DNA of 64,000 bases, from NCBI GenBank assembly GCA_964432875.1, contig CAYSPJ010000002.1, positions 54,473-118,472 of the forward strand, read 5' to 3'. Made by a program: the position numbers and the translations under genes. This stretch comes from an uncultured Phaeodactylibacter sp. GTDB lineage: Bacteria; Bacteroidota; Bacteroidia; Chitinophagales; Saprospiraceae. Positions 1-64,000 of the stretch are shown here, one piece after another. Every line of letters starts with the position of its first letter. Position 1 is the first letter of the stretch. The notes beneath the pieces were generated by a model. The model did no database searches and was not told where the DNA came from. It was given only the letters and a program-made list of their open reading frames with translations.

Positions 1-388
1 AATCGACGGCTTTCTCATATTGGCCGGCATCATAATAGTAGTTGGCCACTTCAATGAGTGCCTGGCTAGCCATGGGGCTAGGTGAATACTTACGCACGAA
101 GTCCAGGATGAGTTTTTCCCCATCGGGGGCACCCAGGCGTACGGCACAGCGAGCATAATTGAGCTCGGCTTTTACGCGCAGCAATTCGGCATCAGGTTCG
201 TTGATGGGCCGCAGCAGAACCAGGGCGCGGCTGAATTCTTGTTGGGCCTTTGCCAATACGCCCTGCTCAAAAAGAGAAACGCCAGACTTATAAGCTTCGT
301 GAGCTTCGGTATAAACCGTAGTCTGTTGGGCAGCGAGCGGGAGGATTGGGAGGCAGGCCAGTAACAGAAGGGCAATTCTTTTTAACAT
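1..388 (-). CDS. TPR-like repeat protein, N-terminal part (ORF runs off the left edge)
   Basis: ATG at 388-386, then an open frame to position 1. It is absent from the ORF track because there is no stop inside the window. My own translation, MLKRIALLLLACLPILPLAAQQ..., has a signal-peptide-like start followed by helical repeats (AELNYARCAVRLG, ALIEVANYYYDAGQYEKAV) typical of TPR proteins. Confidence 0.55.
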   Translation of the reverse strand, partial: MLKRIALLLLACLPILPLAAQQTTVYTEAHEAYKSGVSLFEQGVLAKAQQEFSRALVLLRPINEPDAELLRVKAELNYARCAVRLGAPDGEKLILDFVRKYSPSPMASQALIEVANYYYDAGQYEKAVD

Positions 389-538
389 CGCAATGTTTTT
401 TGATTTAAATCAAAAGCCTGAGGCCCATATACGGGCACCTGTGTTGAACGCAGGCTAGGCTGATAAGCGTATATTTATTGAGGCGATTTTTTCCGGAGCT
501 AGTTGACAAGCAGCTTTGCATTGCAGCAAGCCGAAGCC

Positions 539-1783
539 TCAAGCATCGAAACCCAAAATCGTCTGTTCGATGATGCCGCAGCATTCGTGCAGCTGTTCTT
601 CGGTCATCGTCAACGGGGGCGCAAAGCGGATGATGTTGCCGTGGGTGGGCTTGGCCAACAAGCCGTTTTCTGCCATTTTAAGGCAAATCTCCCAGGCGGT
701 CTCGCTATCGGGCGTATCGTTGATGACCACCGCATTGAGCAAGCCTTTGCCGCGCACCTGAGCGGCCAGGTCGCACTTGTCCACCAGGTTTTCTTGCATC
801 CGGCGGCGGAAAATCTTCCCGAGGCGCTCGGCATTCTCCGCCAGTTTTTCATCCTGTACCACGCGCAAAGCCTCCATCGCTACGGCACAGCCCAGGGGGT
901 TGCCGCCGAAAGTGGAGCCGTGTTGCCCAGGCTTCAGCCTAAGCATAATTTCATCGCGGGCCAAAACGGCAGATACGGGGAAAACGCCGCCCGAAATGGC
1001 TTTGCCCAAAACGAGGATGTCGGGCAAGAAGCCCTCATGTTGGCAAGCCAGCAACCTACCCGTTCGGGCGATGCCCGTCTGCACTTCATCAGCGATGAAG
1101 AGCACGTTGCGCTGGCGGCACAGCTCATAAGCCTGGCGCAAGTAGCCTTCATCTGGCACGAAAACGCCTGCTTCGCCCTGAATGGGCTCCACCATGAAGC
1201 CAGCCACGCAAGGGTCTTCCAGGGCTTCTTCCAGTGCCTTCAGATTGTTGTAGGGTATAATGACATAGCCCGGCAGATAGGGGCCAAAGTTCCGGGTACT
1301 ATTGCTATCAGTGGAGGATGAAATCGCGGCGATAGAGCGCCCCCAGAAGTTCCCTTCTACAAAGATGACCTTCGCCTGGTTGGTGGGTATGCCTTTAACT
1401 TCATAGCCCCATTTGCGGCAGAGCTTTACTGCCGTCTCACAAGCTTCTACCCCCGTATTCATCGGCAAGACCCGGTCGTAGCCAAAATACTGAGTAATGA
1501 ACTGCTCGAAAGGCCCGAGCATGTCATTGTAAAAAGCGCGGGAGGTCAGCGTCAGCCGCTGGGCTTGCTCCGTCAGCGCTTTAATGATACGAGGGTGGCA
1601 ATGCCCTTGATTGACTGCCGAATAGGCCGCGAGAAAGTCGTAATAACGCTTCCCTTCCGCATCCCACAGGAAAACACCGCTCCCTCGCGACAACACCACG
1701 GGCAGCGGGTGGTAATTATGAGCGCCATACTGGCTCTCCATCTGCATTAATTCCTGGGATGTAAACATAGCTTCTTGTACCAT
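539..1783 (-). CDS. rocD: Ornithine aminotransferase (class III PLP aminotransferase)
   Basis: 414 aa. It reads end to end like ornithine-oxo-acid transaminase: [44 protein letters not shown], and the PLP-lysine context LGKAISGG. Confidence 0.9.
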
Positions 1784-1812
1784 AAGTTGTAGCTCTTTTA
1801 TAAATTCGCTCC

Positions 1813-1854
1813 TTTAACCTTTAACCCTTAACCTTTAGCCTTTAGCCCTTAACC
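1813..1854. repeat. Six tandem heptamers YTTARCC (minus strand GGYTAAR)
   Basis: Read directly: tttaacc tttaacc cttaacc tttagcc tttagcc cttaacc. The array spans the pncA stop codon (TAA at 1844-1842) and most of the 58-bp pncA-rocD spacer. Confidence 0.85.
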
Positions 1855-2474
1855 TTGATCCCCGCCGCCTCCACCACTACCGCCCCCTTAGCGACCATCT
1901 CCTCCACGGCGCGTTCCCCATCACCCTCTTGTAGGTTGACCGCGCGGCAGCCATCCAGGATGACATAGGTTTTAAAACCCTCTTCCAGTGCATCCAGCAC
2001 CGAATATTTGACGCAGTAGTCCAGGGCCAGCCCCAGGATGTAAACCTCTTCGATGCCGCGCTGGCGCAGGTATTCCGCCAAGCCGGTAGACTTCCGCCTG
2101 CCGTTATCGTAGAAGCCGCTATAGCTGTCAATGGCTGGGTCGGTGCCTTTGACGAAGACTTTTTCAAACTTGGACGTATCCAATTCTTGTACAAACTCTG
2201 CCCCGAAGCTGCCTTGCACGCAGTGGATGGGCCAGAGGATTTGTTCAAGCCCGTCTAGCATGATTTTACTGCCGGGGTAGCGCCAGGGGTGGTTGGCAGC
2301 AAAGCTGCCATGGGTTGCCGGGTGCCAGTCTTGCGTAGCCACTACCAGTTCGAACTTCTTCATCGCACGGTTAGCTACCGCCACTACTTGATCACCATCT
2401 TTGACTTCAAGTGCGCCGCCAGGGCAAAAGTCGTTTTGGATATCTATTACAATCAGTGCTCTCATGGTTATCAT
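1842..2474 (-). CDS. pncA: Nicotinamidase/pyrazinamidase (isochorismatase fold)
   Basis: ALIVIDIQNDFCPGGAL, DWHPATHGSF, and the catalytic Cys context LALDYCV. The start could instead be the second ATG at 2465. Confidence 0.85.
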   Translation of the reverse strand: MITMRALIVIDIQNDFCPGGALEVKDGDQVVAVANRAMKKFELVVATQDWHPATHGSFAANHPWRYPGSKIMLDGLEQILWPIHCVQGSFGAEFVQELDTSKFEKVFVKGTDPAIDSYSGFYDNGRRKSTGLAEYLRQRGIEEVYILGLALDYCVKYSVLDALEEGFKTYVILDGCRAVNLQEGDGERAVEEMVAKGAVVVEAAGIKVKG

Positions 2475-2479
2475 TTCAT

Positions 2480-3130
2480 TCAGATAAGCCGGCCATCCTG
2501 CATTTCGAGGCGGCGGTCGCTCATCGCGGCTAGTTCTTGGTTGTGGGTTACGATGATGAAAGTTTGCTGTAAATCTCGGCGCAAGTTAAAGATCAATTGG
2601 TGTAATTCCTGCGAGGAGACGGAGTCCAGATTGCCGGAGGGCTCATCAGCAAAGACCACGGCGGGCTGGTTCATCAACGACCGGGCTACTGCCACGCGCT
2701 GCTGCTCGCCTCCCGACAGTTGAGAAGGCTTGTGGGTAAGGCGCTCAGACAGCCCCAAATAATCCAGAAGCTCTTTGGCCCGCTTGATAGCTTTGCTTTC
2801 CGGATGCCGGGCGATAAGCGCTGGGATATAAGTATTTTCCAATGCGGTAAACTCGGGAAGCAAATGATGAAACTGAAAAATGAAGCCGATATTCTGGTTG
2901 CGGAAGGCCGCCAGTTTTTTATGCCCCATTTGCAGCACATCTTCACCATTAATGTACAGCCGTCCGGTATCTGCCCGGTCTAGTGTGCCGAGGATGTGCA
3001 AAAGGGTGCTTTTGCCCGCGCCGGACTTGCCAACGATGGAAACGACTTCCCCTTTGCCTACTTCCAGTTCCACCCCCTTAAGCACCAGGAGTTGGCCAAA
3101 TGATTTATGGATGTTATCTGCTTTGATCAC
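2480..3130 (-). CDS. ABC transporter ATP-binding protein, LolD/MacB-type
   Basis: Walker [10 protein letters not shown], signature [13 protein letters not shown], Walker [13 protein letters not shown]. The track ORF starts at a TTG at 3238. I moved the start to the in-frame GTG at 3130, which gives [11 protein letters not shown], the usual N-terminus for this family; this is an inference. Confidence 0.8.
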
Positions 3131-3572
3131 AAATGTCTGCTTTTTTCCGGGCCCAAAGATAGGCAATTGGCGGCATTCATGCCTTTCCAGGGGCAAAGAT
3201 AAGGGAATTATAACGAAAACGAGGCACCATGCCTGCAATCAATCATGTGGCTATACCCTCCATAGCCAAGCGCTTCAAGCTCTGCTTAAAAAAAGCCTCA
3301 TGAAAACTCCTTCATGCAAAACATTTCCTTTGAGCCAGCGTTTTCACCATCGTTATTAGCATCCAAAAAACTGAAACAATCCCATGCTGACATTACTCAT
3401 CCTCTCCGTGTTGTGGAGCAAGCGCCGGGCGTTGCGCGAGAAGCTCCAATTCATTACCAATGCCAAAGCACCGAAGCTCGGTATTTTCAGGCTAAAAAAA
3501 AATCCAGCTTTGTGACCAGTTTCACTAACTCTCGCGCTACTGCTTTCTTGCTTTGTGCAAAATTTAGCAATC

Positions 3573-4106
3573 ATGTACAAAGCTATCCTTTCATTAAGCT
3601 TTCTGCTGTTCGTTAGTGCTTCAGCTCTGGGGCAGGCCCATGGCCCGCTTGACCATTCGGATAACCATCAGCCGCACTGGCGCGTTGCGCTGCTGCTAGG
3701 GCATACCTTTGTCCCAGCCGTGGGGGCCCAGTATTCAGCCATCCCTTCTTGGGGGCTGGACCTAGAATACTGGCACACTGCTAAATGGGGCATCGGGCTG
3801 CACAACGACATTGAACTGCAGTCTTTTATCATCGAACAGGTAGGCAGGGAAGAACTCCTGGAACGAGAATACCCCCTGGTCTTAACCCTGGATGCCCTTT
3901 TCAAACCCTGGCGCGGACTGGTCCTCCAGTTTGGCCCGGGCATTGAATTGGAGCGCTCCGAACACTTCTATCTGCTGCGTATGGGGGTAGAATACGAGTT
4001 TGAATTTGGCCGGCACTGGGATGTAGCACCTTCTATTTTTTACGATACTCGTCAAGAGGCTTTCGATACTTGGGCGATTACACTGGGGGTAGGGAAGAGG
4101 TTTTAG
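3573..4106 (+). CDS. Hypothetical secreted protein with a His-rich N-terminus
   Basis: ATG at 3573 gives the signal peptide MYKAILSLSFLLFVSASALGQA, followed by HGPLDHSDNHQPH. Alternating hydrophobic strands and a C-terminal ...GVGKRF suggest a small beta-barrel. I recognise no family. Confidence 0.5.
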   Translation: MYKAILSLSFLLFVSASALGQAHGPLDHSDNHQPHWRVALLLGHTFVPAVGAQYSAIPSWGLDLEYWHTAKWGIGLHNDIELQSFIIEQVGREELLEREYPLVLTLDALFKPWRGLVLQFGPGIELERSEHFYLLRMGVEYEFEFGRHWDVAPSIFYDTRQEAFDTWAITLGVGKRF

Positions 4107-4267
4107 GGGTAAGTAGCGCCGGTTTTTATAGTCCGAGTGCTTTACGAAGACAAAGTGGTCGCCAAAATTTGGAAATGTGAAAAAAGTGTCGTAATATTGA
4201 ACGTACATCTAGCCCTGTGTTTTCGGCTCTTCTGGTAGGTTGAAGTGGTTCATAAAACAACCCCGAC

Positions 4268-6631
4268 ATGAAACACAAAACCTGCTTCGTGCTTGCCGTC
4301 ATCACGGTGAGCTTCGTTCCTTTGCCTTTTTTTGCTGGGGCACAAGGACAGACCATCCGCGGCACTGTCATAGATAAAGATACCCGCCAACCCCTGATTG
4401 GAGCGACGGTGGCTCTACCTGATTTGGAAACCATGCTTGGTACGGTAACAGAGTTCGATGGCACCTTCGTGCTCGAAGGCGTACCCATTGGGCGGCACAC
4501 CTTGGTTTGTCGGTATATCGGCTATGGCTCTTGGCAAGCAGACGGGTTGGTGCTTACTGCTGCCCGAGAACTTGTACTGGAAATCGAGCTAAAAGAAGAT
4601 GCCGCAACCCTGGGCGAAGTGCTGGTCACGGCGGTTGTTTCGCCACACAGCCCGCTCAATGATGCGGCCTTGCTCAGCTCCCGCTCCTTTTCGGTAGAAG
4701 AGGTGCAGCATTTCGCTGGCGCCATTAACGACCCCGGGCGCATGGCGCATAGCCTGCCCGGCGTACAGCCGTCGAGAGACAACGAGGGCGACATCATTAT
4801 CCGGGGGAATGCCAGCACGGGCGTGCTGTGGCGCCTGGAAGGGGTAGACATCCTCAACCCCAACCACTTCGCCCGCCTGGGCGGCAGCGGCGGTGGCCTG
4901 ACCATCTTTAGCGTGAGCGTGCTGAGCACCTCCGACTTTTTCGCCGGGGCTTTCCCAGCAGAGTATGGCAATGCCCTGGCCGGCGTATTTGACATGCGCT
5001 TCCGCAATGGTAATAGAGACAACCGCCAGCACCGCTTCCGGGCAGGCATGCTGGGGCTGGAATATGCTACAGAGGGCCCCTTTTCAGCCAGCAAACAACA
5101 GGCAGGGGGCAAAAGCGGCTCTTACCTCCTCAACTACCGCTACTCTACGCTTGGCATCCTGAATGAAATGGGCATCTACCTGGTAGGCGAACGGGTGCGC
5201 AACAATTTCCAAGACTTGAGCTTCAACCTCTTTTTCCCTGGCAAGGACGGGAAAGCGAGCCTGAGGCTTTGGGGCGTTGGAGGCCTGAGCAGCGAAGACA
5301 AAGTGACAGCCCAAGGTGGCTGGCAGATTTTTGACGACAGCCTCAGCTATCAGAACGGCTCAAAAATCGGCGTGCTCGGGCTGACCCACACGATAGCCAC
5401 TGGCGAAAAATCGCACCTGAAGACCACCGTAGCGATCATGGGGCAGCAAGCCTACCATCATCTCCGGCGCAATTTTGCGGAAGGTGGCCAGGGGATACTA
5501 AGTGATGAGGACTATCGCCAGGGCAAACTTGCCCTCTCTACATTTTTTACCAAAAAAATCTCTTCCAGCAGCACTTTCAAGACCGGCCTGCAATTTAGCG
5601 GGCTGCTTTATGACCTGAGCTTCGACAGTATCCAGGCTGGCGGCCAGACCGCCGCTTATATCGCTGAAAAAGGCACAACGCTGCAGGCGCAGCCGTTCGC
5701 ACAACTCGGCTATCAGCCTAATGCCAACTGGACCTTGAACCTGGGGTTACACGGCTTGTACTTTGGGCTCACCGAATCTTTCTCCCTGGAGCCCCGCCTA
5801 AGCGCCCGCCGCCGCCTCGGCAGAAGACAAACCCTCAGCATGGCAGTAGGCTATCACAGCCAAACGGCCCCCCTGGGCGTTTATTTTGCCAACGTCCAGC
5901 AGGATAGCATGATCACCCAGCCTAATCGCAACCTCCCATTGATGAAGTCCCTACAGGTAGTAGTAGCTTATGACGCCTGGCTCGCACCACAACTGCGCCT
6001 CCATCTAGAAGGTTATCGGCAAGACCTCTTCGATATACCCGGCGACCGCGGGCTGAGCTATTTCTATTGGCTACTGAACGAAATGGAAGGATACCCCAAC
6101 CGCAGCTTTGCCGACGCGGGCCAAGGCACCAACACGGGCTTGGACCTATCGCTGGAAAAATCCTTCCGCCAAGGCTTTTTCTTCTTGTTGAACGGCTCGG
6201 TTTTCAACAGTACTTACCGCTTTAAAGGTACCAGGGATTTCAACACCCAGTTCAACGCCAATTACACCGGTGCCCTCACCATGGCCCGGGAGTGGGGCGT
6301 AAGCAAAGGGGGTATCTGGCAAGTAGGCATGAAAAACCTCTGGATGAATGGCTTGCCTTCTACACCTCTTGCCGCCATCCAATTTGGTGGTGAAAGCCCG
6401 ATATTAGAAGAGAGCAGGCCTTTTGGCGAGCGTGTCAGAGACTATTTCCGTAGCGACCTCCGGCTGGCTTGGCGCAAAAACCGCCACAGCCTCTCGCTCG
6501 ACGTGCAGAATGTCTTCAACATCGAGAATCTGCGGCCGTTTGAGTGGATTTTCGACCCAGTCAGGAATGGGTGGGCCCGCCGCCCCCAAGCCAGCATCAC
6601 TCCAGTGCTGAGTTGGCAGTTAGACTGGTGA
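4268..6631 (+). CDS. TonB-dependent receptor with N-terminal carboxypeptidase-regulatory-like domain
   Basis: Signal peptide, then GTVIDKDTRQPLIGATVAL (CarbopepD_reg-like), the plug motif IIIRGN, and a long beta-barrel ending in an aromatic residue (SWQLDW). Confidence 0.85.
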   Translation: MKHKTCFVLAVITVSFVPLPFFAGAQGQTIRGTVIDKDTRQPLIGATVALPDLETMLGTVTEFDGTFVLEGVPIGRHTLVCRYIGYGSWQADGLVLTAARELVLEIELKEDAATLGEVLVTAVVSPHSPLNDAALLSSRSFSVEEVQHFAGAINDPGRMAHSLPGVQPSRDNEGDIIIRGNASTGVLWRLEGVDILNPNHFARLGGSGGGLTIFSVSVLSTSDFFAGAFPAEYGNALAGVFDMRFRNGNRDNRQHRFRAGMLGLEYATEGPFSASKQQAGGKSGSYLLNYRYSTLGILNEMGIYLVGERVRNNFQDLSFNLFFPGKDGKASLRLWGVGGLSSEDKVTAQGGWQIFDDSLSYQNGSKIGVLGLTHTIATGEKSHLKTTVAIMGQQAYHHLRRNFAEGGQGILSDEDYRQGKLALSTFFTKKISSSSTFKTGLQFSGLLYDLSFDSIQAGGQTAAYIAEKGTTLQAQPFAQLGYQPNANWTLNLGLHGLYFGLTESFSLEPRLSARRRLGRRQTLSMAVGYHSQTAPLGVYFANVQQDSMITQPNRNLPLMKSLQVVVAYDAWLAPQLRLHLEGYRQDLFDIPGDRGLSYFYWLLNEMEGYPNRSFADAGQGTNTGLDLSLEKSFRQGFFFLLNGSVFNSTYRFKGTRDFNTQFNANYTGALTMAREWGVSKGGIWQVGMKNLWMNGLPSTPLAAIQFGGESPILEESRPFGERVRDYFRSDLRLAWRKNRHSLSLDVQNVFNIENLRPFEWIFDPVRNGWARRPQASITPVLSWQLDW

Positions 6632-6725
6632 CCCTGCTCCCCGGTAAATTCATTACCTTTGCCTCAATTGGTTTCAAAGGAATGAGTTTCTGGAAAGGCT
6701 TTGGCCATCAAAATATTGATTGCTT

Positions 6726-7532
6726 ATGGAGGCATTTCATGGCCGCGTCGTTTTAATTACTGGCGCAGGTGCAGGCATCGGCAAAGCCTTAGCATTTCAT
6801 TTGGCGGCAAAGGGCGCCAAGTTAGTGCTCAATGGGCGCAAGGCCGAAAAACTGCGCCAAACGGAAAAGGAGCTACAAGATAAGGGATATCAGGACATCG
6901 CCTTGGCACCAGGTGATGTTTCTATTTATAGCGACTGCGAAAAGATCATCGAGGCTGCCATCGATGCATTTGGACGCTTGGACGTGTTGGTCAATAATGC
7001 CGGCTTGACGATGGAGGGCAAAATTGAAGATCTGCAGCCCGACGTGTTTAAGTCGGTGATGGACGTGAACTATCTGGGCAGCCTTTATCCGTCAAAAGCA
7101 GCTTTGCCCTGGCTGAAGCAATCCCAAGGGAGTATTGTCTTTATTTCAAGCGTAGCTGGCATCTATGGATTGCCCAGGCATAGCGGATATTCAGCTTCCA
7201 AGATGGCGTTGACAGCATTAGCTCAGTCCATGCGGATTGAGCTAAAGGATGTAGGCATACACGTTGGTATCATTTACCTGGGGTTTGTTGAAAACGATGC
7301 AAGCAAGACCCAATACGCAGCTTCAGGCCAACTGGAAGCTGTGCCCAATCGCCAAAATGCCGGGCGCATCTCGGCTGCTGCAGCAGCCAGGTTTATCTCT
7401 AAAGTCATAGCGCAGCGCAAAAAATCATCTAACTACTCTTTTTTGGGGCGATTGCTAGCTGCCGTTGATGCGTTATCGCCTTCTTTGGTTCAAATGATCC
7501 TAGCTCGTGCCTATTACAAAACCCCGAAGTAA
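6726..7532 (+). CDS. SDR-family oxidoreductase
   Basis: TGAGAGIGKA Rossmann motif, NNAG, and the catalytic YSASKMAL. ATG at 6726 is preferred over the TTG at 6720. Confidence 0.85.
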   Translation: MEAFHGRVVLITGAGAGIGKALAFHLAAKGAKLVLNGRKAEKLRQTEKELQDKGYQDIALAPGDVSIYSDCEKIIEAAIDAFGRLDVLVNNAGLTMEGKIEDLQPDVFKSVMDVNYLGSLYPSKAALPWLKQSQGSIVFISSVAGIYGLPRHSGYSASKMALTALAQSMRIELKDVGIHVGIIYLGFVENDASKTQYAASGQLEAVPNRQNAGRISAAAAARFISKVIAQRKKSSNYSFLGRLLAAVDALSPSLVQMILARAYYKTPK

Positions 7533-7617
7533 ATCGGTAGGTGGTCAGCACTTATTCCTGCCCTCAAACATTAAGGGCAGCTGCTGCGTTATATTCGCCG
7601 TAACCATAAAACGAAAC

Positions 7618-8790
7618 ATGGCTGAGCGCGTTGCTAAAAAGCAAACATTGTTGCATTGTTGTGAGATCATGCAGGGTGGGGGAGGGTACTTCCAGCGTTT
7701 ACTCCAGCTTATTGCAGAATGCCGTGAGGTCATGCATTTGCAATTCTATATCCTGGCAAACGATACTACGGGCAAAGAAATCCAGCATGCCCTGTTACAA
7801 GCCCGCAAAAGGGGAGTGGAGGTATCTATCGTGCTGGATGGGGTAGGGAGCATGAATTTGCCACAGCGGTTTTGTCAGCGTTTCGAAGCGGCAGGGGTCA
7901 AGCTGCGCTTTTATTCACCCATTAAGTTTTCCATCCCATTCCGAACCGGGCGCCGCTTGCACCACAAGCTTGCCGTATTCGACCAGGAAAAAGCCCTGGT
8001 GGGCGGGCTTAACCTCGCCGACCGGTATCGGGGCGATGCCCAGGAGCCGCCCTGGCTAGATTTCGCCGTCTATATAGAAGGGGCAGTATGCGAGCAACTG
8101 CACGAGTTGGCGGAAAGCATCGCCAATAAAAAGCCTTATCCTAAAATCCCGTTTAAAAAACTGCTGAGCAAGGAAGCTCCTTTGGGCAAGGACAAAATAG
8201 AAGTGCGCGTCAACGACTTGCTCAAGGGTAGGAGGGAGGTACGCCGGGGCTATTACCGAGCCTTGGCTTCCGCCCGCAGTTCCGTGACGATCGCAGCGAG
8301 CTACTTTCTGCCTAAAAAACGCATTATCAATCTATTATGCAAAGCTGCCGCGCGCGGGGTAGATACCCGGTTAATCCTGCCGGGCGAAACTGACGTCCCA
8401 TTTTACCATACAGGAGTCAAGTATTTGTATCCCAAGCTCTTAGAGGCTGGTGTTAAAATATATGAATACCAGCCGACTATCTTGCATGCCAAAGTCGCGG
8501 TCGTCGATGGCCGCTGGTGTACCATCGGCTCTTTCAACCTGAATGACCTTAGCGAGCTGCTGAGCGTAGAGCTGAATGTGGAAATATTCGACCAAGATGG
8601 CGCTCAGGAGCTACAGCAGAAGCTCGCCGAAGTCATCGCCCAGGATTGCCGAGAAGTAAACCAGGAGGAGTACTTGAATGCGCCCTGGTTGGTGCGCTTA
8701 AAGTGGAAGCTCTATTACGCAGTTATCGTCCATGCTTTCCGGCTGGTCTATTGGTTTGCAGAAAAGGAAAGAAGCGACGCCATTAGTTGA
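7618..8790 (+). CDS. Phospholipase D family protein, cardiolipin-synthase (ClsB)-like
   Basis: Two HKD motifs: HHKLAVFDQEKALVGGLNL and LHAKVAVVDGRWCTIGSFNLN. The start was moved to the ATG at 7618 (M38 of the track ORF) to remove the overlap with the SDR gene. Confidence 0.8.
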   Translation: MAERVAKKQTLLHCCEIMQGGGGYFQRLLQLIAECREVMHLQFYILANDTTGKEIQHALLQARKRGVEVSIVLDGVGSMNLPQRFCQRFEAAGVKLRFYSPIKFSIPFRTGRRLHHKLAVFDQEKALVGGLNLADRYRGDAQEPPWLDFAVYIEGAVCEQLHELAESIANKKPYPKIPFKKLLSKEAPLGKDKIEVRVNDLLKGRREVRRGYYRALASARSSVTIAASYFLPKKRIINLLCKAAARGVDTRLILPGETDVPFYHTGVKYLYPKLLEAGVKIYEYQPTILHAKVAVVDGRWCTIGSFNLNDLSELLSVELNVEIFDQDGAQELQQKLAEVIAQDCREVNQEEYLNAPWLVRLKWKLYYAVIVHAFRLVYWFAEKERSDAIS

Positions 8791-8884
8791 AGTGTAAGCG
8801 GGCGCGGAATACGGGATGGAATGCGCTTTCAAAACACTGAGTTAACATAATATAAATTATAGGGTAAAATTAGAAAAAATCAAC

Positions 8885-8917
8885 CTTTGTAGCTATTGCT
8901 CAAAATGCCTATTTTTG
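8885..8917 (+). promoter_or_regulatory. Candidate Bacteroidota-type promoter (-33 TTTG / -7 TAnnTTTG)
   Basis: CTTTG at 8885-8889 and TATTTTTG at 8910-8917, spaced 20 nt apart and 26 nt upstream of the ATG at 8943. Pattern match only. Confidence 0.3.
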
Positions 8918-8942
8918 CGTTCAGACGAAAGCGCATTAAAAT

Positions 8943-10208
8943 ATGGAAGCATACGCCAAAGTACTCAACTTCGCCATACCGTTCTTCGTGTCGCTGCTGC
9001 TGGCCGAAGCTTTCTTCGCCTGGTGGAAAGGCGCCAAAGTAATCCGCAGCATGGATACCTTATCCAGCTTGAGCTCCGGGCTGACGAACACCATTAAAGA
9101 CGTTTTGGGCTTGACGGTCGTCATTGTTTCGTATGGCTGGTTTGTGGAACACATCGCGATTTTTGAAATACAATCAACATTGTTTGTTTATATCTTGGCA
9201 TTTATTGGCATGGATTTTGCTGGGTATTGGGTCCACCGCTTGTCGCACGAAATCAATTTTTTATGGAACCGTCACATCATCCATCACAGCAGCGAAGAAT
9301 TTAATTTGGGATGTGCGTTGCGGCAGTCTATTTCCGGTTTTTTTGCAATCACGGTATTTTTCTTGTTGCCCATCGCGATCCTGGGCGTGCCGCCGGAAGT
9401 AGTCGGCATCGTCGCGCCGCTCCATTTGTTTGCACAGTATTGGTACCACACCCGGCTGATCGGCAAGCTGGGCTTCCTGGAGAAAATAATCGTGACGCCC
9501 TCGCATCACCGCGTACACCATGCGATCAACCCGGAATATCTAGATAAGAACCACTCGCAGATTTTTATCATTTGGGATAAGCTCTTTGGGACATTCCAGG
9601 AAGAGCTCGACGATGTGCCCCCGGTCTATGGCATCACGCGGCCGGCACGCACCTGGAATCCGATCATCATCAACTTCCAGCACTTGTGGCTCTTGATACA
9701 GGATGCCTGGCGCACGAATTCGCTGAGCGCCAAATTCAAAATCTGGTTTATGCCCACTGGCTGGCGGCCAGAAGATGTGGCCGCGGCTTATCCGGTATAT
9801 GCGATCAAGGATGTGTACAACTTTGAGAAATATGACCCGCGCCTTTCGCCAGGCTTGCAATGGTGGTCGTGGATCCAGTTTGTTTTCACCTTTGTTTCCA
9901 TGATGTATCTATTCAACAACCTGGCAACGATAGGCTTTACCGGCGCGCTAGTTTACGGCGGCTTCCTGGCGCTGTCCATTTTCAGTTATTCCATGCTGAT
10001 GGATAAGAGCAGCTATGCTGCAGTCGTGGAAACCCTGAAGTCATTCATCGGCTTGGGCTTGCTTTATCAACAGGGCGGTGATTGGTTCCACCTCAATAGC
10101 TGGTTGCCGGGGATGAGCTGGTTCGTAGCAGCATATTTTGTGCTCTCAGCGACGGCCGCTTTCGTTTTTGAAGCGCGCGAAAAACGGATGGGCGCTGTTG
10201 CGGGCTGA
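8943..10208 (+). CDS. Fatty acid hydroxylase / sterol desaturase family membrane protein
   Basis: Histidine boxes HRLSHE, HIIHHSSEE and HHRVHH, with multiple TM segments and an additional C-terminal polytopic segment of about 130 aa. Confidence 0.8.
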   Translation: MEAYAKVLNFAIPFFVSLLLAEAFFAWWKGAKVIRSMDTLSSLSSGLTNTIKDVLGLTVVIVSYGWFVEHIAIFEIQSTLFVYILAFIGMDFAGYWVHRLSHEINFLWNRHIIHHSSEEFNLGCALRQSISGFFAITVFFLLPIAILGVPPEVVGIVAPLHLFAQYWYHTRLIGKLGFLEKIIVTPSHHRVHHAINPEYLDKNHSQIFIIWDKLFGTFQEELDDVPPVYGITRPARTWNPIIINFQHLWLLIQDAWRTNSLSAKFKIWFMPTGWRPEDVAAAYPVYAIKDVYNFEKYDPRLSPGLQWWSWIQFVFTFVSMMYLFNNLATIGFTGALVYGGFLALSIFSYSMLMDKSSYAAVVETLKSFIGLGLLYQQGGDWFHLNSWLPGMSWFVAAYFVLSATAAFVFEAREKRMGAVAG

Positions 10209-10277
10209 CACGAGCTCAAGCCCGTGTCAATTTTTGCTTATTTCGCATTTGCTGGCAATGAGGCCCCTGCCCCTCCC

Positions 10278-13200
10278 CTACTCTTCCTCCTCTTTGGCCA
10301 GTTGCTGTTCCTGAATAATAATGGTGCTGGCCAGGCGCTTCGCCTGCCTTTCGGGATCGCGCCACCAGTCAGCAGGGCGTGCAGAGAGCGGGAAAAAGCC
10401 CTGAGCAGCTAGCATATTGTGTTGGGCATACTCCCAGCGGTAATCCGTATAAGGCGTTTGCGCCAGGAAGCCTTCCACTGCTACGTAGAGGGCTTGCCCG
10501 GGGGCATCAGCGGGAGGGAGTATCTTCAAAGTGTCTAATTCAGCTTCGCCTGCGCTTTCAAATTTGATACGGCCTGGCGCGAGATAAGGGCGCAGTTGGA
10601 TGCCAACCTCTTCCAGGAAATCGAGGGGTTGAGGATAAGGCCAGGGCCTTTTTGCCCAGGCTGGCAAGTTTTCCTGTAAACGGCTCAGAAAAGCCCGATC
10701 CCCCAGGCTCGCGGCACGGGCAGCGAGGAAATAAGCGGCGAGCAGGTAAGCAGGTTTATCCTCAGGGCGCTCCAAGAGCTCTTGTAGTTTCTCCAAAGGG
10801 ATAGAATTGACCAACATGATGCGTTTCTCCGTGCGGCTCATCACTAGAAGCAGTTGGGGCAACTGAAGGCTGATACGCTGGAGGTGATTCGTGAGCCGCC
10901 CCTTGATATCAGCTGGGCCATAAGTGCTGGAGATGATGAGGATATCGAAGCGCTGGCCGGTCAGCTCGTCAAGTTCGAGTACCGCTAGTCCGTTGCGCTC
11001 CAGTTGCTGGATGATTTCTACGCCAGTAGAGCGGCGCTGTTTAATATTGAGCAGATAAGAAGCGATGAGGCGGCGTTGCCCTTTAGTAAAGCAGGCGATC
11101 CCTACGGCAGGGTAAGTGCGCTGAGGGGTCTGTTCGATGCGGTTGAGCAAACTGATGATGTAGAGCGCTTCATCTTCGTTGGTTTCCTTTTCTTCGTCAT
11201 ACAGCCCGCCTACCTGTTCGAAGGCGACGGGGGCAGGCTTGGCGTCTGGCAAGGCGGAAAAGCTCTTGGGTTGAAGCAAATCCAGAGGAAAGGCTTGTTG
11301 CGATTGATGGAGGGTAAAACGCCGCCCCCCCATGGCATCTATCCGGCCGAGGATTTCCGGTTCGGCAGCACCATCCAGCACAGGGGCAGCAGCAAAAAAG
11401 ACAGCCCGCCGGGCCAAGCCTCGGAGGAAAGCAGCTTCGGCGGGTTGCAGGCTTTGGGCTTCATCTACCAGGATATAATCGAACACCTTGCCGACATTAG
11501 CGAAAAGCTCACCTGCAAGATGGGGCGTGACGAGCAAAACTGGCATGATCGTGGCAATACTTTCAGTGCCTTTTTCAAATAAAGGCATCCAACTGCTGCG
11601 CTCTTCTCCCAGAGCTTTGCCCGCAAGCCATTGGGCTGCTTCGTTGCTGCTGCGGCGCAATTTACGCACAGCTTCCTCTTTACGGCTTTGCCAATTATAC
11701 AGGATTTGGGAGGGCATCAGCTCCTCCAGTTGAGCATGTGCCATAGCCATCTGCTGCAGGCTGCCCTTTTCCGGCGGCAATGCCGATTCATAGCTGCGGC
11801 TGAGGCAGTTATCGAGAAACCAGCTATCGAAAGCAGCTTTCCAATCTTTAGGGCGCAATTTGATCAGCGCTTTGACCAGGCGGCGGGCTTGCTCGCTGAG
11901 CTGCAGCCAATTGTGCTGCCAATCGTAGAAATCGTCAAACTCTGGCAGGGCTCGGCGGCTGGTTTCGAATTGCTCGATCAGGCTGTCCAGCAAGCGTTGT
12001 TGCTTGGGCAGGGTCAACATTTTATTGTGGATGGGCAGATGGTATAAGCCGCTCTCGTTCACTTGCTCGAGCAGCCCTTCCAACCCATTTTCAAGTTCGG
12101 CCGCCTGGGTTTCAAAATTAAGTATCGGCAGTGTGGTTTTAGGGCTGAGGCGCGCTATTTCCTCCTGGACCAGCTCCTGCTGCTGGGCATGCCAAAGCTG
12201 CAAAGCCTGTTCGAAACGCTCCAAACAAGCCTTAGCTTGGGCGATAGCTGCACCCTTGGCTGCATCATCAAATTGAAAGTCGAAATAAGCGTTGACGGAA
12301 AAATCATGCCCCAATCGCTCATAAGCAGCGGCAAACGCCTGACGTGCTTCAGTTAAAGCTTTGGCCTTAGCCGAGAAAAGCTTTTTAAAGCGCAAGGCAC
12401 CCTGGCCTTGATGTAGGAAATCATCTCCAAAGCGCCCCCGGTATTCAGCCAGCTGGTCCTGAAGCTGTGAAATCTGGCGGGCATAATCTTGAAAATACTG
12501 CTCGTAATGAGCTGATAATAAGCTGGCATAGGCGTCGATGCGATTGGCATACCACTGCTGCAGCAAAGTCGATCTGGACAAGAGGGTTTCGATTTTTTCT
12601 TCGACAAACTCACGGGCTTCGGCTTTTTGCATGCGCAGGAAAACCCCTTGGTGCAACTTGTTCAATGGGCTGTACAAGGTGCTCGATTTGTCGAAGAGGC
12701 GCTGACAAGAGTCAATGGCATCAACCATTTCCCGGTAAGCTGCCTCGCTGAATTGGTACTCTTGGGCGTTGAGTTGGGTGGCCAGGCTTTCTTTGCCTTC
12801 TTTGCGGGCGCTTTTGAGGTACTTACCCACTGCTGCGGACCAGTTTGTATTGCCAAAAGCCATTTTACGCGAAGCATGATAACTGTTGTCGAGTTTTTCC
12901 TTGAGGCGTTCTAGCCGGGCAGTCAATATGGGGAACTCCACTGGTTTTAGCTCCTCCTCCGCTTCTTTGGCAAGAGCTATCGAGCGCAATATCTCCAGGA
13001 AGAGCGCCAGGTCCAGGTTTACGTCTCGCAGCAAGAAAGACAAGCGGCCGATACCCATCAGCTCCATTTGGCGCTGCATCTGGCGCAGTACGCCGGCGCG
13101 GGAAGAAACGAGGAGGCATTTCTGATTATTGGACAAAGCATTAGTCAAGAGGTGGGCGGCCAGATGGGTCTTTCCCGAGCCAGCCGGCCCAGTGACGAGG

Positions 13201-14006
13201 AGCAACGGGTGCTGCCTGGCCAGTTCGGCAGCACTGGCCTGTTCGGGTGAAAGCGGCAGCAAGCCAAAGGGATGCCCGGTAAAAACCGGTGCGGCTTCGG
13301 CCGTCGGCTCACCCGCAGCAGCAAATAAATGAGTATGCGGCGGGAAAACCCCTAGTGCCCCTGCCCAGGCAATCCGCCCTTTAAGCGGGCCCAGCCGGAT
13401 TTCTTCTTCAGCGGGCTGCTTGGCGATGGCGATTTGCCCGCCGCCAGGAGGGATGTCCAGGGCTTCATTAGCTTGATCGCATATCGCTGCTAGCGCTGCG
13501 GCTGAAGGCAGCCCTTTTTCAACGGCGGCGGCCAGCTCAGCTTCGATTTCCAGCCCTAGCTCGTTGCGCCAGTAATGCGCCAGGAAATGGTTGTAGGCGG
13601 CATGCTGGAAAGGACGGCGCGAGATCGTCCAGCCATCCCCTGGCTTGGCACCCGGCTCGATGGTCAGGCGCCAGATGAACAATGGGGCCGCAATAGTTTC
13701 GCCGGCCTGGTCTAGACCAACAAATAAGGGGAACCCCAGGCCGAATGGATGCACCCCGCTGATGCGCTCTTGCACCCGGCATTCAAAATAAGCCTCCTGC
13801 AATCGCTGCCCTTCCTCAAAGGAAGGCTTGATGGCAAGCTGAAAAGGCTGCCCGGTAAACAAATAGCTCAGGAGGGTAAACGCAAAATTGCCCTCCAGCG
13901 CAGCTGCATCGATATTAGCCTCCAAGGTAGGTTGCGCGTTGCGGTATATCTGCCAGCGGGTGTGGTGCCAAAGTCCGGCAGCACTATGCTCTAGCTCGCT
14001 TTTCAT
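10278..14006 (-). CDS. Large SF1 (Upf1/DNA2-like, AAA_11/AAA_12-type) helicase-like protein with DUF4011-like N-domain
   Basis: 1242 aa. Walker A VTGPAGSGKT (273-280), Walker B ILVDEAQS (846-853), motif V/VI-like TGQRFDILIISS and LLLVMSRTEKRIMLV. The N-terminal PLFIWRLTIEP...WTISRRPF pattern resembles DUF4011. The tail ...ALYVAVEGF...GFFPLSARPADWWRDPE resembles the REase-like domain often fused to these helicases. Confidence 0.8.
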   Translation of the reverse strand: MKSELEHSAAGLWHHTRWQIYRNAQPTLEANIDAAALEGNFAFTLLSYLFTGQPFQLAIKPSFEEGQRLQEAYFECRVQERISGVHPFGLGFPLFVGLDQAGETIAAPLFIWRLTIEPGAKPGDGWTISRRPFQHAAYNHFLAHYWRNELGLEIEAELAAAVEKGLPSAAALAAICDQANEALDIPPGGGQIAIAKQPAEEEIRLGPLKGRIAWAGALGVFPPHTHLFAAAGEPTAEAAPVFTGHPFGLLPLSPEQASAAELARQHPLLLVTGPAGSGKTHLAAHLLTNALSNNQKCLLVSSRAGVLRQMQRQMELMGIGRLSFLLRDVNLDLALFLEILRSIALAKEAEEELKPVEFPILTARLERLKEKLDNSYHASRKMAFGNTNWSAAVGKYLKSARKEGKESLATQLNAQEYQFSEAAYREMVDAIDSCQRLFDKSSTLYSPLNKLHQGVFLRMQKAEAREFVEEKIETLLSRSTLLQQWYANRIDAYASLLSAHYEQYFQDYARQISQLQDQLAEYRGRFGDDFLHQGQGALRFKKLFSAKAKALTEARQAFAAAYERLGHDFSVNAYFDFQFDDAAKGAAIAQAKACLERFEQALQLWHAQQQELVQEEIARLSPKTTLPILNFETQAAELENGLEGLLEQVNESGLYHLPIHNKMLTLPKQQRLLDSLIEQFETSRRALPEFDDFYDWQHNWLQLSEQARRLVKALIKLRPKDWKAAFDSWFLDNCLSRSYESALPPEKGSLQQMAMAHAQLEELMPSQILYNWQSRKEEAVRKLRRSSNEAAQWLAGKALGEERSSWMPLFEKGTESIATIMPVLLVTPHLAGELFANVGKVFDYILVDEAQSLQPAEAAFLRGLARRAVFFAAAPVLDGAAEPEILGRIDAMGGRRFTLHQSQQAFPLDLLQPKSFSALPDAKPAPVAFEQVGGLYDEEKETNEDEALYIISLLNRIEQTPQRTYPAVGIACFTKGQRRLIASYLLNIKQRRSTGVEIIQQLERNGLAVLELDELTGQRFDILIISSTYGPADIKGRLTNHLQRISLQLPQLLLVMSRTEKRIMLVNSIPLEKLQELLERPEDKPAYLLAAYFLAARAASLGDRAFLSRLQENLPAWAKRPWPYPQPLDFLEEVGIQLRPYLAPGRIKFESAGEAELDTLKILPPADAPGQALYVAVEGFLAQTPYTDYRWEYAQHNMLAAQGFFPLSARPADWWRDPERQAKRLASTIIIQEQQLAKEEEE

Positions 14007-14208
14007 TTGATCGTGTTTAACAGCAATGGTTGTCTAATCGCTCAAATATAGTAAATTTATTCATCAGCCTGCTATCTCTGCTGCATTGGAACTTGCAATA
14101 TTGACAAAAATCAATGACAGTAGAAAAAAAGGGCTGTATTTTTGAATTAGCAATAAAAGGCGTTAATTTGTTCTGCCCGCTTAGCGGAGCCGTGTAAATA
14201 TTTTGCTT

Positions 14209-14949
14209 ATGTTGCCCAATATAGCTGTCATACTGACCGATGCCTCCCGGCAAATCTTATGGGTGAATGAGGATTTCACCTCCATCACAGGGTACGCTCT
14301 GGCAGAAGTAATCGGTAAAAAACCAAGCCTGCTGCAAGGGCCGGGCACCGAAAAGGAAGCCATTATCCGCATCCGCAAGGCATTGGAAAGCAAGGTGCCG
14401 GTAAAGGGGGAATTGACCAACTACCGCAAAAACGGGGAAGCTTATTGCTGCAAGCTGGTCATCCACCCCATCTTCAATCGGGATCAGGAGCTGACCAACT
14501 ACATCGCCTTTGAAATTGATGGTGACCAGACTGCAGAAGAGAGCATCCCACTGTTGCAGCTCGAAGATAAATACCGCTCCAGCAGCCTCAAAGGCGTTGA
14601 GGAAGTCAAGCTATATTTGCGCCTGAAGGGCCTACTCGAAGCAGAAAAGCTCTACCTCAAGCCCGACTTGTCATTGAAAAAGCTGGCAGACAGATTGCAT
14701 ACCAATACCAAGTACCTCTCACAGGTGGTCAACCACCAATCCGGGCTGAATTTCCAGCAGTTCATCAATGATTATCGCGTGGCGGAAGCTAAAGCTAAAA
14801 TTGCCAGCAAAGAGTATGCTAATCTCACTTTGTACGGCATCGCGCTACAATGCGGTTTTAAAAACAAATCCACTTTTTTTAAAGTCTTCAAAGAAAGCAC
14901 CACGCTGACTCCCCGGGAGTACCTCCAACAATTGCGGCGCGAGGGCTGA
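14209..14949 (+). CDS. PAS (LOV-like) sensor fused to an AraC-type HTH transcriptional regulator
   Basis: The N-terminal 110 aa are colinear with LOV/PAS (LTDASRQILWVNEDFTSITGY...LLQGPGTEKE...NYRKNGEAY). The C-terminal part, LSLKKLADRLHTNTKYLSQVVN...YGIALQCGFKNKSTFFKVFK, is AraC HTH. ATG at 14209. Confidence 0.8.
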   Translation: MLPNIAVILTDASRQILWVNEDFTSITGYALAEVIGKKPSLLQGPGTEKEAIIRIRKALESKVPVKGELTNYRKNGEAYCCKLVIHPIFNRDQELTNYIAFEIDGDQTAEESIPLLQLEDKYRSSSLKGVEEVKLYLRLKGLLEAEKLYLKPDLSLKKLADRLHTNTKYLSQVVNHQSGLNFQQFINDYRVAEAKAKIASKEYANLTLYGIALQCGFKNKSTFFKVFKESTTLTPREYLQQLRREG

Positions 14950-15091
14950 TTTTGCGGTGCGCCCCCCCTACCCTACTCAACCTCCACACACATCGGGATG
15001 TTGTTGTTTAGTCGATGTATAATTGGACAAAAAACCAGTGGTTGCTTACACAAATGTAACCTCGGTTACAGTAGCGTTAACGCAATCTTTA

Positions 15092-15099
15092 TAATTTTG
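15092..15099 (+). promoter_or_regulatory. Candidate -7 box TAATTTTG upstream of trxB
   Basis: It matches TAnnTTTG, 27 nt upstream of the trxB ATG. No clean -33 TTTG was seen. Confidence 0.25.
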
Positions 15100-15125
15100 C
15101 GCCGAAAAAAAAACGAAAACAAATC

Positions 15126-16070
15126 ATGGCAGAAGGAATTGAAAAATTGCATTGTTTGATTATCGGCTCTGGCCCGGCAGGTTATACTGCTGCAGTCTAT
15201 GCCGCAAGAGCTGGGCTCAAGCCCGTCCTATACACGGGCATGGAGCCTGGTGGGCAATTGATGATCACCACCGATGTGGAGAACTACCCCGGCTATCCCG
15301 ATGGCATCATGGGGCCGCAGATGATGGAAGATTTCCGCAAGCAGGCCGAACGCTTCGGCACTGATATCCGCTATGAAATGATTACTAAAGTAGATTTTAC
15401 CGGCCCAGTACATAAAGCTTGGACGGAGAGCGGCAAAGAAATCCAGGCTGATAGCATCATCATCTCTACCGGCGCCAGCGCCAAATGGCTGGGGCTGGAG
15501 TCGGAACAACGGCTCACCAATAAGGGCGTCTCTGCCTGTGCGGTCTGCGACGGTTTCTTTTTCCGAGGACAAGAAGTGGCGCTAGTCGGCGGCGGTGATA
15601 CGGCTGCCGAAGAAGCGCTGTACCTCTCCAAGCTCTGCCCCAAAGTGCACATGTTGGTGCGCCGCGACGAACTTAGAGCCTCTAAAATCATGCAGGAGCG
15701 CGTCTTTAAAGCCGAAAATATCCATGTGCACTGGAATACCGAAGTGCTCGAAATCCTGGGCGAACAGGAAGTCGAAGGCATGCGGATCATCAACAATAAG
15801 ACTAAAGAAGAAAGCACTATCCCCATCAAGGGCTTCTTTGTGGCTATTGGGCATAAGCCCAATACGGATATCTTCAAGGATTGGCTGAAAATGGACAGTA
15901 CGGGCTATATCCTTACCCAGGGCAAAACTACCCGCACTAACCTCGAAGGCGTATTTGCTAGTGGAGACGCTCAGGACAACATCTATCGCCAGGCCGTCAC
16001 TGCTGCCGGAACCGGCTGCATGGCTGCTTTGGATGCCGAACGCTACCTCACGGAAAAGGGAGTGGTCTAG
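15126..16070 (+). CDS. trxB: Thioredoxin-disulfide reductase
   Basis: GSGPAGYTAA FAD motif, redox-active CAVCDG, NADPH motif GGGDTAAEEA, and C-terminal GDAQD. Confidence 0.92.
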   Translation: MAEGIEKLHCLIIGSGPAGYTAAVYAARAGLKPVLYTGMEPGGQLMITTDVENYPGYPDGIMGPQMMEDFRKQAERFGTDIRYEMITKVDFTGPVHKAWTESGKEIQADSIIISTGASAKWLGLESEQRLTNKGVSACAVCDGFFFRGQEVALVGGGDTAAEEALYLSKLCPKVHMLVRRDELRASKIMQERVFKAENIHVHWNTEVLEILGEQEVEGMRIINNKTKEESTIPIKGFFVAIGHKPNTDIFKDWLKMDSTGYILTQGKTTRTNLEGVFASGDAQDNIYRQAVTAAGTGCMAALDAERYLTEKGVV

Positions 16071-16158
16071 CTTCGCTCAAACGCAAAAAGCCCAGTGAGC
16101 ATTAACGCCATCGGCTACTTAGCGTTTTTCAAAAGAGAGAAAGCCGGTTCATTTTAAC

Positions 16159-16204
16159 AAAAATGGCTATATTGCCCGCTCAAACTGGCGATATAGCCAT
16201 TTTT
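16159..16204 (+). terminator. Perfect 14-bp inverted repeat (AAAAATGGCTATAT / ATATAGCCATTTTT), a hairpin between trxB and fba
   Basis: Arms at 16159-16172 and 16191-16204, with an 18-nt loop and an A-run/T-run inside the arms. It lies 89 nt after the trxB stop and 23 nt before the fba ATG. It could be the trxB terminator or an operator/leader element. Confidence 0.45.
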
Positions 16205-16226
16205 GTATAAAAAAACAGTATTACCT

Positions 16227-17309
16227 ATGTCTGCACTGACCTCTACCCGCTTTCGCCCGGGCGTACTGCATGGCGATGAAGTGACGGAACTCTTCAGCTA
16301 TGCCAATGAACATAACTTTGCCTTGCCGGCCGTCAACGTCACTGGCACTAATACAGTCAACGCGGTCTTGGAAACCGCTCGCGAAGTGAATTCTCCAGTC
16401 ATCATCCAATTTTCCAATGGCGGCGCTCATTTTTTTGCCGGCAAAGGGCTTTCCAACGAAGGTCAACAAGCCGCCATACTAGGTGGTATCTCTGGCGCTA
16501 TGCACGTGCATGCGCTGGCCAAAGCTTATGGCGTGACCGTGGTGCTTCATACTGACCACTGCGCGCTCAAGCTGCTCCCCTGGGTAGAAGGCCTTATCGC
16601 TGCGGGCGAAAAGTTTTACGAAAGCCGCGGCTACCCGCTCTACAGCTCGCACATGCTCGACCTATCGGAAGAGCCGCTGGCTGAAAACGTCGAAATTTGC
16701 GCCCGCTTCCTGGAGCGCATGGATAAAATCGGCATGACCCTCGAAATCGAGCTTGGCGTCACTGGCGGTGAAGAAGACGGGGTAGACAATTCCGATGTGG
16801 ACAGCTCCCGCCTCTACACTCAGCCGGAAGAAGTAGCCTTCGCCTACGAGGCGCTCAGCAAAGTGAGCCCGCGCTTCACCATCGCCGCTGCTTTCGGCAA
16901 CGTGCACGGGGTATATAAGCCTGGGAACGTCTCGCTCAAGCCGATTATCCTGAAGAATTCCCAGGAATACGTCAAGCAGAAGTTCAACACCGGCGACAAC
17001 CCGATCAACTTCGTCTTTCATGGCGGGTCTGGCTCCTCTCGCGAGGAAATCCGCGAAGCTATCGAATATGGCGCTATCAAGATGAACATTGATACCGACT
17101 TGCAGTGGGCTTTCTGGGATGGGGTGCGGGGCTACCACGAAGGCAAGCATGGCTATCTGCAGGCCCAGATCGGCAACCCTGAAGGCGAAGATAAGCCCAA
17201 CAAGAAATACTATGATCCACGCCAGTGGCTACGCGAGGGCGAAAAAACTTTCAAAGCCCGCCTGGCGAGCGCTTTCGAAGATTTGAATTGCCTGAACCGC
17301 AACGCCTGA
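16227..17309 (+). CDS. fbaA: Class II fructose-bisphosphate aldolase
   Basis: ALPAVNV, VIIQFSNGGA, LHTDHC and FVFHGGSGS; the length and motifs fit FbaA. ATG at 16227 is preferred over the TTG at 16203. Confidence 0.92.
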   Translation: MSALTSTRFRPGVLHGDEVTELFSYANEHNFALPAVNVTGTNTVNAVLETAREVNSPVIIQFSNGGAHFFAGKGLSNEGQQAAILGGISGAMHVHALAKAYGVTVVLHTDHCALKLLPWVEGLIAAGEKFYESRGYPLYSSHMLDLSEEPLAENVEICARFLERMDKIGMTLEIELGVTGGEEDGVDNSDVDSSRLYTQPEEVAFAYEALSKVSPRFTIAAAFGNVHGVYKPGNVSLKPIILKNSQEYVKQKFNTGDNPINFVFHGGSGSSREEIREAIEYGAIKMNIDTDLQWAFWDGVRGYHEGKHGYLQAQIGNPEGEDKPNKKYYDPRQWLREGEKTFKARLASAFEDLNCLNRNA

Positions 17310-17321
17310 TTGTGAGCAATC

Positions 17322-17359
17322 CCCCCGCTGGCCCTACCCTTAGTCAAGGCCAGCGGGGG
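17322..17359 (+). terminator. GC-rich hairpin after fba (12-bp perfect stem)
   Basis: CCCCCGCTGGCC (17322-17333) pairs with GGCCAGCGGGGG (17348-17359), with a 14-nt loop. It starts 13 nt after the fba stop. No U-tract follows, hence the moderate confidence. Confidence 0.5.
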
Positions 17360-17499
17360 AACCCTCAAATAGCTACAAATTCTTTTTACTCGCTACTTGC
17401 TATTTACGCCTTTTCCCCATAAATTTGTAGGGGTTTTTATTTGCTGCGGCAAAGTCTCGCATCTACCTCAAGCGTTTCAACTTATCCTCCCGCTCCCCT

Positions 17500-17509
17500 C
17501 CCCCCCCCC
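17500..17509. repeat. Homopolymeric C10 tract
   Basis: Read directly (cgctcccctc ccccccccct). It lies 77 nt upstream of the ATG at 17586. Confidence 0.8.
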
Positions 17510-17585
17510 TAACTGATGCTAACTGACCTACCCCTATCAGCTGCTATCCTTTTTATAAAAAACACGATCATAAATCTAATTCACC

Positions 17586-18929
17586 ATGAAAAGAATCCTA
17601 TTTTTTCTGCAAATTGCTGGCTTAGCTTCCGCCCTGATGCTTATTCAAGGCTGTCTAAAGGACGAAGACATAACCAGCACAACTGCTGATTTCGGTTCCG
17701 AATTGGCTACAGAATGGTTCAAGCTGACCATGAAACTGACGAAAGAAGGGCCAGGGTTTACCCCTCCAGTCGCTGCCAGAGCTTATGGATACACTGGGCT
17801 GACGCTTTACGAATCTTTGGTCAACGGCATGCCCCGGCATCAATCTCTCCAGGGTCAGCTCGAAGCTTTTAGCCTGGGTACGGTGCCCGAGATCGAAGCC
17901 GGGAAAGATTACCATTGGGGCCTTGTTGCCAATGCTGCCTTAGGCTACATCGTCAAAGAGTTGTACCGCAATGCTACCGCCTCCAACCTCCAGGCTATTG
18001 CGGACCTGGAGGGGCAGTATAGAGCGCAATTTGCAGCAGAGGTGGCGGAAGACATTGAAGCAAGATCAATCGCTTACGGGCTTGCAGTAGGCGAAGCCAT
18101 ACAAGCCTATGCTGCTTCCGATGGTCAAGATTTAGCCTATACGTCGAATTTCCCCGCCAGTTATGTCCCGCCAGCAGGGGCCGGTATGTGGAAACCGACA
18201 CCACCAGCTTTTAGCCCCGCACTCCAGCCTTATTGGGGAGAGGTGCGCCCCTTCCTGGCAGTCAACGTTTCGGGCACTCAACCTCCACCACCGCCCCCTT
18301 TCTCAACCGACCTGTTTTCCGTTTTTTATGCCCAGGCCCTGGAAGTGTACACCGTCACGAGCAGCATTACGCCAGAGCAAGAATTGATCGCAAAATACTG
18401 GAGCGATGACCCTGGCTTAACCGCCACGCCACCGGGCCACTCGATTGCCATCCTCAGCCAAGTGCTGAAGCAGAATAATGCCGACCTGGAGGTGGCTGCC
18501 GAAGCTTATGCCAAAGTAGGCCTGGCTGTACATGACGCTTTCATCTCCTGCTGGAAGTGTAAATATGATTTTAACTTGCTCCGGCCAATCACCTACATCC
18601 AGGAAGTTATTGACCCGAGCTACACCACCTTGTTGAATACGCCGCCCTTCCCGGAGTACACTTCTGGGCATTCCGCCCAGTCCGGCGCGGTGTCGCAGGT
18701 GCTTTCTGACCTGTTCGGATACAACTATGCTTTTACCGACCGGACCCATGTTGACCGGACGGATATTAACGGTAGCCCCAGGAGCTTTTCTTCTTTTTAT
18801 CACATGGCCCAGGAAGCAGCGATTTCCAGGCTTTACGGCGGGATCCATTATCGCGATGGCATTGAGCTGGGAGTTGAGCAAGGTAAAGTGATCGGCCAGA
18901 ATATTAGCAATCTAAACTTCCGCCGGTAG
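17586..18929 (+). CDS. PAP2-superfamily lipoprotein, vanadium-haloperoxidase/acid-phosphatase-like
   Basis: Lipobox LIQGC. All three PAP2 motifs are present: KYDFNLLRP (KxxxxxxRP), PEYTSGHS (PSGH) and SRLYGGIHYRD (SRxxxxxHxxxD). Confidence 0.7.
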   Translation: MKRILFFLQIAGLASALMLIQGCLKDEDITSTTADFGSELATEWFKLTMKLTKEGPGFTPPVAARAYGYTGLTLYESLVNGMPRHQSLQGQLEAFSLGTVPEIEAGKDYHWGLVANAALGYIVKELYRNATASNLQAIADLEGQYRAQFAAEVAEDIEARSIAYGLAVGEAIQAYAASDGQDLAYTSNFPASYVPPAGAGMWKPTPPAFSPALQPYWGEVRPFLAVNVSGTQPPPPPPFSTDLFSVFYAQALEVYTVTSSITPEQELIAKYWSDDPGLTATPPGHSIAILSQVLKQNNADLEVAAEAYAKVGLAVHDAFISCWKCKYDFNLLRPITYIQEVIDPSYTTLLNTPPFPEYTSGHSAQSGAVSQVLSDLFGYNYAFTDRTHVDRTDINGSPRSFSSFYHMAQEAAISRLYGGIHYRDGIELGVEQGKVIGQNISNLNFRR

Positions 18930-18943
18930 GCTGTTTTGCGGAT

Positions 18944-18990
18944 AAGCGTCGGGTAGCAGTGAAAGCTGCCCGACGCTTGTTTCATTTTGT
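18944..18990 (+). terminator. Intrinsic terminator after the PAP2 gene
   Basis: Stem AAGCGTCGGG (18944-18953) pairs with CCCGACGCTT (18969-18978), followed by the T-rich GTTTCATTTTGTT. Confidence 0.6.
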
Positions 18991-19137
18991 TGATTGTTTT
19001 CTTTTTTCTATATTTGTGGCTGAAGCTAATTCCTCTAAGCCATGACTTTAACCGAATCGCTGCATGTATTGGGTATTGCGCTCCTCGAGGATACCGACGG
19101 GTCATCATTATTATGAAGCCGGTTAACCCCTAACAAT

Positions 19138-21606
19138 ATGATTGAACTTCAGAGCAACCCCCAACTCGAGCTCGCTTTTGACTACGTCAGTTATACCAAT
19201 AAGAACATCTTCCTGACGGGCAAAGCCGGCACAGGCAAGACGACCTTTTTGAATACCCTTAAGCACCAGCCGACCAAGCGTATGGCCGTGGTAGCCCCTA
19301 CTGGAGTGGCGGCAATTAATGCCGGCGGCATGACCATCCACTCCTTTTTCCAGTTGCCCTTTGGCCCCTTCTTGCCAGGGAGTGCACAGGATGCCAGCCG
19401 ACAGCGCCGCTTCAACCGCGAAAAAATCCGCCTGATCAAGAGCCTTGACCTGCTAGTCATTGATGAAATCAGTATGGTGCGTGCTGACTTGCTGGATGCC
19501 ATCGATGACGTGCTGCGGCGCTACCGGCGCAATCCGGCGCCTTTTGGCGGACTGCAGTTGCTCATGATCGGCGACCTGCACCAGCTGCCCCCCGTTGTGA
19601 AGGATGATGAGTGGGATATGCTGCGGCCCTACTACCAAACGCCTTACTTTTTTGGCAGCCGTGCCTTGCAGCAGACCCAGCCTGTCGCCATCGAGCTGAA
19701 ACACATCTACCGCCAGTCAGACCAGACCTTCATCGAGCTGCTGAATAAAGTGCGCGACAACCAACTTGACGAGGAAGTGTTGGAATCTTTGAATAGCCGC
19801 TTTATCCCCAGCTTCCAACCGCCGCCTGAGCAGCCCTACATCACGCTGTCTTCCCACAACGCCTCGGCCAGGTCTATCAATGCCCAGAAACTAGCTGCCC
19901 TGCCTGGAGCTTTGCTTAGCTACAAGGCTTCTATCAAAGGGGACTTCCCGGCTCACGCCTACCCTACCGACGAAGTACTGGAGTGCAAAGTCGGCGCTCA
20001 GGTCATGTTCGTCAAAAATGACCCCTCGCGCGAAAAGCTGTTTTACAATGGTAAAATCGGCAAAATAACGCGGGTGAAAGAAGCGTCCATCTACGTTAAA
20101 TGCCCGGATGATTTTGAAGAGATTGAAGTTGTGCAGGCAGAATGGAACAATGTAAAATACACCCTGAATGAACAGACCAAGGAGGTCGAGGAAGAGATCA
20201 TCGGCACCTTTACCCAATATCCGCTCAAGCTGGCCTGGGCCATCACCATCCATAAAAGCCAGGGCCTGACCTTTGAGCGGGCCATCATCGATGCCCAGGC
20301 AGCCTTTGCCCATGGGCAAGTCTATGTAGCCCTTAGCCGCTGTAAGAGCTTTGAGGGCATCGTGCTGTGTTCCCGTATCACGCTCTCCAGCGTCAAAACC
20401 GACTCGACCGTGCGCAGCTATACCGAAGCTGCCGAGCGCAATGCGCCTGATGAAAACCACTTGCGCCATTCCAAGATCAATTATCAGCGCGATTTGATTT
20501 ATGATTTGTTTGGCTTCAAAGCGCTGAAGCGGGCTTTTGAGCGGATGAACCGGGTATTCCTGGAGCACGAAAACGCCCTCTTGCAAGGCAGCTTCCAGCA
20601 GTTTAAAACGCTGGCGGTGGATACAGAAACCCAGCTCTTTACCGTGGCCGGGAAATTTCAGGGGCAGTTGCAGCATCACCTTCTTCAGCCTGGCCTGCCG
20701 GAAGAGAACGAGGCGCTCCAGGAGCGCATCCGCAAGGCCTGCGCCTGGTTTGTCGACAAGCTTGAGCAAACCTTGCTACCTGCAGCCCAAGCCATCCCCA
20801 TCGTGACCGACAATAAAGCCATCCGTAAAACGGCGATGGAGGCACTAGAAAGCTTGCAGCAAGAGCTCTTCATCAGCAAAGCCTGCCTGCGGGCTGCCCA
20901 ACCGGGCTTTTCCACTCATAAACACCTGCGCGCTAAAGCCGATGCAGAAATAGATTTCAAAGCAACCCCCGGTGCGGCTACTTTGGCAAAGGCATTCGAC
21001 ACAGTACCCAAAGGCACAGCCCATCCGGAGCTCTACAGCCAATTGCAAACATGGCGCGACGATACAGCAGAGATGGAAGGCGTACCAGCTTATCAGGTGC
21101 TGCCGACCAAATCACTGCTCGAGCTGGCCGAGCTGCTGCCCGCTAACCTGCCCGCTCTCAAAAAGATTCATGGCCTGGGCCCCGCTAAAACCAAGCGCTA
21201 TGGCCCGGAAATACTGGAAATCATCCAGGCGTATTGCATCTCCAAAGGCATCGAATCCACTCAATTGGCCTTAGCCCCGGCAAAGGCCAAACCGCCGAAG
21301 AAAGAGGACACTAAAAAAGTCAGTTTTGAGCTTTTTAAAGCCGGAAAAAACCTCGATGAGATCGCCCAGGAGCGCGGCTTCGTGCGTACTACTATCGAGG
21401 GGCACCTGGCTCACTACGTCGCTTTAGGCGAGTTAGATGTCTTCCAGGTGCTGGATGAGGATAAGATCAGGGCTATCATGGATTTCTTTATTGAAAATGC
21501 GACCAACTCCACCGCCGAAGCAAAAGCCGCGCTCGGTGAAGATTTCTCCTATGGCGAGATCAAAATGGTGCTGAAGTTTATGGAGCGCAATGCGGAGGAT
21601 ATTTGA
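19138..21606 (+). CDS. Pif1/RecD-family SF1 helicase with C-terminal HRDC and HTH domains
   Basis: Walker A GKAGTGKTT, Walker B LLVIDEISMV, MIGDLHQLPPV, and ITIHKSQGLTFERAIID...VALSRC. The HRDC-like part is LQTWRDDTAEMEGVPAYQVLPTKSLLELAE...IHGLGPAK, and the terminal HTH-like part is LDEIAQERGFVRTTIEGHL. Confidence 0.85.
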   Translation: MIELQSNPQLELAFDYVSYTNKNIFLTGKAGTGKTTFLNTLKHQPTKRMAVVAPTGVAAINAGGMTIHSFFQLPFGPFLPGSAQDASRQRRFNREKIRLIKSLDLLVIDEISMVRADLLDAIDDVLRRYRRNPAPFGGLQLLMIGDLHQLPPVVKDDEWDMLRPYYQTPYFFGSRALQQTQPVAIELKHIYRQSDQTFIELLNKVRDNQLDEEVLESLNSRFIPSFQPPPEQPYITLSSHNASARSINAQKLAALPGALLSYKASIKGDFPAHAYPTDEVLECKVGAQVMFVKNDPSREKLFYNGKIGKITRVKEASIYVKCPDDFEEIEVVQAEWNNVKYTLNEQTKEVEEEIIGTFTQYPLKLAWAITIHKSQGLTFERAIIDAQAAFAHGQVYVALSRCKSFEGIVLCSRITLSSVKTDSTVRSYTEAAERNAPDENHLRHSKINYQRDLIYDLFGFKALKRAFERMNRVFLEHENALLQGSFQQFKTLAVDTETQLFTVAGKFQGQLQHHLLQPGLPEENEALQERIRKACAWFVDKLEQTLLPAAQAIPIVTDNKAIRKTAMEALESLQQELFISKACLRAAQPGFSTHKHLRAKADAEIDFKATPGAATLAKAFDTVPKGTAHPELYSQLQTWRDDTAEMEGVPAYQVLPTKSLLELAELLPANLPALKKIHGLGPAKTKRYGPEILEIIQAYCISKGIESTQLALAPAKAKPPKKEDTKKVSFELFKAGKNLDEIAQERGFVRTTIEGHLAHYVALGELDVFQVLDEDKIRAIMDFFIENATNSTAEAKAALGEDFSYGEIKMVLKFMERNAEDI

Positions 21607-21639
21607 GCCCTCTGGGAATCTGAGGAAAAATGGGGCCTA

Positions 21640-23598
21640 CTATAAGACTACCGTGCCCATTTCCTCCGCCAATTGATTGCGGATAGTTTTGAGCTTCTGA
21701 TCGAGCCTCAGGTAGGTGAGGTAATCATCTGATTTTTGCTGGAAAAGCGTTTTGATCTGCTCAGCGTTTTTGCGGATCATCTTGTCCAGCTTGCGGAGCT
21801 TGAAGCGCTTTAGAGACTGAATACTGTCATTGACGAAATTCTCGTCGGGCATCTTTTGAGTCGTCAGGAAGATATCCCATCGCTTTTCCCAGTTTTCGCT
21901 GTATTCGTAAGGGCTACTGGACAAGTTGGCAGCCAACTGACGGATATCCTCATCAGCGTGGCGCAGGAAGAAGGCCGCCTGCACCGCCCCCCCTTCTAAA
22001 AGGCGTTCATGAGCCAGGTGGACAATACGCTCGTAGAGCTTATTATCAAAATCGTTCATCACATCCTCGATGTTGCTGAGGACGTACTGGGCTACAGTGA
22101 GGTTTTCTTCCGGGTCGAAAATGTACTCCCCACCGAGGATGAGGATGCGGGCGATATCTCTTTCCTGGAAGGCGTCGCCGCTGCTCACTGGTTTTTCAGC
22201 CGGCTTCAGTTGAGGTGGGGCAGGCCGGATGCCGGGCGGCAAGTCCATGGGCGGGCCAGATTCCTGGAACTGGGCACGGTCTTTTTCCTGCTGCTGCCGT
22301 TTGAAATGCTGAGCCACCAATTTATTAGCTTCGTTGACCAGCAGCTGCTCCTCCACCTCCATGATGCGGGCGCATTCCCGCACGTAGAGCGAGCGCTTGA
22401 TCGGATCCGGGATTTTGGCGATGCTCTCCACGATATCCCGGATCAGGTGGGTTTTCTTCACCGGGTCGCCGGCTGCTTCGCCCAACAACAGGCTGGCCTG
22501 AAACATGATGAAGTCCTTCGCCTCCTGTTCGATATAGGTGCGGAAGGCCTCCGTGCCTACCTTTTTAAGATAAGAGTCAGGGTCTTCTCCTTCTGGCAAA
22601 ACGACGATTTTGACATTCAGCCCCTGCTCCAACACCAGCCCCACTCCTCGCAGAGCCGCTTTAATGCCGGCCATATCGCCATCGTAGAGTATTTTGACGT
22701 TTTCCGTGTTGCGGCGGATGAGTTGGATCTGCCCTACGGTAAGCGAGGTGCCAGAGGAAGCTACGACATTTTCAATGCCTGCCTGGTGGAGCGACAATAC
22801 ATCGGTATAGCCCTCTACCAGGATGCACTCATCGTGTTTGCGGATGGCGATTTTGGCAAAAAAAGCCCCGTAGAGCACCTGGCTCTTATTGTAAATCTCC
22901 GTCTCGGGGGTATTGATATACTTGGGGGCTTTAACATCCTTGACCAGGATGCGGCCGCCAAAACCAATGACTTTGCCCGACAAGTTATGGATGGGGAACA
23001 TGACGCGGTTGCGGAAAAAATCGCGGCCGTATTGAGACATCAGCCCCAGCTTCTTCATCAGTTCCGGGTTGTAGCCGTCGTGGGTAGCTTTGAGCACAAA
23101 GGCATCCATTTTATCAGGGGCGAAGCCCAGGCCAAATTTGCGGATGGTTTCTTCGCGGAAGCCACGTTCTTTGAAGTAGCTCAATCCCACGCTTTTGCCC
23201 AAATCCGTATTGAAGAGCTGGTCTTGGTAGAAGTCCTTGGCATATTCATTGACGATGTAAAGGCTATCGTGGTACTGCTGCTCTTGCCGGGCTTCGGGCG
23301 AGAGTTCGATTTCATCAATTTGGATGCCGTATTTTTTGGCCAGATAACGCAGCGCTTCGGGGAAGGTGAGGTTTTCGTGCTCCATCACGAAGTTGACGGC
23401 ATCGCCAGCCTTGCCGCAGCCAAAGCATTTGTAGATGCCTTTGGATGGGGATACGTTGAAGGAGGGCGTCTTTTCGTTGTGGAAAGGGCAGAGCCCAATC
23501 AGGCTTACCCCTCTGCGCTTAAGGCTGACGAAATCTTGCACCACATCTTCGATGCGGGCTATTTCCAGTATTTCTTCTACGCTCTTTTTCTTGATCAT
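21640..23598 (-). CDS. dnaG: DNA primase
   Basis: Zinc ribbon CPFHNEKTPSFNVSPSKGIYKCFGCG, RNA-polymerase core, and TOPRIM LVEGYTDVLSLHQAG...DGDMAG. The start is at the ATG at 23598 (MIKKKSVEEIL). Confidence 0.92.
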   Translation of the reverse strand: MIKKKSVEEILEIARIEDVVQDFVSLKRRGVSLIGLCPFHNEKTPSFNVSPSKGIYKCFGCGKAGDAVNFVMEHENLTFPEALRYLAKKYGIQIDEIELSPEARQEQQYHDSLYIVNEYAKDFYQDQLFNTDLGKSVGLSYFKERGFREETIRKFGLGFAPDKMDAFVLKATHDGYNPELMKKLGLMSQYGRDFFRNRVMFPIHNLSGKVIGFGGRILVKDVKAPKYINTPETEIYNKSQVLYGAFFAKIAIRKHDECILVEGYTDVLSLHQAGIENVVASSGTSLTVGQIQLIRRNTENVKILYDGDMAGIKAALRGVGLVLEQGLNVKIVVLPEGEDPDSYLKKVGTEAFRTYIEQEAKDFIMFQASLLLGEAAGDPVKKTHLIRDIVESIAKIPDPIKRSLYVRECARIMEVEEQLLVNEANKLVAQHFKRQQQEKDRAQFQESGPPMDLPPGIRPAPPQLKPAEKPVSSGDAFQERDIARILILGGEYIFDPEENLTVAQYVLSNIEDVMNDFDNKLYERIVHLAHERLLEGGAVQAAFFLRHADEDIRQLAANLSSSPYEYSENWEKRWDIFLTTQKMPDENFVNDSIQSLKRFKLRKLDKMIRKNAEQIKTLFQQKSDDYLTYLRLDQKLKTIRNQLAEEMGTVVL

Positions 23599-23716
23599 CG
23601 CATCTGGCCGGTTAAATTGCGCATACAAGATAGGGGGTTTTTCTATACCGAAGCAAGCATTTCGAGCAATTAACCACGCACTAACCCGAAAAAAAGCTTG
23701 AAGCGCGATGAAGACA

Positions 23717-24679
23717 TCACTTCAACTCCCCTGGCTTGACGATAAAAAACTTAGCCGACTTGGGCGTAAACTGCAAATTGCTCACAAAGTCAGGGCTTTT
23801 GGTGATCACGATCGGGACGGTTTTAGCAGCTGTTTTGGTAGATACCCCTTTGAGGTCCACCTCAGCAGAAAAGTCGCGGAAGGAGATAGAATCATATCGG
23901 CTCAGCCCGAGCTTACAGCTTACGGTAATCTTGTCGGGGAAGATGAGCAAGCTGTCGGGGGCATTTTTGACGATTAAAGGGACGAACATCGTCTTTTCCG
24001 TGAAGGGCTCTACCTCGATATGGGCTGCTATTTCTTTGACGGAGAGGCTGATTTCCTTAGGAGGGGGCATCAGTTTTAAATTGGCCGTGAAGCTGGAGCG
24101 CAGCTTTTCCAGCTTGATTGAATCAGCCGGCCATTCCACCAGGTTTTCAATCAAGGATTTGGGGCCGCTGACCAATACGGAGTCTGGTGCCAGGCGGATG
24201 GGGCTTTTCAGGTGATAATCTGCCTCGAACGACAACTGTTTGCCGACTATGATGGGCAAGGTTTTGACCGCCCGCTCTTCCAAAACGAGCAGGACATTGT
24301 CGTAGTTCAATTCCTGTACCTTGATATCGTTGGCGCGCAGGGTTTGTGCAATATCGCTGCGCAGTTGACTGCGGCTAAGGTTGAGCTGCTGGGTATTGCT
24401 CAGGTCATAGGCCAGTATCGCTTTGCGCTGCGAAAAGAAATCGAAGAGCAGCTCCCAGCCAGAGGCTTCTATCTCTGCCAACATGTCTTCGGGCGGCAAA
24501 GCTGTCAGCGCTTGGCCTTCGGGGATATTCAATTCAAAAACGACTGGTTTGTCGCTTTTATAGGTTTGAGAAAGTTTGACCAAGAGCCAAAAGACAAAGG
24601 CTATCCCCATGCAGAGCATGAGGATAGCTCGGTCTCCCTCTATCCGGATACGGAAAATCTTACTGCTTCTCTTTATCAT
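23717..24679 (-). CDS. YbbR-like (CdaR-like) domain protein
   Basis: An N-terminal TM segment, then repeated beta-rich modules. It sits immediately after yajC, as in many Bacteroidota. Its start overlaps the yajC 3' end by 20 nt. Confidence 0.6.
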   Translation of the reverse strand: MIKRSSKIFRIRIEGDRAILMLCMGIAFVFWLLVKLSQTYKSDKPVVFELNIPEGQALTALPPEDMLAEIEASGWELLFDFFSQRKAILAYDLSNTQQLNLSRSQLRSDIAQTLRANDIKVQELNYDNVLLVLEERAVKTLPIIVGKQLSFEADYHLKSPIRLAPDSVLVSGPKSLIENLVEWPADSIKLEKLRSSFTANLKLMPPPKEISLSVKEIAAHIEVEPFTEKTMFVPLIVKNAPDSLLIFPDKITVSCKLGLSRYDSISFRDFSAEVDLKGVSTKTAAKTVPIVITKSPDFVSNLQFTPKSAKFFIVKPGELK

Positions 24680-24989
24680 CAGCAGTAATAAATGATTCCG
24701 TCATTTCTTTGGAAATAGAGCTGCGGGTCACTCTAATGAAGGTCGTCTTAGCCACTTCAAGCGTAACGATTTCGCCTTCGATTTTGTTGATGCGGCCAAT
24801 CATGCCACTGGCCGTGACGACCTCCTCACCTTTTTGCAGGCTGTCCATGAATTTCTTCTGCTCGCCCTGCCGCTTCTGTTGCGGGCGGATCAGGAAGAGC
24901 CAGAAAATGAGGATCATCGCGCCGATGAAGATGAAGTTGTAGTAGGCGCCACCTTGCGCCTGCAATAGTAAGGTATTCATTGAATTCAT
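24660..24989 (-). CDS. yajC: Preprotein translocase subunit YajC
   Basis: A TM segment, then LIRPQQKRQGEQKKFMDSLQKGEEVVTASGMIGRI..IEG. The start was moved to the ATG at 24989. Confidence 0.85.
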   Translation of the reverse strand: MNSMNTLLLQAQGGAYYNFIFIGAMILIFWLFLIRPQQKRQGEQKKFMDSLQKGEEVVTASGMIGRINKIEGEIVTLEVAKTTFIRVTRSSISKEMTESFITADDKEKQ

Positions 24990-25058
24990 TTTAATGTGAT
25001 AATCTTTTCGTTTTGTTGGCAATAGATCAGAGCAAGTACCCAAGGGCTTCCCCCCTTT

Positions 25059-25580
25059 CTATTCACCCGAACCGCCATCAGTGCCACCCGGTTTGGGGTG
25101 GACGAAGCCCGTCAGGTAAACGCGGGTAGTAGCTGGGTACGTATTGGCGGTAATAGTGATGGGCTTCGACTGTTTATTGGGCTTGTTTTCGGTGTCAAAA
25201 CGCACGCTGATCAGGCCGGTGCCGCCCGGCGGGATCGGCTCCTTGGGCCATTCCGGTACCGTACAGCCACAGGTCGAGCGGGCATTATTGATAATCATAG
25301 CTGCGTTGCCCGTATTGGTAAAGGCGAAAGCATGCTCTACGATTTCGCCTTCATTGACCTCGCCGAAGTTGTAAGTATCTTCTTGAAAGGAGATTTTAGC
25401 GACATTATTGGTATCCAGCGGCTCATTGGCCGTCACGGGGCTGCGGATGATATCGGCGCTACTGATTTCGCCCTGGCTCTTAATTTCTTCTACAGACTTC
25501 TCGGAGACCGCCTCTGGCTGGCCGCCGCTGCAACTCCAGGCCAACAGGCCAATTGCTAAAAGTAAGGATAAGCTCTTCAT
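25059..25580 (-). CDS. DUF1573 domain lipoprotein
   Basis: Signal/lipobox MKSLSLLLAIGLLAWSC. The DUF1573 core is YNFGEVNEGEIVEHAFAFTNTG...STCGCTVPEWPKEPIPPG. Confidence 0.8.
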   Translation of the reverse strand: MKSLSLLLAIGLLAWSCSGGQPEAVSEKSVEEIKSQGEISSADIIRSPVTANEPLDTNNVAKISFQEDTYNFGEVNEGEIVEHAFAFTNTGNAAMIINNARSTCGCTVPEWPKEPIPPGGTGLISVRFDTENKPNKQSKPITITANTYPATTRVYLTGFVHPKPGGTDGGSGE

Positions 25581-25663
25581 AATGAACACTGTTTTTTTGC
25601 GTGACAAAAGTACAAAAAAATATGCTAACTTCGCCTGTCTTTGACCAGGATTAAGAAGCAATC

Positions 25664-26194
25664 ATGCGCATCTATCTCATCGGTTTCATGGGCAGCGGCA
25701 AATCGCATACCGGGCGGCGGCTGGCTGCCTTGCTGCAATATCCCTTTATCGAGCTGGATCAATGGATAGAAGAAGCAGCCAGCATGGATATACCAGCTAT
25801 ATTTGCCAACAAGGGCGAGGCCTGGTTTCGGGAGCAGGAGCAACAGGCGTTATGGCGCACTGCTTCCTATGCCCAGGCAGTCATTTCCTGCGGCGGCGGC
25901 ACGCCTTGTTTTTTCAACAATATGGAATGGATGAATCAGCAAGGGCTGACCGTTTATCTGCACACTCCGGCCGACATCCTCCTGAGTCGCTTGCGCCAGG
26001 AAACAGCCCAGCGCCCGCTGCTTGCCGGACAGGGGGAGCAAGCCTTGCAAGTTTTAATCGAAAAAAAACTGGCCGAACGAGAAGGATATTACCAGCAAGC
26101 CAGTGTCATCTACTCCCAAAAGACTGGAGAGGAGGATATCGCCAGGGAGTTGTGCCGATATTTAGGGGGAGCTAACCTATTGCATGGCGTATGA
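25664..26194 (+). CDS. aroK: Shikimate kinase
   Basis: IYLIGFMGSGKSHTGRRLA P-loop, GGGTP, 176 aa. Confidence 0.88.
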   Translation: MRIYLIGFMGSGKSHTGRRLAALLQYPFIELDQWIEEAASMDIPAIFANKGEAWFREQEQQALWRTASYAQAVISCGGGTPCFFNNMEWMNQQGLTVYLHTPADILLSRLRQETAQRPLLAGQGEQALQVLIEKKLAEREGYYQQASVIYSQKTGEEDIARELCRYLGGANLLHGV

Positions 26195-26805
26195 AATCTG
26201 AGCAAGCGTTTAATGAAGCCGTAAAAATAGCCGGCATAGACTACGGCAGCAAACTGGCAGGCACTACAGCCATCGCCGCATTGGAGCCTGGGGGGCTCAG
26301 CTTCTGGCAAAGCAAGCCGAAACAAGATGCCGACCGCTTTATCCTGGAATGGGCAGCGGAATTTAGGCCGGAGCGGGCTTTTTTGGATGCCCCGTTAAGC
26401 CTGCCGGGCATATACCGCTATCCAGAACAGTACCAAGACCACTTTTACCGCCAGGGCGACCAGGCGCTGCGGGCCATGTCGCCCATGTTTTTAGGAGGCC
26501 TGACCGCGCGAGCCATGCGGTTGAAAAACCAGTTGGAAAGCATGGGGGTCGAGGTCCTCGAAGTCTATCCCGCCCATCTGGCCAAATTAATGAGCCTGGA
26601 TGTGCTGCAATACAAAAAGGGCCTGCCTCAGATTGCTGCCATCCTACCGATATTATCTGCACAGCTGCCGGGGCAGCCCCAAGTACCTCCCCTACCCTCC
26701 TGGCATCAAGTAGATGCCCTTCTGGCGTTGATTTCTGGCATTCGCTATCTCAAAGGGGAGCACCAGGCTTTTGGTGATCCACAAGAAGGCCTCATTATCG
26801 TGTAA
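26191..26805 (+). CDS. DUF429-like (predicted RNase H-fold) protein
   Basis: IAGIDYGSKLAGTTAIA, FLDAPLSLPG, EVYPAHL and HQVDALLALISG follow the DUF429 pattern. Its ATG overlaps the aroK TGA (ATGA at 26191-26194). Confidence 0.5.
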   Translation: MKSEQAFNEAVKIAGIDYGSKLAGTTAIAALEPGGLSFWQSKPKQDADRFILEWAAEFRPERAFLDAPLSLPGIYRYPEQYQDHFYRQGDQALRAMSPMFLGGLTARAMRLKNQLESMGVEVLEVYPAHLAKLMSLDVLQYKKGLPQIAAILPILSAQLPGQPQVPPLPSWHQVDALLALISGIRYLKGEHQAFGDPQEGLIIV

Positions 26806-26847
26806 AGAAAAAAAGTTTACCTTTAGGCCCTCGGCAAACAGCAGAAT

Positions 26848-29800
26848 ATGGCATTCAAATTTTCCATCCCCTTCTTTGCATTCCGCTTGCACCTCCATCC
26901 TGGTTTAAGCCTGCTAGCCCCTTTGTCAGACCACCAGGCCTTGCGCATCGGGCAACCGCTGTCGGCCGTTGCAAAGCAGTATGCTGATGCTTTACAGCAG
27001 AAGGTACTGAACACGGGCAACTATCGCGCGGTGCTGGAAGAGTATCGGGAGGGCGATTTCTACCGGAGCGTGCTGGAGGCCAGCTTCCCCGCCGCGCCCG
27101 ACCGCCTCAGCTTTCCGGCTTTCAGCCTGGAATTCGACTACTATTTCAACCGGCAGGAAAAGGGTTATTGGGGGATAGTGCCAGCCCTGAAACTGGAAGC
27201 TTTTGCCGATGACGAGCCACAGCTCGCCGCGCTCTTGAAGGAAGCCGTACAGCTCGATTTTAGCCGGAAGAAACGGCTTCAAGCCGTGCAGGATATCGTG
27301 TCGGCTATTTGGTTTGAAAGCATCGAGCTAAAACAGCACGCCATTGACTTTGAAGCTTATACCCCTGCGGAATTAGAACTGTTGCAGGAGCAGCGCAAAA
27401 GCAATTTGCTGTCGGATGTAGCTACCTTGCTGGTCGTAAAAAGCCCCGCTTGCTATGGGATGGAAAAGGAGCTCGAGCAGTTGGTCAGCACACTTAAGAG
27501 CAAATTTGTGCGGAATGTGTTATTGGTAGGGCCTTCCGGGGTAGGTAAAACGGCATTAGTATGGGAATTGGCCCGGCAACAACGCCGGCGGCGGGTCAAA
27601 GAACAGTTTTGGGAAACGACAGCTTCTACCCTCATCAAAGAGTTGTCGCAAGAGATGGGTTGGCAGGAGAACCTTTCACAGCTCTGCCGGGAAATTAGCG
27701 GCAGCGACAACATCCTCTTCATCCGCAACCTGGCAGAACTATTCGAGGTAGGCATGTATGAAGGGAATTCAATCAGCATGGCTGATTACCTGGGCGCTTT
27801 CCTCAGCCGGGGGGAGATCACGATGATCTCGGAATGTACCGAAGAAGAGCTGGCACGCATCGAGCTGAAAAACCCGCAATACCTTTCCTTTTTCCAACAG
27901 ATCCACCTCAAAGCCCCGGAAGGGCAAGCGCTGGAAGCCATTATTTCACAAAAGGTACAGGATGTGGCACAGCTCCGGCAAACCGAAATCGAAGAAGAGG
28001 CCATCCGCGAAGCCATCCGACTGAGCCGCCGTTTTGAGCCCTACTCCGGCATGCCAGGAAAGCCCATCCGTTTCCTGGAAAGCCTATTGCTGGATAAAAA
28101 GCGTGTTGCGGGCCAGGATGCAGCCTCGATCAAGCTTTCTCGTTCGGAAGTGATCCACCGTTTTTGCCAGCAGACTGGTATCCCCCGTTTTATGGTTGAC
28201 CCCGCTATCCCGATGGACATCACGGCCATCAAAGCCGCTTTTAATAGCCAGTTGTTTGGGCAGGAAGCCGCCGTAGAAAGCGTAGTGGGTTTGTTAGCCG
28301 CCGTTAAAACCGCGCTTACCCGCATCGGTAAGCCGATTGCCTCTCTGCTTTTCCTGGGCCCCACCGGCGTGGGCAAAACCGAATTGGCCAAGGTGCTGGC
28401 GCAATTTATGTTTGGCGGGCGCGACCGCTTGACCCGCTTTGACATGAGCGAGTATTCCAACGCTTACTCCGTGCTCCGCCTCACCGGCGAGGGTTTCTTT
28501 TCGGAAGGCTTGCTCACCTCCGCCGTGCGGCGCGCACCTTTCAGTGTGTTATTATTTGATGAGATTGAGAAAGCCCACCCGCAATTCTTTGATTTGCTGT
28601 TGCAGATACTTGAAGGGCGATTGACCGACAGCCAGGGCAAGCTGGCCAACTTTTGCAGCACTATCATCATCATGACCTCGAATATCGGCGCGCAGAATCT
28701 GGCACAAAACCCCATTGGCTGGAAGCAACAAATATCCGGGCGGGAAGTGCAGCAGCACTTTATTACTGCTGCCGAGGACTATTTCCAGCCAGAGCTGTTC
28801 AACCGGATCGACAAGGTCATCCCTTTTACGCCCCTGGATCAGGATACCGTCCGGTTTGTAGTGGACCGGGAAATTCAATTAATCCGGCAAAGAGAGGGGA
28901 TCCGCTTCCGCCGCATGAACCTCCACATTGAAAACGAAGTGCTGGACTACTTGGGGGAGCAAGGCTATGACCCCCGGTATGGCGCCCGCCATTTGCAGCG
29001 CACCATCCGGGAATACCTGCTGACTCCCCTCTCCAGAGCATTAAATACCCAAGACATCGACGACCAGCTGGAAGTCGAGGTGCGGATGCGTGCCGGGCGG
29101 ATACAAATCGATATCGCCTCTGATCCCTTGGGGCTGGAGCTGCTTTTAGAAGAATATGGCCGGATTCAGCATTCCGACTATGCCAGCCGCCTGCGCCGTA
29201 AAATAGAACAGATCAAGGATGGCCATCTTTATACTCAGCTGATCAACGAACTTGCTTTTTTTGAACAAAAGCGGGCGGCCGCCAAACAACGTTTTTGGGA
29301 TAACTTGCCGGAGGCAAACCGCTACTCCGCTTTTCAGGAATCGAATCAGGAAGCAGAACACTTATACCAACGCATCCAAGACCTGGAGATGGGCTTTGCT
29401 ACTTCCTCTCTGGGCGTCGTGCCTTATAAACCCGCCTGGGAAAACGAGCTGCGCGCCTGGGAAGAGCGGCTCTTCGAATTCAAGCTCCGGCTTTGCTCCC
29501 GGTTGAACCCCGAGAACAATCAGTGTTGCTTGTCGATCTATGGCGCTGAGCCGGAGCCTCTGGTGCAGCTTTATACGAGCCTTTTTCAGGCGAAGGGGTT
29601 TCAATTTGAAGCCTACGGCGTCTGGTTCCGAGAAAGTTATTACAATGAAGAAGTGCTGGAACAAACGGATAAAGGCATCGCCCGGCACAAGCGCAAGCAG
29701 TACATTAAACAGATAATTGACATGGCAACCTGTTTGGCCCCATTCAACCCACCCGAACCTGGTGATGTGCTTTGGGGGGTGGAATTCACCATCAGCAGCC

Positions 29801-30096
29801 CTTGCGCCTACCTTTACCTCGAAGAGGAAGGGGGTGGGCAAAAATGGGAGGGCCGCGATGGGAAAGACCGCTTCTATATGGTGCTGGTCAGCAAAACGGT
29901 AGAAGAGACGCCCAACAAGTTACATCGCAAAGAATTTTATGAAAAAATGACCCCACGCCGGACGATTACACCCCAAGAGCTGAAAGATAGGGTTTACAAA
30001 ATCAACCGGGAATGCAACAAATCTGCCCTGCTCGGTTTTATTATGGAGAAACTGGATGAACGTTTCGCCGTCCAATTAGATAAAGAACTATTATGA
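26848..30096 (+). CDS. Atypical Clp/Hsp100-family double-AAA+ ATPase with novel N-domain and release-factor-like C-terminal extension
   Basis: NBD1: GPSGVGKT, but the Walker B reads ILFIRNLA. NBD2: GPTGVGKTELAKVLA, LLFDEIEKAH, IIIMTSNIG, FNRID, and D2-small RYGARHLQRTIREYL. There are about 215 unassigned N-terminal residues and about 330 extra C-terminal residues. Confidence 0.85.
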   Translation: MAFKFSIPFFAFRLHLHPGLSLLAPLSDHQALRIGQPLSAVAKQYADALQQKVLNTGNYRAVLEEYREGDFYRSVLEASFPAAPDRLSFPAFSLEFDYYFNRQEKGYWGIVPALKLEAFADDEPQLAALLKEAVQLDFSRKKRLQAVQDIVSAIWFESIELKQHAIDFEAYTPAELELLQEQRKSNLLSDVATLLVVKSPACYGMEKELEQLVSTLKSKFVRNVLLVGPSGVGKTALVWELARQQRRRRVKEQFWETTASTLIKELSQEMGWQENLSQLCREISGSDNILFIRNLAELFEVGMYEGNSISMADYLGAFLSRGEITMISECTEEELARIELKNPQYLSFFQQIHLKAPEGQALEAIISQKVQDVAQLRQTEIEEEAIREAIRLSRRFEPYSGMPGKPIRFLESLLLDKKRVAGQDAASIKLSRSEVIHRFCQQTGIPRFMVDPAIPMDITAIKAAFNSQLFGQEAAVESVVGLLAAVKTALTRIGKPIASLLFLGPTGVGKTELAKVLAQFMFGGRDRLTRFDMSEYSNAYSVLRLTGEGFFSEGLLTSAVRRAPFSVLLFDEIEKAHPQFFDLLLQILEGRLTDSQGKLANFCSTIIIMTSNIGAQNLAQNPIGWKQQISGREVQQHFITAAEDYFQPELFNRIDKVIPFTPLDQDTVRFVVDREIQLIRQREGIRFRRMNLHIENEVLDYLGEQGYDPRYGARHLQRTIREYLLTPLSRALNTQDIDDQLEVEVRMRAGRIQIDIASDPLGLELLLEEYGRIQHSDYASRLRRKIEQIKDGHLYTQLINELAFFEQKRAAAKQRFWDNLPEANRYSAFQESNQEAEHLYQRIQDLEMGFATSSLGVVPYKPAWENELRAWEERLFEFKLRLCSRLNPENNQCCLSIYGAEPEPLVQLYTSLFQAKGFQFEAYGVWFRESYYNEEVLEQTDKGIARHKRKQYIKQIIDMATCLAPFNPPEPGDVLWGVEFTISSPCAYLYLEEEGGGQKWEGRDGKDRFYMVLVSKTVEETPNKLHRKEFYEKMTPRRTITPQELKDRVYKINRECNKSALLGFIMEKLDERFAVQLDKELL

Positions 30097-31541
30097 ATGC
30101 AAGATTGATCGTTTTTTCGGCAGCGCTTATTGCTACTATGCTACCCTTCAACAGGCTGCAAGCTCAAGATGCCGAAAACAGTAATAAACACTATTGGGTC
30201 GCCTTTACTGACAAGGCCGGCTCGCCCTATAGCCTGGACCGGCCAGAGGAGTTTGTATCAGCGCGCGCCATTGCCCGGCGGCAGAGTCGAGGGATACCTT
30301 TTGCTGAAAACGACCTCCCGCCCAATCCTGCCTATCTGGATGCCCTGAAGGCCAAAGGGGCCACCATACACCATACTTCGCGCTGGCTGAATGCCGCAAC
30401 CATCCTCATCGACGAAGCCCAACTGCCTCTTATCGCGCAATTACCTTTCGTCGATACGTTTTTTTTCGCCGGCCCAGCTTATGATAAAGCGACGCATAAA
30501 AAGCCGGCTTTACAAATGGACAGCCTCCTGTCGCGACTCGTGGAAGGCGAACACTATGGCCATGGCGCTGCGCAGATCAAGCTGTTAAATGGCGATACCT
30601 TACATCAAATGGGCTTTAAAGGCAATGGTTTATTGATTGCCGTACTTGACGGCGGCTTTATCGGGGTAGAAGCAAGCCCTTTCTTTGACAGCTTGCGCGT
30701 GAACGGCCGCCTGCTGCCCGGCCGGGACTTCGTCAATCAGGGCAATGACCCTTACGGGCTGAGCACCCACGGCAGCAAAGTGCTCTCTACGATGGCGGCC
30801 AACGTCCCCGGCGTATTGGTCGGCACGGCTCCTTTCGCAACCTACGCCTGTGTGAAAACCGAAAACACCCAAACCGAATACCGCATCGAAGAATGCAATT
30901 GGGTAGCTGGACTGGAATACGCCGACAGCCTCGGCGCCGACCTTATCAATTCCTCCCTGGGCTATACTACTTTCGACGATACTGGCATGAACTATCAATA
31001 CGACAATCTGGACGGGCAGAGCTCGGTGGCCAGCCTGGCGGCTGATATCGCTGCAGCAAAAGGCATCCTGGTCGTCACCAGCGTCGGCAATGAGGGGAGC
31101 TCAAAGTGGAAGTATATCGGCATACCCGCCGATGCCACCCTGGCCTTTTCCATTGGGGCCACTGATTTGCGCGGCAAGCGGGCTTCTTTCAGTTCGGTAG
31201 GCCCCACACCTAAGGGCCTCATCAAGCCTGACGTGGTAGCCCCCGGTGCCTGGGTGGCCTTGGCCGATGCCTACTCTTTCCGCGTCGGCCCAGGATCTGG
31301 CACTTCTTTTGCTTCGCCCATCCTGGCTGGCCTGGCTGCCTGCCTCTGGGAAGCCTTCCCCGGCAAGACCAACCTGGAAATCATGGAGGCTATCCGCCAG
31401 AGTGGCAGCGCCGCAACAAGCCCGGACAATGAAATCGGTTATGGACTGCCGGATTTTGGCAAGGCTTACCGGCTGTTGAGCAGTGTACTGCCGTCGGTCA
31501 GCCCAAGCAAACCCCTGGTCAGCCCATTGCCTCAAGATTAG
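30093..31541 (+). CDS. Secreted S8 (subtilisin-family) serine peptidase with I9-like propeptide
   Basis: Signal peptide MNARLIVFSAALIATMLPFNRLQAQ. Catalytic triad contexts are IAVLDGGF (Asp), STHGSKVLS (His) and GSGTSFASPILAG (Ser). Its ATG overlaps the upstream stop (ATGA). Confidence 0.88.
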   Translation: MNARLIVFSAALIATMLPFNRLQAQDAENSNKHYWVAFTDKAGSPYSLDRPEEFVSARAIARRQSRGIPFAENDLPPNPAYLDALKAKGATIHHTSRWLNAATILIDEAQLPLIAQLPFVDTFFFAGPAYDKATHKKPALQMDSLLSRLVEGEHYGHGAAQIKLLNGDTLHQMGFKGNGLLIAVLDGGFIGVEASPFFDSLRVNGRLLPGRDFVNQGNDPYGLSTHGSKVLSTMAANVPGVLVGTAPFATYACVKTENTQTEYRIEECNWVAGLEYADSLGADLINSSLGYTTFDDTGMNYQYDNLDGQSSVASLAADIAAAKGILVVTSVGNEGSSKWKYIGIPADATLAFSIGATDLRGKRASFSSVGPTPKGLIKPDVVAPGAWVALADAYSFRVGPGSGTSFASPILAGLAACLWEAFPGKTNLEIMEAIRQSGSAATSPDNEIGYGLPDFGKAYRLLSSVLPSVSPSKPLVSPLPQD

Positions 31542-31919
31542 GGGTGTACAATATAGCAAGCCTTGCCCAACAGGCAGGCCCAGTAGGCTTATTTGGCTGC
31601 ATTGTGTATGGTGCTTGCAATTTTATTGTAAAAAACCTGATTTTTTTGCCATTTTTCTAGGCTGTTACCCAAAAATTGTCCTAAATTTGTTCTCGACTTT
31701 AGCATCAACATCATCAAACAACCCCTCAAAGCTGAAGCTTGCTTTTGGGCAATCAGCTTTGTAAACCTAAAGCCTCGCCATCATTTTCGCTTTGCAGCAG
31801 CTACTTGCTGCCTGGATTACGCCAAACATATTACGGTTATTCACTTTGCTATCATACACTGCTACCGGCAGTTGGATGGCAAGTCAATTTAGTTTCTACT
31901 AACTCAAAACTTTTGTTTT

Positions 31920-34900
31920 ATGAAAAAACTCTTATTGTCATTGATGCTGGTCGCGGGCCTACTTGGCACCCTGGCCGCGCAGCGCACGATCACCGGCAAA
32001 GTCGCGGACTCAAGCGGCGAGGCGCTGATTGGTGCGACTATCCTTGCTGAAGGAACGGCTATTGGTACCGTCACCGACGCAAATGGCGAGTTCAGCTTGA
32101 ACGTAGCCTCTGACCAGGCAGCAGTCGTTGTCAGCTACACTGGTTTTATTACTCAGCGCGTTGTGCTCACGCCATCCATAAACTACATCATTACGATGGA
32201 AACGGATGCGGTGGCACTGGAAGACGTAGTGGTTATTGGCTACGGTACTCAATCCCGGCGCAACATCACCAGCGCTATTGCTTCGGTGGATTCAAGGGCT
32301 TTCGAGAACGTTTCGGTTCAGGGCTTTGAAAGCGCGCTTCAAGGCCGCCTACCAGGGGTGAACATTACTGGCTCTGCCGGTACCTTAGGCGCTCCGCAAG
32401 CAATCAGGGTACGGGGTGTTGGCTCCATTAATGCCAGCAACCAGCCGCTGTATGTAGTGGATGGGTTGATCCTTAACGACCAACTGGGGAGTAACAACCT
32501 CTTGGGCACGGCCAGCGGCACCAACCCGCTGATTAACCTCAACCCCAACGACATCGAATCGATTGACGTACTTAAAGATGCTGCGGCAGCGGCTATTTAT
32601 GGCTCCCGTGGTGCCAACGGCGTAATCCTCATTACCACCCGCCAGGGCAAGTACAACCAGCAGGCCCGGGTCTCTTTGGGTTTTTATGCCGGCTACAGCG
32701 AGCCGACCAACCAATTCGACATGATGACCGGGCAGGAATATGCCGGATTTTGGAACCAGGCAGCCCGCAACCGCGGCTTCACACCGGAAGCCAACCCCAA
32801 CCTCTTCTACGATGTGGCCGCTCAGCCCAGCACCAATTGGTTTGATCTGGTGTCTCAAAAAGCTTTCGTGCAAGAAAGCAACGTAGGGGTCTCTGGCGGT
32901 ACCGCAACCACCAAGTTCTTCTTTGGTGGCAGCTATCGCGACGAAGATGGCTGGATCCGCCGTACCAACCTCAAGCGCTACAGCTTCCGCGCCAATATCG
33001 AACAACAGATTGGTGAGAGGTGGAAGGCCGGTATTCAGCTCAACCCGAGCCGTACCGTCAACACTCGCTTGAACGAAGACAACAACGTGGCTTCGCCCCA
33101 AACCTACAGCGCTTTGTTCTTCCCCAATGTGGAAGCCTATGACGCCAACGGCAGGGTGCGTGGCGGCCTGGTTACTACCAGTATTGGCCGCGGCCAATTC
33201 AACGGCACGCCTCTGGTAAACCTGGAAGAAGCAGATATTACGGCTACGACGACACAAATCCTGAGCAACTTCTACACGGAATTCCGCCCCATTTCCAAGT
33301 TGCGCTTACGCACGGAATTTGGTAGCCAGTTTAGCCAGATTGAGGATTTGTACAAAGCATCCTCGCGCACTACTGATGGTGCTGGCGCTTCCGGCTCCGG
33401 GAGTGCGGCCAGTGGCCAGGTGCTGAACTGGAACTGGAACACCACAGCCACCTATGCGGATGTTATTGACCGCCATGGATTTGACGTTACGCTCGGTTAT
33501 ACGATGCAGCGCGAGGAGACTTCCCGCCAGAGCGTCGCAGGTAATACCTTTGCTGATGACCGCCTGAAGACTTTGGCTTCAGCCGCAACAATCACGGCTG
33601 GCTCCAGCACCCTTAACGATGTGACTTTCCTCGGTTATCTGGCGAGGGTCAACTATGCTTTTGACAATAAGTATCTCATTGGCCTTTCTGCCAGGGTTGA
33701 CGGATCTTCCCGCTTCGGCACCAACAACCGCTATGGCTTCTTCCCCGCAGCTTCTGCGGGCTGGATTGCTAAAGAAGACCGGGCGGCAAGCGTGCTCAAT
33801 TTCCTGAAAGTCCGCGGTAGCTGGGGCTTGACCGGTAATGCCAGCATTGGCAACTTCGATGCTCGCGGCTTGATCGGCTTCGGCACGGACTACAACATGC
33901 AGCCGGGCTTCTTGTTCAACCGCCTGGAAAACGCCGACTTGCGGTGGGAAAAGAACCAGACGATTGATGGTGGGATCGAGTTTGAAATGTTCAATCGCCG
34001 CCTGCGTGGTTCGGCGCTATATTACATCCGCGATACCCGTGACTTGTTGCTGGACGTACCCCTGCCCTGGACGATTGGTATCGTCAATGCCCTCATCACC
34101 CAGAATGCCGGCGAAATCCGCAACCAGGGCTTTGAATTCCAGCTTGACATGGACGTGCTGAGCAAAGGCGCATTCCAATGGACGCTGGGCGTCAACGGCG
34201 CTACGCTGAAGAATGAAGTGACTCAGTTGGTAGACAACAACAACGATGGCGAAGACGATGACATCGTCTTCGGCGGCCGCCGCCTGATCCGTACGGGCGA
34301 AACGATCGGCTCATGGTACTTGGTGCGCTACAATGGCGTTGATCCTGCTAACGGCGACGCTTTGTTCCTGGACGAAAACGGAGAAGAACTCCGCAACAGC
34401 GCTCCAGGCTCTGCCAGAGTAATCGCCGGCAATGCATTGCCCACCTTCACCGGTGGCATCACCAGCAACCTTGCTTATAAGGGTTTTGACCTGAACATCC
34501 TCTTCCAGTTCGCCACCGGTTTCCAATTATACCGGAATGAGGGCGCTTTTACCGAAAACAACATGGCGGCTACCTGGAACCAGGATCGCCGCATCCTGGA
34601 TGCCTGGACGCCGGACAACCCGAACACCAATGTCCCGCAGGCTCGCTTGTTGCAAGTGAATGGTTCTCAGGCATCTACCCGTTATCTGTCGGATGGGGAC
34701 TTCATGCGCCTCAAGAATGTCCAGTTGGGTTATTCTCTGCCGCCTTTTGGCCGTAACAATACCAACCTGCGCATTTTTGTCGCTGGCCAAAACCTGCTGA
34801 CCTTCACGAAGTTTAATGGGTTGGACCCGGAAGCGAACGGGCTTGGAGTTGGCTCGCCAACTGCAGGTGACCTGTTCTTCAGCCGCCCGCAGTCTAAGAC

Positions 34901-34931
34901 TTATACGGCGGGCTTTAATCTCAGTTTCTAA
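31920..34931 (+). CDS. SusC/RagA-family TonB-linked outer-membrane transporter
   Basis: 1003 aa. Signal peptide, ITGKVADSSGEALIGATILAEG, the plug motifs VVIGYGTQSRRNITSAI and GANGVILITT, and a C-terminal ...YTAGFNLSF. Confidence 0.92.
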   Translation: MKKLLLSLMLVAGLLGTLAAQRTITGKVADSSGEALIGATILAEGTAIGTVTDANGEFSLNVASDQAAVVVSYTGFITQRVVLTPSINYIITMETDAVALEDVVVIGYGTQSRRNITSAIASVDSRAFENVSVQGFESALQGRLPGVNITGSAGTLGAPQAIRVRGVGSINASNQPLYVVDGLILNDQLGSNNLLGTASGTNPLINLNPNDIESIDVLKDAAAAAIYGSRGANGVILITTRQGKYNQQARVSLGFYAGYSEPTNQFDMMTGQEYAGFWNQAARNRGFTPEANPNLFYDVAAQPSTNWFDLVSQKAFVQESNVGVSGGTATTKFFFGGSYRDEDGWIRRTNLKRYSFRANIEQQIGERWKAGIQLNPSRTVNTRLNEDNNVASPQTYSALFFPNVEAYDANGRVRGGLVTTSIGRGQFNGTPLVNLEEADITATTTQILSNFYTEFRPISKLRLRTEFGSQFSQIEDLYKASSRTTDGAGASGSGSAASGQVLNWNWNTTATYADVIDRHGFDVTLGYTMQREETSRQSVAGNTFADDRLKTLASAATITAGSSTLNDVTFLGYLARVNYAFDNKYLIGLSARVDGSSRFGTNNRYGFFPAASAGWIAKEDRAASVLNFLKVRGSWGLTGNASIGNFDARGLIGFGTDYNMQPGFLFNRLENADLRWEKNQTIDGGIEFEMFNRRLRGSALYYIRDTRDLLLDVPLPWTIGIVNALITQNAGEIRNQGFEFQLDMDVLSKGAFQWTLGVNGATLKNEVTQLVDNNNDGEDDDIVFGGRRLIRTGETIGSWYLVRYNGVDPANGDALFLDENGEELRNSAPGSARVIAGNALPTFTGGITSNLAYKGFDLNILFQFATGFQLYRNEGAFTENNMAATWNQDRRILDAWTPDNPNTNVPQARLLQVNGSQASTRYLSDGDFMRLKNVQLGYSLPPFGRNNTNLRIFVAGQNLLTFTKFNGLDPEANGLGVGSPTAGDLFFSRPQSKTYTAGFNLSF

Positions 34932-34962
34932 AACCATTTGCTAATTTTAAAAAGAGCACAAG

Positions 34963-36447
34963 ATGAATAAACTAAAATATATCCTCGGCTTCATGCTCGT
35001 CGCCGGGCTAGTGGCTTGCGATTCGTTCCTTGACGAACCGCAACCAGCTCAATCGCTGCCTTCGGCAACGGCATTTACTACCGCACAGGACATTGAGAAT
35101 GCCATGGTTGGCGCCTATGATGCCGCACAGAACTCTGACATGTTTGGCACTAATACGACTATGCTTCCCGGGATTTACTCGGATAATGGCGAATGGCGTG
35201 GTTCTTTCCCTTCTTATCGGGACATCTACAACCGCATGATTGTCTCTGATAATCCAGAAGTGGCCGCGATGTGGCAATTTGGCTATCGCGTCATCAATGC
35301 TGCCAACCTGATTTTGAAAGCGCTGGATGAGGTCCAAGACCCCACCCTGACGCCTGCATTGGCTGATCGCCTGCGTGGCGAGGCGCTTTTCCTGCGCGGT
35401 GCGACCCATTTTGAGATGGTACGCTTTTTCGGCAAAGCCTTCAGCGCCACATCTAATGCTGATTTGGGGATCCCGATCATGGTCAATCCAGTTGCGACGA
35501 CCGACGACGTCACTTTCCCCTCTCGCAATACGGTAGCGGAGGTTTATACTCAGGTACTCACTGATTTAACCCAAGCCGCCTCACTTTTGCCGGATGCCAA
35601 CCCGCGCGGGCGCGGGCGCGCTACCAAGTTTGCTGCTCATGGATATTTGGCCCGCGTGGCCTTCCAGCAGCGCGAATACGGCAAAGCTGCTACTGAAGCC
35701 GCCGCTGTGCTTGCTGGCCCATTCTCGCTCACTGCTGAACCAGTTGAATTCTTCAGCATAGAAGGCAGCAGCGAGGAAATATGGGCAGTCATCCATACGC
35801 CTCAAGACAATCCCGGCGTAAACGGCTCCCTGCCTACTTTCCACAACCGTGCTGGCCGCGGCGGTGACGTAGTCTACTCGGAAGATTTGATTGCCAATGG
35901 ATTCGGTAAAATTGTTACTTCTGCCCAGCAAGCTGCCATTGCCAACGCTGGTCATACCGTAATTGATTTGCGCCTAACCCAGTTGTCGCAATTCGATGCC
36001 GCTTCCAATACTTATTTCATCGAAAAGTACACGGATGTTTCCACTAATGCAGATGATGCGCCGATTCAACGCCTGGCAGATTTCATGCTCTTGCGCGCTG
36101 AAGCGGTAGCCCGCACCAGCGGTATCAACCAAGAAAGCATTGACTTGCTCAACAGCGTACGCCGCCGTGCCTTGCGCGTGCTGGATAGCAGTGGTGAAGT
36201 AGTAGCCAATAGCGATAGCTTCATCGACTTCAGCGCCGGCAATTTCGCCAATGCCGATGAGCTGATCGAAGCGATCATCACCGAGCGCCGTGTTGAGCTT
36301 TGCTTTGAAGGTGCTCGCTTCCATGATCTTACGCGCTTACAGCGCACGATCAGGGGGCTTGCCTGGGATGACAATAACATGCGTTTCCCCATCCCACAGC
36401 GTGAAATAGATGCGAATGGCAACCTGGAGCAGAACCCCGGTTACTAG
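34963..36447 (+). CDS. SusD/RagB-family nutrient-binding lipoprotein
   Basis: Lipobox LVAC, immediately downstream of SusC. Typical motifs are present: LRGEALFLRGATHFEMVRFFG, MLLRAEA, ERRVELCFEGARFHDLTR and FPIPQREID. Confidence 0.88.
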   Translation: MNKLKYILGFMLVAGLVACDSFLDEPQPAQSLPSATAFTTAQDIENAMVGAYDAAQNSDMFGTNTTMLPGIYSDNGEWRGSFPSYRDIYNRMIVSDNPEVAAMWQFGYRVINAANLILKALDEVQDPTLTPALADRLRGEALFLRGATHFEMVRFFGKAFSATSNADLGIPIMVNPVATTDDVTFPSRNTVAEVYTQVLTDLTQAASLLPDANPRGRGRATKFAAHGYLARVAFQQREYGKAATEAAAVLAGPFSLTAEPVEFFSIEGSSEEIWAVIHTPQDNPGVNGSLPTFHNRAGRGGDVVYSEDLIANGFGKIVTSAQQAAIANAGHTVIDLRLTQLSQFDAASNTYFIEKYTDVSTNADDAPIQRLADFMLLRAEAVARTSGINQESIDLLNSVRRRALRVLDSSGEVVANSDSFIDFSAGNFANADELIEAIITERRVELCFEGARFHDLTRLQRTIRGLAWDDNNMRFPIPQREIDANGNLEQNPGY

Positions 36448-36469
36448 GCGCAAGTTTCTGAATTGACTT

Positions 36470-36517
36470 AAAAAGAGAAGCCGCTTCAGCATGATGCTCG
36501 AAGCGGCTTCTCTTTTT
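36470..36517. terminator. Bidirectional intrinsic terminator (18-bp perfect stem flanked by A5/T5)
   Basis: AAAAAGAGAAGCCGCTTC (36470-36487) pairs with GAAGCGGCTTCTCTTTTT (36500-36517). It lies between the convergent SusD and SDR genes. Confidence 0.8.
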
Positions 36518-36535
36518 AACTTCATCCTGAAATGC

Positions 36536-37258
36536 TCAAATCGCCTGATGATTAAACGGCTGGATGACCATCTCTGACACCACGCCGGTGGTCGGCTGCT
36601 GGCAGAGGAACCATACGGCCCGCCCGGCCGCTTTAGCCGCGATGAACTTATCGCGGCTGACCTTCATATCGATTTCATCCCAGAAGGCGGAGTCTACGCC
36701 TCCGAGGTAGAGGTTGGTGATGCGCACTTCGGTGCGCTTGAGCTCTTCGCGGATCGACTTGGTCAGGCCATCGAGGCCGTACTTCGAGGCAGCATAAGCT
36801 GCTGCGCCAGCCATGGGCGTTTTACCAAGCACGCCAGGGATGTTGATGACCAGCCCCTTTTTGGCCGCTTTCATCGGTGGCAGGAAGGCTTTAAAAAGGT
36901 TGAAGGCTCCCTTCAGATTGGCGTCGATGACGCGGCTGAAGTCTTCATAGCTTAGGGTTTCCAGGGGCTTCAACAGGCCAATGCCCGCAGCGTTGATCAA
37001 GATATCTAAAGCGCCGACCCGCTCATCGATGGCCTGAGCGACCCGCTCTACGTCGGTGGGCTGGGTAATATCCATCACGAAGATGTTTTCTGCCGGGATG
37101 TTGGCTTCGCGGGCAAGTTGCTCTAGCTTTTCCCGGTTCCTGCCAGCAATGAAGACTACAGCCTGGCTGCTCTTGATGAGCCGGGCTGCTTCGCCTCCAA
37201 TACTGCCGCTAGCCCCGATAACTAGCACTTTTTTATTTGCGAGGATTTCTACAGACAT
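36536..37258 (-). CDS. SDR-family oxidoreductase
   Basis: VIGASGSIGGEAAR, NAAG and YAASKYGL. Confidence 0.85.
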   Translation of the reverse strand: MSVEILANKKVLVIGASGSIGGEAARLIKSSQAVVFIAGRNREKLEQLAREANIPAENIFVMDITQPTDVERVAQAIDERVGALDILINAAGIGLLKPLETLSYEDFSRVIDANLKGAFNLFKAFLPPMKAAKKGLVINIPGVLGKTPMAGAAAYAASKYGLDGLTKSIREELKRTEVRITNLYLGGVDSAFWDEIDMKVSRDKFIAAKAAGRAVWFLCQQPTTGVVSEMVIQPFNHQAI

Positions 37259-37269
37259 AAATAATTAGG

Positions 37270-37992
37270 TTAACGGATGGACTGGAGGAATTCCGCCCGT
37301 ACATTTTCGTTGAGGAACTTGCCGGCGTATTCCGTGGTTACGGTGCTGCAGTGCTCGTGCTGCACGCCGCGCATCTCTACGCACATGTGCTTGGCATCGA
37401 TGTAAACGGCCACATCTTCCGTACCCAGTACCTGCTTTAGCTCATTGGCGATTTGCATGGTGAGGCGTTCTTGTACCTGCGGGCGGCGACCGTAATGTTC
37501 GACGATGCGGTTGAGCTTGGATAGCCCGATGACGTTCCCATTGGCAATATAGCCGATGTGGACTACGCCATAGATGGGCAGGAAATGGTGCTCGCAGAAA
37601 GATTGCAGGCGGATGCCTTTTTCTACCAGCATTTGGCGATATTTGAACTTGTTTTCGAACAGCGAGATGCTGGGCTGGTTTTCAGGGTTCAACCCGCTGA
37701 AAATCTCCTTGACGAACATCTTGGCCACCCGGCGGGGCGTGCCGCGCAGGGAATCATCCTGGAGGTCAAGCCCCAGCACGTCCATGATTTCGTGGAAATG
37801 GGCTTCGATTTTTTGAATTTTTTCTTCGTCCGTCAGCTCGAAAGCATCGGGGCGCATCGGGGTGTCATAGGCAGTAGCCAGGTGTTGGGCGCCAATTTCT
37901 TCGATGAGGGCATCAGTCTCGGCCCGCTGCCCCCGCGTTGAGCCATTGAGGCGCAGTGCGCTTTTATTGGCCACATAATTTGCATGCATCAT
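37270..37992 (-). CDS. folE: GTP cyclohydrolase I
   Basis: LRGTPRRVAKMF, CEHHFLPI, SKLNRIVEHYGRRPQVQERLT and HMCVEMRGV. The track ORF extends 134 codons further upstream, but that part has no FolE similarity. The start is placed at the ATG-ATG at 37992. Confidence 0.9.
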   Translation of the reverse strand: MMHANYVANKSALRLNGSTRGQRAETDALIEEIGAQHLATAYDTPMRPDAFELTDEEKIQKIEAHFHEIMDVLGLDLQDDSLRGTPRRVAKMFVKEIFSGLNPENQPSISLFENKFKYRQMLVEKGIRLQSFCEHHFLPIYGVVHIGYIANGNVIGLSKLNRIVEHYGRRPQVQERLTMQIANELKQVLGTEDVAVYIDAKHMCVEMRGVQHEHCSTVTTEYAGKFLNENVRAEFLQSIR

Positions 37993-38097
37993 GAGGAATG
38001 TTTTGGAATTTTTTGTAAAATTTGCTCCCCGATATATGGGAAGCGCCTGCCTAACGCAGAAAGGCGGGCGATTGTTTAATAATTGATTTATTGATTC

Positions 38098-38628
38098 ATG
38101 TACTGGATATCCAGCCGTTATATCTACTGTTTTTTTGCCTGCTTCACCATGGCCGTGCTGGCCAGCTGTGGCGGCGCGCCTGGCCAGGATGCCTTTGCCG
38201 ATTGCCGCTATGGCGCCCCGGAGCCGATCTTTCACGCCAGCCTTCCTGCCGTTGCGCGGCACGATTTCCAGTTGCTCAAGGGGCAGGGTATAGAACAGCT
38301 TGCTTTTAAAGACGGCCTGGAACTGGAGGTGCTGCAGTCTGGCTGCGAACATATCGAGCAGGAATTCCACTTCCGGCAGGCGGGCAAATTCCAAAAAGCC
38401 CCCTCTGATTTCTGGATAGATGAAGCGGCCCGGATTTTTAACCGCTTGGGCAGCCTGGGCCCGGAATATCTTTCCTATTACTCCTTAGCACAAGCCATAG
38501 ACGAACAAGCTGGGCGCATCAGATTGGGCCAGGATATGGAGCTCCAACCCGGTTTTTTCTTCAAAATGGAACCTATATCGACAGCAGATGAAACGACCTT
38601 GGTGGTTAGGCTGAGCGAACGCCCTTGA
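38098..38628 (+). CDS. Hypothetical lipoprotein
   Basis: A hydrophobic N-terminus with lipobox-like LASCGG. I recognise no family. Confidence 0.45.
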   Translation: MYWISSRYIYCFFACFTMAVLASCGGAPGQDAFADCRYGAPEPIFHASLPAVARHDFQLLKGQGIEQLAFKDGLELEVLQSGCEHIEQEFHFRQAGKFQKAPSDFWIDEAARIFNRLGSLGPEYLSYYSLAQAIDEQAGRIRLGQDMELQPGFFFKMEPISTADETTLVVRLSERP

Positions 38629-39016
38629 ATTGGAGCGGCAATAAACCGTAGAACCTAAAAAAAATTTCAACTTGATTTTCAGTACCTTTAGCTTTGACTG
38701 CCAGTATAAATTAAATAATTACAGTTGCGTTAAATACTATTGAACAGCATATTAATCAAATAAATTACAAGCTTCAACATCTTGCTATCCGACAAATTGT
38801 CAGCGCTTTTTTTTGCCTGGCAGGGTATTTTAGCCTATCTTTACCCCACAATAGCAAGAAAGCATTTCCACCTCTCCTCTGAACGGAACACTTTTCGGCA
38901 AAGCTGCGCGCCTTGCCTGATGTGTTTATTGTGGCAATGTTTCTGCCCCTTCGACATTCAGGTCCGGAATGCCAAAATTCGGACAGTAAAATATAAGTAT
39001 CAGCAAGTTAGATGAG

Positions 39017-39048
39017 CTCCGCTACACTAGGTGGCGGGGTTTTTTTTT
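39017..39048 (+). terminator. Strong intrinsic terminator with no gene immediately upstream
   Basis: The 9-bp stem CTCCGCTAC / GTGGCGGGG contains G-U pairs, has a 5-nt loop (ACTAG), and is followed by T9 (39040-39048). The nearest upstream plus-strand CDS ends at 38628. Confidence 0.7.
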
Positions 39049-39074
39049 GCCTTTGCACAAAGTGCTTATATTTG
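39046..39074 (+). promoter_or_regulatory. Candidate lpd promoter (-33 TTTG / -7 TATATTTG)
   Basis: TTTG at 39046-39049 and TATATTTG at 39067-39074, with a 17-nt spacer, about 95 nt upstream of the lpd ATG. Pattern match only. Confidence 0.3.
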
Positions 39075-39169
39075 CAGCGGCATGCAGCGGCGAACAAGAA
39101 GCTTCGCCGCGGTGTTGGGCATAAACTGGATAAGAAGCATTCAATCAAAATATAAAATCGAAACACAAC

Positions 39170-40570
39170 ATGGATAAGTTTGACCTTATTGTAATAGGTA
39201 GCGGCCCCGGGGGGTATGTGGCAGCCATCAGAGCATCTCAACTCGGCATGAAAGTCGCTGTAGTAGAACGCGAGTCCCTGGGCGGCATTTGCCTGAATTG
39301 GGGCTGTATCCCTACCAAAGCCCTATTGAAAAGCGCTCAGGTTTTTGACTACATCCGCCATGCAGAGGATTACGGCATCAAAGTGAGCGGTGCTTCGGCA
39401 GATTTCGGCAGCATGGTCAAGCGCAGCCGGGGCGTTGCCGACGGCATGAGTAAGGGCATCAACTTCTTGTTCCGCAAAAATAAAATCACCGTGCTGGAAG
39501 GCGACGGCAAGCTGGCAGCTGGCAAAAAAGTAGTCGTTACCGATGGTCAAGGCAGTACTAAAGAATACAGTGCCGAGCATATCATCATCGCCACTGGCGG
39601 TCGGGCCAAGGAGCTGCCTAGTGTGCCCATTGACGGCACCAAAGTCATCGAATACCGCAAGGCAATGAGCCTGGAAAAGCAGCCAGAGACGATGGTCGTG
39701 GTCGGCGCCGGCGCTATCGGCGTCGAATTTGCCTATTTCTACAATTCCATCGGCACCAAAGTTACGGTAGTCGAGTTCCTGGAGCAAGGCTTGGTGCCGC
39801 GTGAAGACCCCGATGTTTCAAAAGAGCTGGCTAAAGTCTATAAGAAATACGGCATCAATGTAATGGGCAACACCTCGGTGGAGTCGGTGGATACCAAGGG
39901 CAAGGGCTGCAAAGTGACCGTCAAAGACCGGAAAAGCGGAAAGACTCAGGAAATCGCCTGCGATGTAGTGCTCTCGGCGGCGGGCGTCACCCCCAATACA
40001 GAGAATATTGGGCTGGAAGCACTAAACATCAAAACCGACCGGGGGATGATTACGGTGGATGAATTCTACCGCACGAATGTGGCAGGCATTTACGCCATCG
40101 GCGATGTGGTGCCCGGGCCCGCTTTGGCTCATGTGGCCAGCGCGGAGGCCATTATCTGTGTAGAGAAAATCGCCGGCCACAAGCCCGAGCCGCTGGATTA
40201 TAACAATATCCCTTCTTGTACCTACTGCTCGCCGGAGGTCGCTTCGGTGGGTTATACCGAACAAGCAGCCAAGGAAGCCGGCTATGAGCTGAAAGTGGGC
40301 AAGTTCCCCTTCTCCGCTTCGGGCAAGGCCAGCGCTGCCGGGGCCAAGGAAGGTTTCGTCAAAGTGATCTTCGACGCCAAATACGGTGAGTTCCTGGGCG
40401 CGCACATGATTGGCGCCAACGTCACCGAGATGATTGCGGAGGTAGTAGCGGCACGTAAGCTGGAGACGACCGGCCATGAGATCATCAAAACGGTACACCC
40501 CCACCCCACTATGAGCGAAGCAGTGATGGAAGCCGCCGCCGCAGCTTATGGGGAGGTGATACATTTATAA
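39170..40570 (+). CDS. lpdA: Dihydrolipoyl dehydrogenase (E3)
   Basis: GSGPGGYVAA, redox disulfide GGICLNWGCIPTK, GAGAIGVEFA, and C-terminal HPHPTMSE. Confidence 0.92.
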   Translation: MDKFDLIVIGSGPGGYVAAIRASQLGMKVAVVERESLGGICLNWGCIPTKALLKSAQVFDYIRHAEDYGIKVSGASADFGSMVKRSRGVADGMSKGINFLFRKNKITVLEGDGKLAAGKKVVVTDGQGSTKEYSAEHIIIATGGRAKELPSVPIDGTKVIEYRKAMSLEKQPETMVVVGAGAIGVEFAYFYNSIGTKVTVVEFLEQGLVPREDPDVSKELAKVYKKYGINVMGNTSVESVDTKGKGCKVTVKDRKSGKTQEIACDVVLSAAGVTPNTENIGLEALNIKTDRGMITVDEFYRTNVAGIYAIGDVVPGPALAHVASAEAIICVEKIAGHKPEPLDYNNIPSCTYCSPEVASVGYTEQAAKEAGYELKVGKFPFSASGKASAAGAKEGFVKVIFDAKYGEFLGAHMIGANVTEMIAEVVAARKLETTGHEIIKTVHPHPTMSEAVMEAAAAAYGEVIHL

Positions 40571-40603
40571 GGGAAAGCGCCTAATGCGCTCAACTGCTAG
40601 CGA

Positions 40604-40646
40604 GCCTTGGCTGGGTATAGTAAACCAGCCAAGGCTTCGTGTTTTA
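40604..40646 (+). terminator. Intrinsic terminator after lpd
   Basis: The perfect 11-bp stem GCCTTGGCTGG (40604-40614) pairs with CCAGCCAAGGC (40625-40635), followed by TTCGTGTTTTAT. Confidence 0.75.
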
Positions 40647-40733
40647 TGACGTATCCTGAGTTATTATTGCCGCTAAATGTTGTGGTTAAACGATTTCCCG
40701 GGATGGATGCCGCTTTAATCATGAAAAGCCCGA

Positions 40734-42029
40734 TCAGCCCTGCGCCATCCCCACGCTCCTGATACCCTCGAATATACGCTGGATGAGGCGCTTGTCAAGG
40801 GTGATGATCGTAGCCTGGCCTGACATTTCACGGGTGGGTTCCAACTGCCGCCCGAGCGTAGTCGTCAAACCTTGGGGGAAGAGCACCTCGACTGTGATCT
40901 TGCCATCTATCGGCACCTGGCTTTTAGCTTTCACCTGGCCGATGACGGCCCCATATTCGGCAAAGGCATAGCTCTCTAGCTTGACGATCACTTTTTGACC
41001 GGGCTCAATTTTGACCGATTTGGCAGCTTCCAACTGGACGATCCCTCTTACCTCATGCTGTTTGAGCGGTACGACCACGCCAATCTCGCGGTTTTCTTCC
41101 AAAAACTGCTGTTCGCTGATGCTTTCCAGATCGAGGGATACGATGCCGTCAATGGGGGAGCTAATGATGAATTTTGCCTTCCATTCGCTCATGCTTTTTT
41201 GCAGGTTGCGGAAACTCTGCTGAAGGGCAGCGGCAGCTTCTGACTGGTTTTCCCGGGAGTTGGCACGCAGGCCACTCATCTCGCTGCGGATGCGGTCGAT
41301 ATCAAAGCCTCTGCTTTTGATGCTGCTTTCAATGCCCTCGCGGATGCGCTGTAGGCCCAATAATTCTTCCCGTGTGCGGTTGACGCGTTCTTCCGCCAGG
41401 AGGCTTTCCCGCCCCAACTGCTCTTCCCGGCGTAAGCGGGCTTCGACGCTTTCGATTTGGCGGTTGATGCTGTTTAGCCTATCCTGGTCACTGCCAGCCA
41501 AGCTTTGCAGCTTTTGGATCTCTTTTTGTTGCTGGCTCTGGTTCAGCCGGTCATAAGGGTTGGAAAGGAAGCGCTGGTAGTCGCTTTGTCGGCGGTAAAA
41601 CTCAAATAGGCTGGTTTTCAAATCGCCCAATACGAGGTTGCCCGGCACTGAAAAGGCCAGGAGGGCCGAATCAGTAGGTTGCCGGACAGCCAAGAGGGCA
41701 TCTTCAAGCGTAAGGGCATCCTCGATATTGGCATTATTTTCAAAGACAATCAGCACTTCGTTGGCTCTAACCCGCGATTCGTTCTGCACTCGGATCAGCG
41801 CTATCCGCCCTTTGGTCGGTGTGACCAATCGTTTGGGCGGGTCCGTAGATACGACCCTGATATCGCCCTCGATCTTATCCGGATATTGTATCATGAAGCC
41901 GACATAGCCCAGGATGACGATGACGACCAGAGCCAGCAGGGTGCCAAACCTGGTCATCCAGCCGGGCGGCGTGCCCAGTATTTCCTGTACTTCTTCGCTT
42001 CTGAGTTCTATGTTGTCATGCTCTGCCAT
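40734..42029 (-). CDS. HlyD-family secretion (membrane-fusion) protein
   Basis: A cytoplasmic N-terminus, one TM segment (FGTLLALVVIVILGYVGFMI), a long coiled-coil middle and a beta-barrel C-terminus. It lies directly downstream of the C39-ABC exporter. Confidence 0.85.
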   Translation of the reverse strand: MAEHDNIELRSEEVQEILGTPPGWMTRFGTLLALVVIVILGYVGFMIQYPDKIEGDIRVVSTDPPKRLVTPTKGRIALIRVQNESRVRANEVLIVFENNANIEDALTLEDALLAVRQPTDSALLAFSVPGNLVLGDLKTSLFEFYRRQSDYQRFLSNPYDRLNQSQQQKEIQKLQSLAGSDQDRLNSINRQIESVEARLRREEQLGRESLLAEERVNRTREELLGLQRIREGIESSIKSRGFDIDRIRSEMSGLRANSRENQSEAAAALQQSFRNLQKSMSEWKAKFIISSPIDGIVSLDLESISEQQFLEENREIGVVVPLKQHEVRGIVQLEAAKSVKIEPGQKVIVKLESYAFAEYGAVIGQVKAKSQVPIDGKITVEVLFPQGLTTTLGRQLEPTREMSGQATIITLDKRLIQRIFEGIRSVGMAQG

Positions 42030-42094
42030 GTCCAGTTGTTTTGTGATTTGGTTGTTTGGACAAAAAATCAGCGGCTACAGCTCTTTCCTTCCCC

Positions 42095-44284
42095 TTAAGC
42101 GCCCAATTCCAACTGGTTGCGCACGAGCTGGTAGTAAGCGCCGCGCAGGTAAGTCAGCTCTTCGTGATTGCCCTGCTCGACAATCTCCCCGCTATCCAGC
42201 ACGATGATATTATCGGCATTCATCACGGTGCTCAGGCGGTGGGCGACGATGACGACCGTGCGGCCGTAGAAAAACTCTTCGAGGTTTTCCATGATAACCA
42301 TTTCGTTGTAGGCATCCAGGGCGTTGGTCGCTTCGTCGAAGAAGATGTACTCCGGGTTTTTGTAAACTGCACGGGCGATCAGCAGGCGTTGTTTCTGGCC
42401 CTGGCTCAAGCCCAGGCCATCTTGCCCGATTTTGGTATTGTAGCCGAGAGGTAAGGATTCGACAAAGCCCTGGATATTGGCCACTTTCACTGCCCGGAGC
42501 AGTTTCCTTTTGTCGATCATCTCATCGCCCAACGCGATGTTGCGGGCAATGGAATCGTAAAAGATGTAGCCATCTTGCATGACGACCCCGCATTTGCTGC
42601 GCCACAGGCGGCTATTGATGTTCGAGAGGTTGATCTCTCCCAGCCGTACGGCGCCTTCGGTGGGCAGGTAAAAATTCATGAGGAGCTTGAGTAGGGTCGT
42701 CTTGCCGCTGCCGCTGGCGCCGACTATAGCAGTAGTCTGCCCTTTGTAGATGCGCAAGTCGATATTGCGCAGTACGGCAGGAGACAAGGGGCCGTTGTAA
42801 TGGAAAGTGACGTTTTCCAAGAGGAGGTCTCCAGATTCCGGAAGCAGGGTAATCTTCTCCTCGATGTTCTCTTCGTCTTCTCGGGTATGTATCTCGTTCA
42901 TGCGCTCCAGGCTGATTTTGGCTTCCTGCATATCGCGCAGGAAATCAATCAGTTGAGCAAGGGGGCTATTGAGTTGGCCGATGATGTATTGAACGCCCAG
43001 CAGCATCCCTAGCGTCATCGTGCCATCAAGCACAGATTTAGCGACGATGAAGGTGATGAGCAGGTTTTTGGTTTCGTTGAAGAACGTAGCGCCGCCACGC
43101 TGTAGGTGCTCGATGCGCAGTGCGCTGATACCGGTGCGGAAAAGCCTGGCCTGTACGCGCTCCCAGGCCCACCGCTTCTGTTTTTCGGCATTGTGCAGCT
43201 TGATCTCCTGCATGCCGTTGATCAGTTCGATTAGCTTGCTTTGGTTTTCCGATGATTGATCGAAGCGTTTATAGTCGAGTTCGCGGCGCAGGCTCTGAAA
43301 AAAGAAGATCCAAATCAGATAGAGGATGGTACCCCCCATGAAAATGGCAAACACCAGCGGGCTCCACCAGAGCAACACCAGGGAAAAGGCGATGTAGTTG
43401 ACAAAAGTAAAAACCGACATCAGGGAGGTGGAGGTCAGGAAGCGCTGCACCCGCTCATGATCGGCGATGCGCTGCATGAGATCCCCGCTGATTTTAGTAT
43501 CAAAGAACTTGATGGGCAGCTTGGTCAGTTTAATCAGGAAATCGGAGATCAAACTGACATTGACCCGGATGCCGACGTGTAGCAATATCCAGCTCCGGAA
43601 CTGTTCCACGGCAAGTTGGGTGGCAAAGAGCACGAGCTGCGCCAGCAGGATGATTTTAATAAAATTCAGATCGACGTTGCCGATACCCCTATCGACGATG
43701 GCCTTGATGAGGAAGGGGAAGCACAACTGTATCACGGTGCCCAGCACCAGCCCGATGACCAGTTGGATCAGCAGCGCCCGATACTTTTGAAAGTAGGAAA
43801 ACACATAGCCAAAGCCGGCTTTATTGACCCCTTTCTCTTCGCGTTCGTAAAATTCCGGCGTCGTCTCCAATAATAGAAGCACACCCTGCTCTTCGCCATT
43901 TTCCAGGTCGCTGGCCCAATTGTCAAGAAACTCTGCTTTGGTCAATTTGAAAAGCCCGACTGCGGGGTCGGCGATCCAGGCATGCGTAGGTGTGACCCGA
44001 TAGACGACGACGAAATGTTCCTGTTTCCAGTGGGCGATGCAAGGCAGGGGCAGGTCGCGGGCCAGGCGGCCATAGGTCGTTTTGACAGCCAGCGATTGCA
44101 GGCCGATATGTTCGGCAGCATCGCTGATGCCCAGCAAAGAAACGCCTTGCTTACCCATGTAGGTGAGCTCGCGCAGGTATTCCAAGGAGTAATACCTGCC
44201 CCAATGGCGCGAAATCATCCGCAAGCAGGTAGCCCCACAATCCATTGAGTCTAACTGGCGGTAAAATGGAAATTTCCTCAACAT
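42095..44284 (-). CDS. Peptidase C39 domain-containing ABC exporter (bacteriocin/double-glycine peptide type)
   Basis: The N-terminal C39 domain has QLDSMDCGATCL (Cys), EHFVVVY (His) and WIADP (Asp). This is followed by 6 TM segments, Walker A GASGSGKTT, signature LSQGQKQRL and Walker B IFFDEATNALD. Confidence 0.9.
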   Translation of the reverse strand: MLRKFPFYRQLDSMDCGATCLRMISRHWGRYYSLEYLRELTYMGKQGVSLLGISDAAEHIGLQSLAVKTTYGRLARDLPLPCIAHWKQEHFVVVYRVTPTHAWIADPAVGLFKLTKAEFLDNWASDLENGEEQGVLLLLETTPEFYEREEKGVNKAGFGYVFSYFQKYRALLIQLVIGLVLGTVIQLCFPFLIKAIVDRGIGNVDLNFIKIILLAQLVLFATQLAVEQFRSWILLHVGIRVNVSLISDFLIKLTKLPIKFFDTKISGDLMQRIADHERVQRFLTSTSLMSVFTFVNYIAFSLVLLWWSPLVFAIFMGGTILYLIWIFFFQSLRRELDYKRFDQSSENQSKLIELINGMQEIKLHNAEKQKRWAWERVQARLFRTGISALRIEHLQRGGATFFNETKNLLITFIVAKSVLDGTMTLGMLLGVQYIIGQLNSPLAQLIDFLRDMQEAKISLERMNEIHTREDEENIEEKITLLPESGDLLLENVTFHYNGPLSPAVLRNIDLRIYKGQTTAIVGASGSGKTTLLKLLMNFYLPTEGAVRLGEINLSNINSRLWRSKCGVVMQDGYIFYDSIARNIALGDEMIDKRKLLRAVKVANIQGFVESLPLGYNTKIGQDGLGLSQGQKQRLLIARAVYKNPEYIFFDEATNALDAYNEMVIMENLEEFFYGRTVVIVAHRLSTVMNADNIIVLDSGEIVEQGNHEELTYLRGAYYQLVRNQLELGA

Positions 44285-44464
44285 CTTTCCTAACTATGGT
44301 TTGGCATCTTTGCCGTTGCCGTCAGTGCTTTTTTCTGAAACAGCCTAAAAACCCACGAAATATAAAGCCTTCGCTGCTTTTATAAAACTTTTGACGCTGA
44401 TTTCTTTCAAAACGGACAATTTTAAGCCCAAAATTCTTCATTCTGAACAAAGATAGGGAAAAAT

Positions 44465-45451
44465 ATGGCTATTTTTGCCGCCAACAAGGCCAAGCAGATG
44501 TTTAACAGCTTCATATCAGTAGTAGGGGTCATCAACCAGGCGGAGGAGCTAGAACTGCTGCCGGATTACTTGAGCAATCTCTACCCCGTGCTCCGTGAAA
44601 ACTTTTCGGATTTCGAGTTTATCCTGGTCAACAACCATTTCGGGCGGCCATTGGACCCCTTCATTGAGCCACTGCCTGAAGATCTGAAAAAAAACATCTA
44701 CCTGCTCAACCTCTCGCGCCATACCAACCCCAACCATGCCATCCTCGCTGGCCTGGACCGCGCTAACGGAGACTATACCATCATCTTTGAGCTGGCTTTT
44801 TACCAGGAGCCCGAATGGGTGCTCAAGCTCTTTGAAAAAACCCGGGAGCATTTCGACATCGTCTATCTCCGGGCGCAGTATCGCAAGGTCGGTTTGCGCT
44901 TCCGGCCGTTTTACAAGCTGTTTTACTACATCCTCAAGCACTACTCTACCCTGCAATTGGATGAAAAAGCGCATGATACCCGGATTATTTCCCGCCGGGC
45001 GCTCAATTCGCTGCTCCGCCTACGGGAAAATCTTCGCTACATGAAAGCCATCTACTCCATCGTAGGTTATAATACGGCCTGCCTCGAGACGCCGATACCC
45101 TTGCAAAACAGCCGGTCAGACAGTTTTTCTGAACGTTTCCGCACCTCCTTGGTGGCCATCACTTCTTTCACTACTTTCCTGCGCAGCCTGCTGCTATGGA
45201 TTTTTGCTTTCTCCCTGGTCTTCCTCCTCGGTGTTATCGTCAATGCGCTGAAAGTGAAGTTTACGGGTATCGACCTCTTTGGTAATACGGGCGAGCCTTT
45301 CTCCGGCTGGACTTTCCTGGTGGTGCTCATCGCCGTCTTCTTTGCCACCACCTGCCTCAACCTCTACATCATGTCCATCTACCTATCCAATATCTACAAT
45401 GAAATTAAGCAGCGGCCGCTGTACATCATCGAGTCTATCAAACGGTTTTAG
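44465..45451 (+). CDS. GT2-fold (GtrB/DPM1-like) membrane protein with degenerate catalytic motifs
   Basis: It is colinear with polyprenyl-phosphate glycosyltransferases (ISVVGV...FEFILVNNHF...LNLSRHTNPNHAILAGLDRANGDYTIIFELA...) and has two C-terminal TM segments. The DDGS and DxD positions read NNHF and ELA. Confidence 0.6.
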   Translation: MAIFAANKAKQMFNSFISVVGVINQAEELELLPDYLSNLYPVLRENFSDFEFILVNNHFGRPLDPFIEPLPEDLKKNIYLLNLSRHTNPNHAILAGLDRANGDYTIIFELAFYQEPEWVLKLFEKTREHFDIVYLRAQYRKVGLRFRPFYKLFYYILKHYSTLQLDEKAHDTRIISRRALNSLLRLRENLRYMKAIYSIVGYNTACLETPIPLQNSRSDSFSERFRTSLVAITSFTTFLRSLLLWIFAFSLVFLLGVIVNALKVKFTGIDLFGNTGEPFSGWTFLVVLIAVFFATTCLNLYIMSIYLSNIYNEIKQRPLYIIESIKRF

Positions 45452-45485
45452 CGGTTTTTCAAAGGCCGACACAGCTGAACAAGCG

Positions 45486-46043
45486 CTAATTGAGGCGTTT
45501 CCCGTCGCGGTATTCGATCAACCTGGCCCTTGGGTAAGGAGTCGATAAAAAGTTGAGCAAAAAATCATCCGCATCTGCGGCTGACTGGAAGCTGCCAATG
45601 GTATATGAATAGCTTTTGTCCGTTATTTTTTCCACGCAAAGGTTGCCGTGGCGCTGAAAAAGCTCATTATCGGGCAAGAGCAAGCTATCCACGACGACGA
45701 TTTCGATTTTGAAGCCAGTATAAGCTTTAGGCAGATTACGGGCTGCACTATGTGTACTGTCGATGCTCAGCGGGCTCATGGGGATAACCATTGGCGGCGC
45801 AGCTTTGCTCTCAAAAGGGTTGGGCTGGTAAGGCGTGTATTTGCCCTCGTCCAAATCCCGGCCAAAACCGCGCCCGGCGGGGATAGTGTCTGGGAGCAAA
45901 AAATAATCGGGCAGAACTTCTGCCCCACCTTTGGTTTTGTGCCCATTATTTTCCAAATTGCCAGCTCCTAAAGCCGGGTAGGATGACCACAATACCAATA
46001 TGGCTGTGGCGAGTAAAGCAAAGGCCTGGGTAGTTTTGATCAT
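45486..46043 (-). CDS. Hypothetical secreted protein, possible SPOR-like C-terminal domain
   Basis: Signal peptide MIKTTQAFALLATAILVLWSSYPALG. The C-terminal FKIEIVVV...YSYTIGSFQSAADADDFL resembles the SPOR beta-alpha-beta-beta pattern, but the call is weak. Confidence 0.4.
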   Translation of the reverse strand: MIKTTQAFALLATAILVLWSSYPALGAGNLENNGHKTKGGAEVLPDYFLLPDTIPAGRGFGRDLDEGKYTPYQPNPFESKAAPPMVIPMSPLSIDSTHSAARNLPKAYTGFKIEIVVVDSLLLPDNELFQRHGNLCVEKITDKSYSYTIGSFQSAADADDFLLNFLSTPYPRARLIEYRDGKRLN

Positions 46044-46123
46044 AGCATTGGATTTTATTATGTTTCAGTTCGAATGCAGGCATTAAAGTTAATACAAACA
46101 ACTATCATTACCAACTGCTTATT

Positions 46124-47038
46124 ATGAGTTTGCGCATCGTTTTTATGGGGACGCCCGAATTTGCCGTCCCTTCTTTGGATATTTTGGCAAAAAACGGCTA
46201 CCAAATAGCCGGGGTGGTGACGGCGACCGACAAAACCGGCGGGCGGGGCGGCAAGCAGCTGCTCCAATCTGCTGTAAAAAAATACGCTCTGGAAAATGGC
46301 TTGCCGATACTGCAGCCCGACAAGCTGAAAAGCCCGGAATTCCTGGAGCAGCTCCGGCAGTTGCGTGCTGATTTGCAAGTGGTAGTGGCCTTCCGCATGT
46401 TGCCCGAGCTGGTCTGGAGCATGCCGCGCTTTGGCACTTTCAACCTACATGGTTCGCTGCTGCCAAAATACCGGGGAGCTGCCCCCATCAACTGGGCCGT
46501 CATTAATGGGGAAAAAGAAACGGGCGTCACTACTTTTTTTATCCAACACGAAATAGATACCGGCGACCTCATCCTGCAAGAGCGCCTGCCTATTGGCGAA
46601 GATGAAACGGCCGGCGAAGTACATGACCGCATGATGCTGCTCGGCGCCCAAGCGGTGCTGAAGACCGTCCGGGCCATTGAATCTGGCAACTATATCTTGC
46701 AAAAACAAGATGAGCGACTGGCTAGTAAAGCTCCCAAGCTGTTCCACGAAACCTGTCAGATCGATTTTCATCAGCCAACGCAAAAAGTCCACGATTTTAT
46801 CCGCGGGCTTAGCCCATACCCCACCGCCTGGACGGTACTCGAAAACCAAGAGCTCAAAATTTTCCGTGCCGAGCAATCAACCGAGCCCCTCTCCCACCCT
46901 CCTGGCGTTTTTTCCTCGGACAATAAACGCTACATCCGTGTCAGCACGCTGGATGGCTACATCGAATTGTTAGAACTCCAGTTGCAAGGCCGCAAACGGA
47001 TGAGCGTAAAGGATTTTTTGAATGGATTTTCTTTTTGA
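46124..47038 (+). CDS. fmt: Methionyl-tRNA formyltransferase
   Basis: IVFMGTPEFAVPSL and NLHGSLLPKYRGAAPINWAVINGEKETGVT, 304 aa. Confidence 0.92.
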   Translation: MSLRIVFMGTPEFAVPSLDILAKNGYQIAGVVTATDKTGGRGGKQLLQSAVKKYALENGLPILQPDKLKSPEFLEQLRQLRADLQVVVAFRMLPELVWSMPRFGTFNLHGSLLPKYRGAAPINWAVINGEKETGVTTFFIQHEIDTGDLILQERLPIGEDETAGEVHDRMMLLGAQAVLKTVRAIESGNYILQKQDERLASKAPKLFHETCQIDFHQPTQKVHDFIRGLSPYPTAWTVLENQELKIFRAEQSTEPLSHPPGVFSSDNKRYIRVSTLDGYIELLELQLQGRKRMSVKDFLNGFSF

Positions 47039-47090
47039 TCGTTTGGGTAAAATGATAAGAAAATTTTAACTGAGTAAAAGATCATATCAA

Positions 47091-48893
47091 ATGAGCAATA
47101 ACTATCTCAGCTTGCCTAATCTGCGCTTTCTGCTAACAGAAGTACTTGACGCACCGAGCCTTAAGCAGTTGCCCCGTTACCAGGACTACGACCAGGAAGC
47201 CTTCATGCTGGCGCTGGATGCCGCCAAGCAAACCAGCGACCAATACCTTTTCCCTATTTACCGGGAGATGGATAAAGAGAAGGCGTATTACCAGGATGGC
47301 GTAGTGCATGTACACCCGGGCTTAAAGGCTGCGATCAAAGCGCTGGCCGATGGTGGCTGGATAAGCGCGCCGGACAGCTACGAACAGGGCGGGCAGCAAA
47401 TGCCGCTGACTCTGCTCAATGCCTGCCTCTCCATCTTTTATGCCGCCAACGCTAATGCGGCCTCCCATGCCTTCCTGACCCAAGGCGCGGCAAACCTCAT
47501 CCGCAGCTTTGGCGAGGACAGCCTGCAGCAAGCCTACGTGCCGCGCATGTATGCCGGCGACTGGCAGGGGACGATGGCGCTGACAGAGCCGCAGGCTGGT
47601 AGTTCGCTCACCGATATCACGACCACTGCTGTGCCATCACCGGAAGGTTACTACCACATCAAAGGGCAGAAGATCTATATCTCTGGCGGCGACCATACGG
47701 CCACGGAGAACGTCGTACACCTGATGCTGGCGCGCATCCAGGGGGCGCCGCCTGGCATCAAGGGCGTATCGCTCTTTGTGGTGCCCAAATACCGGGAAGA
47801 AGCAGGCCAGCTCGTACCCAATGATGTCACTACCGCTGGCATTTATGGCAAGATGGGCCAGAGGGGATATGTAGCGGCACACCTGATGATTGGCGAGCAG
47901 GACAACTGCCGGGGTTATCTGGTGGGCCAACCGCATCGGGGGCTCCCGCAGATGTTCCAGATGATGAACGAAGCCCGTATCGCTACCGGGCTAATGGCCG
48001 CAGGCACGGCTACAGCAGCTTATTATGCCGCGCTTCAATATGCCAATGAGCGCCCGCAGGGCCGCCACCCTTCCAGTAAAGACCCCGCCCAGCCGCCCGT
48101 CTTGATTATTGAACATGCCGATGTGCGGCGCATGTTGCTCTTCCAGAAAGCCGTGGTGGAAGGCAGCCTTTCGCTCTTGCTCCAATGCAGCTACTACGCT
48201 GACCAGGCTAAAGCATCCGAAGATAAGACGGTTGCGGAAGAAGCCCATTTACTCCTGGAGCTGCTCACCCCCATCGCCAAGTCATACCCTGCCGAAATGG
48301 GCACTTTGGCCGTCAGCGCCGGGATGCAGGTGCTTGGAGGGGCGGGCTATTGCGACGACTTCCCTTTGGAACAGTACTACCGCGACATCCGCATCAACTC
48401 GATCTATGAAGGCACGACTGCCATTCACGGCATGGATCTGCTGGGCCGCAAGGTGATGATGGCCGAGGGCAAAGCGGCTAAATTGTTCTTTAAAGAAGTT
48501 CAAAGCACCATCAAACAAGCCCTGGCAGTATCCAATCTTCAACCGGCCGCCCAGCAGCTCGCTGGCGCCGCCCAGGAATTGCACGAGACCACTTTGCATC
48601 TCATCAACCTGGCTATGCAGGAACCTCCCGAGGTTTTCCTGGCAGATGCCACACTCTACCTCGAATATTTTGGCACCGTCGCTATCGGCTGGCAGTGGCT
48701 GAAACAAGGCCTGGCCGCCGACCGTGCCTCCTCCGCGGGCAACGGAGGTGAAGACCCTGCTTTCTACCGCAGCAAACTAGCTGCCCTGCACTACTTCTTT
48801 GAGTATGAACTCCCTAAAACGATGGCTTGCCGCCAGCGCTTGCTCAGCTCCAAGCGGGTAACGCTGGAGACGCCACCAGGAGATATCCTTTGA
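47091..48893 (+). CDS. Long-form acyl-CoA dehydrogenase family protein
   Basis: 600 aa. GTMALTEPQAGSSLTDI, GGDH and IYEGTTAIHGMDLLGRK, plus a C-terminal helical extension typical of about 600-aa ACADs. Confidence 0.85.
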   Translation: MSNNYLSLPNLRFLLTEVLDAPSLKQLPRYQDYDQEAFMLALDAAKQTSDQYLFPIYREMDKEKAYYQDGVVHVHPGLKAAIKALADGGWISAPDSYEQGGQQMPLTLLNACLSIFYAANANAASHAFLTQGAANLIRSFGEDSLQQAYVPRMYAGDWQGTMALTEPQAGSSLTDITTTAVPSPEGYYHIKGQKIYISGGDHTATENVVHLMLARIQGAPPGIKGVSLFVVPKYREEAGQLVPNDVTTAGIYGKMGQRGYVAAHLMIGEQDNCRGYLVGQPHRGLPQMFQMMNEARIATGLMAAGTATAAYYAALQYANERPQGRHPSSKDPAQPPVLIIEHADVRRMLLFQKAVVEGSLSLLLQCSYYADQAKASEDKTVAEEAHLLLELLTPIAKSYPAEMGTLAVSAGMQVLGGAGYCDDFPLEQYYRDIRINSIYEGTTAIHGMDLLGRKVMMAEGKAAKLFFKEVQSTIKQALAVSNLQPAAQQLAGAAQELHETTLHLINLAMQEPPEVFLADATLYLEYFGTVAIGWQWLKQGLAADRASSAGNGGEDPAFYRSKLAALHYFFEYELPKTMACRQRLLSSKRVTLETPPGDIL

Positions 48894-48951
48894 GCAATAG
48901 TCGTTTGAAGATTCATCCCTTATTCCGTATCTTTTAAAATCATTAAAGCAA

Positions 48952-50643
48952 ATGCGTACTTCAATAGCTTTCATTATATCCGCCTGCTTAGCCATCCAGG
49001 TTAGCGCCCAAGACCGCATCACCGGGCGCAATTTTGCTACCCGCTCCGAGGTGATTGCCCAAAATGGCATGGCCTGCACTTCACAGCCGCTGGCGACCCA
49101 AATCGCGCTAGACATCCTCAAAAAGGGCGGCACAGCCGTTGATGCCGCCATTGCTGCCAACGCGGCTCTGGGGCTGATGGAGCCTACCGGTTGCGGTATC
49201 GGGGGCGACTTGTTCGCCATCGTCTGGGATGCCAACACCCAGCAATTGCATGGCCTCAACGCCAGCGGGCGTTCGCCGCAGGGGCTGACGCTCGATTACT
49301 TCAAAGAAAAGGGCTACGAGAAAATCCCTGCTCATGGCCCGTTGCCGGTGAGCGTGCCCGGCTGCGTGGATGGATGGTTTGAGCTGCACGGCAAATTTGG
49401 CAAGCTCAGCATGGCGGAAATATTGGCACCTGCTATCCAATACGCTGAAAAGGGCTTCCCGGTCAGCGAGCTGATTGCTTACTACTTTGGGCGGGGAGTA
49501 CCTTTTTACCTCTCGAGAGGCTTCCCCAATGTGCAGGAAACTTACACTATTAATGGTGCGCCCCCCAGCAAAGGGGATGTTTTCAAAAACCCTCAACTGG
49601 CTAGCACCTATCGCAAGCTCGCTGAGGGCGGCAGAGCGGCCTTCTATCAAGGGGATATCGCCCGCACGATCGCGGGTTTCATCCAGGAGCAAGGAGGCTT
49701 CCTGGCTTATGAAGATCTAGCCCGGCATACTTCGGAATGGATTGCACCAGTTTCCGTCAATTACCGCGGATACGACGTCTGGGAATTGCCGCCCAACGGC
49801 CAGGGCATCGCCGCCCTGCAGATGCTGAATATCCTGGAAGGCTATGATATTGCCGCCATGGGTTTTGGCAGTGCCGCTTATATCCACCACTTTGTGGAAG
49901 CGAAGAAGCTGGTTTTTGAAGACCGGGCTAAATACTATGCCGACATGGCCTTCTCCAAGGTGCCGGTTGAAGCACTGCTTTCTAAAACGTATGCTGCTGA
50001 ACGCCGCAAGCTCATCAACAGCGGGCGCGCCGCCCGTTATCAAGCCGGGAAAATCACCGCTGGCGAGACGACCTATCTGACCGTAGCCGATCAGTATGGC
50101 AATATGATTTCCCTCATCCAAAGCAACTATCGCGGCATGGGCTCCGGCATGGTCCCTCCAGGCCTAGGGTTTATGCTGCAAGATCGCGGCGAGCTGTTCT
50201 CCCTCATCGAGGGGCAGGCGAACACCTATGCGCCGGGTAAGCGGCCTTTTCACACCATCATCCCGGCTTTTATCACCAAAGACGGTAAGCCATATCTGAG
50301 CTATGGCGTCATGGGGGGAGATTTCCAACCATTGGGGCATGTGCAAGTCGCCATCAACCTCATCGACTTTGGCATGAATATCCAGGAAGCCGGCGATGCG
50401 CCGCGCATTGACCATGCGGGCTCTTCCGACCCGACCGGCGACACGGTTGACCATACGGGCCAAATCATGCTGGAATCGGGCTTTGAGTATGAAACTATCC
50501 GCGAGCTGATGAACAAAGGCCATAAAGTGGGCTTCGCGAATGGGACCTATGGCGGCTATCAGGCCATCCGCTTCGATGCTGATAAAGGCGTCTATTACGG
50601 TGCCTCTGAGGGCAGGAAGGATGGGCAAGCAGGCGGGTACTAG
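48952..50643 (+). CDS. ggt: Gamma-glutamyltransferase
   Basis: Signal peptide, GGTAVDAAIA, the autoprocessing/nucleophile context GETTYLTVADQYGNMIS, and MGGDFQP. Confidence 0.92.
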   Translation: MRTSIAFIISACLAIQVSAQDRITGRNFATRSEVIAQNGMACTSQPLATQIALDILKKGGTAVDAAIAANAALGLMEPTGCGIGGDLFAIVWDANTQQLHGLNASGRSPQGLTLDYFKEKGYEKIPAHGPLPVSVPGCVDGWFELHGKFGKLSMAEILAPAIQYAEKGFPVSELIAYYFGRGVPFYLSRGFPNVQETYTINGAPPSKGDVFKNPQLASTYRKLAEGGRAAFYQGDIARTIAGFIQEQGGFLAYEDLARHTSEWIAPVSVNYRGYDVWELPPNGQGIAALQMLNILEGYDIAAMGFGSAAYIHHFVEAKKLVFEDRAKYYADMAFSKVPVEALLSKTYAAERRKLINSGRAARYQAGKITAGETTYLTVADQYGNMISLIQSNYRGMGSGMVPPGLGFMLQDRGELFSLIEGQANTYAPGKRPFHTIIPAFITKDGKPYLSYGVMGGDFQPLGHVQVAINLIDFGMNIQEAGDAPRIDHAGSSDPTGDTVDHTGQIMLESGFEYETIRELMNKGHKVGFANGTYGGYQAIRFDADKGVYYGASEGRKDGQAGGY

Positions 50644-50743
50644 TGTTCGATCCCCCTGGCTTATGAGTGCCAGAGAGCTCCGTTAGCCTCCTTCGATCAC
50701 TAAAAAAGCGCTACCTTTGTACTCTCATCCACAAACAGACATC

Positions 50744-51634
50744 ATGATACACACGCTCGACCTTAACTTTCTGGACCTAACCGACACTATCGCCTGCTTT
50801 CTAATCGAGACAGAAGATGGCCCGGCTCTGATTGAAACGGGCCCCTATTCTACTTTTGAGCATTTGAATACAGCCGTAGCTGCCAAGGGGTATGCGTTAG
50901 AAGATATCCGTCACGTCTTTGTCACCCATATCCATTTGGATCATGCCGGCTCGGCCTGGGCGCTGGCCGAGCACGGGGCAGCCATCCACCTGCACCCATT
51001 TGGAGTGGCGCACCTGCAAGACCCCTCCAAGCTACTGGCTTCCGCCACCCGTATCTATGGCGATGACATGGACCGCCTGTGGGGTACGCTTAAACCCATC
51101 CCTGCAAGTCAGTTGCTGCCAACCGATCATGGGGCTTCGGTCACAGTGGGCGGGGTAGTATTCAAGGCTTGGCATACGCCCGGACATGCTGTCCACCACA
51201 TTGCCTGGCAGATCGGCAACAACTTATTTACCGGCGATGCCGGGGGGGTGAAAATCGAAAACGGGCCGGTAATGCCGCCTTGCCCTCCCCCGGATATCAA
51301 TATCGCAGACTGGTTAAAGACTCTAGCCCTAATCCGCAGCCTCAAGCCTGAACAGCTTTATCTGACCCATTACGGCACCATCCCCTCCGGGCAAATCGAC
51401 GCTCACCTCGACGAGCTGCAAGCCGGGCTTCAAGATTGGGCCAATTGGATGCGCCCCCACTACGAAGCTAAGGCTAAAGCGGAGGATATCACGCCGCTCT
51501 TCCAGGCATACGTACAAGGGCAGCTCCTGGCTAAAGGCTTGGACGAGGATCAGCTGGAGCGCTATGAAAACGCCAACCCTTCCTGGATGAGCGTGGCCGG
51601 GCTGCTGCGCTACTGGCACAAGGCTTTGGGTTGA
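50744..51634 (+). CDS. MBL-fold metallo-hydrolase
   Basis: THIHLDHAG (HxHxDH) and a downstream HTPGH. ATG at 50744 is preferred over the TTG at 50717. Confidence 0.85.
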   Translation: MIHTLDLNFLDLTDTIACFLIETEDGPALIETGPYSTFEHLNTAVAAKGYALEDIRHVFVTHIHLDHAGSAWALAEHGAAIHLHPFGVAHLQDPSKLLASATRIYGDDMDRLWGTLKPIPASQLLPTDHGASVTVGGVVFKAWHTPGHAVHHIAWQIGNNLFTGDAGGVKIENGPVMPPCPPPDINIADWLKTLALIRSLKPEQLYLTHYGTIPSGQIDAHLDELQAGLQDWANWMRPHYEAKAKAEDITPLFQAYVQGQLLAKGLDEDQLERYENANPSWMSVAGLLRYWHKALG

Positions 51635-51640
51635 AAACTT

Positions 51641-51674
51641 GTTCAGATTTTAGCATCAAAAACAAAATCTGAAC
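51641..51674 (+). terminator. Hairpin (11-bp perfect stem) just after the MBL gene
   Basis: GTTCAGATTTT (51641-51651) pairs with AAAATCTGAAC (51664-51674). There is no downstream U-tract. Confidence 0.45.
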
Positions 51675-51762
51675 TAGCTGTAAATGTCGTGCTGGAGGTT
51701 ACCTCAAAAGGAGGAAAATGTGGAAAGGGGGAAATTGCCCTCCCTGGTTTATGAGGCAGCCT

Positions 51763-51800
51763 AAAAAAAGCGGCGGGTATCATGCCCGCCGCTTTTTTTT
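51763..51800. terminator. Bidirectional intrinsic terminator
   Basis: A7, then GCGGCGGG (51770-51777), a loop, CCCGCCGC (51785-51792), then T8. It lies between convergent genes. Confidence 0.8.
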
Positions 51801-51826
51801 GTTCCTAAGGAAAGCTGCTTTTTTGC

Positions 51827-52072
51827 TCAGGAAGCTGGCACCAAGCGCTTTCCAGCTTCGAGGAGCTTTTTGAGCATATAGATGTCCGGGAGCGTGATGG
51901 CCGCTTCTTCGGACTCCATCCTATCTTCATACTCTTCGATATTGTAACTCGCCGCTGATTTGGCCCGGCCGGGCCCATCTGGCGTAGCAACGATGCTCAA
52001 AAAGGTGTAGGCGGAAATGCTGGCTATAGCCAGCAAGCAAAACATTAAGATACGGGCAGGTTTGTTTTTCAT
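51827..52072 (-). CDS. Hypothetical small membrane-anchored protein
   Basis: MKNKPARILMFCLLAIASISAYTFLSIV is an N-terminal TM segment or signal, followed by an acidic tail. No family recognised. Confidence 0.4.
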   Translation of the reverse strand: MKNKPARILMFCLLAIASISAYTFLSIVATPDGPGRAKSAASYNIEEYEDRMESEEAAITLPDIYMLKKLLEAGKRLVPAS

Positions 52073-52312
52073 CGGATGATCTTTTAAAAATCGGATAAAT
52101 TTAAGGCTTTTTTGCCAAACTGCAAACATTTGTCGGCCAATATCATGCTTCTTCTGGCCAGCAGTCTATGATAGAGACGGGGTGCTGGAAAAAAAGGTTG
52201 CAAAAACTAGTAAGTTTTTAATTTTATTTTCCTTATTTTTGAACGATGGGTTCAAAGCCCTTCACTAATATCGTCAACTTGCTTTTTTAACCTTAACAAA
52301 TATTGTGACAGT

Positions 52313-54043
52313 ATGAAAAATCATTACACGCTAACTTCAGCAGTGATGGCATTTTTTGCAATCCTGCTGACCGCACTGCCAGGCCAGGCGCAAATCCCCA
52401 TCGATTCCCCCATCCCAGTGGATTTCTTTGTCGAAGTGCCTGCCACCGGCTTCAACCGCCAGTATGACTATGGCTCCGTTTCCAACTCTGTCGAATGGGG
52501 CGTACAGCCGGTTCGGGAGACCGTCTCGGGCGAAGTCGTCTGGGTCAGAGACGACGGTATGGCTGGTATCGGCCCGGACTCTCTGGGTTGTGAAGCATCT
52601 ACAGTATCAGACTACACGGGCAAAATCGCATTAGTCCGCCGCGGCGGCTGCTTCTTTAGCGACAAGGCCTACTACGCCGTGCAAGCTGGAGCTATCGGTG
52701 TAATTGTCGTAAACAATGCTGCGGGCTTGATTAACATGGCGGCGGGGGACGAAAAAGCCCTTGCCGTGGATGTCCCAGTCGTGTCTATCGACATTGAAGA
52801 CGGCGCGCAATTTATCCCACTTCTGGATGCTGGCCAGACCGTTGTTGCGACCTTCCAGGTCAGGAGCTTCTTTGGGGCGATTGGGCCGTATGCCTATAGC
52901 ACCCCTCTGAGCCAAATCATCCCTTTGGATGCCATCCAGGTAGATTTGCTCAATTTGGACTCGGCTAACCCGCTGGAATCGGTTTCAGCCAAGGTAGACA
53001 TTATGGCCCCCAGCGGTGCTACCACGACCTTGGAAGCTACGGCAGACCTCATTGCGCCCAATGAAACCTTCACCTATGAGTTTGGTGACTACCTCCCTGC
53101 TGAAGTCGGGAACTACCAGATGGTATTTACCAACTCAAATTCTGAAGATACACTCCGCCGGAGCTTTGAAATCTCCGATTATATTTTCCAAATGGACAAC
53201 GGCAATATACCAGAATGGCCAGTGGACAGTTGGATTGCTCCTACCGACGAGACTTTCCTCAACAATTTCCTGGTGTATGAATTTGGCAATCTTTACCGCA
53301 CCGGGGAAAGCGCAGGGGTAGCTACCCATGCTTCCTTTTCCATCGGCAACCCGGATGTCCTCTACACTGGAGACCAAAGCGCTGACGTTTTCTATCTAAC
53401 CCTCTTCGATGCCGACCCGGATAATACGGGCCAAGAGCCTGATGGGACAACCGATAGTTATGCTGGTTTCCAGGTCGTTGCCACCGCCCCTTATATTTTG
53501 ACGGGCGAGGAGCAGCCCTACGACATCCTCCTCGCAGAATTCCCCGAGCCAGTCAACCTCAAGCCCAATGGCTATTACCTGCTGATGGCACAATATGATG
53601 GCGTCAATGCTGCTTTGGGCACTCCGCCCTGGTATACCTACGCCGGGCAAGAACCCTATCCGGGCATCGGCTCAGTAGTATTTACCGATCGCCTTTACAT
53701 GGGCGGATGGGCTGGCGGTTACCTCGCAGTGGTTCGTTTATACACCGAAGGCTTCACGCCAGTTAATACCAAGTTTACCCCACTCAGCCCGGGTCAGGCT
53801 CGCCTCATGCCCAATCCTGCGAAGGACTACATCAGCCTGCAACTGGAGCTGGACAATGTGGCAGAGCAGATGCAAGTGCGCATCGTTGACCTGACGGGCA
53901 GGGTATTCTTGCGCCAAGCCTTTGATAAAGTGCAAAACGATATTTTCACTTTCGATACCAGCAGTTTCCCAGCCGGGGCTTACTTTATGGTAATCAATAC
54001 GCCGCAAGGCTACCAGGCAAAAAAATTCTTGCTCTCCAGATAA
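52313..54043 (+). CDS. PA-domain protein with T9SS type-A C-terminal sorting domain
   Basis: Signal peptide. PA domain: GKIALVRRGGCFFSDKAYYAVQAGAIGVIVVNN. C-terminal part: RLMPNPAKDYISLQL...VRIVDLTGRV...AGAYFMVINTPQG (T9SS CTD pattern). Confidence 0.75.
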   Translation: MKNHYTLTSAVMAFFAILLTALPGQAQIPIDSPIPVDFFVEVPATGFNRQYDYGSVSNSVEWGVQPVRETVSGEVVWVRDDGMAGIGPDSLGCEASTVSDYTGKIALVRRGGCFFSDKAYYAVQAGAIGVIVVNNAAGLINMAAGDEKALAVDVPVVSIDIEDGAQFIPLLDAGQTVVATFQVRSFFGAIGPYAYSTPLSQIIPLDAIQVDLLNLDSANPLESVSAKVDIMAPSGATTTLEATADLIAPNETFTYEFGDYLPAEVGNYQMVFTNSNSEDTLRRSFEISDYIFQMDNGNIPEWPVDSWIAPTDETFLNNFLVYEFGNLYRTGESAGVATHASFSIGNPDVLYTGDQSADVFYLTLFDADPDNTGQEPDGTTDSYAGFQVVATAPYILTGEEQPYDILLAEFPEPVNLKPNGYYLLMAQYDGVNAALGTPPWYTYAGQEPYPGIGSVVFTDRLYMGGWAGGYLAVVRLYTEGFTPVNTKFTPLSPGQARLMPNPAKDYISLQLELDNVAEQMQVRIVDLTGRVFLRQAFDKVQNDIFTFDTSSFPAGAYFMVINTPQGYQAKKFLLSR

Positions 54044-54058
54044 TCGATCGGCAAGCAA

Positions 54059-54098
54059 AGCCTCCTGTTCCGGGATTGCCCGAAGCAGGGGGCTTTTT
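54059..54098 (+). terminator. Intrinsic terminator after the T9SS cargo gene
   Basis: A 16-bp stem (54059-54074 pairing with 54079-54094; 2 G-U pairs and 1 mismatch), loop ATTG, then T5. Confidence 0.65.
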
Positions 54099-54288
54099 CA
54101 TTATGCGCTTGCCGCTTGTGGCCCCTGGCTTGAAAAAAGGTGGAACTTTTTAGGTTTGTTCGTTGTACAATAAGAGAATTCGGTGTTATATGTCTAGATT
54201 TAAACCGAGTTTACAAAAAAGGGTAACTTTCTAACTTAATAACCGTATCTTACGGCGGTAGAAGAGCCTGCAAAATTAATGCTTGATT

Positions 54289-55155
54289 ATGCGCCAACTC
54301 AAGATTGCGAATAAGATTACCGCCAGGGAAAGCCTGGCATTGGACAAGTACCTCAACGACATCAGCAAGATCCCAATGCTGACGCCGGAAGACGAGGCCG
54401 AGCTGGCAAGGCGCATCCGCAAGGGAGATCAAGAAGCACTGGACAAACTGACCCGTTCCAACCTGCGCTTCGTGGTTTCCGTAGCCAAACAGTACCAAAA
54501 CCAAGGGCTATCCCTCAGCGACCTCATCAACGAGGGCAATGTAGGCCTGATGAAGGCCGCCCGCCGCTTTGACGAGACCAAGGGCTTCAAATTTATCTCT
54601 TATGCGGTCTGGTGGATCCGGCAATCCATCCTTCAGGCTATTGTCGAATACTCGCGTATCGTACGGCTGCCGCTCAACAAAGTGGGGTCTTATAATAAGG
54701 TGAACGAAGCATTCCTGGCCTTCGTCCAGGAATTTGAACGCGAGCCGAGCAACGAAGAATTAGCCGACTTACTGGATATCCCGCCCAAGGAAATCGCCAA
54801 TATGCTCCGGGGCAGCAGCCGCCATGTCTCCGTAGATGCCCCGATGAACGGCGAAGATGGAGACTTGACCATGCTCGACCTCATCTCTGGCGATGCCAAC
54901 AGCATGCCCGACGTGGAGCTCATGGAGCAGTCGTTGCGCGAAGAAGTGCAGCAAGGCTTGTCGGTCTTATCGCCTCGCGAAGTACAGGTGCTTTCTTCCT
55001 ACTACGGGCTTAACGGCCAAAAAGCCCTGACCCTGGAAGAAATCGGCGAGCTCTACGACCTGACGCGCGAACGCGTGCGCCAAATCAAAGAGCGCGCGAT
55101 CCGGCGCCTGCGCAAATCATACAACCGCAACGCGCTAAGGGCCTATTTGGGATAA
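54289..55155 (+). CDS. rpoD: Primary RNA polymerase sigma factor (Bacteroidota short RpoD/SigA)
   Basis: Region 2: [12 protein letters not shown]...[37 protein letters not shown]. Region 4.2: [31 protein letters not shown] at 54289. Confidence 0.92.
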
Positions 55156-55258
55156 GCACAAATTGCGCTATCAACGGAGTGGGAAAGCCCGGCGGCATGC
55201 CAATCTTCCCCCTCCGTTGCCTCCACCGCCTTCCTGTATTTGCTTATCTTTACACCTG

Positions 55259-56347
55259 ATGAAAACGCGGCAAACCCTCTTAGCGTTCCTATTCCTGATA
55301 ACGATGGCTTGTCGGCAAAATCAGCCGGAGCAAAAGCATGCTGCCATGTTTGAGGAGAAGCCGAGCTTGGTAGTACGCCTACCTAATTTCCAACTGCTAG
55401 AAGCAGCCGGAGAAAACGCCCGCCCAATTTGCCCACTGCCGCCAGGCACCATCGTCTATAGCTTGGGAGAGGCCAGCAGTTTTACTACCCGCTTACAAAT
55501 TGCAGGCCAGGTGTATGAGGAGCCCTGGCTGCTAGTAGAAATGGGAAACGGGGCCCAGGGCTGGGTTTATGCTGCCGCTTTTGCAAGCACTGAAACGCAA
55601 ATAGGAAAGAGCGATGCTATCCCCCTGCACTTGAGGCTGGATGCTCTACTGGGCAGTGCGCTGAATGCTCAGCTCGCTGCATACCTGGAAGGCTTTGAAA
55701 GCATGCGCAGCGCCGAAGACCTGGCGCAAAACCTCGAGCATGGGCATCGATTGAGAGATTCCATTACCGCCGTTTTAGCTCAAAAAGGGGTGAGCTGCCA
55801 GAGCTTGCTCTGGTTAAAAGAGGCGATCCCAACCATGGCGCCTCATTTAGGCCGCGAGGCTAAAAACTGTCATCTTTTCCTCGACTACCGTAGCTACCTG
55901 GCTAAAGCCGCCTCTATGCCTGGCAAAAAAGCCTGCCAATTGATGGAGATTTACCTGGCTACATTCCCGGAAGATAGCATCGAATACTTCTTCCCTTCCT
56001 GGGTCATACAAGATGGCTTGGGCCAACAACATAGCCTGCTCGGCAAAGGGATCCATTACCAGATGTTCGAAAAGCTGGAACCGCTTTCCACCGAAGCAGG
56101 TTTCCCCCAAGGAGAACTCCAGCGCTTGCGCAAAGCTTTGCTCAACGATATCCTCGATCATAGTGTTACCTTTTGGGAAAGCCAGGAAAAGGCAGCAGCC
56201 GAGCTAGGGCAGATAGTAGAAAAAGATTTTAAGCTGTTGGATAAGCGGGAAAAGATAGCCCTGCAAGCTCGCTTGCAGCACTTTGAAAACCCGGAACAAT
56301 ATCGAATACAGTTCGGCCACCGGTCGGGCATTTACCAATTAGAATAA
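55259..56347 (+). CDS. Hypothetical lipoprotein with SH3b-like segment
   Basis: ATG at 55259 gives MKTRQTLLAFLFLITMAC (lipobox). GTIVYSLGE...EPWLLVEMGNGAQGWVYAAAF looks like bacterial SH3. The rest is helical and unassigned. Confidence 0.5.
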   Translation: MKTRQTLLAFLFLITMACRQNQPEQKHAAMFEEKPSLVVRLPNFQLLEAAGENARPICPLPPGTIVYSLGEASSFTTRLQIAGQVYEEPWLLVEMGNGAQGWVYAAAFASTETQIGKSDAIPLHLRLDALLGSALNAQLAAYLEGFESMRSAEDLAQNLEHGHRLRDSITAVLAQKGVSCQSLLWLKEAIPTMAPHLGREAKNCHLFLDYRSYLAKAASMPGKKACQLMEIYLATFPEDSIEYFFPSWVIQDGLGQQHSLLGKGIHYQMFEKLEPLSTEAGFPQGELQRLRKALLNDILDHSVTFWESQEKAAAELGQIVEKDFKLLDKREKIALQARLQHFENPEQYRIQFGHRSGIYQLE

Positions 56348-56355
56348 TTAGCTAT

Positions 56356-57024
56356 ATGGCAGTATTTGCATTGCTTACCCTATTGCTGGCCGTAGCCGGC
56401 GCTGTATTGTTGGCAAAAGTGTTTTCCAACTTTCAACCCGGCAAGCGCAGGATTCAGGAAGACCTCCAACAGATGAAGGCGGACATGGACAAATGGGCAC
56501 CAAGCTTGGTGCCGCTGACCAAGGAAGAAGTAGAGCTGTTTTCCTTTAACCAGGAAAAACATGTAGCACGTAAAGGGCTTACCAAAACTGCCAAGGGCGT
56601 CTTCACCTCTATTTATCACGAGCCTCTGCTGGCATACAGTTATAAAGAGTACCTCGGCAGCGGCCGCCATGCCCTGCTTTATGCCCGCACCAAACACCGC
56701 GAGTACGTCTACCGCTTCAAAAAAGAAGAGGTAGAGCTCTCGGTCAATGGGCAGCCAATGGGGGTGATGAAAGGAAACAACACTTTATACGGCGGCCGTA
56801 ACAACCGCATCTTAGCACAGATCAACCGGGAAGCCGGCGAGTTGCAGCCAGTCAACATCAATAAGCGCGAAGTAGCCAGCCTCGCGATTATGGATAAAGG
56901 CGCCAGCGCCAGGCTAGGCCAGCGCGCTTTTGAATTTGTCAAAGATGACATGAGCCAGGAAGAAAGGGAAGTCTTCCTCTCCCTGGCTGCCCTGGAGGTC
57001 ATTGAGCAGTCGCTGAGCCGCTAA
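56356..57024 (+). CDS. Hypothetical membrane-anchored protein
   Basis: N-terminal TM segment MAVFALLTLLLAVAGAVLLA. It starts 9 nt after the preceding gene. No family recognised. Confidence 0.45.
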   Translation: MAVFALLTLLLAVAGAVLLAKVFSNFQPGKRRIQEDLQQMKADMDKWAPSLVPLTKEEVELFSFNQEKHVARKGLTKTAKGVFTSIYHEPLLAYSYKEYLGSGRHALLYARTKHREYVYRFKKEEVELSVNGQPMGVMKGNNTLYGGRNNRILAQINREAGELQPVNINKREVASLAIMDKGASARLGQRAFEFVKDDMSQEEREVFLSLAALEVIEQSLSR

Positions 57025-57143
57025 AATATTTGCCAGGCTGGATTAATGTGCTATCTTTGTCGACCGTTGCGCGCCTGAAACCTTTTCACGAAAGAACTGT
57101 TTAGGTTTTGGTTTTACATTTACATTGGCTTAAAAGCTCAAAT

Positions 57144-57566
57144 ATGGACCTGTCCAAAAAAGCGAATTTGATTATTTACCGCTTGCGCGAAAAGGGTTTA
57201 GAAATATTTCTGGTCAACTCTGATGACCAGGGAGAAAACTGGGAAATCCCCCAAGGCAAGCTCTTGGGCGAGCCCTCCCAGGTACTCCTCCAGGATGACC
57301 GCCTGATCGAACTCGATCCGGTGGAGCAGGAAAGCGGCTCTTTTGAAGAGGCCTGGGCAGTAGAAGGCGACTGGCACGAAATACCATCGCTTAAAGGCAT
57401 GTTGTACGAAGATGCCAAGTTCCTCAAAGATAAATTCAAAGAAATAGAGAAAGGCGGTTTTTTTGCCGTGAAAGAGGCGCTAAAAAAAGTGTTGCCTCAT
57501 CAATATAAGTTCCTCAAAGAGCTCAAAGATATCCTCACCGACCGCAATTCCGTGAAGGATTTATAA
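57144..57566 (+). CDS. Hypothetical protein (possible degenerate Nudix-like fold)
   Basis: LIIYRLREKGLEIFLV...WEIPQGK resembles the start of a Nudix fold, but no Nudix box (GX5EX7REUXEEXGU) follows. The call is weak. Confidence 0.4.
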   Translation: MDLSKKANLIIYRLREKGLEIFLVNSDDQGENWEIPQGKLLGEPSQVLLQDDRLIELDPVEQESGSFEEAWAVEGDWHEIPSLKGMLYEDAKFLKDKFKEIEKGGFFAVKEALKKVLPHQYKFLKELKDILTDRNSVKDL

Positions 57567-57567
57567 T

Positions 57568-58236
57568 TCAGCCCTCCGCAGCAGCCTGAGCCAGCTTTAG
57601 CGCTTCGCTCAGTTGTTGTTCCCGGCTGAGGTGGGAGTTGTCAATGACTATCGCATCTTCAGCCTGACGCAAAGGGCTGTCCTCCCGTGTTGAATCGATA
57701 TGGTCTCTCATGTTCAAATTCTCCTTGACCTCTTCTAGTGTAGCAGCGATCCCCTTGGACTTCAGCTCTTCATAGCGGCGGCGTACCCTTACGCCCAATT
57801 CGGCTGTGAGGAAAATCTTTAACTCGGCATCGGGGAATACCACGGTGCCGATATCCCTGCCATCCATCACTAGCCCTTTTTCCCGGCCCATTTCCTGCTG
57901 CAGGCGTACCAGTGCACGCCGTACGGCTGAAACAGCCGCTACCTGGCTGACAAAGCCCGAGACGGCAGCTTCCCGTATCTCCTGCTCCACGTCCTGTCCA
58001 TTGAGAAGGGTGTGATTGTCTGCAGCAGCAAAGCGGATGACGATATCGCTTAAGGCGGCGGCTAAGGCTTCGCGGTCTTCCAGCTTGATGCCCCGGCGCA
58101 GAAAGTACAGCGTGACTGCCCGATACATAGCGCCCGAGTCAACGTAAGTATAGCGCAGCTTGGCCGCCAAATCTCTGGCCAAAGTGCTTTTCCCACAAGA
58201 GGAATGTCCATCAACAGCAATGGTGATCTTTTTCAA
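57568..58236 (-). CDS. cmk: Cytidylate kinase
   Basis: ITIAVDGHSSCGKSTLARDLA, VDSGAMYRA and GRDIGTVVFP. The track ORF starts at a GTG at 58278. The in-frame TTG at 58236 gives the canonical MKKITIAVDG, so the start is uncertain by 42 nt. Confidence 0.88.
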   Translation of the reverse strand: MKKITIAVDGHSSCGKSTLARDLAAKLRYTYVDSGAMYRAVTLYFLRRGIKLEDREALAAALSDIVIRFAAADNHTLLNGQDVEQEIREAAVSGFVSQVAAVSAVRRALVRLQQEMGREKGLVMDGRDIGTVVFPDAELKIFLTAELGVRVRRRYEELKSKGIAATLEEVKENLNMRDHIDSTREDSPLRQAEDAIVIDNSHLSREQQLSEALKLAQAAAEG

Positions 58237-58284
58237 AAGCGCGACTTTTTCGGGCCAAAAATAGGAATATCCCTGCACTTTGGC

Positions 58285-59799
58285 CTATCCCAGTGCAGAA
58301 AGGATGCGGCCCCACAATTTTTCATAAGGTATGACCTCCAGCTCATCCACATCCCCCCGGTAAAAGAACGGCCGCTGTTGCAGGCTTTTATAATATTTTT
58401 CAGTATTGGATAGCTCTTCCTTTTTAAAACCAGCTTTGGATATCTGCTGCAATAAGCGGATAAACTGGACGGTGCGGTAGTAGCTATCCTTACGCAGTTG
58501 ATTGTTGGCATACTTTTTTAAGCGTTCAATCCGCTCAGCCAGCCCGCTAAGCGATTTGGATTCCAGCAGCAACAAGATCTGCAGCGAAAGCAGCAAGACC
58601 AGGAAGGTGCGATAGCCCTTGGAATGAGGCAGCGGGCTGTTAATCAGATTACTTGACTGAGCATTTTTCTTCGCTTGCATCTGCAATACCGGGTTCTTCT
58701 TCCCCTCGCTATAAATGAGGTAGTCGCAATAGGCTTCAAATAATCTCCATTTCTCCTGGGCCACATCCTCAAGCTTCGAAAACATCGGTTGCTCTTTGAC
58801 TTGGTTGAAGATGGCCAAGGCATGCACGTAATTACCAGTGTGCATCGCCAAAAGCAAATAGTACTCCATGAAAATAAACCAATGCGAGCTGCCTATGGTA
58901 ATCAAGGGAAGAGCGCGTTCAGCATTCATTCGCCCTTCCCGGTAATTTTCCAGGTGGATATAAGCACTCATCTTCTTGATTTGAAAAAACGCCATCTTTT
59001 GCTCATGCTCCCCTGATGGGTTCTGCTGGAGATATTGCTCACCCCGTTCACAGACTTCCAACACCCCGTTAAAGTCCTGCAACATCTCGTATTTGAATAT
59101 CCAGGCCATATACATGTTGTTGTAAAGTATGGGTGAGTCGTGTTGTTCGGACAAGGTAAGCAAAGCATCACAACTAGCATCCACCTGGCTGGCAACATCC
59201 TCATTGCCAAGGTAATCACCGGAGGAATAGCGCATATACACGCGCTGCCGCAATGCTTCAGAATGAAGCTCGGCTTGCAGCACCTCCGAGTATTCAAGGA
59301 TGTAGCGATGATAGGTTTCATAACCGCTCGCGTCATTTTCCTCCGCACAATAATCCCGTAACATACGGGAGCTATTGACGATAAAATCCGCAAAGCGGAA
59401 TTTTAGCGCAATCGACAGTACCTGGCGAGCGAGTTGAACTGCTGCATGAGGGGCGCCATACCAAAGCATAGCCCTGACGATCGCCCATTCTTTATTGCAC
59501 GAGTAATAAGCCCGGTCGTAAGTGGATGTCGAAGGTTGGTTCATGTCCAGGAAGAACAAGGTATTCAGCAGGCGCTTGCGGAACCTGGATTTTAACTGGC
59601 GGTATTTAGGGTCGGAAGGAGGACAGCCATAGAAAAAGGCAGCGGCATCGCGGTCTTCTTTAAATTTGTTGGTCAGCAACGACTGGTAGAATTGATTGAA
59701 CTTGCTGTCTTTATTCCTGAACGTTCGCTCGTCAAATACTTCAATCTTGCTGACTTTATTCCTGGTTATAATCCGGGCTATCTCTATTAGGTTTCTCAT
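58285..59799 (-). CDS. Hypothetical all-alpha (TPR-like) protein
   Basis: A 504-aa uninterrupted ORF with normal composition and a helical-repeat character. It ends 6-48 nt before cmk on the same strand. No family recognised. Confidence 0.6.
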   Translation of the reverse strand: MRNLIEIARIITRNKVSKIEVFDERTFRNKDSKFNQFYQSLLTNKFKEDRDAAAFFYGCPPSDPKYRQLKSRFRKRLLNTLFFLDMNQPSTSTYDRAYYSCNKEWAIVRAMLWYGAPHAAVQLARQVLSIALKFRFADFIVNSSRMLRDYCAEENDASGYETYHRYILEYSEVLQAELHSEALRQRVYMRYSSGDYLGNEDVASQVDASCDALLTLSEQHDSPILYNNMYMAWIFKYEMLQDFNGVLEVCERGEQYLQQNPSGEHEQKMAFFQIKKMSAYIHLENYREGRMNAERALPLITIGSSHWFIFMEYYLLLAMHTGNYVHALAIFNQVKEQPMFSKLEDVAQEKWRLFEAYCDYLIYSEGKKNPVLQMQAKKNAQSSNLINSPLPHSKGYRTFLVLLLSLQILLLLESKSLSGLAERIERLKKYANNQLRKDSYYRTVQFIRLLQQISKAGFKKEELSNTEKYYKSLQQRPFFYRGDVDELEVIPYEKLWGRILSALG

Positions 59800-59910
59800 C
59801 TAATCGTCATGCTTTAGATAATGCACTCGCTGATCGGCATGAAGTTAGTCTATTCTTTGCGCTTTCAAAAACAAATGCCCCGATTTATTTGCTACCGGAG
59901 TAAAGGAGGC

Positions 59911-59952
59911 AAAAAATGAGGTTCACAGCGCTCCTCACGCCATGAACCTCAT
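59911..59952 (-). terminator. Intrinsic terminator on the minus strand, about 200 nt downstream of the DUF2795 gene
   Basis: The perfect 10-bp stem ATGAGGTTCA (59916-59925) pairs with TGAACCTCAT (59943-59952). Read on the minus strand, it is followed by TTTTT (59915-59911). Confidence 0.6.
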
Positions 59953-60155
59953 AAGGGTTTGTGCCCATTCAGGAGTCTACTTCCAAAAGCCTACTCCAAG
60001 GGCAGCTTATCGGCCACCATTGAATGAAAAGCTTGATGCTTTGACGATTTGTGTACGCTACACCAGTGCGGCGCCAGCAGGCAAATGCCCCCTGGTAGTC
60101 GCATGGTTGCCATTAGGCTCCCAGTGCCCACACAAACGTTCCAGGAGGAAAGGGC

Positions 60156-60377
60156 TTAGTACTCGTCTTCGTTAAAGAGGAAATCATCTTTGCGGGGATA
60201 CTCTGGCCAGATATCCTCAATGCTTTCGTAAATTTCTCCCTCATCTTCCATCTCCTGGAGGTTTTCAATGACTTCCAGCGGAGCACCCGAGCGGATAGCG
60301 TAATCAATCAGCTCATCGCGGGTGGCAGGCCAGGGCGCGTCTTCCAGGTGATAAGCAAGTTCTAAGGTCCAATACAT
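60156..60377 (-). CDS. DUF2795 domain protein
   Basis: 73 aa. HLEDAPWPATRDELIDYAIRSGAPLEVIENL matches the DUF2795 pattern. Confidence 0.75.
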   Translation of the reverse strand: MYWTLELAYHLEDAPWPATRDELIDYAIRSGAPLEVIENLQEMEDEGEIYESIEDIWPEYPRKDDFLFNEDEY

Positions 60378-60592
60378 ACACTTGTCTTTGAATAGTTATT
60401 TCTCTGTAATGATATGTCGCCAGAAAAAGTTGTCTCCACCAGCTGCTAACTGTACGGCAAATTTTCGGCAAATGAAAAAAAACATCTTTGATTATCCAAG
60501 CAATTGTCTTTATAAATTTTCAAGGCTTTCATTTCAACGTGCTCCACCGCGCTAAAGCCATGCAATTTATTTTATAGACGATTAAACATGAA

Positions 60593-61762
60593 TTACTTAT
60601 AATGCTTTATAATTTCAAATGAGTCCTGCTCATAACCCTCCGGCGCTCTGCCTATCACGGAGGATTCAGCTGGGCCCGTGGGGTCGCAGATATAATAAGC
60701 CTTGCCCTGGTAGCGGACGAAGCCTTCTTTAATCTGTGGTAACGCCACTGCTACGCTCAAATGCCCCGGATAAGCCAACACGATCATCGGCAAGCCCAGC
60801 AGTTTATCGACCAAACGGATGAAGAGGGCACAGCGGTCTTCGCAATCAGAAAAAGGGTACAATAAGACCTCCTCTGCCACCATCGGTTTGTTGTAACCGA
60901 AATAGGACTTGTCTTCTTGGTAGGCAAAAGCCGAACGCGTGAAAGCAGTGAGTAGTTCCACCGATTCCCACTCATTTTTACCTTCCAGCATCTTGCGCAA
61001 CTGCGGCAGGAGGCTTTCGGCCAGGGTTGTGGATAAAGGGACATCGAGATAAGCGCCTTCGTCCATTAAGGGATAGCCTGCCATGTATTGCTTGACCTGG
61101 GTATCCGTTTGGATGTTGAGCACGTATATTTTTCCGTGGAGGGTAAAGCGCAGCTGCTTCTCCTGGGGTTTCGGCCGGAGCAAAGGCAGTTTATCCAACT
61201 TGAACGAAAAAGCTTGCCCGTTGGCGTTGGGCTTGAACTCTAATAGATAAAGGGCCCGCTGAGGGTTGCCGCCGCCACGTATGTCAGTCAGATTAACAAA
61301 GGAGCGGCCTTGGTCTTTAATAATCGGCGCTTCGAATATCGCATCCTGAGTATAGACAAAGACAAAGACGTCTTCTCCCAGATAGGCCAGGCGGGTATCA
61401 AAACCAGACTGAGACAAGAGGAACCAAGCAGCCAGCTCTGCCTCCGCCTGCTGCGCATACAGTTCGCTCAGCGTTTTCTTCATCAGTTGATAATACAACC
61501 AATCATTGAGCTGGAGAGCCTTGCGGGCTTGTTGCAAGCTGCGCAGCACGGCGGCATAACCTGAATTGGACAGGGCGGAAAAGTGGCGTGTCAAGCCTTT
61601 ATCATCAATCGTCGGTTTAGGCAGGCGGAGCATTTCTGGTTCATAGCTGATCTGGATATTTTCAGCATAAAAAGCAACCGACAGCTCCTGATAGGCCTGC
61701 GCCGGAGCAAGCCGCACGAAATAACAAAGGATAGCAAAGGCAATCACGATCGAGCGGGGCAT
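60593..61762 (-). CDS. Secreted protein with transglutaminase-like cysteine-protease core
   Basis: Signal peptide MPRSIVIAFAILCYFVRLAPAQA. The C-terminal FSDCEDRCALFIRLVDKLLGLPMIVLAYPGHLSVAV...YYICDPTG fits the Cys-His-Asp transglutaminase-core order. Confidence 0.55.
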   Translation of the reverse strand: MPRSIVIAFAILCYFVRLAPAQAYQELSVAFYAENIQISYEPEMLRLPKPTIDDKGLTRHFSALSNSGYAAVLRSLQQARKALQLNDWLYYQLMKKTLSELYAQQAEAELAAWFLLSQSGFDTRLAYLGEDVFVFVYTQDAIFEAPIIKDQGRSFVNLTDIRGGGNPQRALYLLEFKPNANGQAFSFKLDKLPLLRPKPQEKQLRFTLHGKIYVLNIQTDTQVKQYMAGYPLMDEGAYLDVPLSTTLAESLLPQLRKMLEGKNEWESVELLTAFTRSAFAYQEDKSYFGYNKPMVAEEVLLYPFSDCEDRCALFIRLVDKLLGLPMIVLAYPGHLSVAVALPQIKEGFVRYQGKAYYICDPTGPAESSVIGRAPEGYEQDSFEIIKHYK

Positions 61763-61829
61763 AAGTAGGTGCTATATATTTAAATAAATTGAAGGGTGCC
61801 TGCACAGCTATAGCAGAAAGAGCCCCTGC

Positions 61830-62894
61830 TCAAATGATCAACATCGCATCGCCGTAGCTAAAGAACTTGTACTCCTCTTTAATCGCTTGCTGATAGGCTT
61901 CCATGATAAGGTCATACCCTCCAAAAGCACAAGCCATGATCAACAAGCTGGATTTGGGGAGATGGAAGTTGGTGATCATGGCATTGGCAATCGTGAAGTT
62001 GAAGGGCGGGAAGATGAACAAATTCGTCCAGCCTTCAGCTGGCTTCAGCAAGCCCTCCGCCGAGACCGCTGATTCGATCGAGCGCATCGAGGTAGTGCCC
62101 ACGGCACAGATGCGATGGCCGCCTTCTTTGGAACGGTTTACGATATCAACCGATTTCTGAGTGATGCGGAAGAACTCGGCATCCATCTTATGTTTCGACA
62201 AGTCTTCCACTTCGATGCTGCGGAAAGTACCCAGCCCGATGTGTAGCGTCAATTCTGCAAATTCGACCCCTTTTACTTCGAGCCTTTTGAGCAGTTCCCG
62301 GCTAAAGTGCAGGCCAGCGGTAGGGGCAGCGACGGCGCCTACTTCCTTTGCGAAAATGGTCTGGTAGCGTTCTTTATCAATCTCTTCCGCCGGGCGGGTA
62401 ATGTATTTGGGCAGGGGCGTATTGCCCAGGAAGTTCAGGTCTTTTTGGAATTCCTCATCCGTGCCGTCATAAAGGAAGCGGATGGTGCGGCCGCGAGAAG
62501 TCGTATTGTCGACTACTTCAGCAACCAGGATGTCATTATCATGCTCGTCACAAAAATACAACTTATTGCCGACCCTTATTTTCCGGGCGGGGTCAACCAG
62601 CACATCCCACAGGCGGGCGTCGCTATTGAGCTCGCGCAGCAGGAAAACCTCTATATCCGCACCGGTTTTTTCCTTCTTGCCGTACAGGCGCGCCGGAAAC
62701 ACTTTGGTATTGTTGAATATCATGATGTCCCCTTCATCAAAATATCCCAGCACATCCTTGAAAATGCGGTGTTCAATCTTGCCGCTATCCCGGTGTATAA
62801 CCATCAGCCGGGAGTCATCCCGGTTGGCTGCAGGGTATTGGGCGATTAGGTTTTTGGGTAATTCAAAGTCGAATTGTGACAGTTTAGTCCTCAT
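61830..62894 (-). CDS. queA: S-adenosylmethionine:tRNA ribosyltransferase-isomerase
   Basis: [21 protein letters not shown]...[31 protein letters not shown] and [13 protein letters not shown] at 62894. Confidence 0.92.
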
Positions 62895-62954
62895 TGTCTT
62901 ATGCTTTTTCGGATATCGGAGCGCAAAGGTACGCAAATCCGCCTGATTGCTATA

Positions 62955-63536
62955 CTATTTATTTTTGAACTTTTCTTTTATCTCATCCGGGATAATCGCC
63001 CCGATCAAGGCTTGATTAGCCGAATCGCTTTCGATGAATGCCCAGGCCTGGCTGCCTTCATCACTGATGGCGAACATCGCCTTTTCAGCGCGTATCTCAA
63101 AGCTGTTGTCTTCCGGTTGATAACGCACGTTCTCCGCTCCATAATGCTGTTCAAAATTTGCCTGGAGCATGGCCTGCACCTCTGGGTCGCGGTCTGCCTG
63201 GGAGGTAAAGCGGATATTCATCACCGCCACATAGTCCACCAGGGCAAAGCGCTCGCCTTGATGGCTGGCTATCTCAGAAATCGCCCGAATTTCAAACTGG
63301 CCCATCTGAAACTCCATGCCGTTGCCCTCCATGTCCTGAAACATCTGCACCATCTCGCTCTTATCCACCAGGGTAAAGAGCTTAGGGTAAACCATGTCAA
63401 CCACTTTTTGCCAATCTTTTGCCTTAGTCGCTTCGAAGTATTCACTGAGCCGCCCGGTAATCGCTTGGTTGTCCTGCGCACTCAATACGGGCTGGCAGCA
63501 TGCTAGTAAAAGGAGGAAAGAGGCTAGTTTTTTCAT
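62955..63536 (-). CDS. Hypothetical secreted protein
   Basis: Signal peptide MKKLASFLLLLACCQPVLSAQ. No family recognised. Confidence 0.45.
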   Translation of the reverse strand: MKKLASFLLLLACCQPVLSAQDNQAITGRLSEYFEATKAKDWQKVVDMVYPKLFTLVDKSEMVQMFQDMEGNGMEFQMGQFEIRAISEIASHQGERFALVDYVAVMNIRFTSQADRDPEVQAMLQANFEQHYGAENVRYQPEDNSFEIRAEKAMFAISDEGSQAWAFIESDSANQALIGAIIPDEIKEKFKNK

Positions 63537-63551
63537 CCGTCAATGTCATTT

Positions 63552-64000
63552 TTAAAGCGTTTTGAGATATTCGATAACCGCCTGGCGTTCTTGGCGGCTT
63601 AGCATATCGCCAAAATAATGGCCTTTATTGCTGTAGCCCGGCAAGGTGGCATCATAAACCCATTTTCCTTTGGCGTTTTTTTCTACGCTGTATTTCCAAC
63701 CCACTGCCTGGTAGTCATATTCTTCACCCCGCCCGCTGCGGCCCCAATAAAGCGGGCGCTGCGAGCTATCCAGCAAGCTCTCCAGGGTTGGCACCGAGCC
63801 ATTGTGGAGATAAGGAGCTGTAGCCCATACGCCATCGAGCGGCGGCGCGACATACCCCAGTTCCGGCTCAAAATACGAGCGCGGTTCGGATTGCGAAAAC
63901 CAACTGTTGTTGTACCACGCTACTATACCCGAGTTGTAGGCGTAGTTGGCATACAAAGGATCTGTTTTAATAACATCTAAAGCGATGAGTTTGTTAGGGT
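63552..64000 (-). CDS. Cytochrome-c-peroxidase/MauG-like family protein, C-terminal part (ORF continues past the right edge)
   Basis: I checked that the frame stays open from 63956 to 64000. APYLHNGSVPTLESLL is the conserved segment of di-haem peroxidase-like proteins. No CxxCH motif lies within the visible part. Confidence 0.5.
   Translation of the reverse strand, partial: PNKLIALDVIKTDPLYANYAYNSGIVAWYNNSWFSQSEPRSYFEPELGYVAPPLDGVWATAPYLHNGSVPTLESLLDSSQRPLYWGRSGRGEEYDYQAVGWKYSVEKNAKGKWVYDATLPGYSNKGHYFGDMLSRQERQAVIEYLKTL

What the first reader, a model, noticed from the sequence alone, without database searches (positions are those of the whole stretch)
26848..29184. Clp/Hsp100 double ring with a dead first ring, an intact second ring bearing an IGW tripeptide at the ClpP-docking-loop position, and an unassigned 215-aa N-domain
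NBD1 keeps Walker A (GPSGVGKT, 228-235). However, its Walker B reads ILFIRNLA (289-296) where ClpA/B have ILFIDE-x-H, and the RRFQ arginine pair reads SFFQ (347-350). NBD2 keeps Walker A and B, sensor-1, the NRID arginine finger and sensor-2 GARHLQR. There is no ClpB-type M-domain. Just after sensor-1, PIGW (622-625, nt 28711-28722) sits where ClpA has its IGL loop, which would predict docking to a ClpP-like peptidase. The N-terminal 215 residues do not resemble the Clp_N repeat.
Basis: partly seen in the sequence, partly recalled or inferred. Interest (0 to 1): 0.6.

Follow-up and report, generated by a model that had tools for sequence, protein, structure and literature searches.

The report
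Clp-type ATPase with release-factor tail
This gene encodes a 1082-residue relative of the Clp protein-unfolding motors whose first ATPase ring is permanently switched off and whose overlooked tail is a copy of a translation release factor without its catalytic part. It is one of three co-inherited paralogues of an apparently undescribed machine that may link protein unfolding, ClpP degradation and the ribosome.

Summary
It runs 26848-30096 and encodes 1082 aa.

**Confirmed**
- D1 keeps an invariant Walker A. Its Walker B is a conserved R-N (117 and 116 of 120 orthologues), and it has lost the arginine finger and the pore tyrosine.
- D2 has all catalytic motifs.
- There is no M-domain.
- The N-domain is beta-rich and is not Clp_N.
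- IGW aligns residue for residue with the AGF ClpP-docking motif of S. aureus ClpC, and is conserved as [IVL]-[GS]-[WL].

**New**
- Residues 759-1082 fold like a class-I release factor, closest to RF2. The top 47 Foldseek PDB hits are all release factors, and hhalign against RF2 gives P 3.5e-7. The tail lacks the GGQ domain and the SPF loop.
- The genome holds two more atypical paralogues, B (756 aa, no tail) and C (about 1100 aa, homologous tail).
- A, B and C occur in the same 15-17 of 31 family genomes and are absent together from 14. They form an A-C-B operon in Acidobacteriota, and A-C tandem genes are seen in Planctomycetota.
- The downstream subtilase is secreted and is rarely a neighbour, so it is not a partner.

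**Untested inference:** ClpP docking and any action on ribosomes.

The parts
26848..30096 (+). Whole gene, 1082 aa plus stop (paralogue 'A' of the trio)
   Evidence: ORF list and translation. The N-terminus MA(F/Y)K..IPF is conserved in orthologues. 120 orthologues of about 1060-1110 aa.
26848..27447 (+). N-domain (res 1-200), family-specific, beta-rich, roughly two beta-beta-beta-alpha-beta units
   Evidence: No Pfam hit even at E 10. AF2 strands 3-16, 21-25, 71-80, 92-120, 156-170. Homologous to the N-domain of paralogue B (hhalign P 3.3e-6, 181 columns). Only a weak profile hit to the HicB-like TTHA1756 (E 0.23).
27448..28167 (+). D1 AAA+ module (res 201-440): binds but cannot hydrolyse nucleotide
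   Evidence: Aligns to ClpC/ClpB D1. Walker A at nt 27529-27552 is invariant. Walker B position at nt 27712-27735 reads ILFIRNLA with conserved R-N. SFFQ at nt 27886-27897 replaces the Arg pair. The pore-loop KYR position reads SQE.
28210..29127 (+). D2 AAA+ module with D2-small domain (res 455-760): the only motor
   Evidence: Pfam AAA_2 1.5e-45 and ClpB_D2-small 4.5e-15. Walker A nt 28357-28380, Walker B nt 28549-28575, sensor-1 nt 28675-28683, Arg finger R653 nt 28804-28806 and sensor-2 nt 28981-29001 are all invariant in 120 orthologues. The pore loop is shortened but keeps an aromatic pair at 550-551 (Y/F 104, F/Y 81 of 120).
28714..28722 (+). I623-G624-W625, tip of the helix-loop-helix at the ClpP-docking (P-loop) position
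   Evidence: Aligned to AGF 671-673 of S. aureus ClpC. Conserved as [IVL][GS][WL]. Coil between helices 615-618 and 631-645 with lower pLDDT. Paralogues B and C keep [IV][GS][FY] and [LVI]G[FY].
29122..30093 (+).
   Evidence: AF2 of res 756-1082: pLDDT 92.5, pTM 0.85. Foldseek PDB ranks 1-47 are all RF2, RF1 or mtRF1, best E 8.9e-8. hhalign against an RF2 alignment gives 93% probability and P 3.5e-7; controls give P 0.2-0.39. 10 of 12 weak PDB profile hits are RFs.
29131..29505 (+). RF domain-1-like helical bundle (res 762-886) with the RF2-type F-W motif (F816 W817, nt 29293-29298)
   Evidence: Helices 762-791, 793-818, 820-854, 863-886. FW aligns to the RF2 'P.FW.D' motif. F816 and W817 are kept in at least 90% of sequences.
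29509..30093 (+). RF domain-2/4-like alpha/beta body (res 888-1082). Keeps the E-x-G-x-(H/Q)-(R/K) strand (E994, G996; nt 29827-29835) and the domain-4 R1038...D1047 motif. Lacks the GxGGxE helix tip and the SPF/PxT loop.
   Evidence: Alignment to RF2 through GVHRLV. E994, G996 and R1038 are invariant in the 84-sequence alignment, and D1047 is kept in at least 90% of it. The SPF loop is 5 residues shorter and has no SPF.
29896..29955 (+). 20-residue linker (res 1017-1036) standing where RF1/RF2 carry the roughly 95-residue GGQ peptidyl-hydrolase domain 3
   Evidence: Comparison with the genome's own RF2, which has SPF at 182 and GGQ at 227. The AF2 model shows no domain between strand 1007-1015 and strand 1036-1040.

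Best explanation
The gene encodes subunit 'A' of an ancient, apparently undescribed three-paralogue (A/B/C) Clp/Hsp100-like machine.

**Shown**
- A ClpA-like double AAA+ core without an M-domain.
- D1 keeps a perfect P-loop but has Arg-Asn in place of the Walker-B Asp-Glu, no arginine finger and no pore tyrosine.
- D2 keeps every catalytic motif and an aromatic pore loop.
- A conserved hydrophobic-Gly-aromatic tripeptide sits at the ClpP-docking loop.
- The C-terminus is a release-factor (RF2-like) domain-1 plus domain-2/4 shell. It lacks the GGQ hydrolase domain and all stop-codon-reading elements.
- A, B and C are co-inherited.

**Inferred**
- D1 is a nucleotide-bound assembly ring.
- D2 alone threads substrate.
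- The loop docks the ring on the single ClpP of the cell.
- The codon-blind, hydrolysis-dead RF module is the targeting device. Its most likely target is the ribosomal A-site or factor-binding region, so that ribosome-bound proteins or nascent chains are extracted and degraded.

**My odds**
- Architecture: above 0.9.
- Functional trio: about 0.85.
- ClpP docking: about 0.55.
- Ribosome targeting: about 0.4-0.5.
- The whole chain together: about 0.3.
For: **Core and motifs.** The full-length AF2 model has pLDDT 86, and Foldseek finds ClpC/ClpA/ClpB at E about 1e-40, led by ClpC chains from ClpC-ClpP complexes.

**P-loop position.** IGW lies on AGF 671-673 of ClpC. The tripeptide is conserved amid variable flanks in A and independently in B and C.

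**RF tail.** Foldseek ranks 1-47 are all release factors. hhalign gives P 3.5e-7 against controls of 0.2-0.39. The RF2-type FW, ExGxH and R...D motifs are kept.

**Tail distribution.** The tail profile finds 686 clusters at 50% identity. Among the best 150 listed, every full-length hit is about 1030-1140 aa with the tail at the C-terminus. The shorter hits look like fragments.

**Trio.**
- In 31 family genomes, A is present in 16, B in 17 and C in 16, all within the same 17 genomes. The other 14 have none.
- Fisher P is 5.7e-8 for A against B and 8.6e-7 for A against C.
- Tandem A-C-B genes occur in a Pyrinomonadaceae contig, and A-C in a Planctomycetota contig.
- A, B and C are each a supported group spanning phyla.
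- The C tail is homologous to the A tail (P 1.9e-6).
Against: - No experiment exists, and no interaction was tested.
- TM-scores to RFs are low (0.2-0.39) because domain 3 is missing and the domain arrangement differs.
- Single-sequence Pfam and the PCRF model do not detect the tail.
- The Gly of IGW is Ser in 27 of 120 orthologues, and Trp is not a documented ClpP-loop residue.
- Thermus ClpB has K-G-W at the same place without binding ClpP.
- Six 320-residue tails next to the D2 face might hinder ClpP docking. The full-length pTM of 0.54 says nothing about this.
- The distribution of ArfB in the family does not complement the trio (12 of 17 against 8 of 14), and RqcH is absent everywhere. 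There is therefore no phyletic hint of a ribosome-rescue role.
- An earlier check within this scan lowered the ribosome-tethered reading to about 20%.
Confidence: 0.3

Rival explanations
1. This is a ClpP-coupled unfoldase, but the RF-like tail no longer has anything to do with ribosomes. It would be a recycled fold serving as an adaptor or substrate-binding, oligomerisation or autoinhibitory domain, functionally comparable to the N-domains or M-domains of other Hsp100s.
For: The P-loop tripeptide is conserved in A, B and C. All codon-reading and catalytic RF elements are gone. No phyletic complementarity with ArfB or RqcH was found. The flanking genes are unrelated to translation.
Against: The tail keeps both RF domain 1 and the domain-2/4 body, with several RF-specific motifs invariant over phyla. 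The only known role of this fold is ribosome binding (PMC6514570).
Confidence: 0.27
2. This is a ClpP-independent remodeller, a ClpB/ClpV-like segregase. The A/B/C ring would use D2 to pull factors, subunits or nascent chains off a ribosomal or other complex without degradation, and the IGW loop would be merely structural.
For: Thermus ClpB has G-W at the same position. Ser replaces Gly in 22% of orthologues. Paralogue B lacks any aromatic residue in its D2 pore loop, which is unusual for a processive ClpP feeder. The bulky tails lie near the D2 face.
Against: Three divergent paralogue families all keep a hydrophobic-G-aromatic tip between variable flanks. The closest structural matches are ClpP-bound ClpC chains. 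The core is ClpA-like, without the M-domain that Hsp70-coupled disaggregases need.
Confidence: 0.25
3. The ATPase works with the S8 subtilase encoded immediately downstream (ATGA overlap). This would be an IetAS-like AAA+/protease pair or a dedicated protease partner.
For: There is a 4-nt stop/start overlap at 30093-30096. Weak PADLOC hits exist to IetA/IetS and to DolB/PDC-M37B models.
Against: The subtilase starts with a typical Sec signal peptide (MNARLIVFSAALIATMLPFNRLQAQ), so it leaves the cytoplasm. It follows the ATPase in only 3 of 25 orthologous loci. The IetS similarity is marginal (E 1e-5 over about 90 residues), and the PADLOC hits to the ATPase cover only the generic D2 module.
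Confidence: 0.03

Closest known systems
ClpA / ClpC (class-I Clp/Hsp100 unfoldases that dock on ClpP)
   Same: Both have two AAA+ modules, with D2 of the AAA_2 type plus a D2-small domain. The ClpA model aligns in one stretch with no M-domain. A hydrophobic-Gly-aromatic tripeptide lies exactly at the P-loop tip (IGL in ClpA, AGF/VGF in ClpC). The best structural matches are ClpC and ClpA chains.
   Different: - The score is 324 bits against the ClpA equivalog cut-off of 993.
- There is no Clp_N domain, so no ClpS or MecA platform.
- D1 cannot hydrolyse ATP and has no pore tyrosine.
- The D2 pore loop is 5 residues shorter.
- The loop ends in Trp.
- The protein carries a 320-residue RF-like tail.
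- It is one of three obligatorily co-occurring paralogues.
Class-I peptide chain release factors RF2/RF1 (PCRF plus RF-1 domains)
   Same: The tail has the RF domain-1 helical bundle with the RF2-type FW motif. It also has the domain-2/4 body with the ExGxH(R/K) strand and the R...D motif of domain 4.
   Different: - The GGQ domain 3 is replaced by a 20-residue linker.
- The SPF/PxT loop and the GxGGxE helix tip that read the stop codon are missing.
- The tail falls below the Pfam PCRF detection threshold.
- It is covalently attached to an AAA+ motor.
- The review of RF diversity lists RF1, RF2, ArfB, PrfH, ICT1, C12orf65 and MRPS35, but no such form (PMC6514570).
Cdc48/p97 with Vms1 (eukaryotic ribosome quality control)
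   Same: This is a functional analogy only: a double-ring AAA+ unfoldase combined with a release-factor-like module (PMC6514570).
   Different: Vms1 belongs to the unrelated aeRF1 fold, is catalytically active, and is a separate protein recruited through a VIM motif. Here the RF2-type module is inactive and fused. No homology is implied.
NSF D2 / other AAA+ rings that bind but do not hydrolyse ATP (from general knowledge)
   Same: One of the two rings keeps the P-loop but lacks hydrolysis residues, and presumably serves hexamer assembly.
   Different: Here the silent ring is D1, not D2, and the replacement residues (Arg-Asn) are themselves conserved.

Membership tests
Class-I Clp/Hsp100 (double-ring) superfamily | Two tandem AAA+ modules, D2 of AAA_2 type followed by the D2-small domain | tested here: met
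   Pfam AAA_2 1.5e-45 and ClpB_D2-small 4.5e-15. D1 aligns to ClpC/ClpB D1 (i-E 8.6e-11). Foldseek E about 1e-40 to ClpC/ClpA/ClpB.
Class-I Clp/Hsp100 (double-ring) superfamily | Catalytically competent D1 (Walker B DE, arginine finger, pore-1 tyrosine) | tested here: not met
   RN replaces DE, S-F replaces R-R, and SQE replaces KYR. All three are conserved in 120 orthologues.
Class-I Clp/Hsp100 (double-ring) superfamily | Clp_N (double Clp repeat) N-terminal domain | tested here: not met
   No Clp_N hit for the whole protein or for residues 1-201 at E up to 10. The predicted N-domain is beta-rich, whereas Clp_N is all-helical (general knowledge).
ClpA (TIGR02639 equivalog) | Score above the curated cut-off | tested here: not met
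   323.6 bits against a cut-off of 993.
ClpA/ClpC/ClpX ClpP partners | Hydrophobic-Gly-Phe/Leu tripeptide on the flexible P-loop | tested here: inconclusive
   IGW aligns with AGF 671-673 of ClpC and is conserved. However, Trp at the third position and Ser at the second (27 of 120) are not documented ClpP-loop residues.
ClpA/ClpC/ClpX ClpP partners | Physical binding to and activation of ClpP | not testable with these tools
   One clpP is present in the genome. No interaction data are available.
ClpB/Hsp104 disaggregases | Coiled-coil M-domain inserted in D1-small; score above the equivalog cut-off | tested here: not met
   About 10 residues stand where ClpC has 66 and ClpB more. The score is 313 bits against a cut-off of 1232.
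Class-I release factor (RF1/RF2), for residues 759-1082 | Domain-1 helical bundle plus domain-2/4 alpha/beta body | tested here: met
   Foldseek ranks 1-47 are all RFs, best E 8.9e-8. hhalign P 3.5e-7 over 151 columns.
Class-I release factor (RF1/RF2), for residues 759-1082 | GGQ peptidyl-tRNA hydrolase domain 3 | tested here: not met
   A 20-residue linker stands in its place. The 'GGGQ' at 995-998 lies on the RF 'G-V-H-R' strand and is not conserved as GGQ.
Class-I release factor (RF1/RF2), for residues 759-1082 | Stop-codon-reading elements (SPF/PxT loop, GxGGxE helix tip) | tested here: not met
   The loop is 5 residues shorter and has no SPF. The helix tip reads IYGA-EPEP instead of SGAGGTEA.
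Class-I release factor (RF1/RF2), for residues 759-1082 | Pfam PCRF / RF-1 models above threshold | tested here: not met
   No hit at E up to 10 for the tail. A PCRF scan of the genome finds only the true RF1 and RF2.
Three-paralogue Clp-like system with RF tails (seen repeatedly in this scan; unpublished as far as I could find) | Paralogues A, B and C present together, with A and C carrying the RF-like tail and B not | tested here: met
   B lies on contig C156 (756 aa) and C on contig C43 (about 1100 aa) of the same genome. They co-occur in 31 genomes. The C tail is homologous to the A tail. Orthology to the A-C-B operon genes is shown.
Three-paralogue Clp-like system with RF tails (seen repeatedly in this scan; unpublished as far as I could find) | The three genes form one operon | tested here: not met
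   In this genome the three genes lie on three contigs. They are operonic in Acidobacteriota (L034), and A-C are tandem in Planctomycetota (L027).
IetAS-type AAA+/S8 defence pair | Conserved adjacency of a cytoplasmic S8 peptidase and its ATPase | tested here: not met
   The S8 has a signal peptide and is adjacent in only 3 of 25 loci. The model hits are marginal.

The most novel reading that the evidence does not exclude
A, B and C assemble into a mixed Hsp100 ring, which would be the first bacterial hetero-hexameric Clp unfoldase. Its codon-blind, GGQ-less RF2 modules would insert into the A site or factor-binding site of stalled, damaged or idle ribosomes. The D2 motor would then extract the nascent chain or a trapped factor and pass it through the conserved P-loops to ClpP. 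This would be a bacterial functional counterpart of eukaryotic Cdc48-Vms1 ribosome quality control, present in Bacteroidota, Acidobacteriota, Planctomycetota and other phyla.
Probability: 0.15. Interest if true: 0.9.

Novelty: new variant of a known kind. Interest (0 to 1): 0.68.

Why it matters
Clp/Hsp100 machines and release factors are two of the best-studied protein families in bacteria. A conserved covalent fusion of the two is not in the literature I could search. The tail profile finds 686 clusters at 50% identity in several phyla.

The protein gives a natural example of a Hsp100 whose D1 ring is locked in a nucleotide-bound, non-hydrolysing state by conserved substitutions. That bears on the long debate about the division of labour between D1 and D2.

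The tail is also the first GGQ-less RF1/RF2-type shell. It is either a secondary loss, or a relic of the codon-recognition domain before the hydrolase domain was inserted into it (the insertion is described in PMC6514570).

If the tail still binds ribosomes, the system would be a new ATP-driven branch of bacterial translation quality control. That is directly testable by pull-downs and cryo-EM.

Tried and rejected
1. **Subtilase partner (IetAS-like).** Rejected because the subtilase has a signal peptide and is adjacent in only 3 of 25 loci.
2. **Clp_N or any Pfam/NCBIfam/PADLOC family for the N-domain.** Nothing was found. The profile against PDB gave only a weak hit to the HicB-like TTHA1756 (E 0.23).
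3. **Single-sequence and plain-HMM detection of the RF relationship.** This failed or was marginal. Only profile-profile and fold comparison gave clear signals.
4. **Detection of paralogues B and C by HMMs of the A N-domain and tail.** This failed. hhalign links the A and B N-domains and the A and C tails. A against C N-domains (P 0.006) and the C tail against RFs (P 0.001) stay weak.
5. **Complementary phyletic pattern with ArfB or RqcH as a test of a ribosome-rescue role.** None was found.
6. **Conserved accessory genes beside the operons.** None; the neighbours are an aminotransferase, a radical SAM protein and a SpoIIE-TPR protein.
8. **Literature searches for a described Clp-RF fusion.** Nothing was found.
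Full report
**1. The observation**

The frame that starts at 26848 does not stop at 29184. It is open to 30096 and encodes 1082 residues.

- ILFIRNL lies on ILFIDEL, the D1 Walker B.
- SFFQ lies on (R)RFQ, the D1 arginine fingers.
- The D1 pore-loop K-Y-R position reads S-Q-E.
- I623-G624-W625 lie on A671-G672-F673 of S. aureus ClpC.

The cryo-EM study of MecA/ClpC/ClpP identifies that AGF (671-673) as the P-loop tip. It docks into the ClpP H-site, and mutating it abolishes binding (PMC12521514).

About ten residues span the place where ClpC has its 66-residue linker/M-domain. The NCBIfam ClpA model aligns in a single stretch (203-731), while the ClpB, ClpV, ClpK and ClpG models split in two. 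The lack of an M-domain is therefore confirmed. All equivalog scores are far below their cut-offs (ClpA 324 against 993), so this is not ClpA, ClpB, ClpC or ClpV proper.

**2. The degeneracy is selected, not decay**

A search of 5.8 billion proteins returned orthologues of 47-68% identity. All are about 1060-1110 aa long and come mostly from Saprospiraceae/Lewinellaceae. In 120 of them:
- The D1 P-loop G-x-x-G-x-G-K-T is invariant.
- The Walker-B positions are R in 117 and N in 116.
- F349 is kept in 120.
- Every D2 motif is invariant or nearly so: Walker A and B, TSN, R653, GAR.
- The tripeptide is I/V/L in 120, G in 76 and S in 27, then W 88, L 23, I 5, F 2. The flanking positions are highly variable.

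The D2 pore loop is five residues shorter than the canonical GAPPGYVGY but keeps an aromatic pair (Y/F 104, F/Y 81). D1 therefore looks like a nucleotide-binding, non-hydrolysing, non-gripping ring, and D2 like the sole motor.

**3. Structure**

AlphaFold2 on an 84-sequence alignment gave pLDDT 86.2 and pTM 0.54.
- Residues 619-630, which hold IGW, are coil of lower confidence between helices 615-618 and 631-645. This is the helix-loop-helix expected of a P-loop.
- Foldseek finds ClpC, ClpA and ClpB at E about 1e-40, led by ClpC chains from ClpC-ClpP complexes.
- The N-terminal 200 residues are beta-rich (strands 3-16, 21-25, 71-80, 92-120, 156-170) and match no Pfam, NCBIfam or PADLOC model.
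- Clp_N is all-helical (general knowledge), so it is excluded. The only lead is a weak profile hit of residues about 101-142 to the HicB-like protein TTHA1756 (E 0.23). I could not follow it up.

**4. The missed tail**

Notes from earlier stages of this scan said that relatives carry a GGQ-less release-factor-like tail. I treated this as a lead and tested it here.

Weak or negative results:
- Single-sequence Pfam finds nothing.
- A PCRF scan of the genome finds only the true RF1 and RF2.
- A profile of 26 tails against PDB gives only weak hits, but 10 of 12 are release factors.

Clear results:
- hhalign of the tail profile against an RF2 alignment, built from genomes of the same phylum, gives 93% probability and P 3.5e-7 over 151 columns. 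Unrelated control alignments give P 0.2-0.39.
- AlphaFold2 of residues 756-1082 gives pLDDT 92.5 and pTM 0.85.
- Foldseek ranks 1-47 against the PDB are all RF2, RF1 or mtRF1, with best E 8.9e-8. TM-scores are low (0.2-0.39), as expected when one domain is missing and the open and closed arrangements differ.

By alignment the tail keeps:
- the RF domain-1 helices, with the RF2-type F-W motif (F816, W817);
- the strand E-x-G-x-(H/Q)-(R/K) (E994, G996);
- the domain-4 motif R1038...D1047.

It lacks:
- the GxGGxE helix tip;
- the SPF/PxT loop, which is five residues shorter;
- the whole GGQ domain, replaced by a 20-residue linker (1017-1036).

The 'GGGQ' at 995-998 is a coincidence on the G-V-H-R strand and is not conserved. 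The module is thus codon-blind and cannot hydrolyse peptidyl-tRNA.

A profile search of 1.84 billion representatives finds 686 clusters at E up to 1e-3, and 440 at E up to 1e-10. Among the best 150 listed, every full-length hit is about 1030-1140 aa with the tail at the C-terminus. The shorter hits look like gene fragments.

**5. Genomic context**

The upstream genes are aroK and a DUF429 gene. Downstream lies an S8 subtilase whose ATG overlaps the stop (ATGA), and then a SusC/SusD pair. The subtilase begins with a typical signal peptide and follows the ATPase in only 3 of 25 orthologous loci. The marginal IetA/IetS and DolB hits therefore do not indicate a defence pair or a protease partner. 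The genome has a single clpP.

**6. A trio of paralogues**

Besides two ClpB genes and one ClpC-like gene (GVGF loop), the genome holds two more atypical double-ring genes.

| Feature | A (this gene) | B (contig C156) | C (contig C43) |
|---|---|---|---|
| Length | 1082 aa | 756 aa | about 1100 aa |
| RF-like tail | yes | no | yes, homologous to the A tail (hhalign P 1.9e-6) |
| D1 Walker A | canonical | canonical | G-K-H |
| D1 Walker B | R-N | x-[DN] | D-N |
| D2 pore-loop aromatic | conserved pair | none | partial |
| P-loop tripeptide | [IVL][GS][WL] | [IV][GS][FY] | [LVI]G[FY] |

The B and C motif data come from 15 and 13 orthologues. The B N-domain is homologous to the A N-domain (hhalign P 3.3e-6). 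All three families have a complete D2 and a conserved hydrophobic-G-aromatic tip.

Co-occurrence and operon structure:
- In 31 genomes of the family, A is found in 16, B in 17 and C in 16, always within the same 17 genomes. The other 14 have none. The two exceptions are 79% and 90% complete assemblies.
- Fisher P is 5.7e-8 for A against B and 8.6e-7 for A against C.
- Carriers have larger genomes (mean 6.6 against 4.1 Mb), so the trio is accessory rather than essential.
- In a Pyrinomonadaceae contig the three genes are tandem in the order A-C-B. In a Planctomycetota contig A-C are tandem before the locus ends.
- In a tree of the AAA+ cores, A, B and C are each a supported group (98-100%) that spans phyla. 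They are separated from the genome's ClpB/ClpC by a long branch.

The trio is therefore old and is inherited as a unit. In this family the genes have simply been dispersed.

**7. Mechanism**

The shown facts and the inferred steps are set out under the best explanation. Three points add to them:
- ClpP docking is favoured because three divergent paralogue families keep the tripeptide, and because the core is ClpA-like.
- The only known role of the RF fold is ribosome binding, and inactive RF relatives that still bind ribosomes are known (PMC6514570).
- The complementary degeneracies of A, B and C, together with their co-inheritance, suggest a mixed ring. This is speculation.

Counter-evidence:
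- Trp and Ser variants are not documented in ClpP loops.
- Thermus ClpB has K-G-W at the same position.
- There is no phyletic complementarity with ArfB (12 of 17 against 8 of 14) or RqcH, which is absent throughout.
- There are no translation genes nearby.
- An earlier internal check put the ribosome-tethered reading at about 20%.

**8. Comparison and novelty**

The closest known families are ClpA/ClpC for the motor and RF2 for the tail. The protein fails defining features of each:
- For ClpA/ClpC: no active D1, no Clp_N, and a score below the equivalog cut-off.
- For RF2: no GGQ domain, no codon-reading elements, and no hit to the Pfam models.

It works like a Clp unfoldase but is not a member of any named Clp subfamily. 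Four literature searches and the 2019 survey of release-factor diversity did not turn up this architecture. Absence from the searched library is not proof that it is undescribed. Several earlier reports of this same scan describe the family in other phyla. My tests here reproduce their core observations independently. They add the Saprospiraceae case, in which the operon is dispersed but the three genes remain strictly co-inherited.

**9. Verdict**

The real feature is a new variant of the Clp/Hsp100 kind: a D2-only motor with an RF-like tail, belonging to a three-paralogue system. The architecture is firm. The function, both ClpP coupling and ribosome targeting, remains inference.

Noticed in passing
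window 30093-31541 (+): An S8 subtilase gene of 482 aa whose ATG overlaps the ATPase stop (ATGA). It has a clear Sec signal peptide and its best NCBIfam similarity is to mycosin-type proteases. It follows the ATPase in only 3 of 25 orthologous loci, so the translational coupling seems to be a local accident.
   Followed up: yes
own genome, contigs C156:4821-7140 (+) and C43:3147-6495 (- strand coordinates): Paralogues B (756 aa) and C (about 1100 aa) of the trio. C has a Walker A G-K-H in D1 (His in 11 of 14 orthologues) and a natural 'Walker-B trap' D-N. B has no aromatic residue in its D2 pore loop.
   Followed up: partly
window 29830-29841 (res 995-998): The residues 'GGGQ' in the tail could be mistaken for the catalytic GGQ. 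They lie on the RF 'G-V-H-R' strand of domain 2, and orthologues mostly read G-x-H/Q here.
   Followed up: yes
31 genomes of the family (G000, G017-G046): Carriers of the trio have larger genomes (mean about 6.6 Mb) than non-carriers (about 4.1 Mb). RqcH (NFACT_N) is absent from the whole family. An ArfB-like short RF-1-domain ORF is present in 20 of 31 genomes, with no relation to the trio.
   Followed up: partly
own genome, contigs C52 and C13: Two full-length canonical ClpB paralogues (871 and 896 aa) in one genome, in addition to a ClpC-like gene (C1, 851 aa, GVGF loop) and a single clpP (C176).
   Followed up: no
window 19138-21606 (+): An 822-aa PIF1-like helicase fused to HRDC and HTH_40 domains.
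   Followed up: no
window 25664-26805 (+): The shikimate kinase gene (aroK) and a DUF429 gene overlap by 4 nt directly upstream of the ATPase. aroK plus the divergent DUF1573 and YbbR genes are the most conserved neighbours of the ATPase in Saprospiraceae. DUF429 is present in only 2 of 25 loci.
   Followed up: partly
window 26848-27447 (res ~101-142): The second half of the N-domain (E-x-G-Y-W-x-x-V-P-x-L, then a helix) resembles the HicB/UPF0150 beta-beta-beta-alpha pattern, with a weak profile hit to PDB 2yzt (E 0.23).
   Followed up: partly
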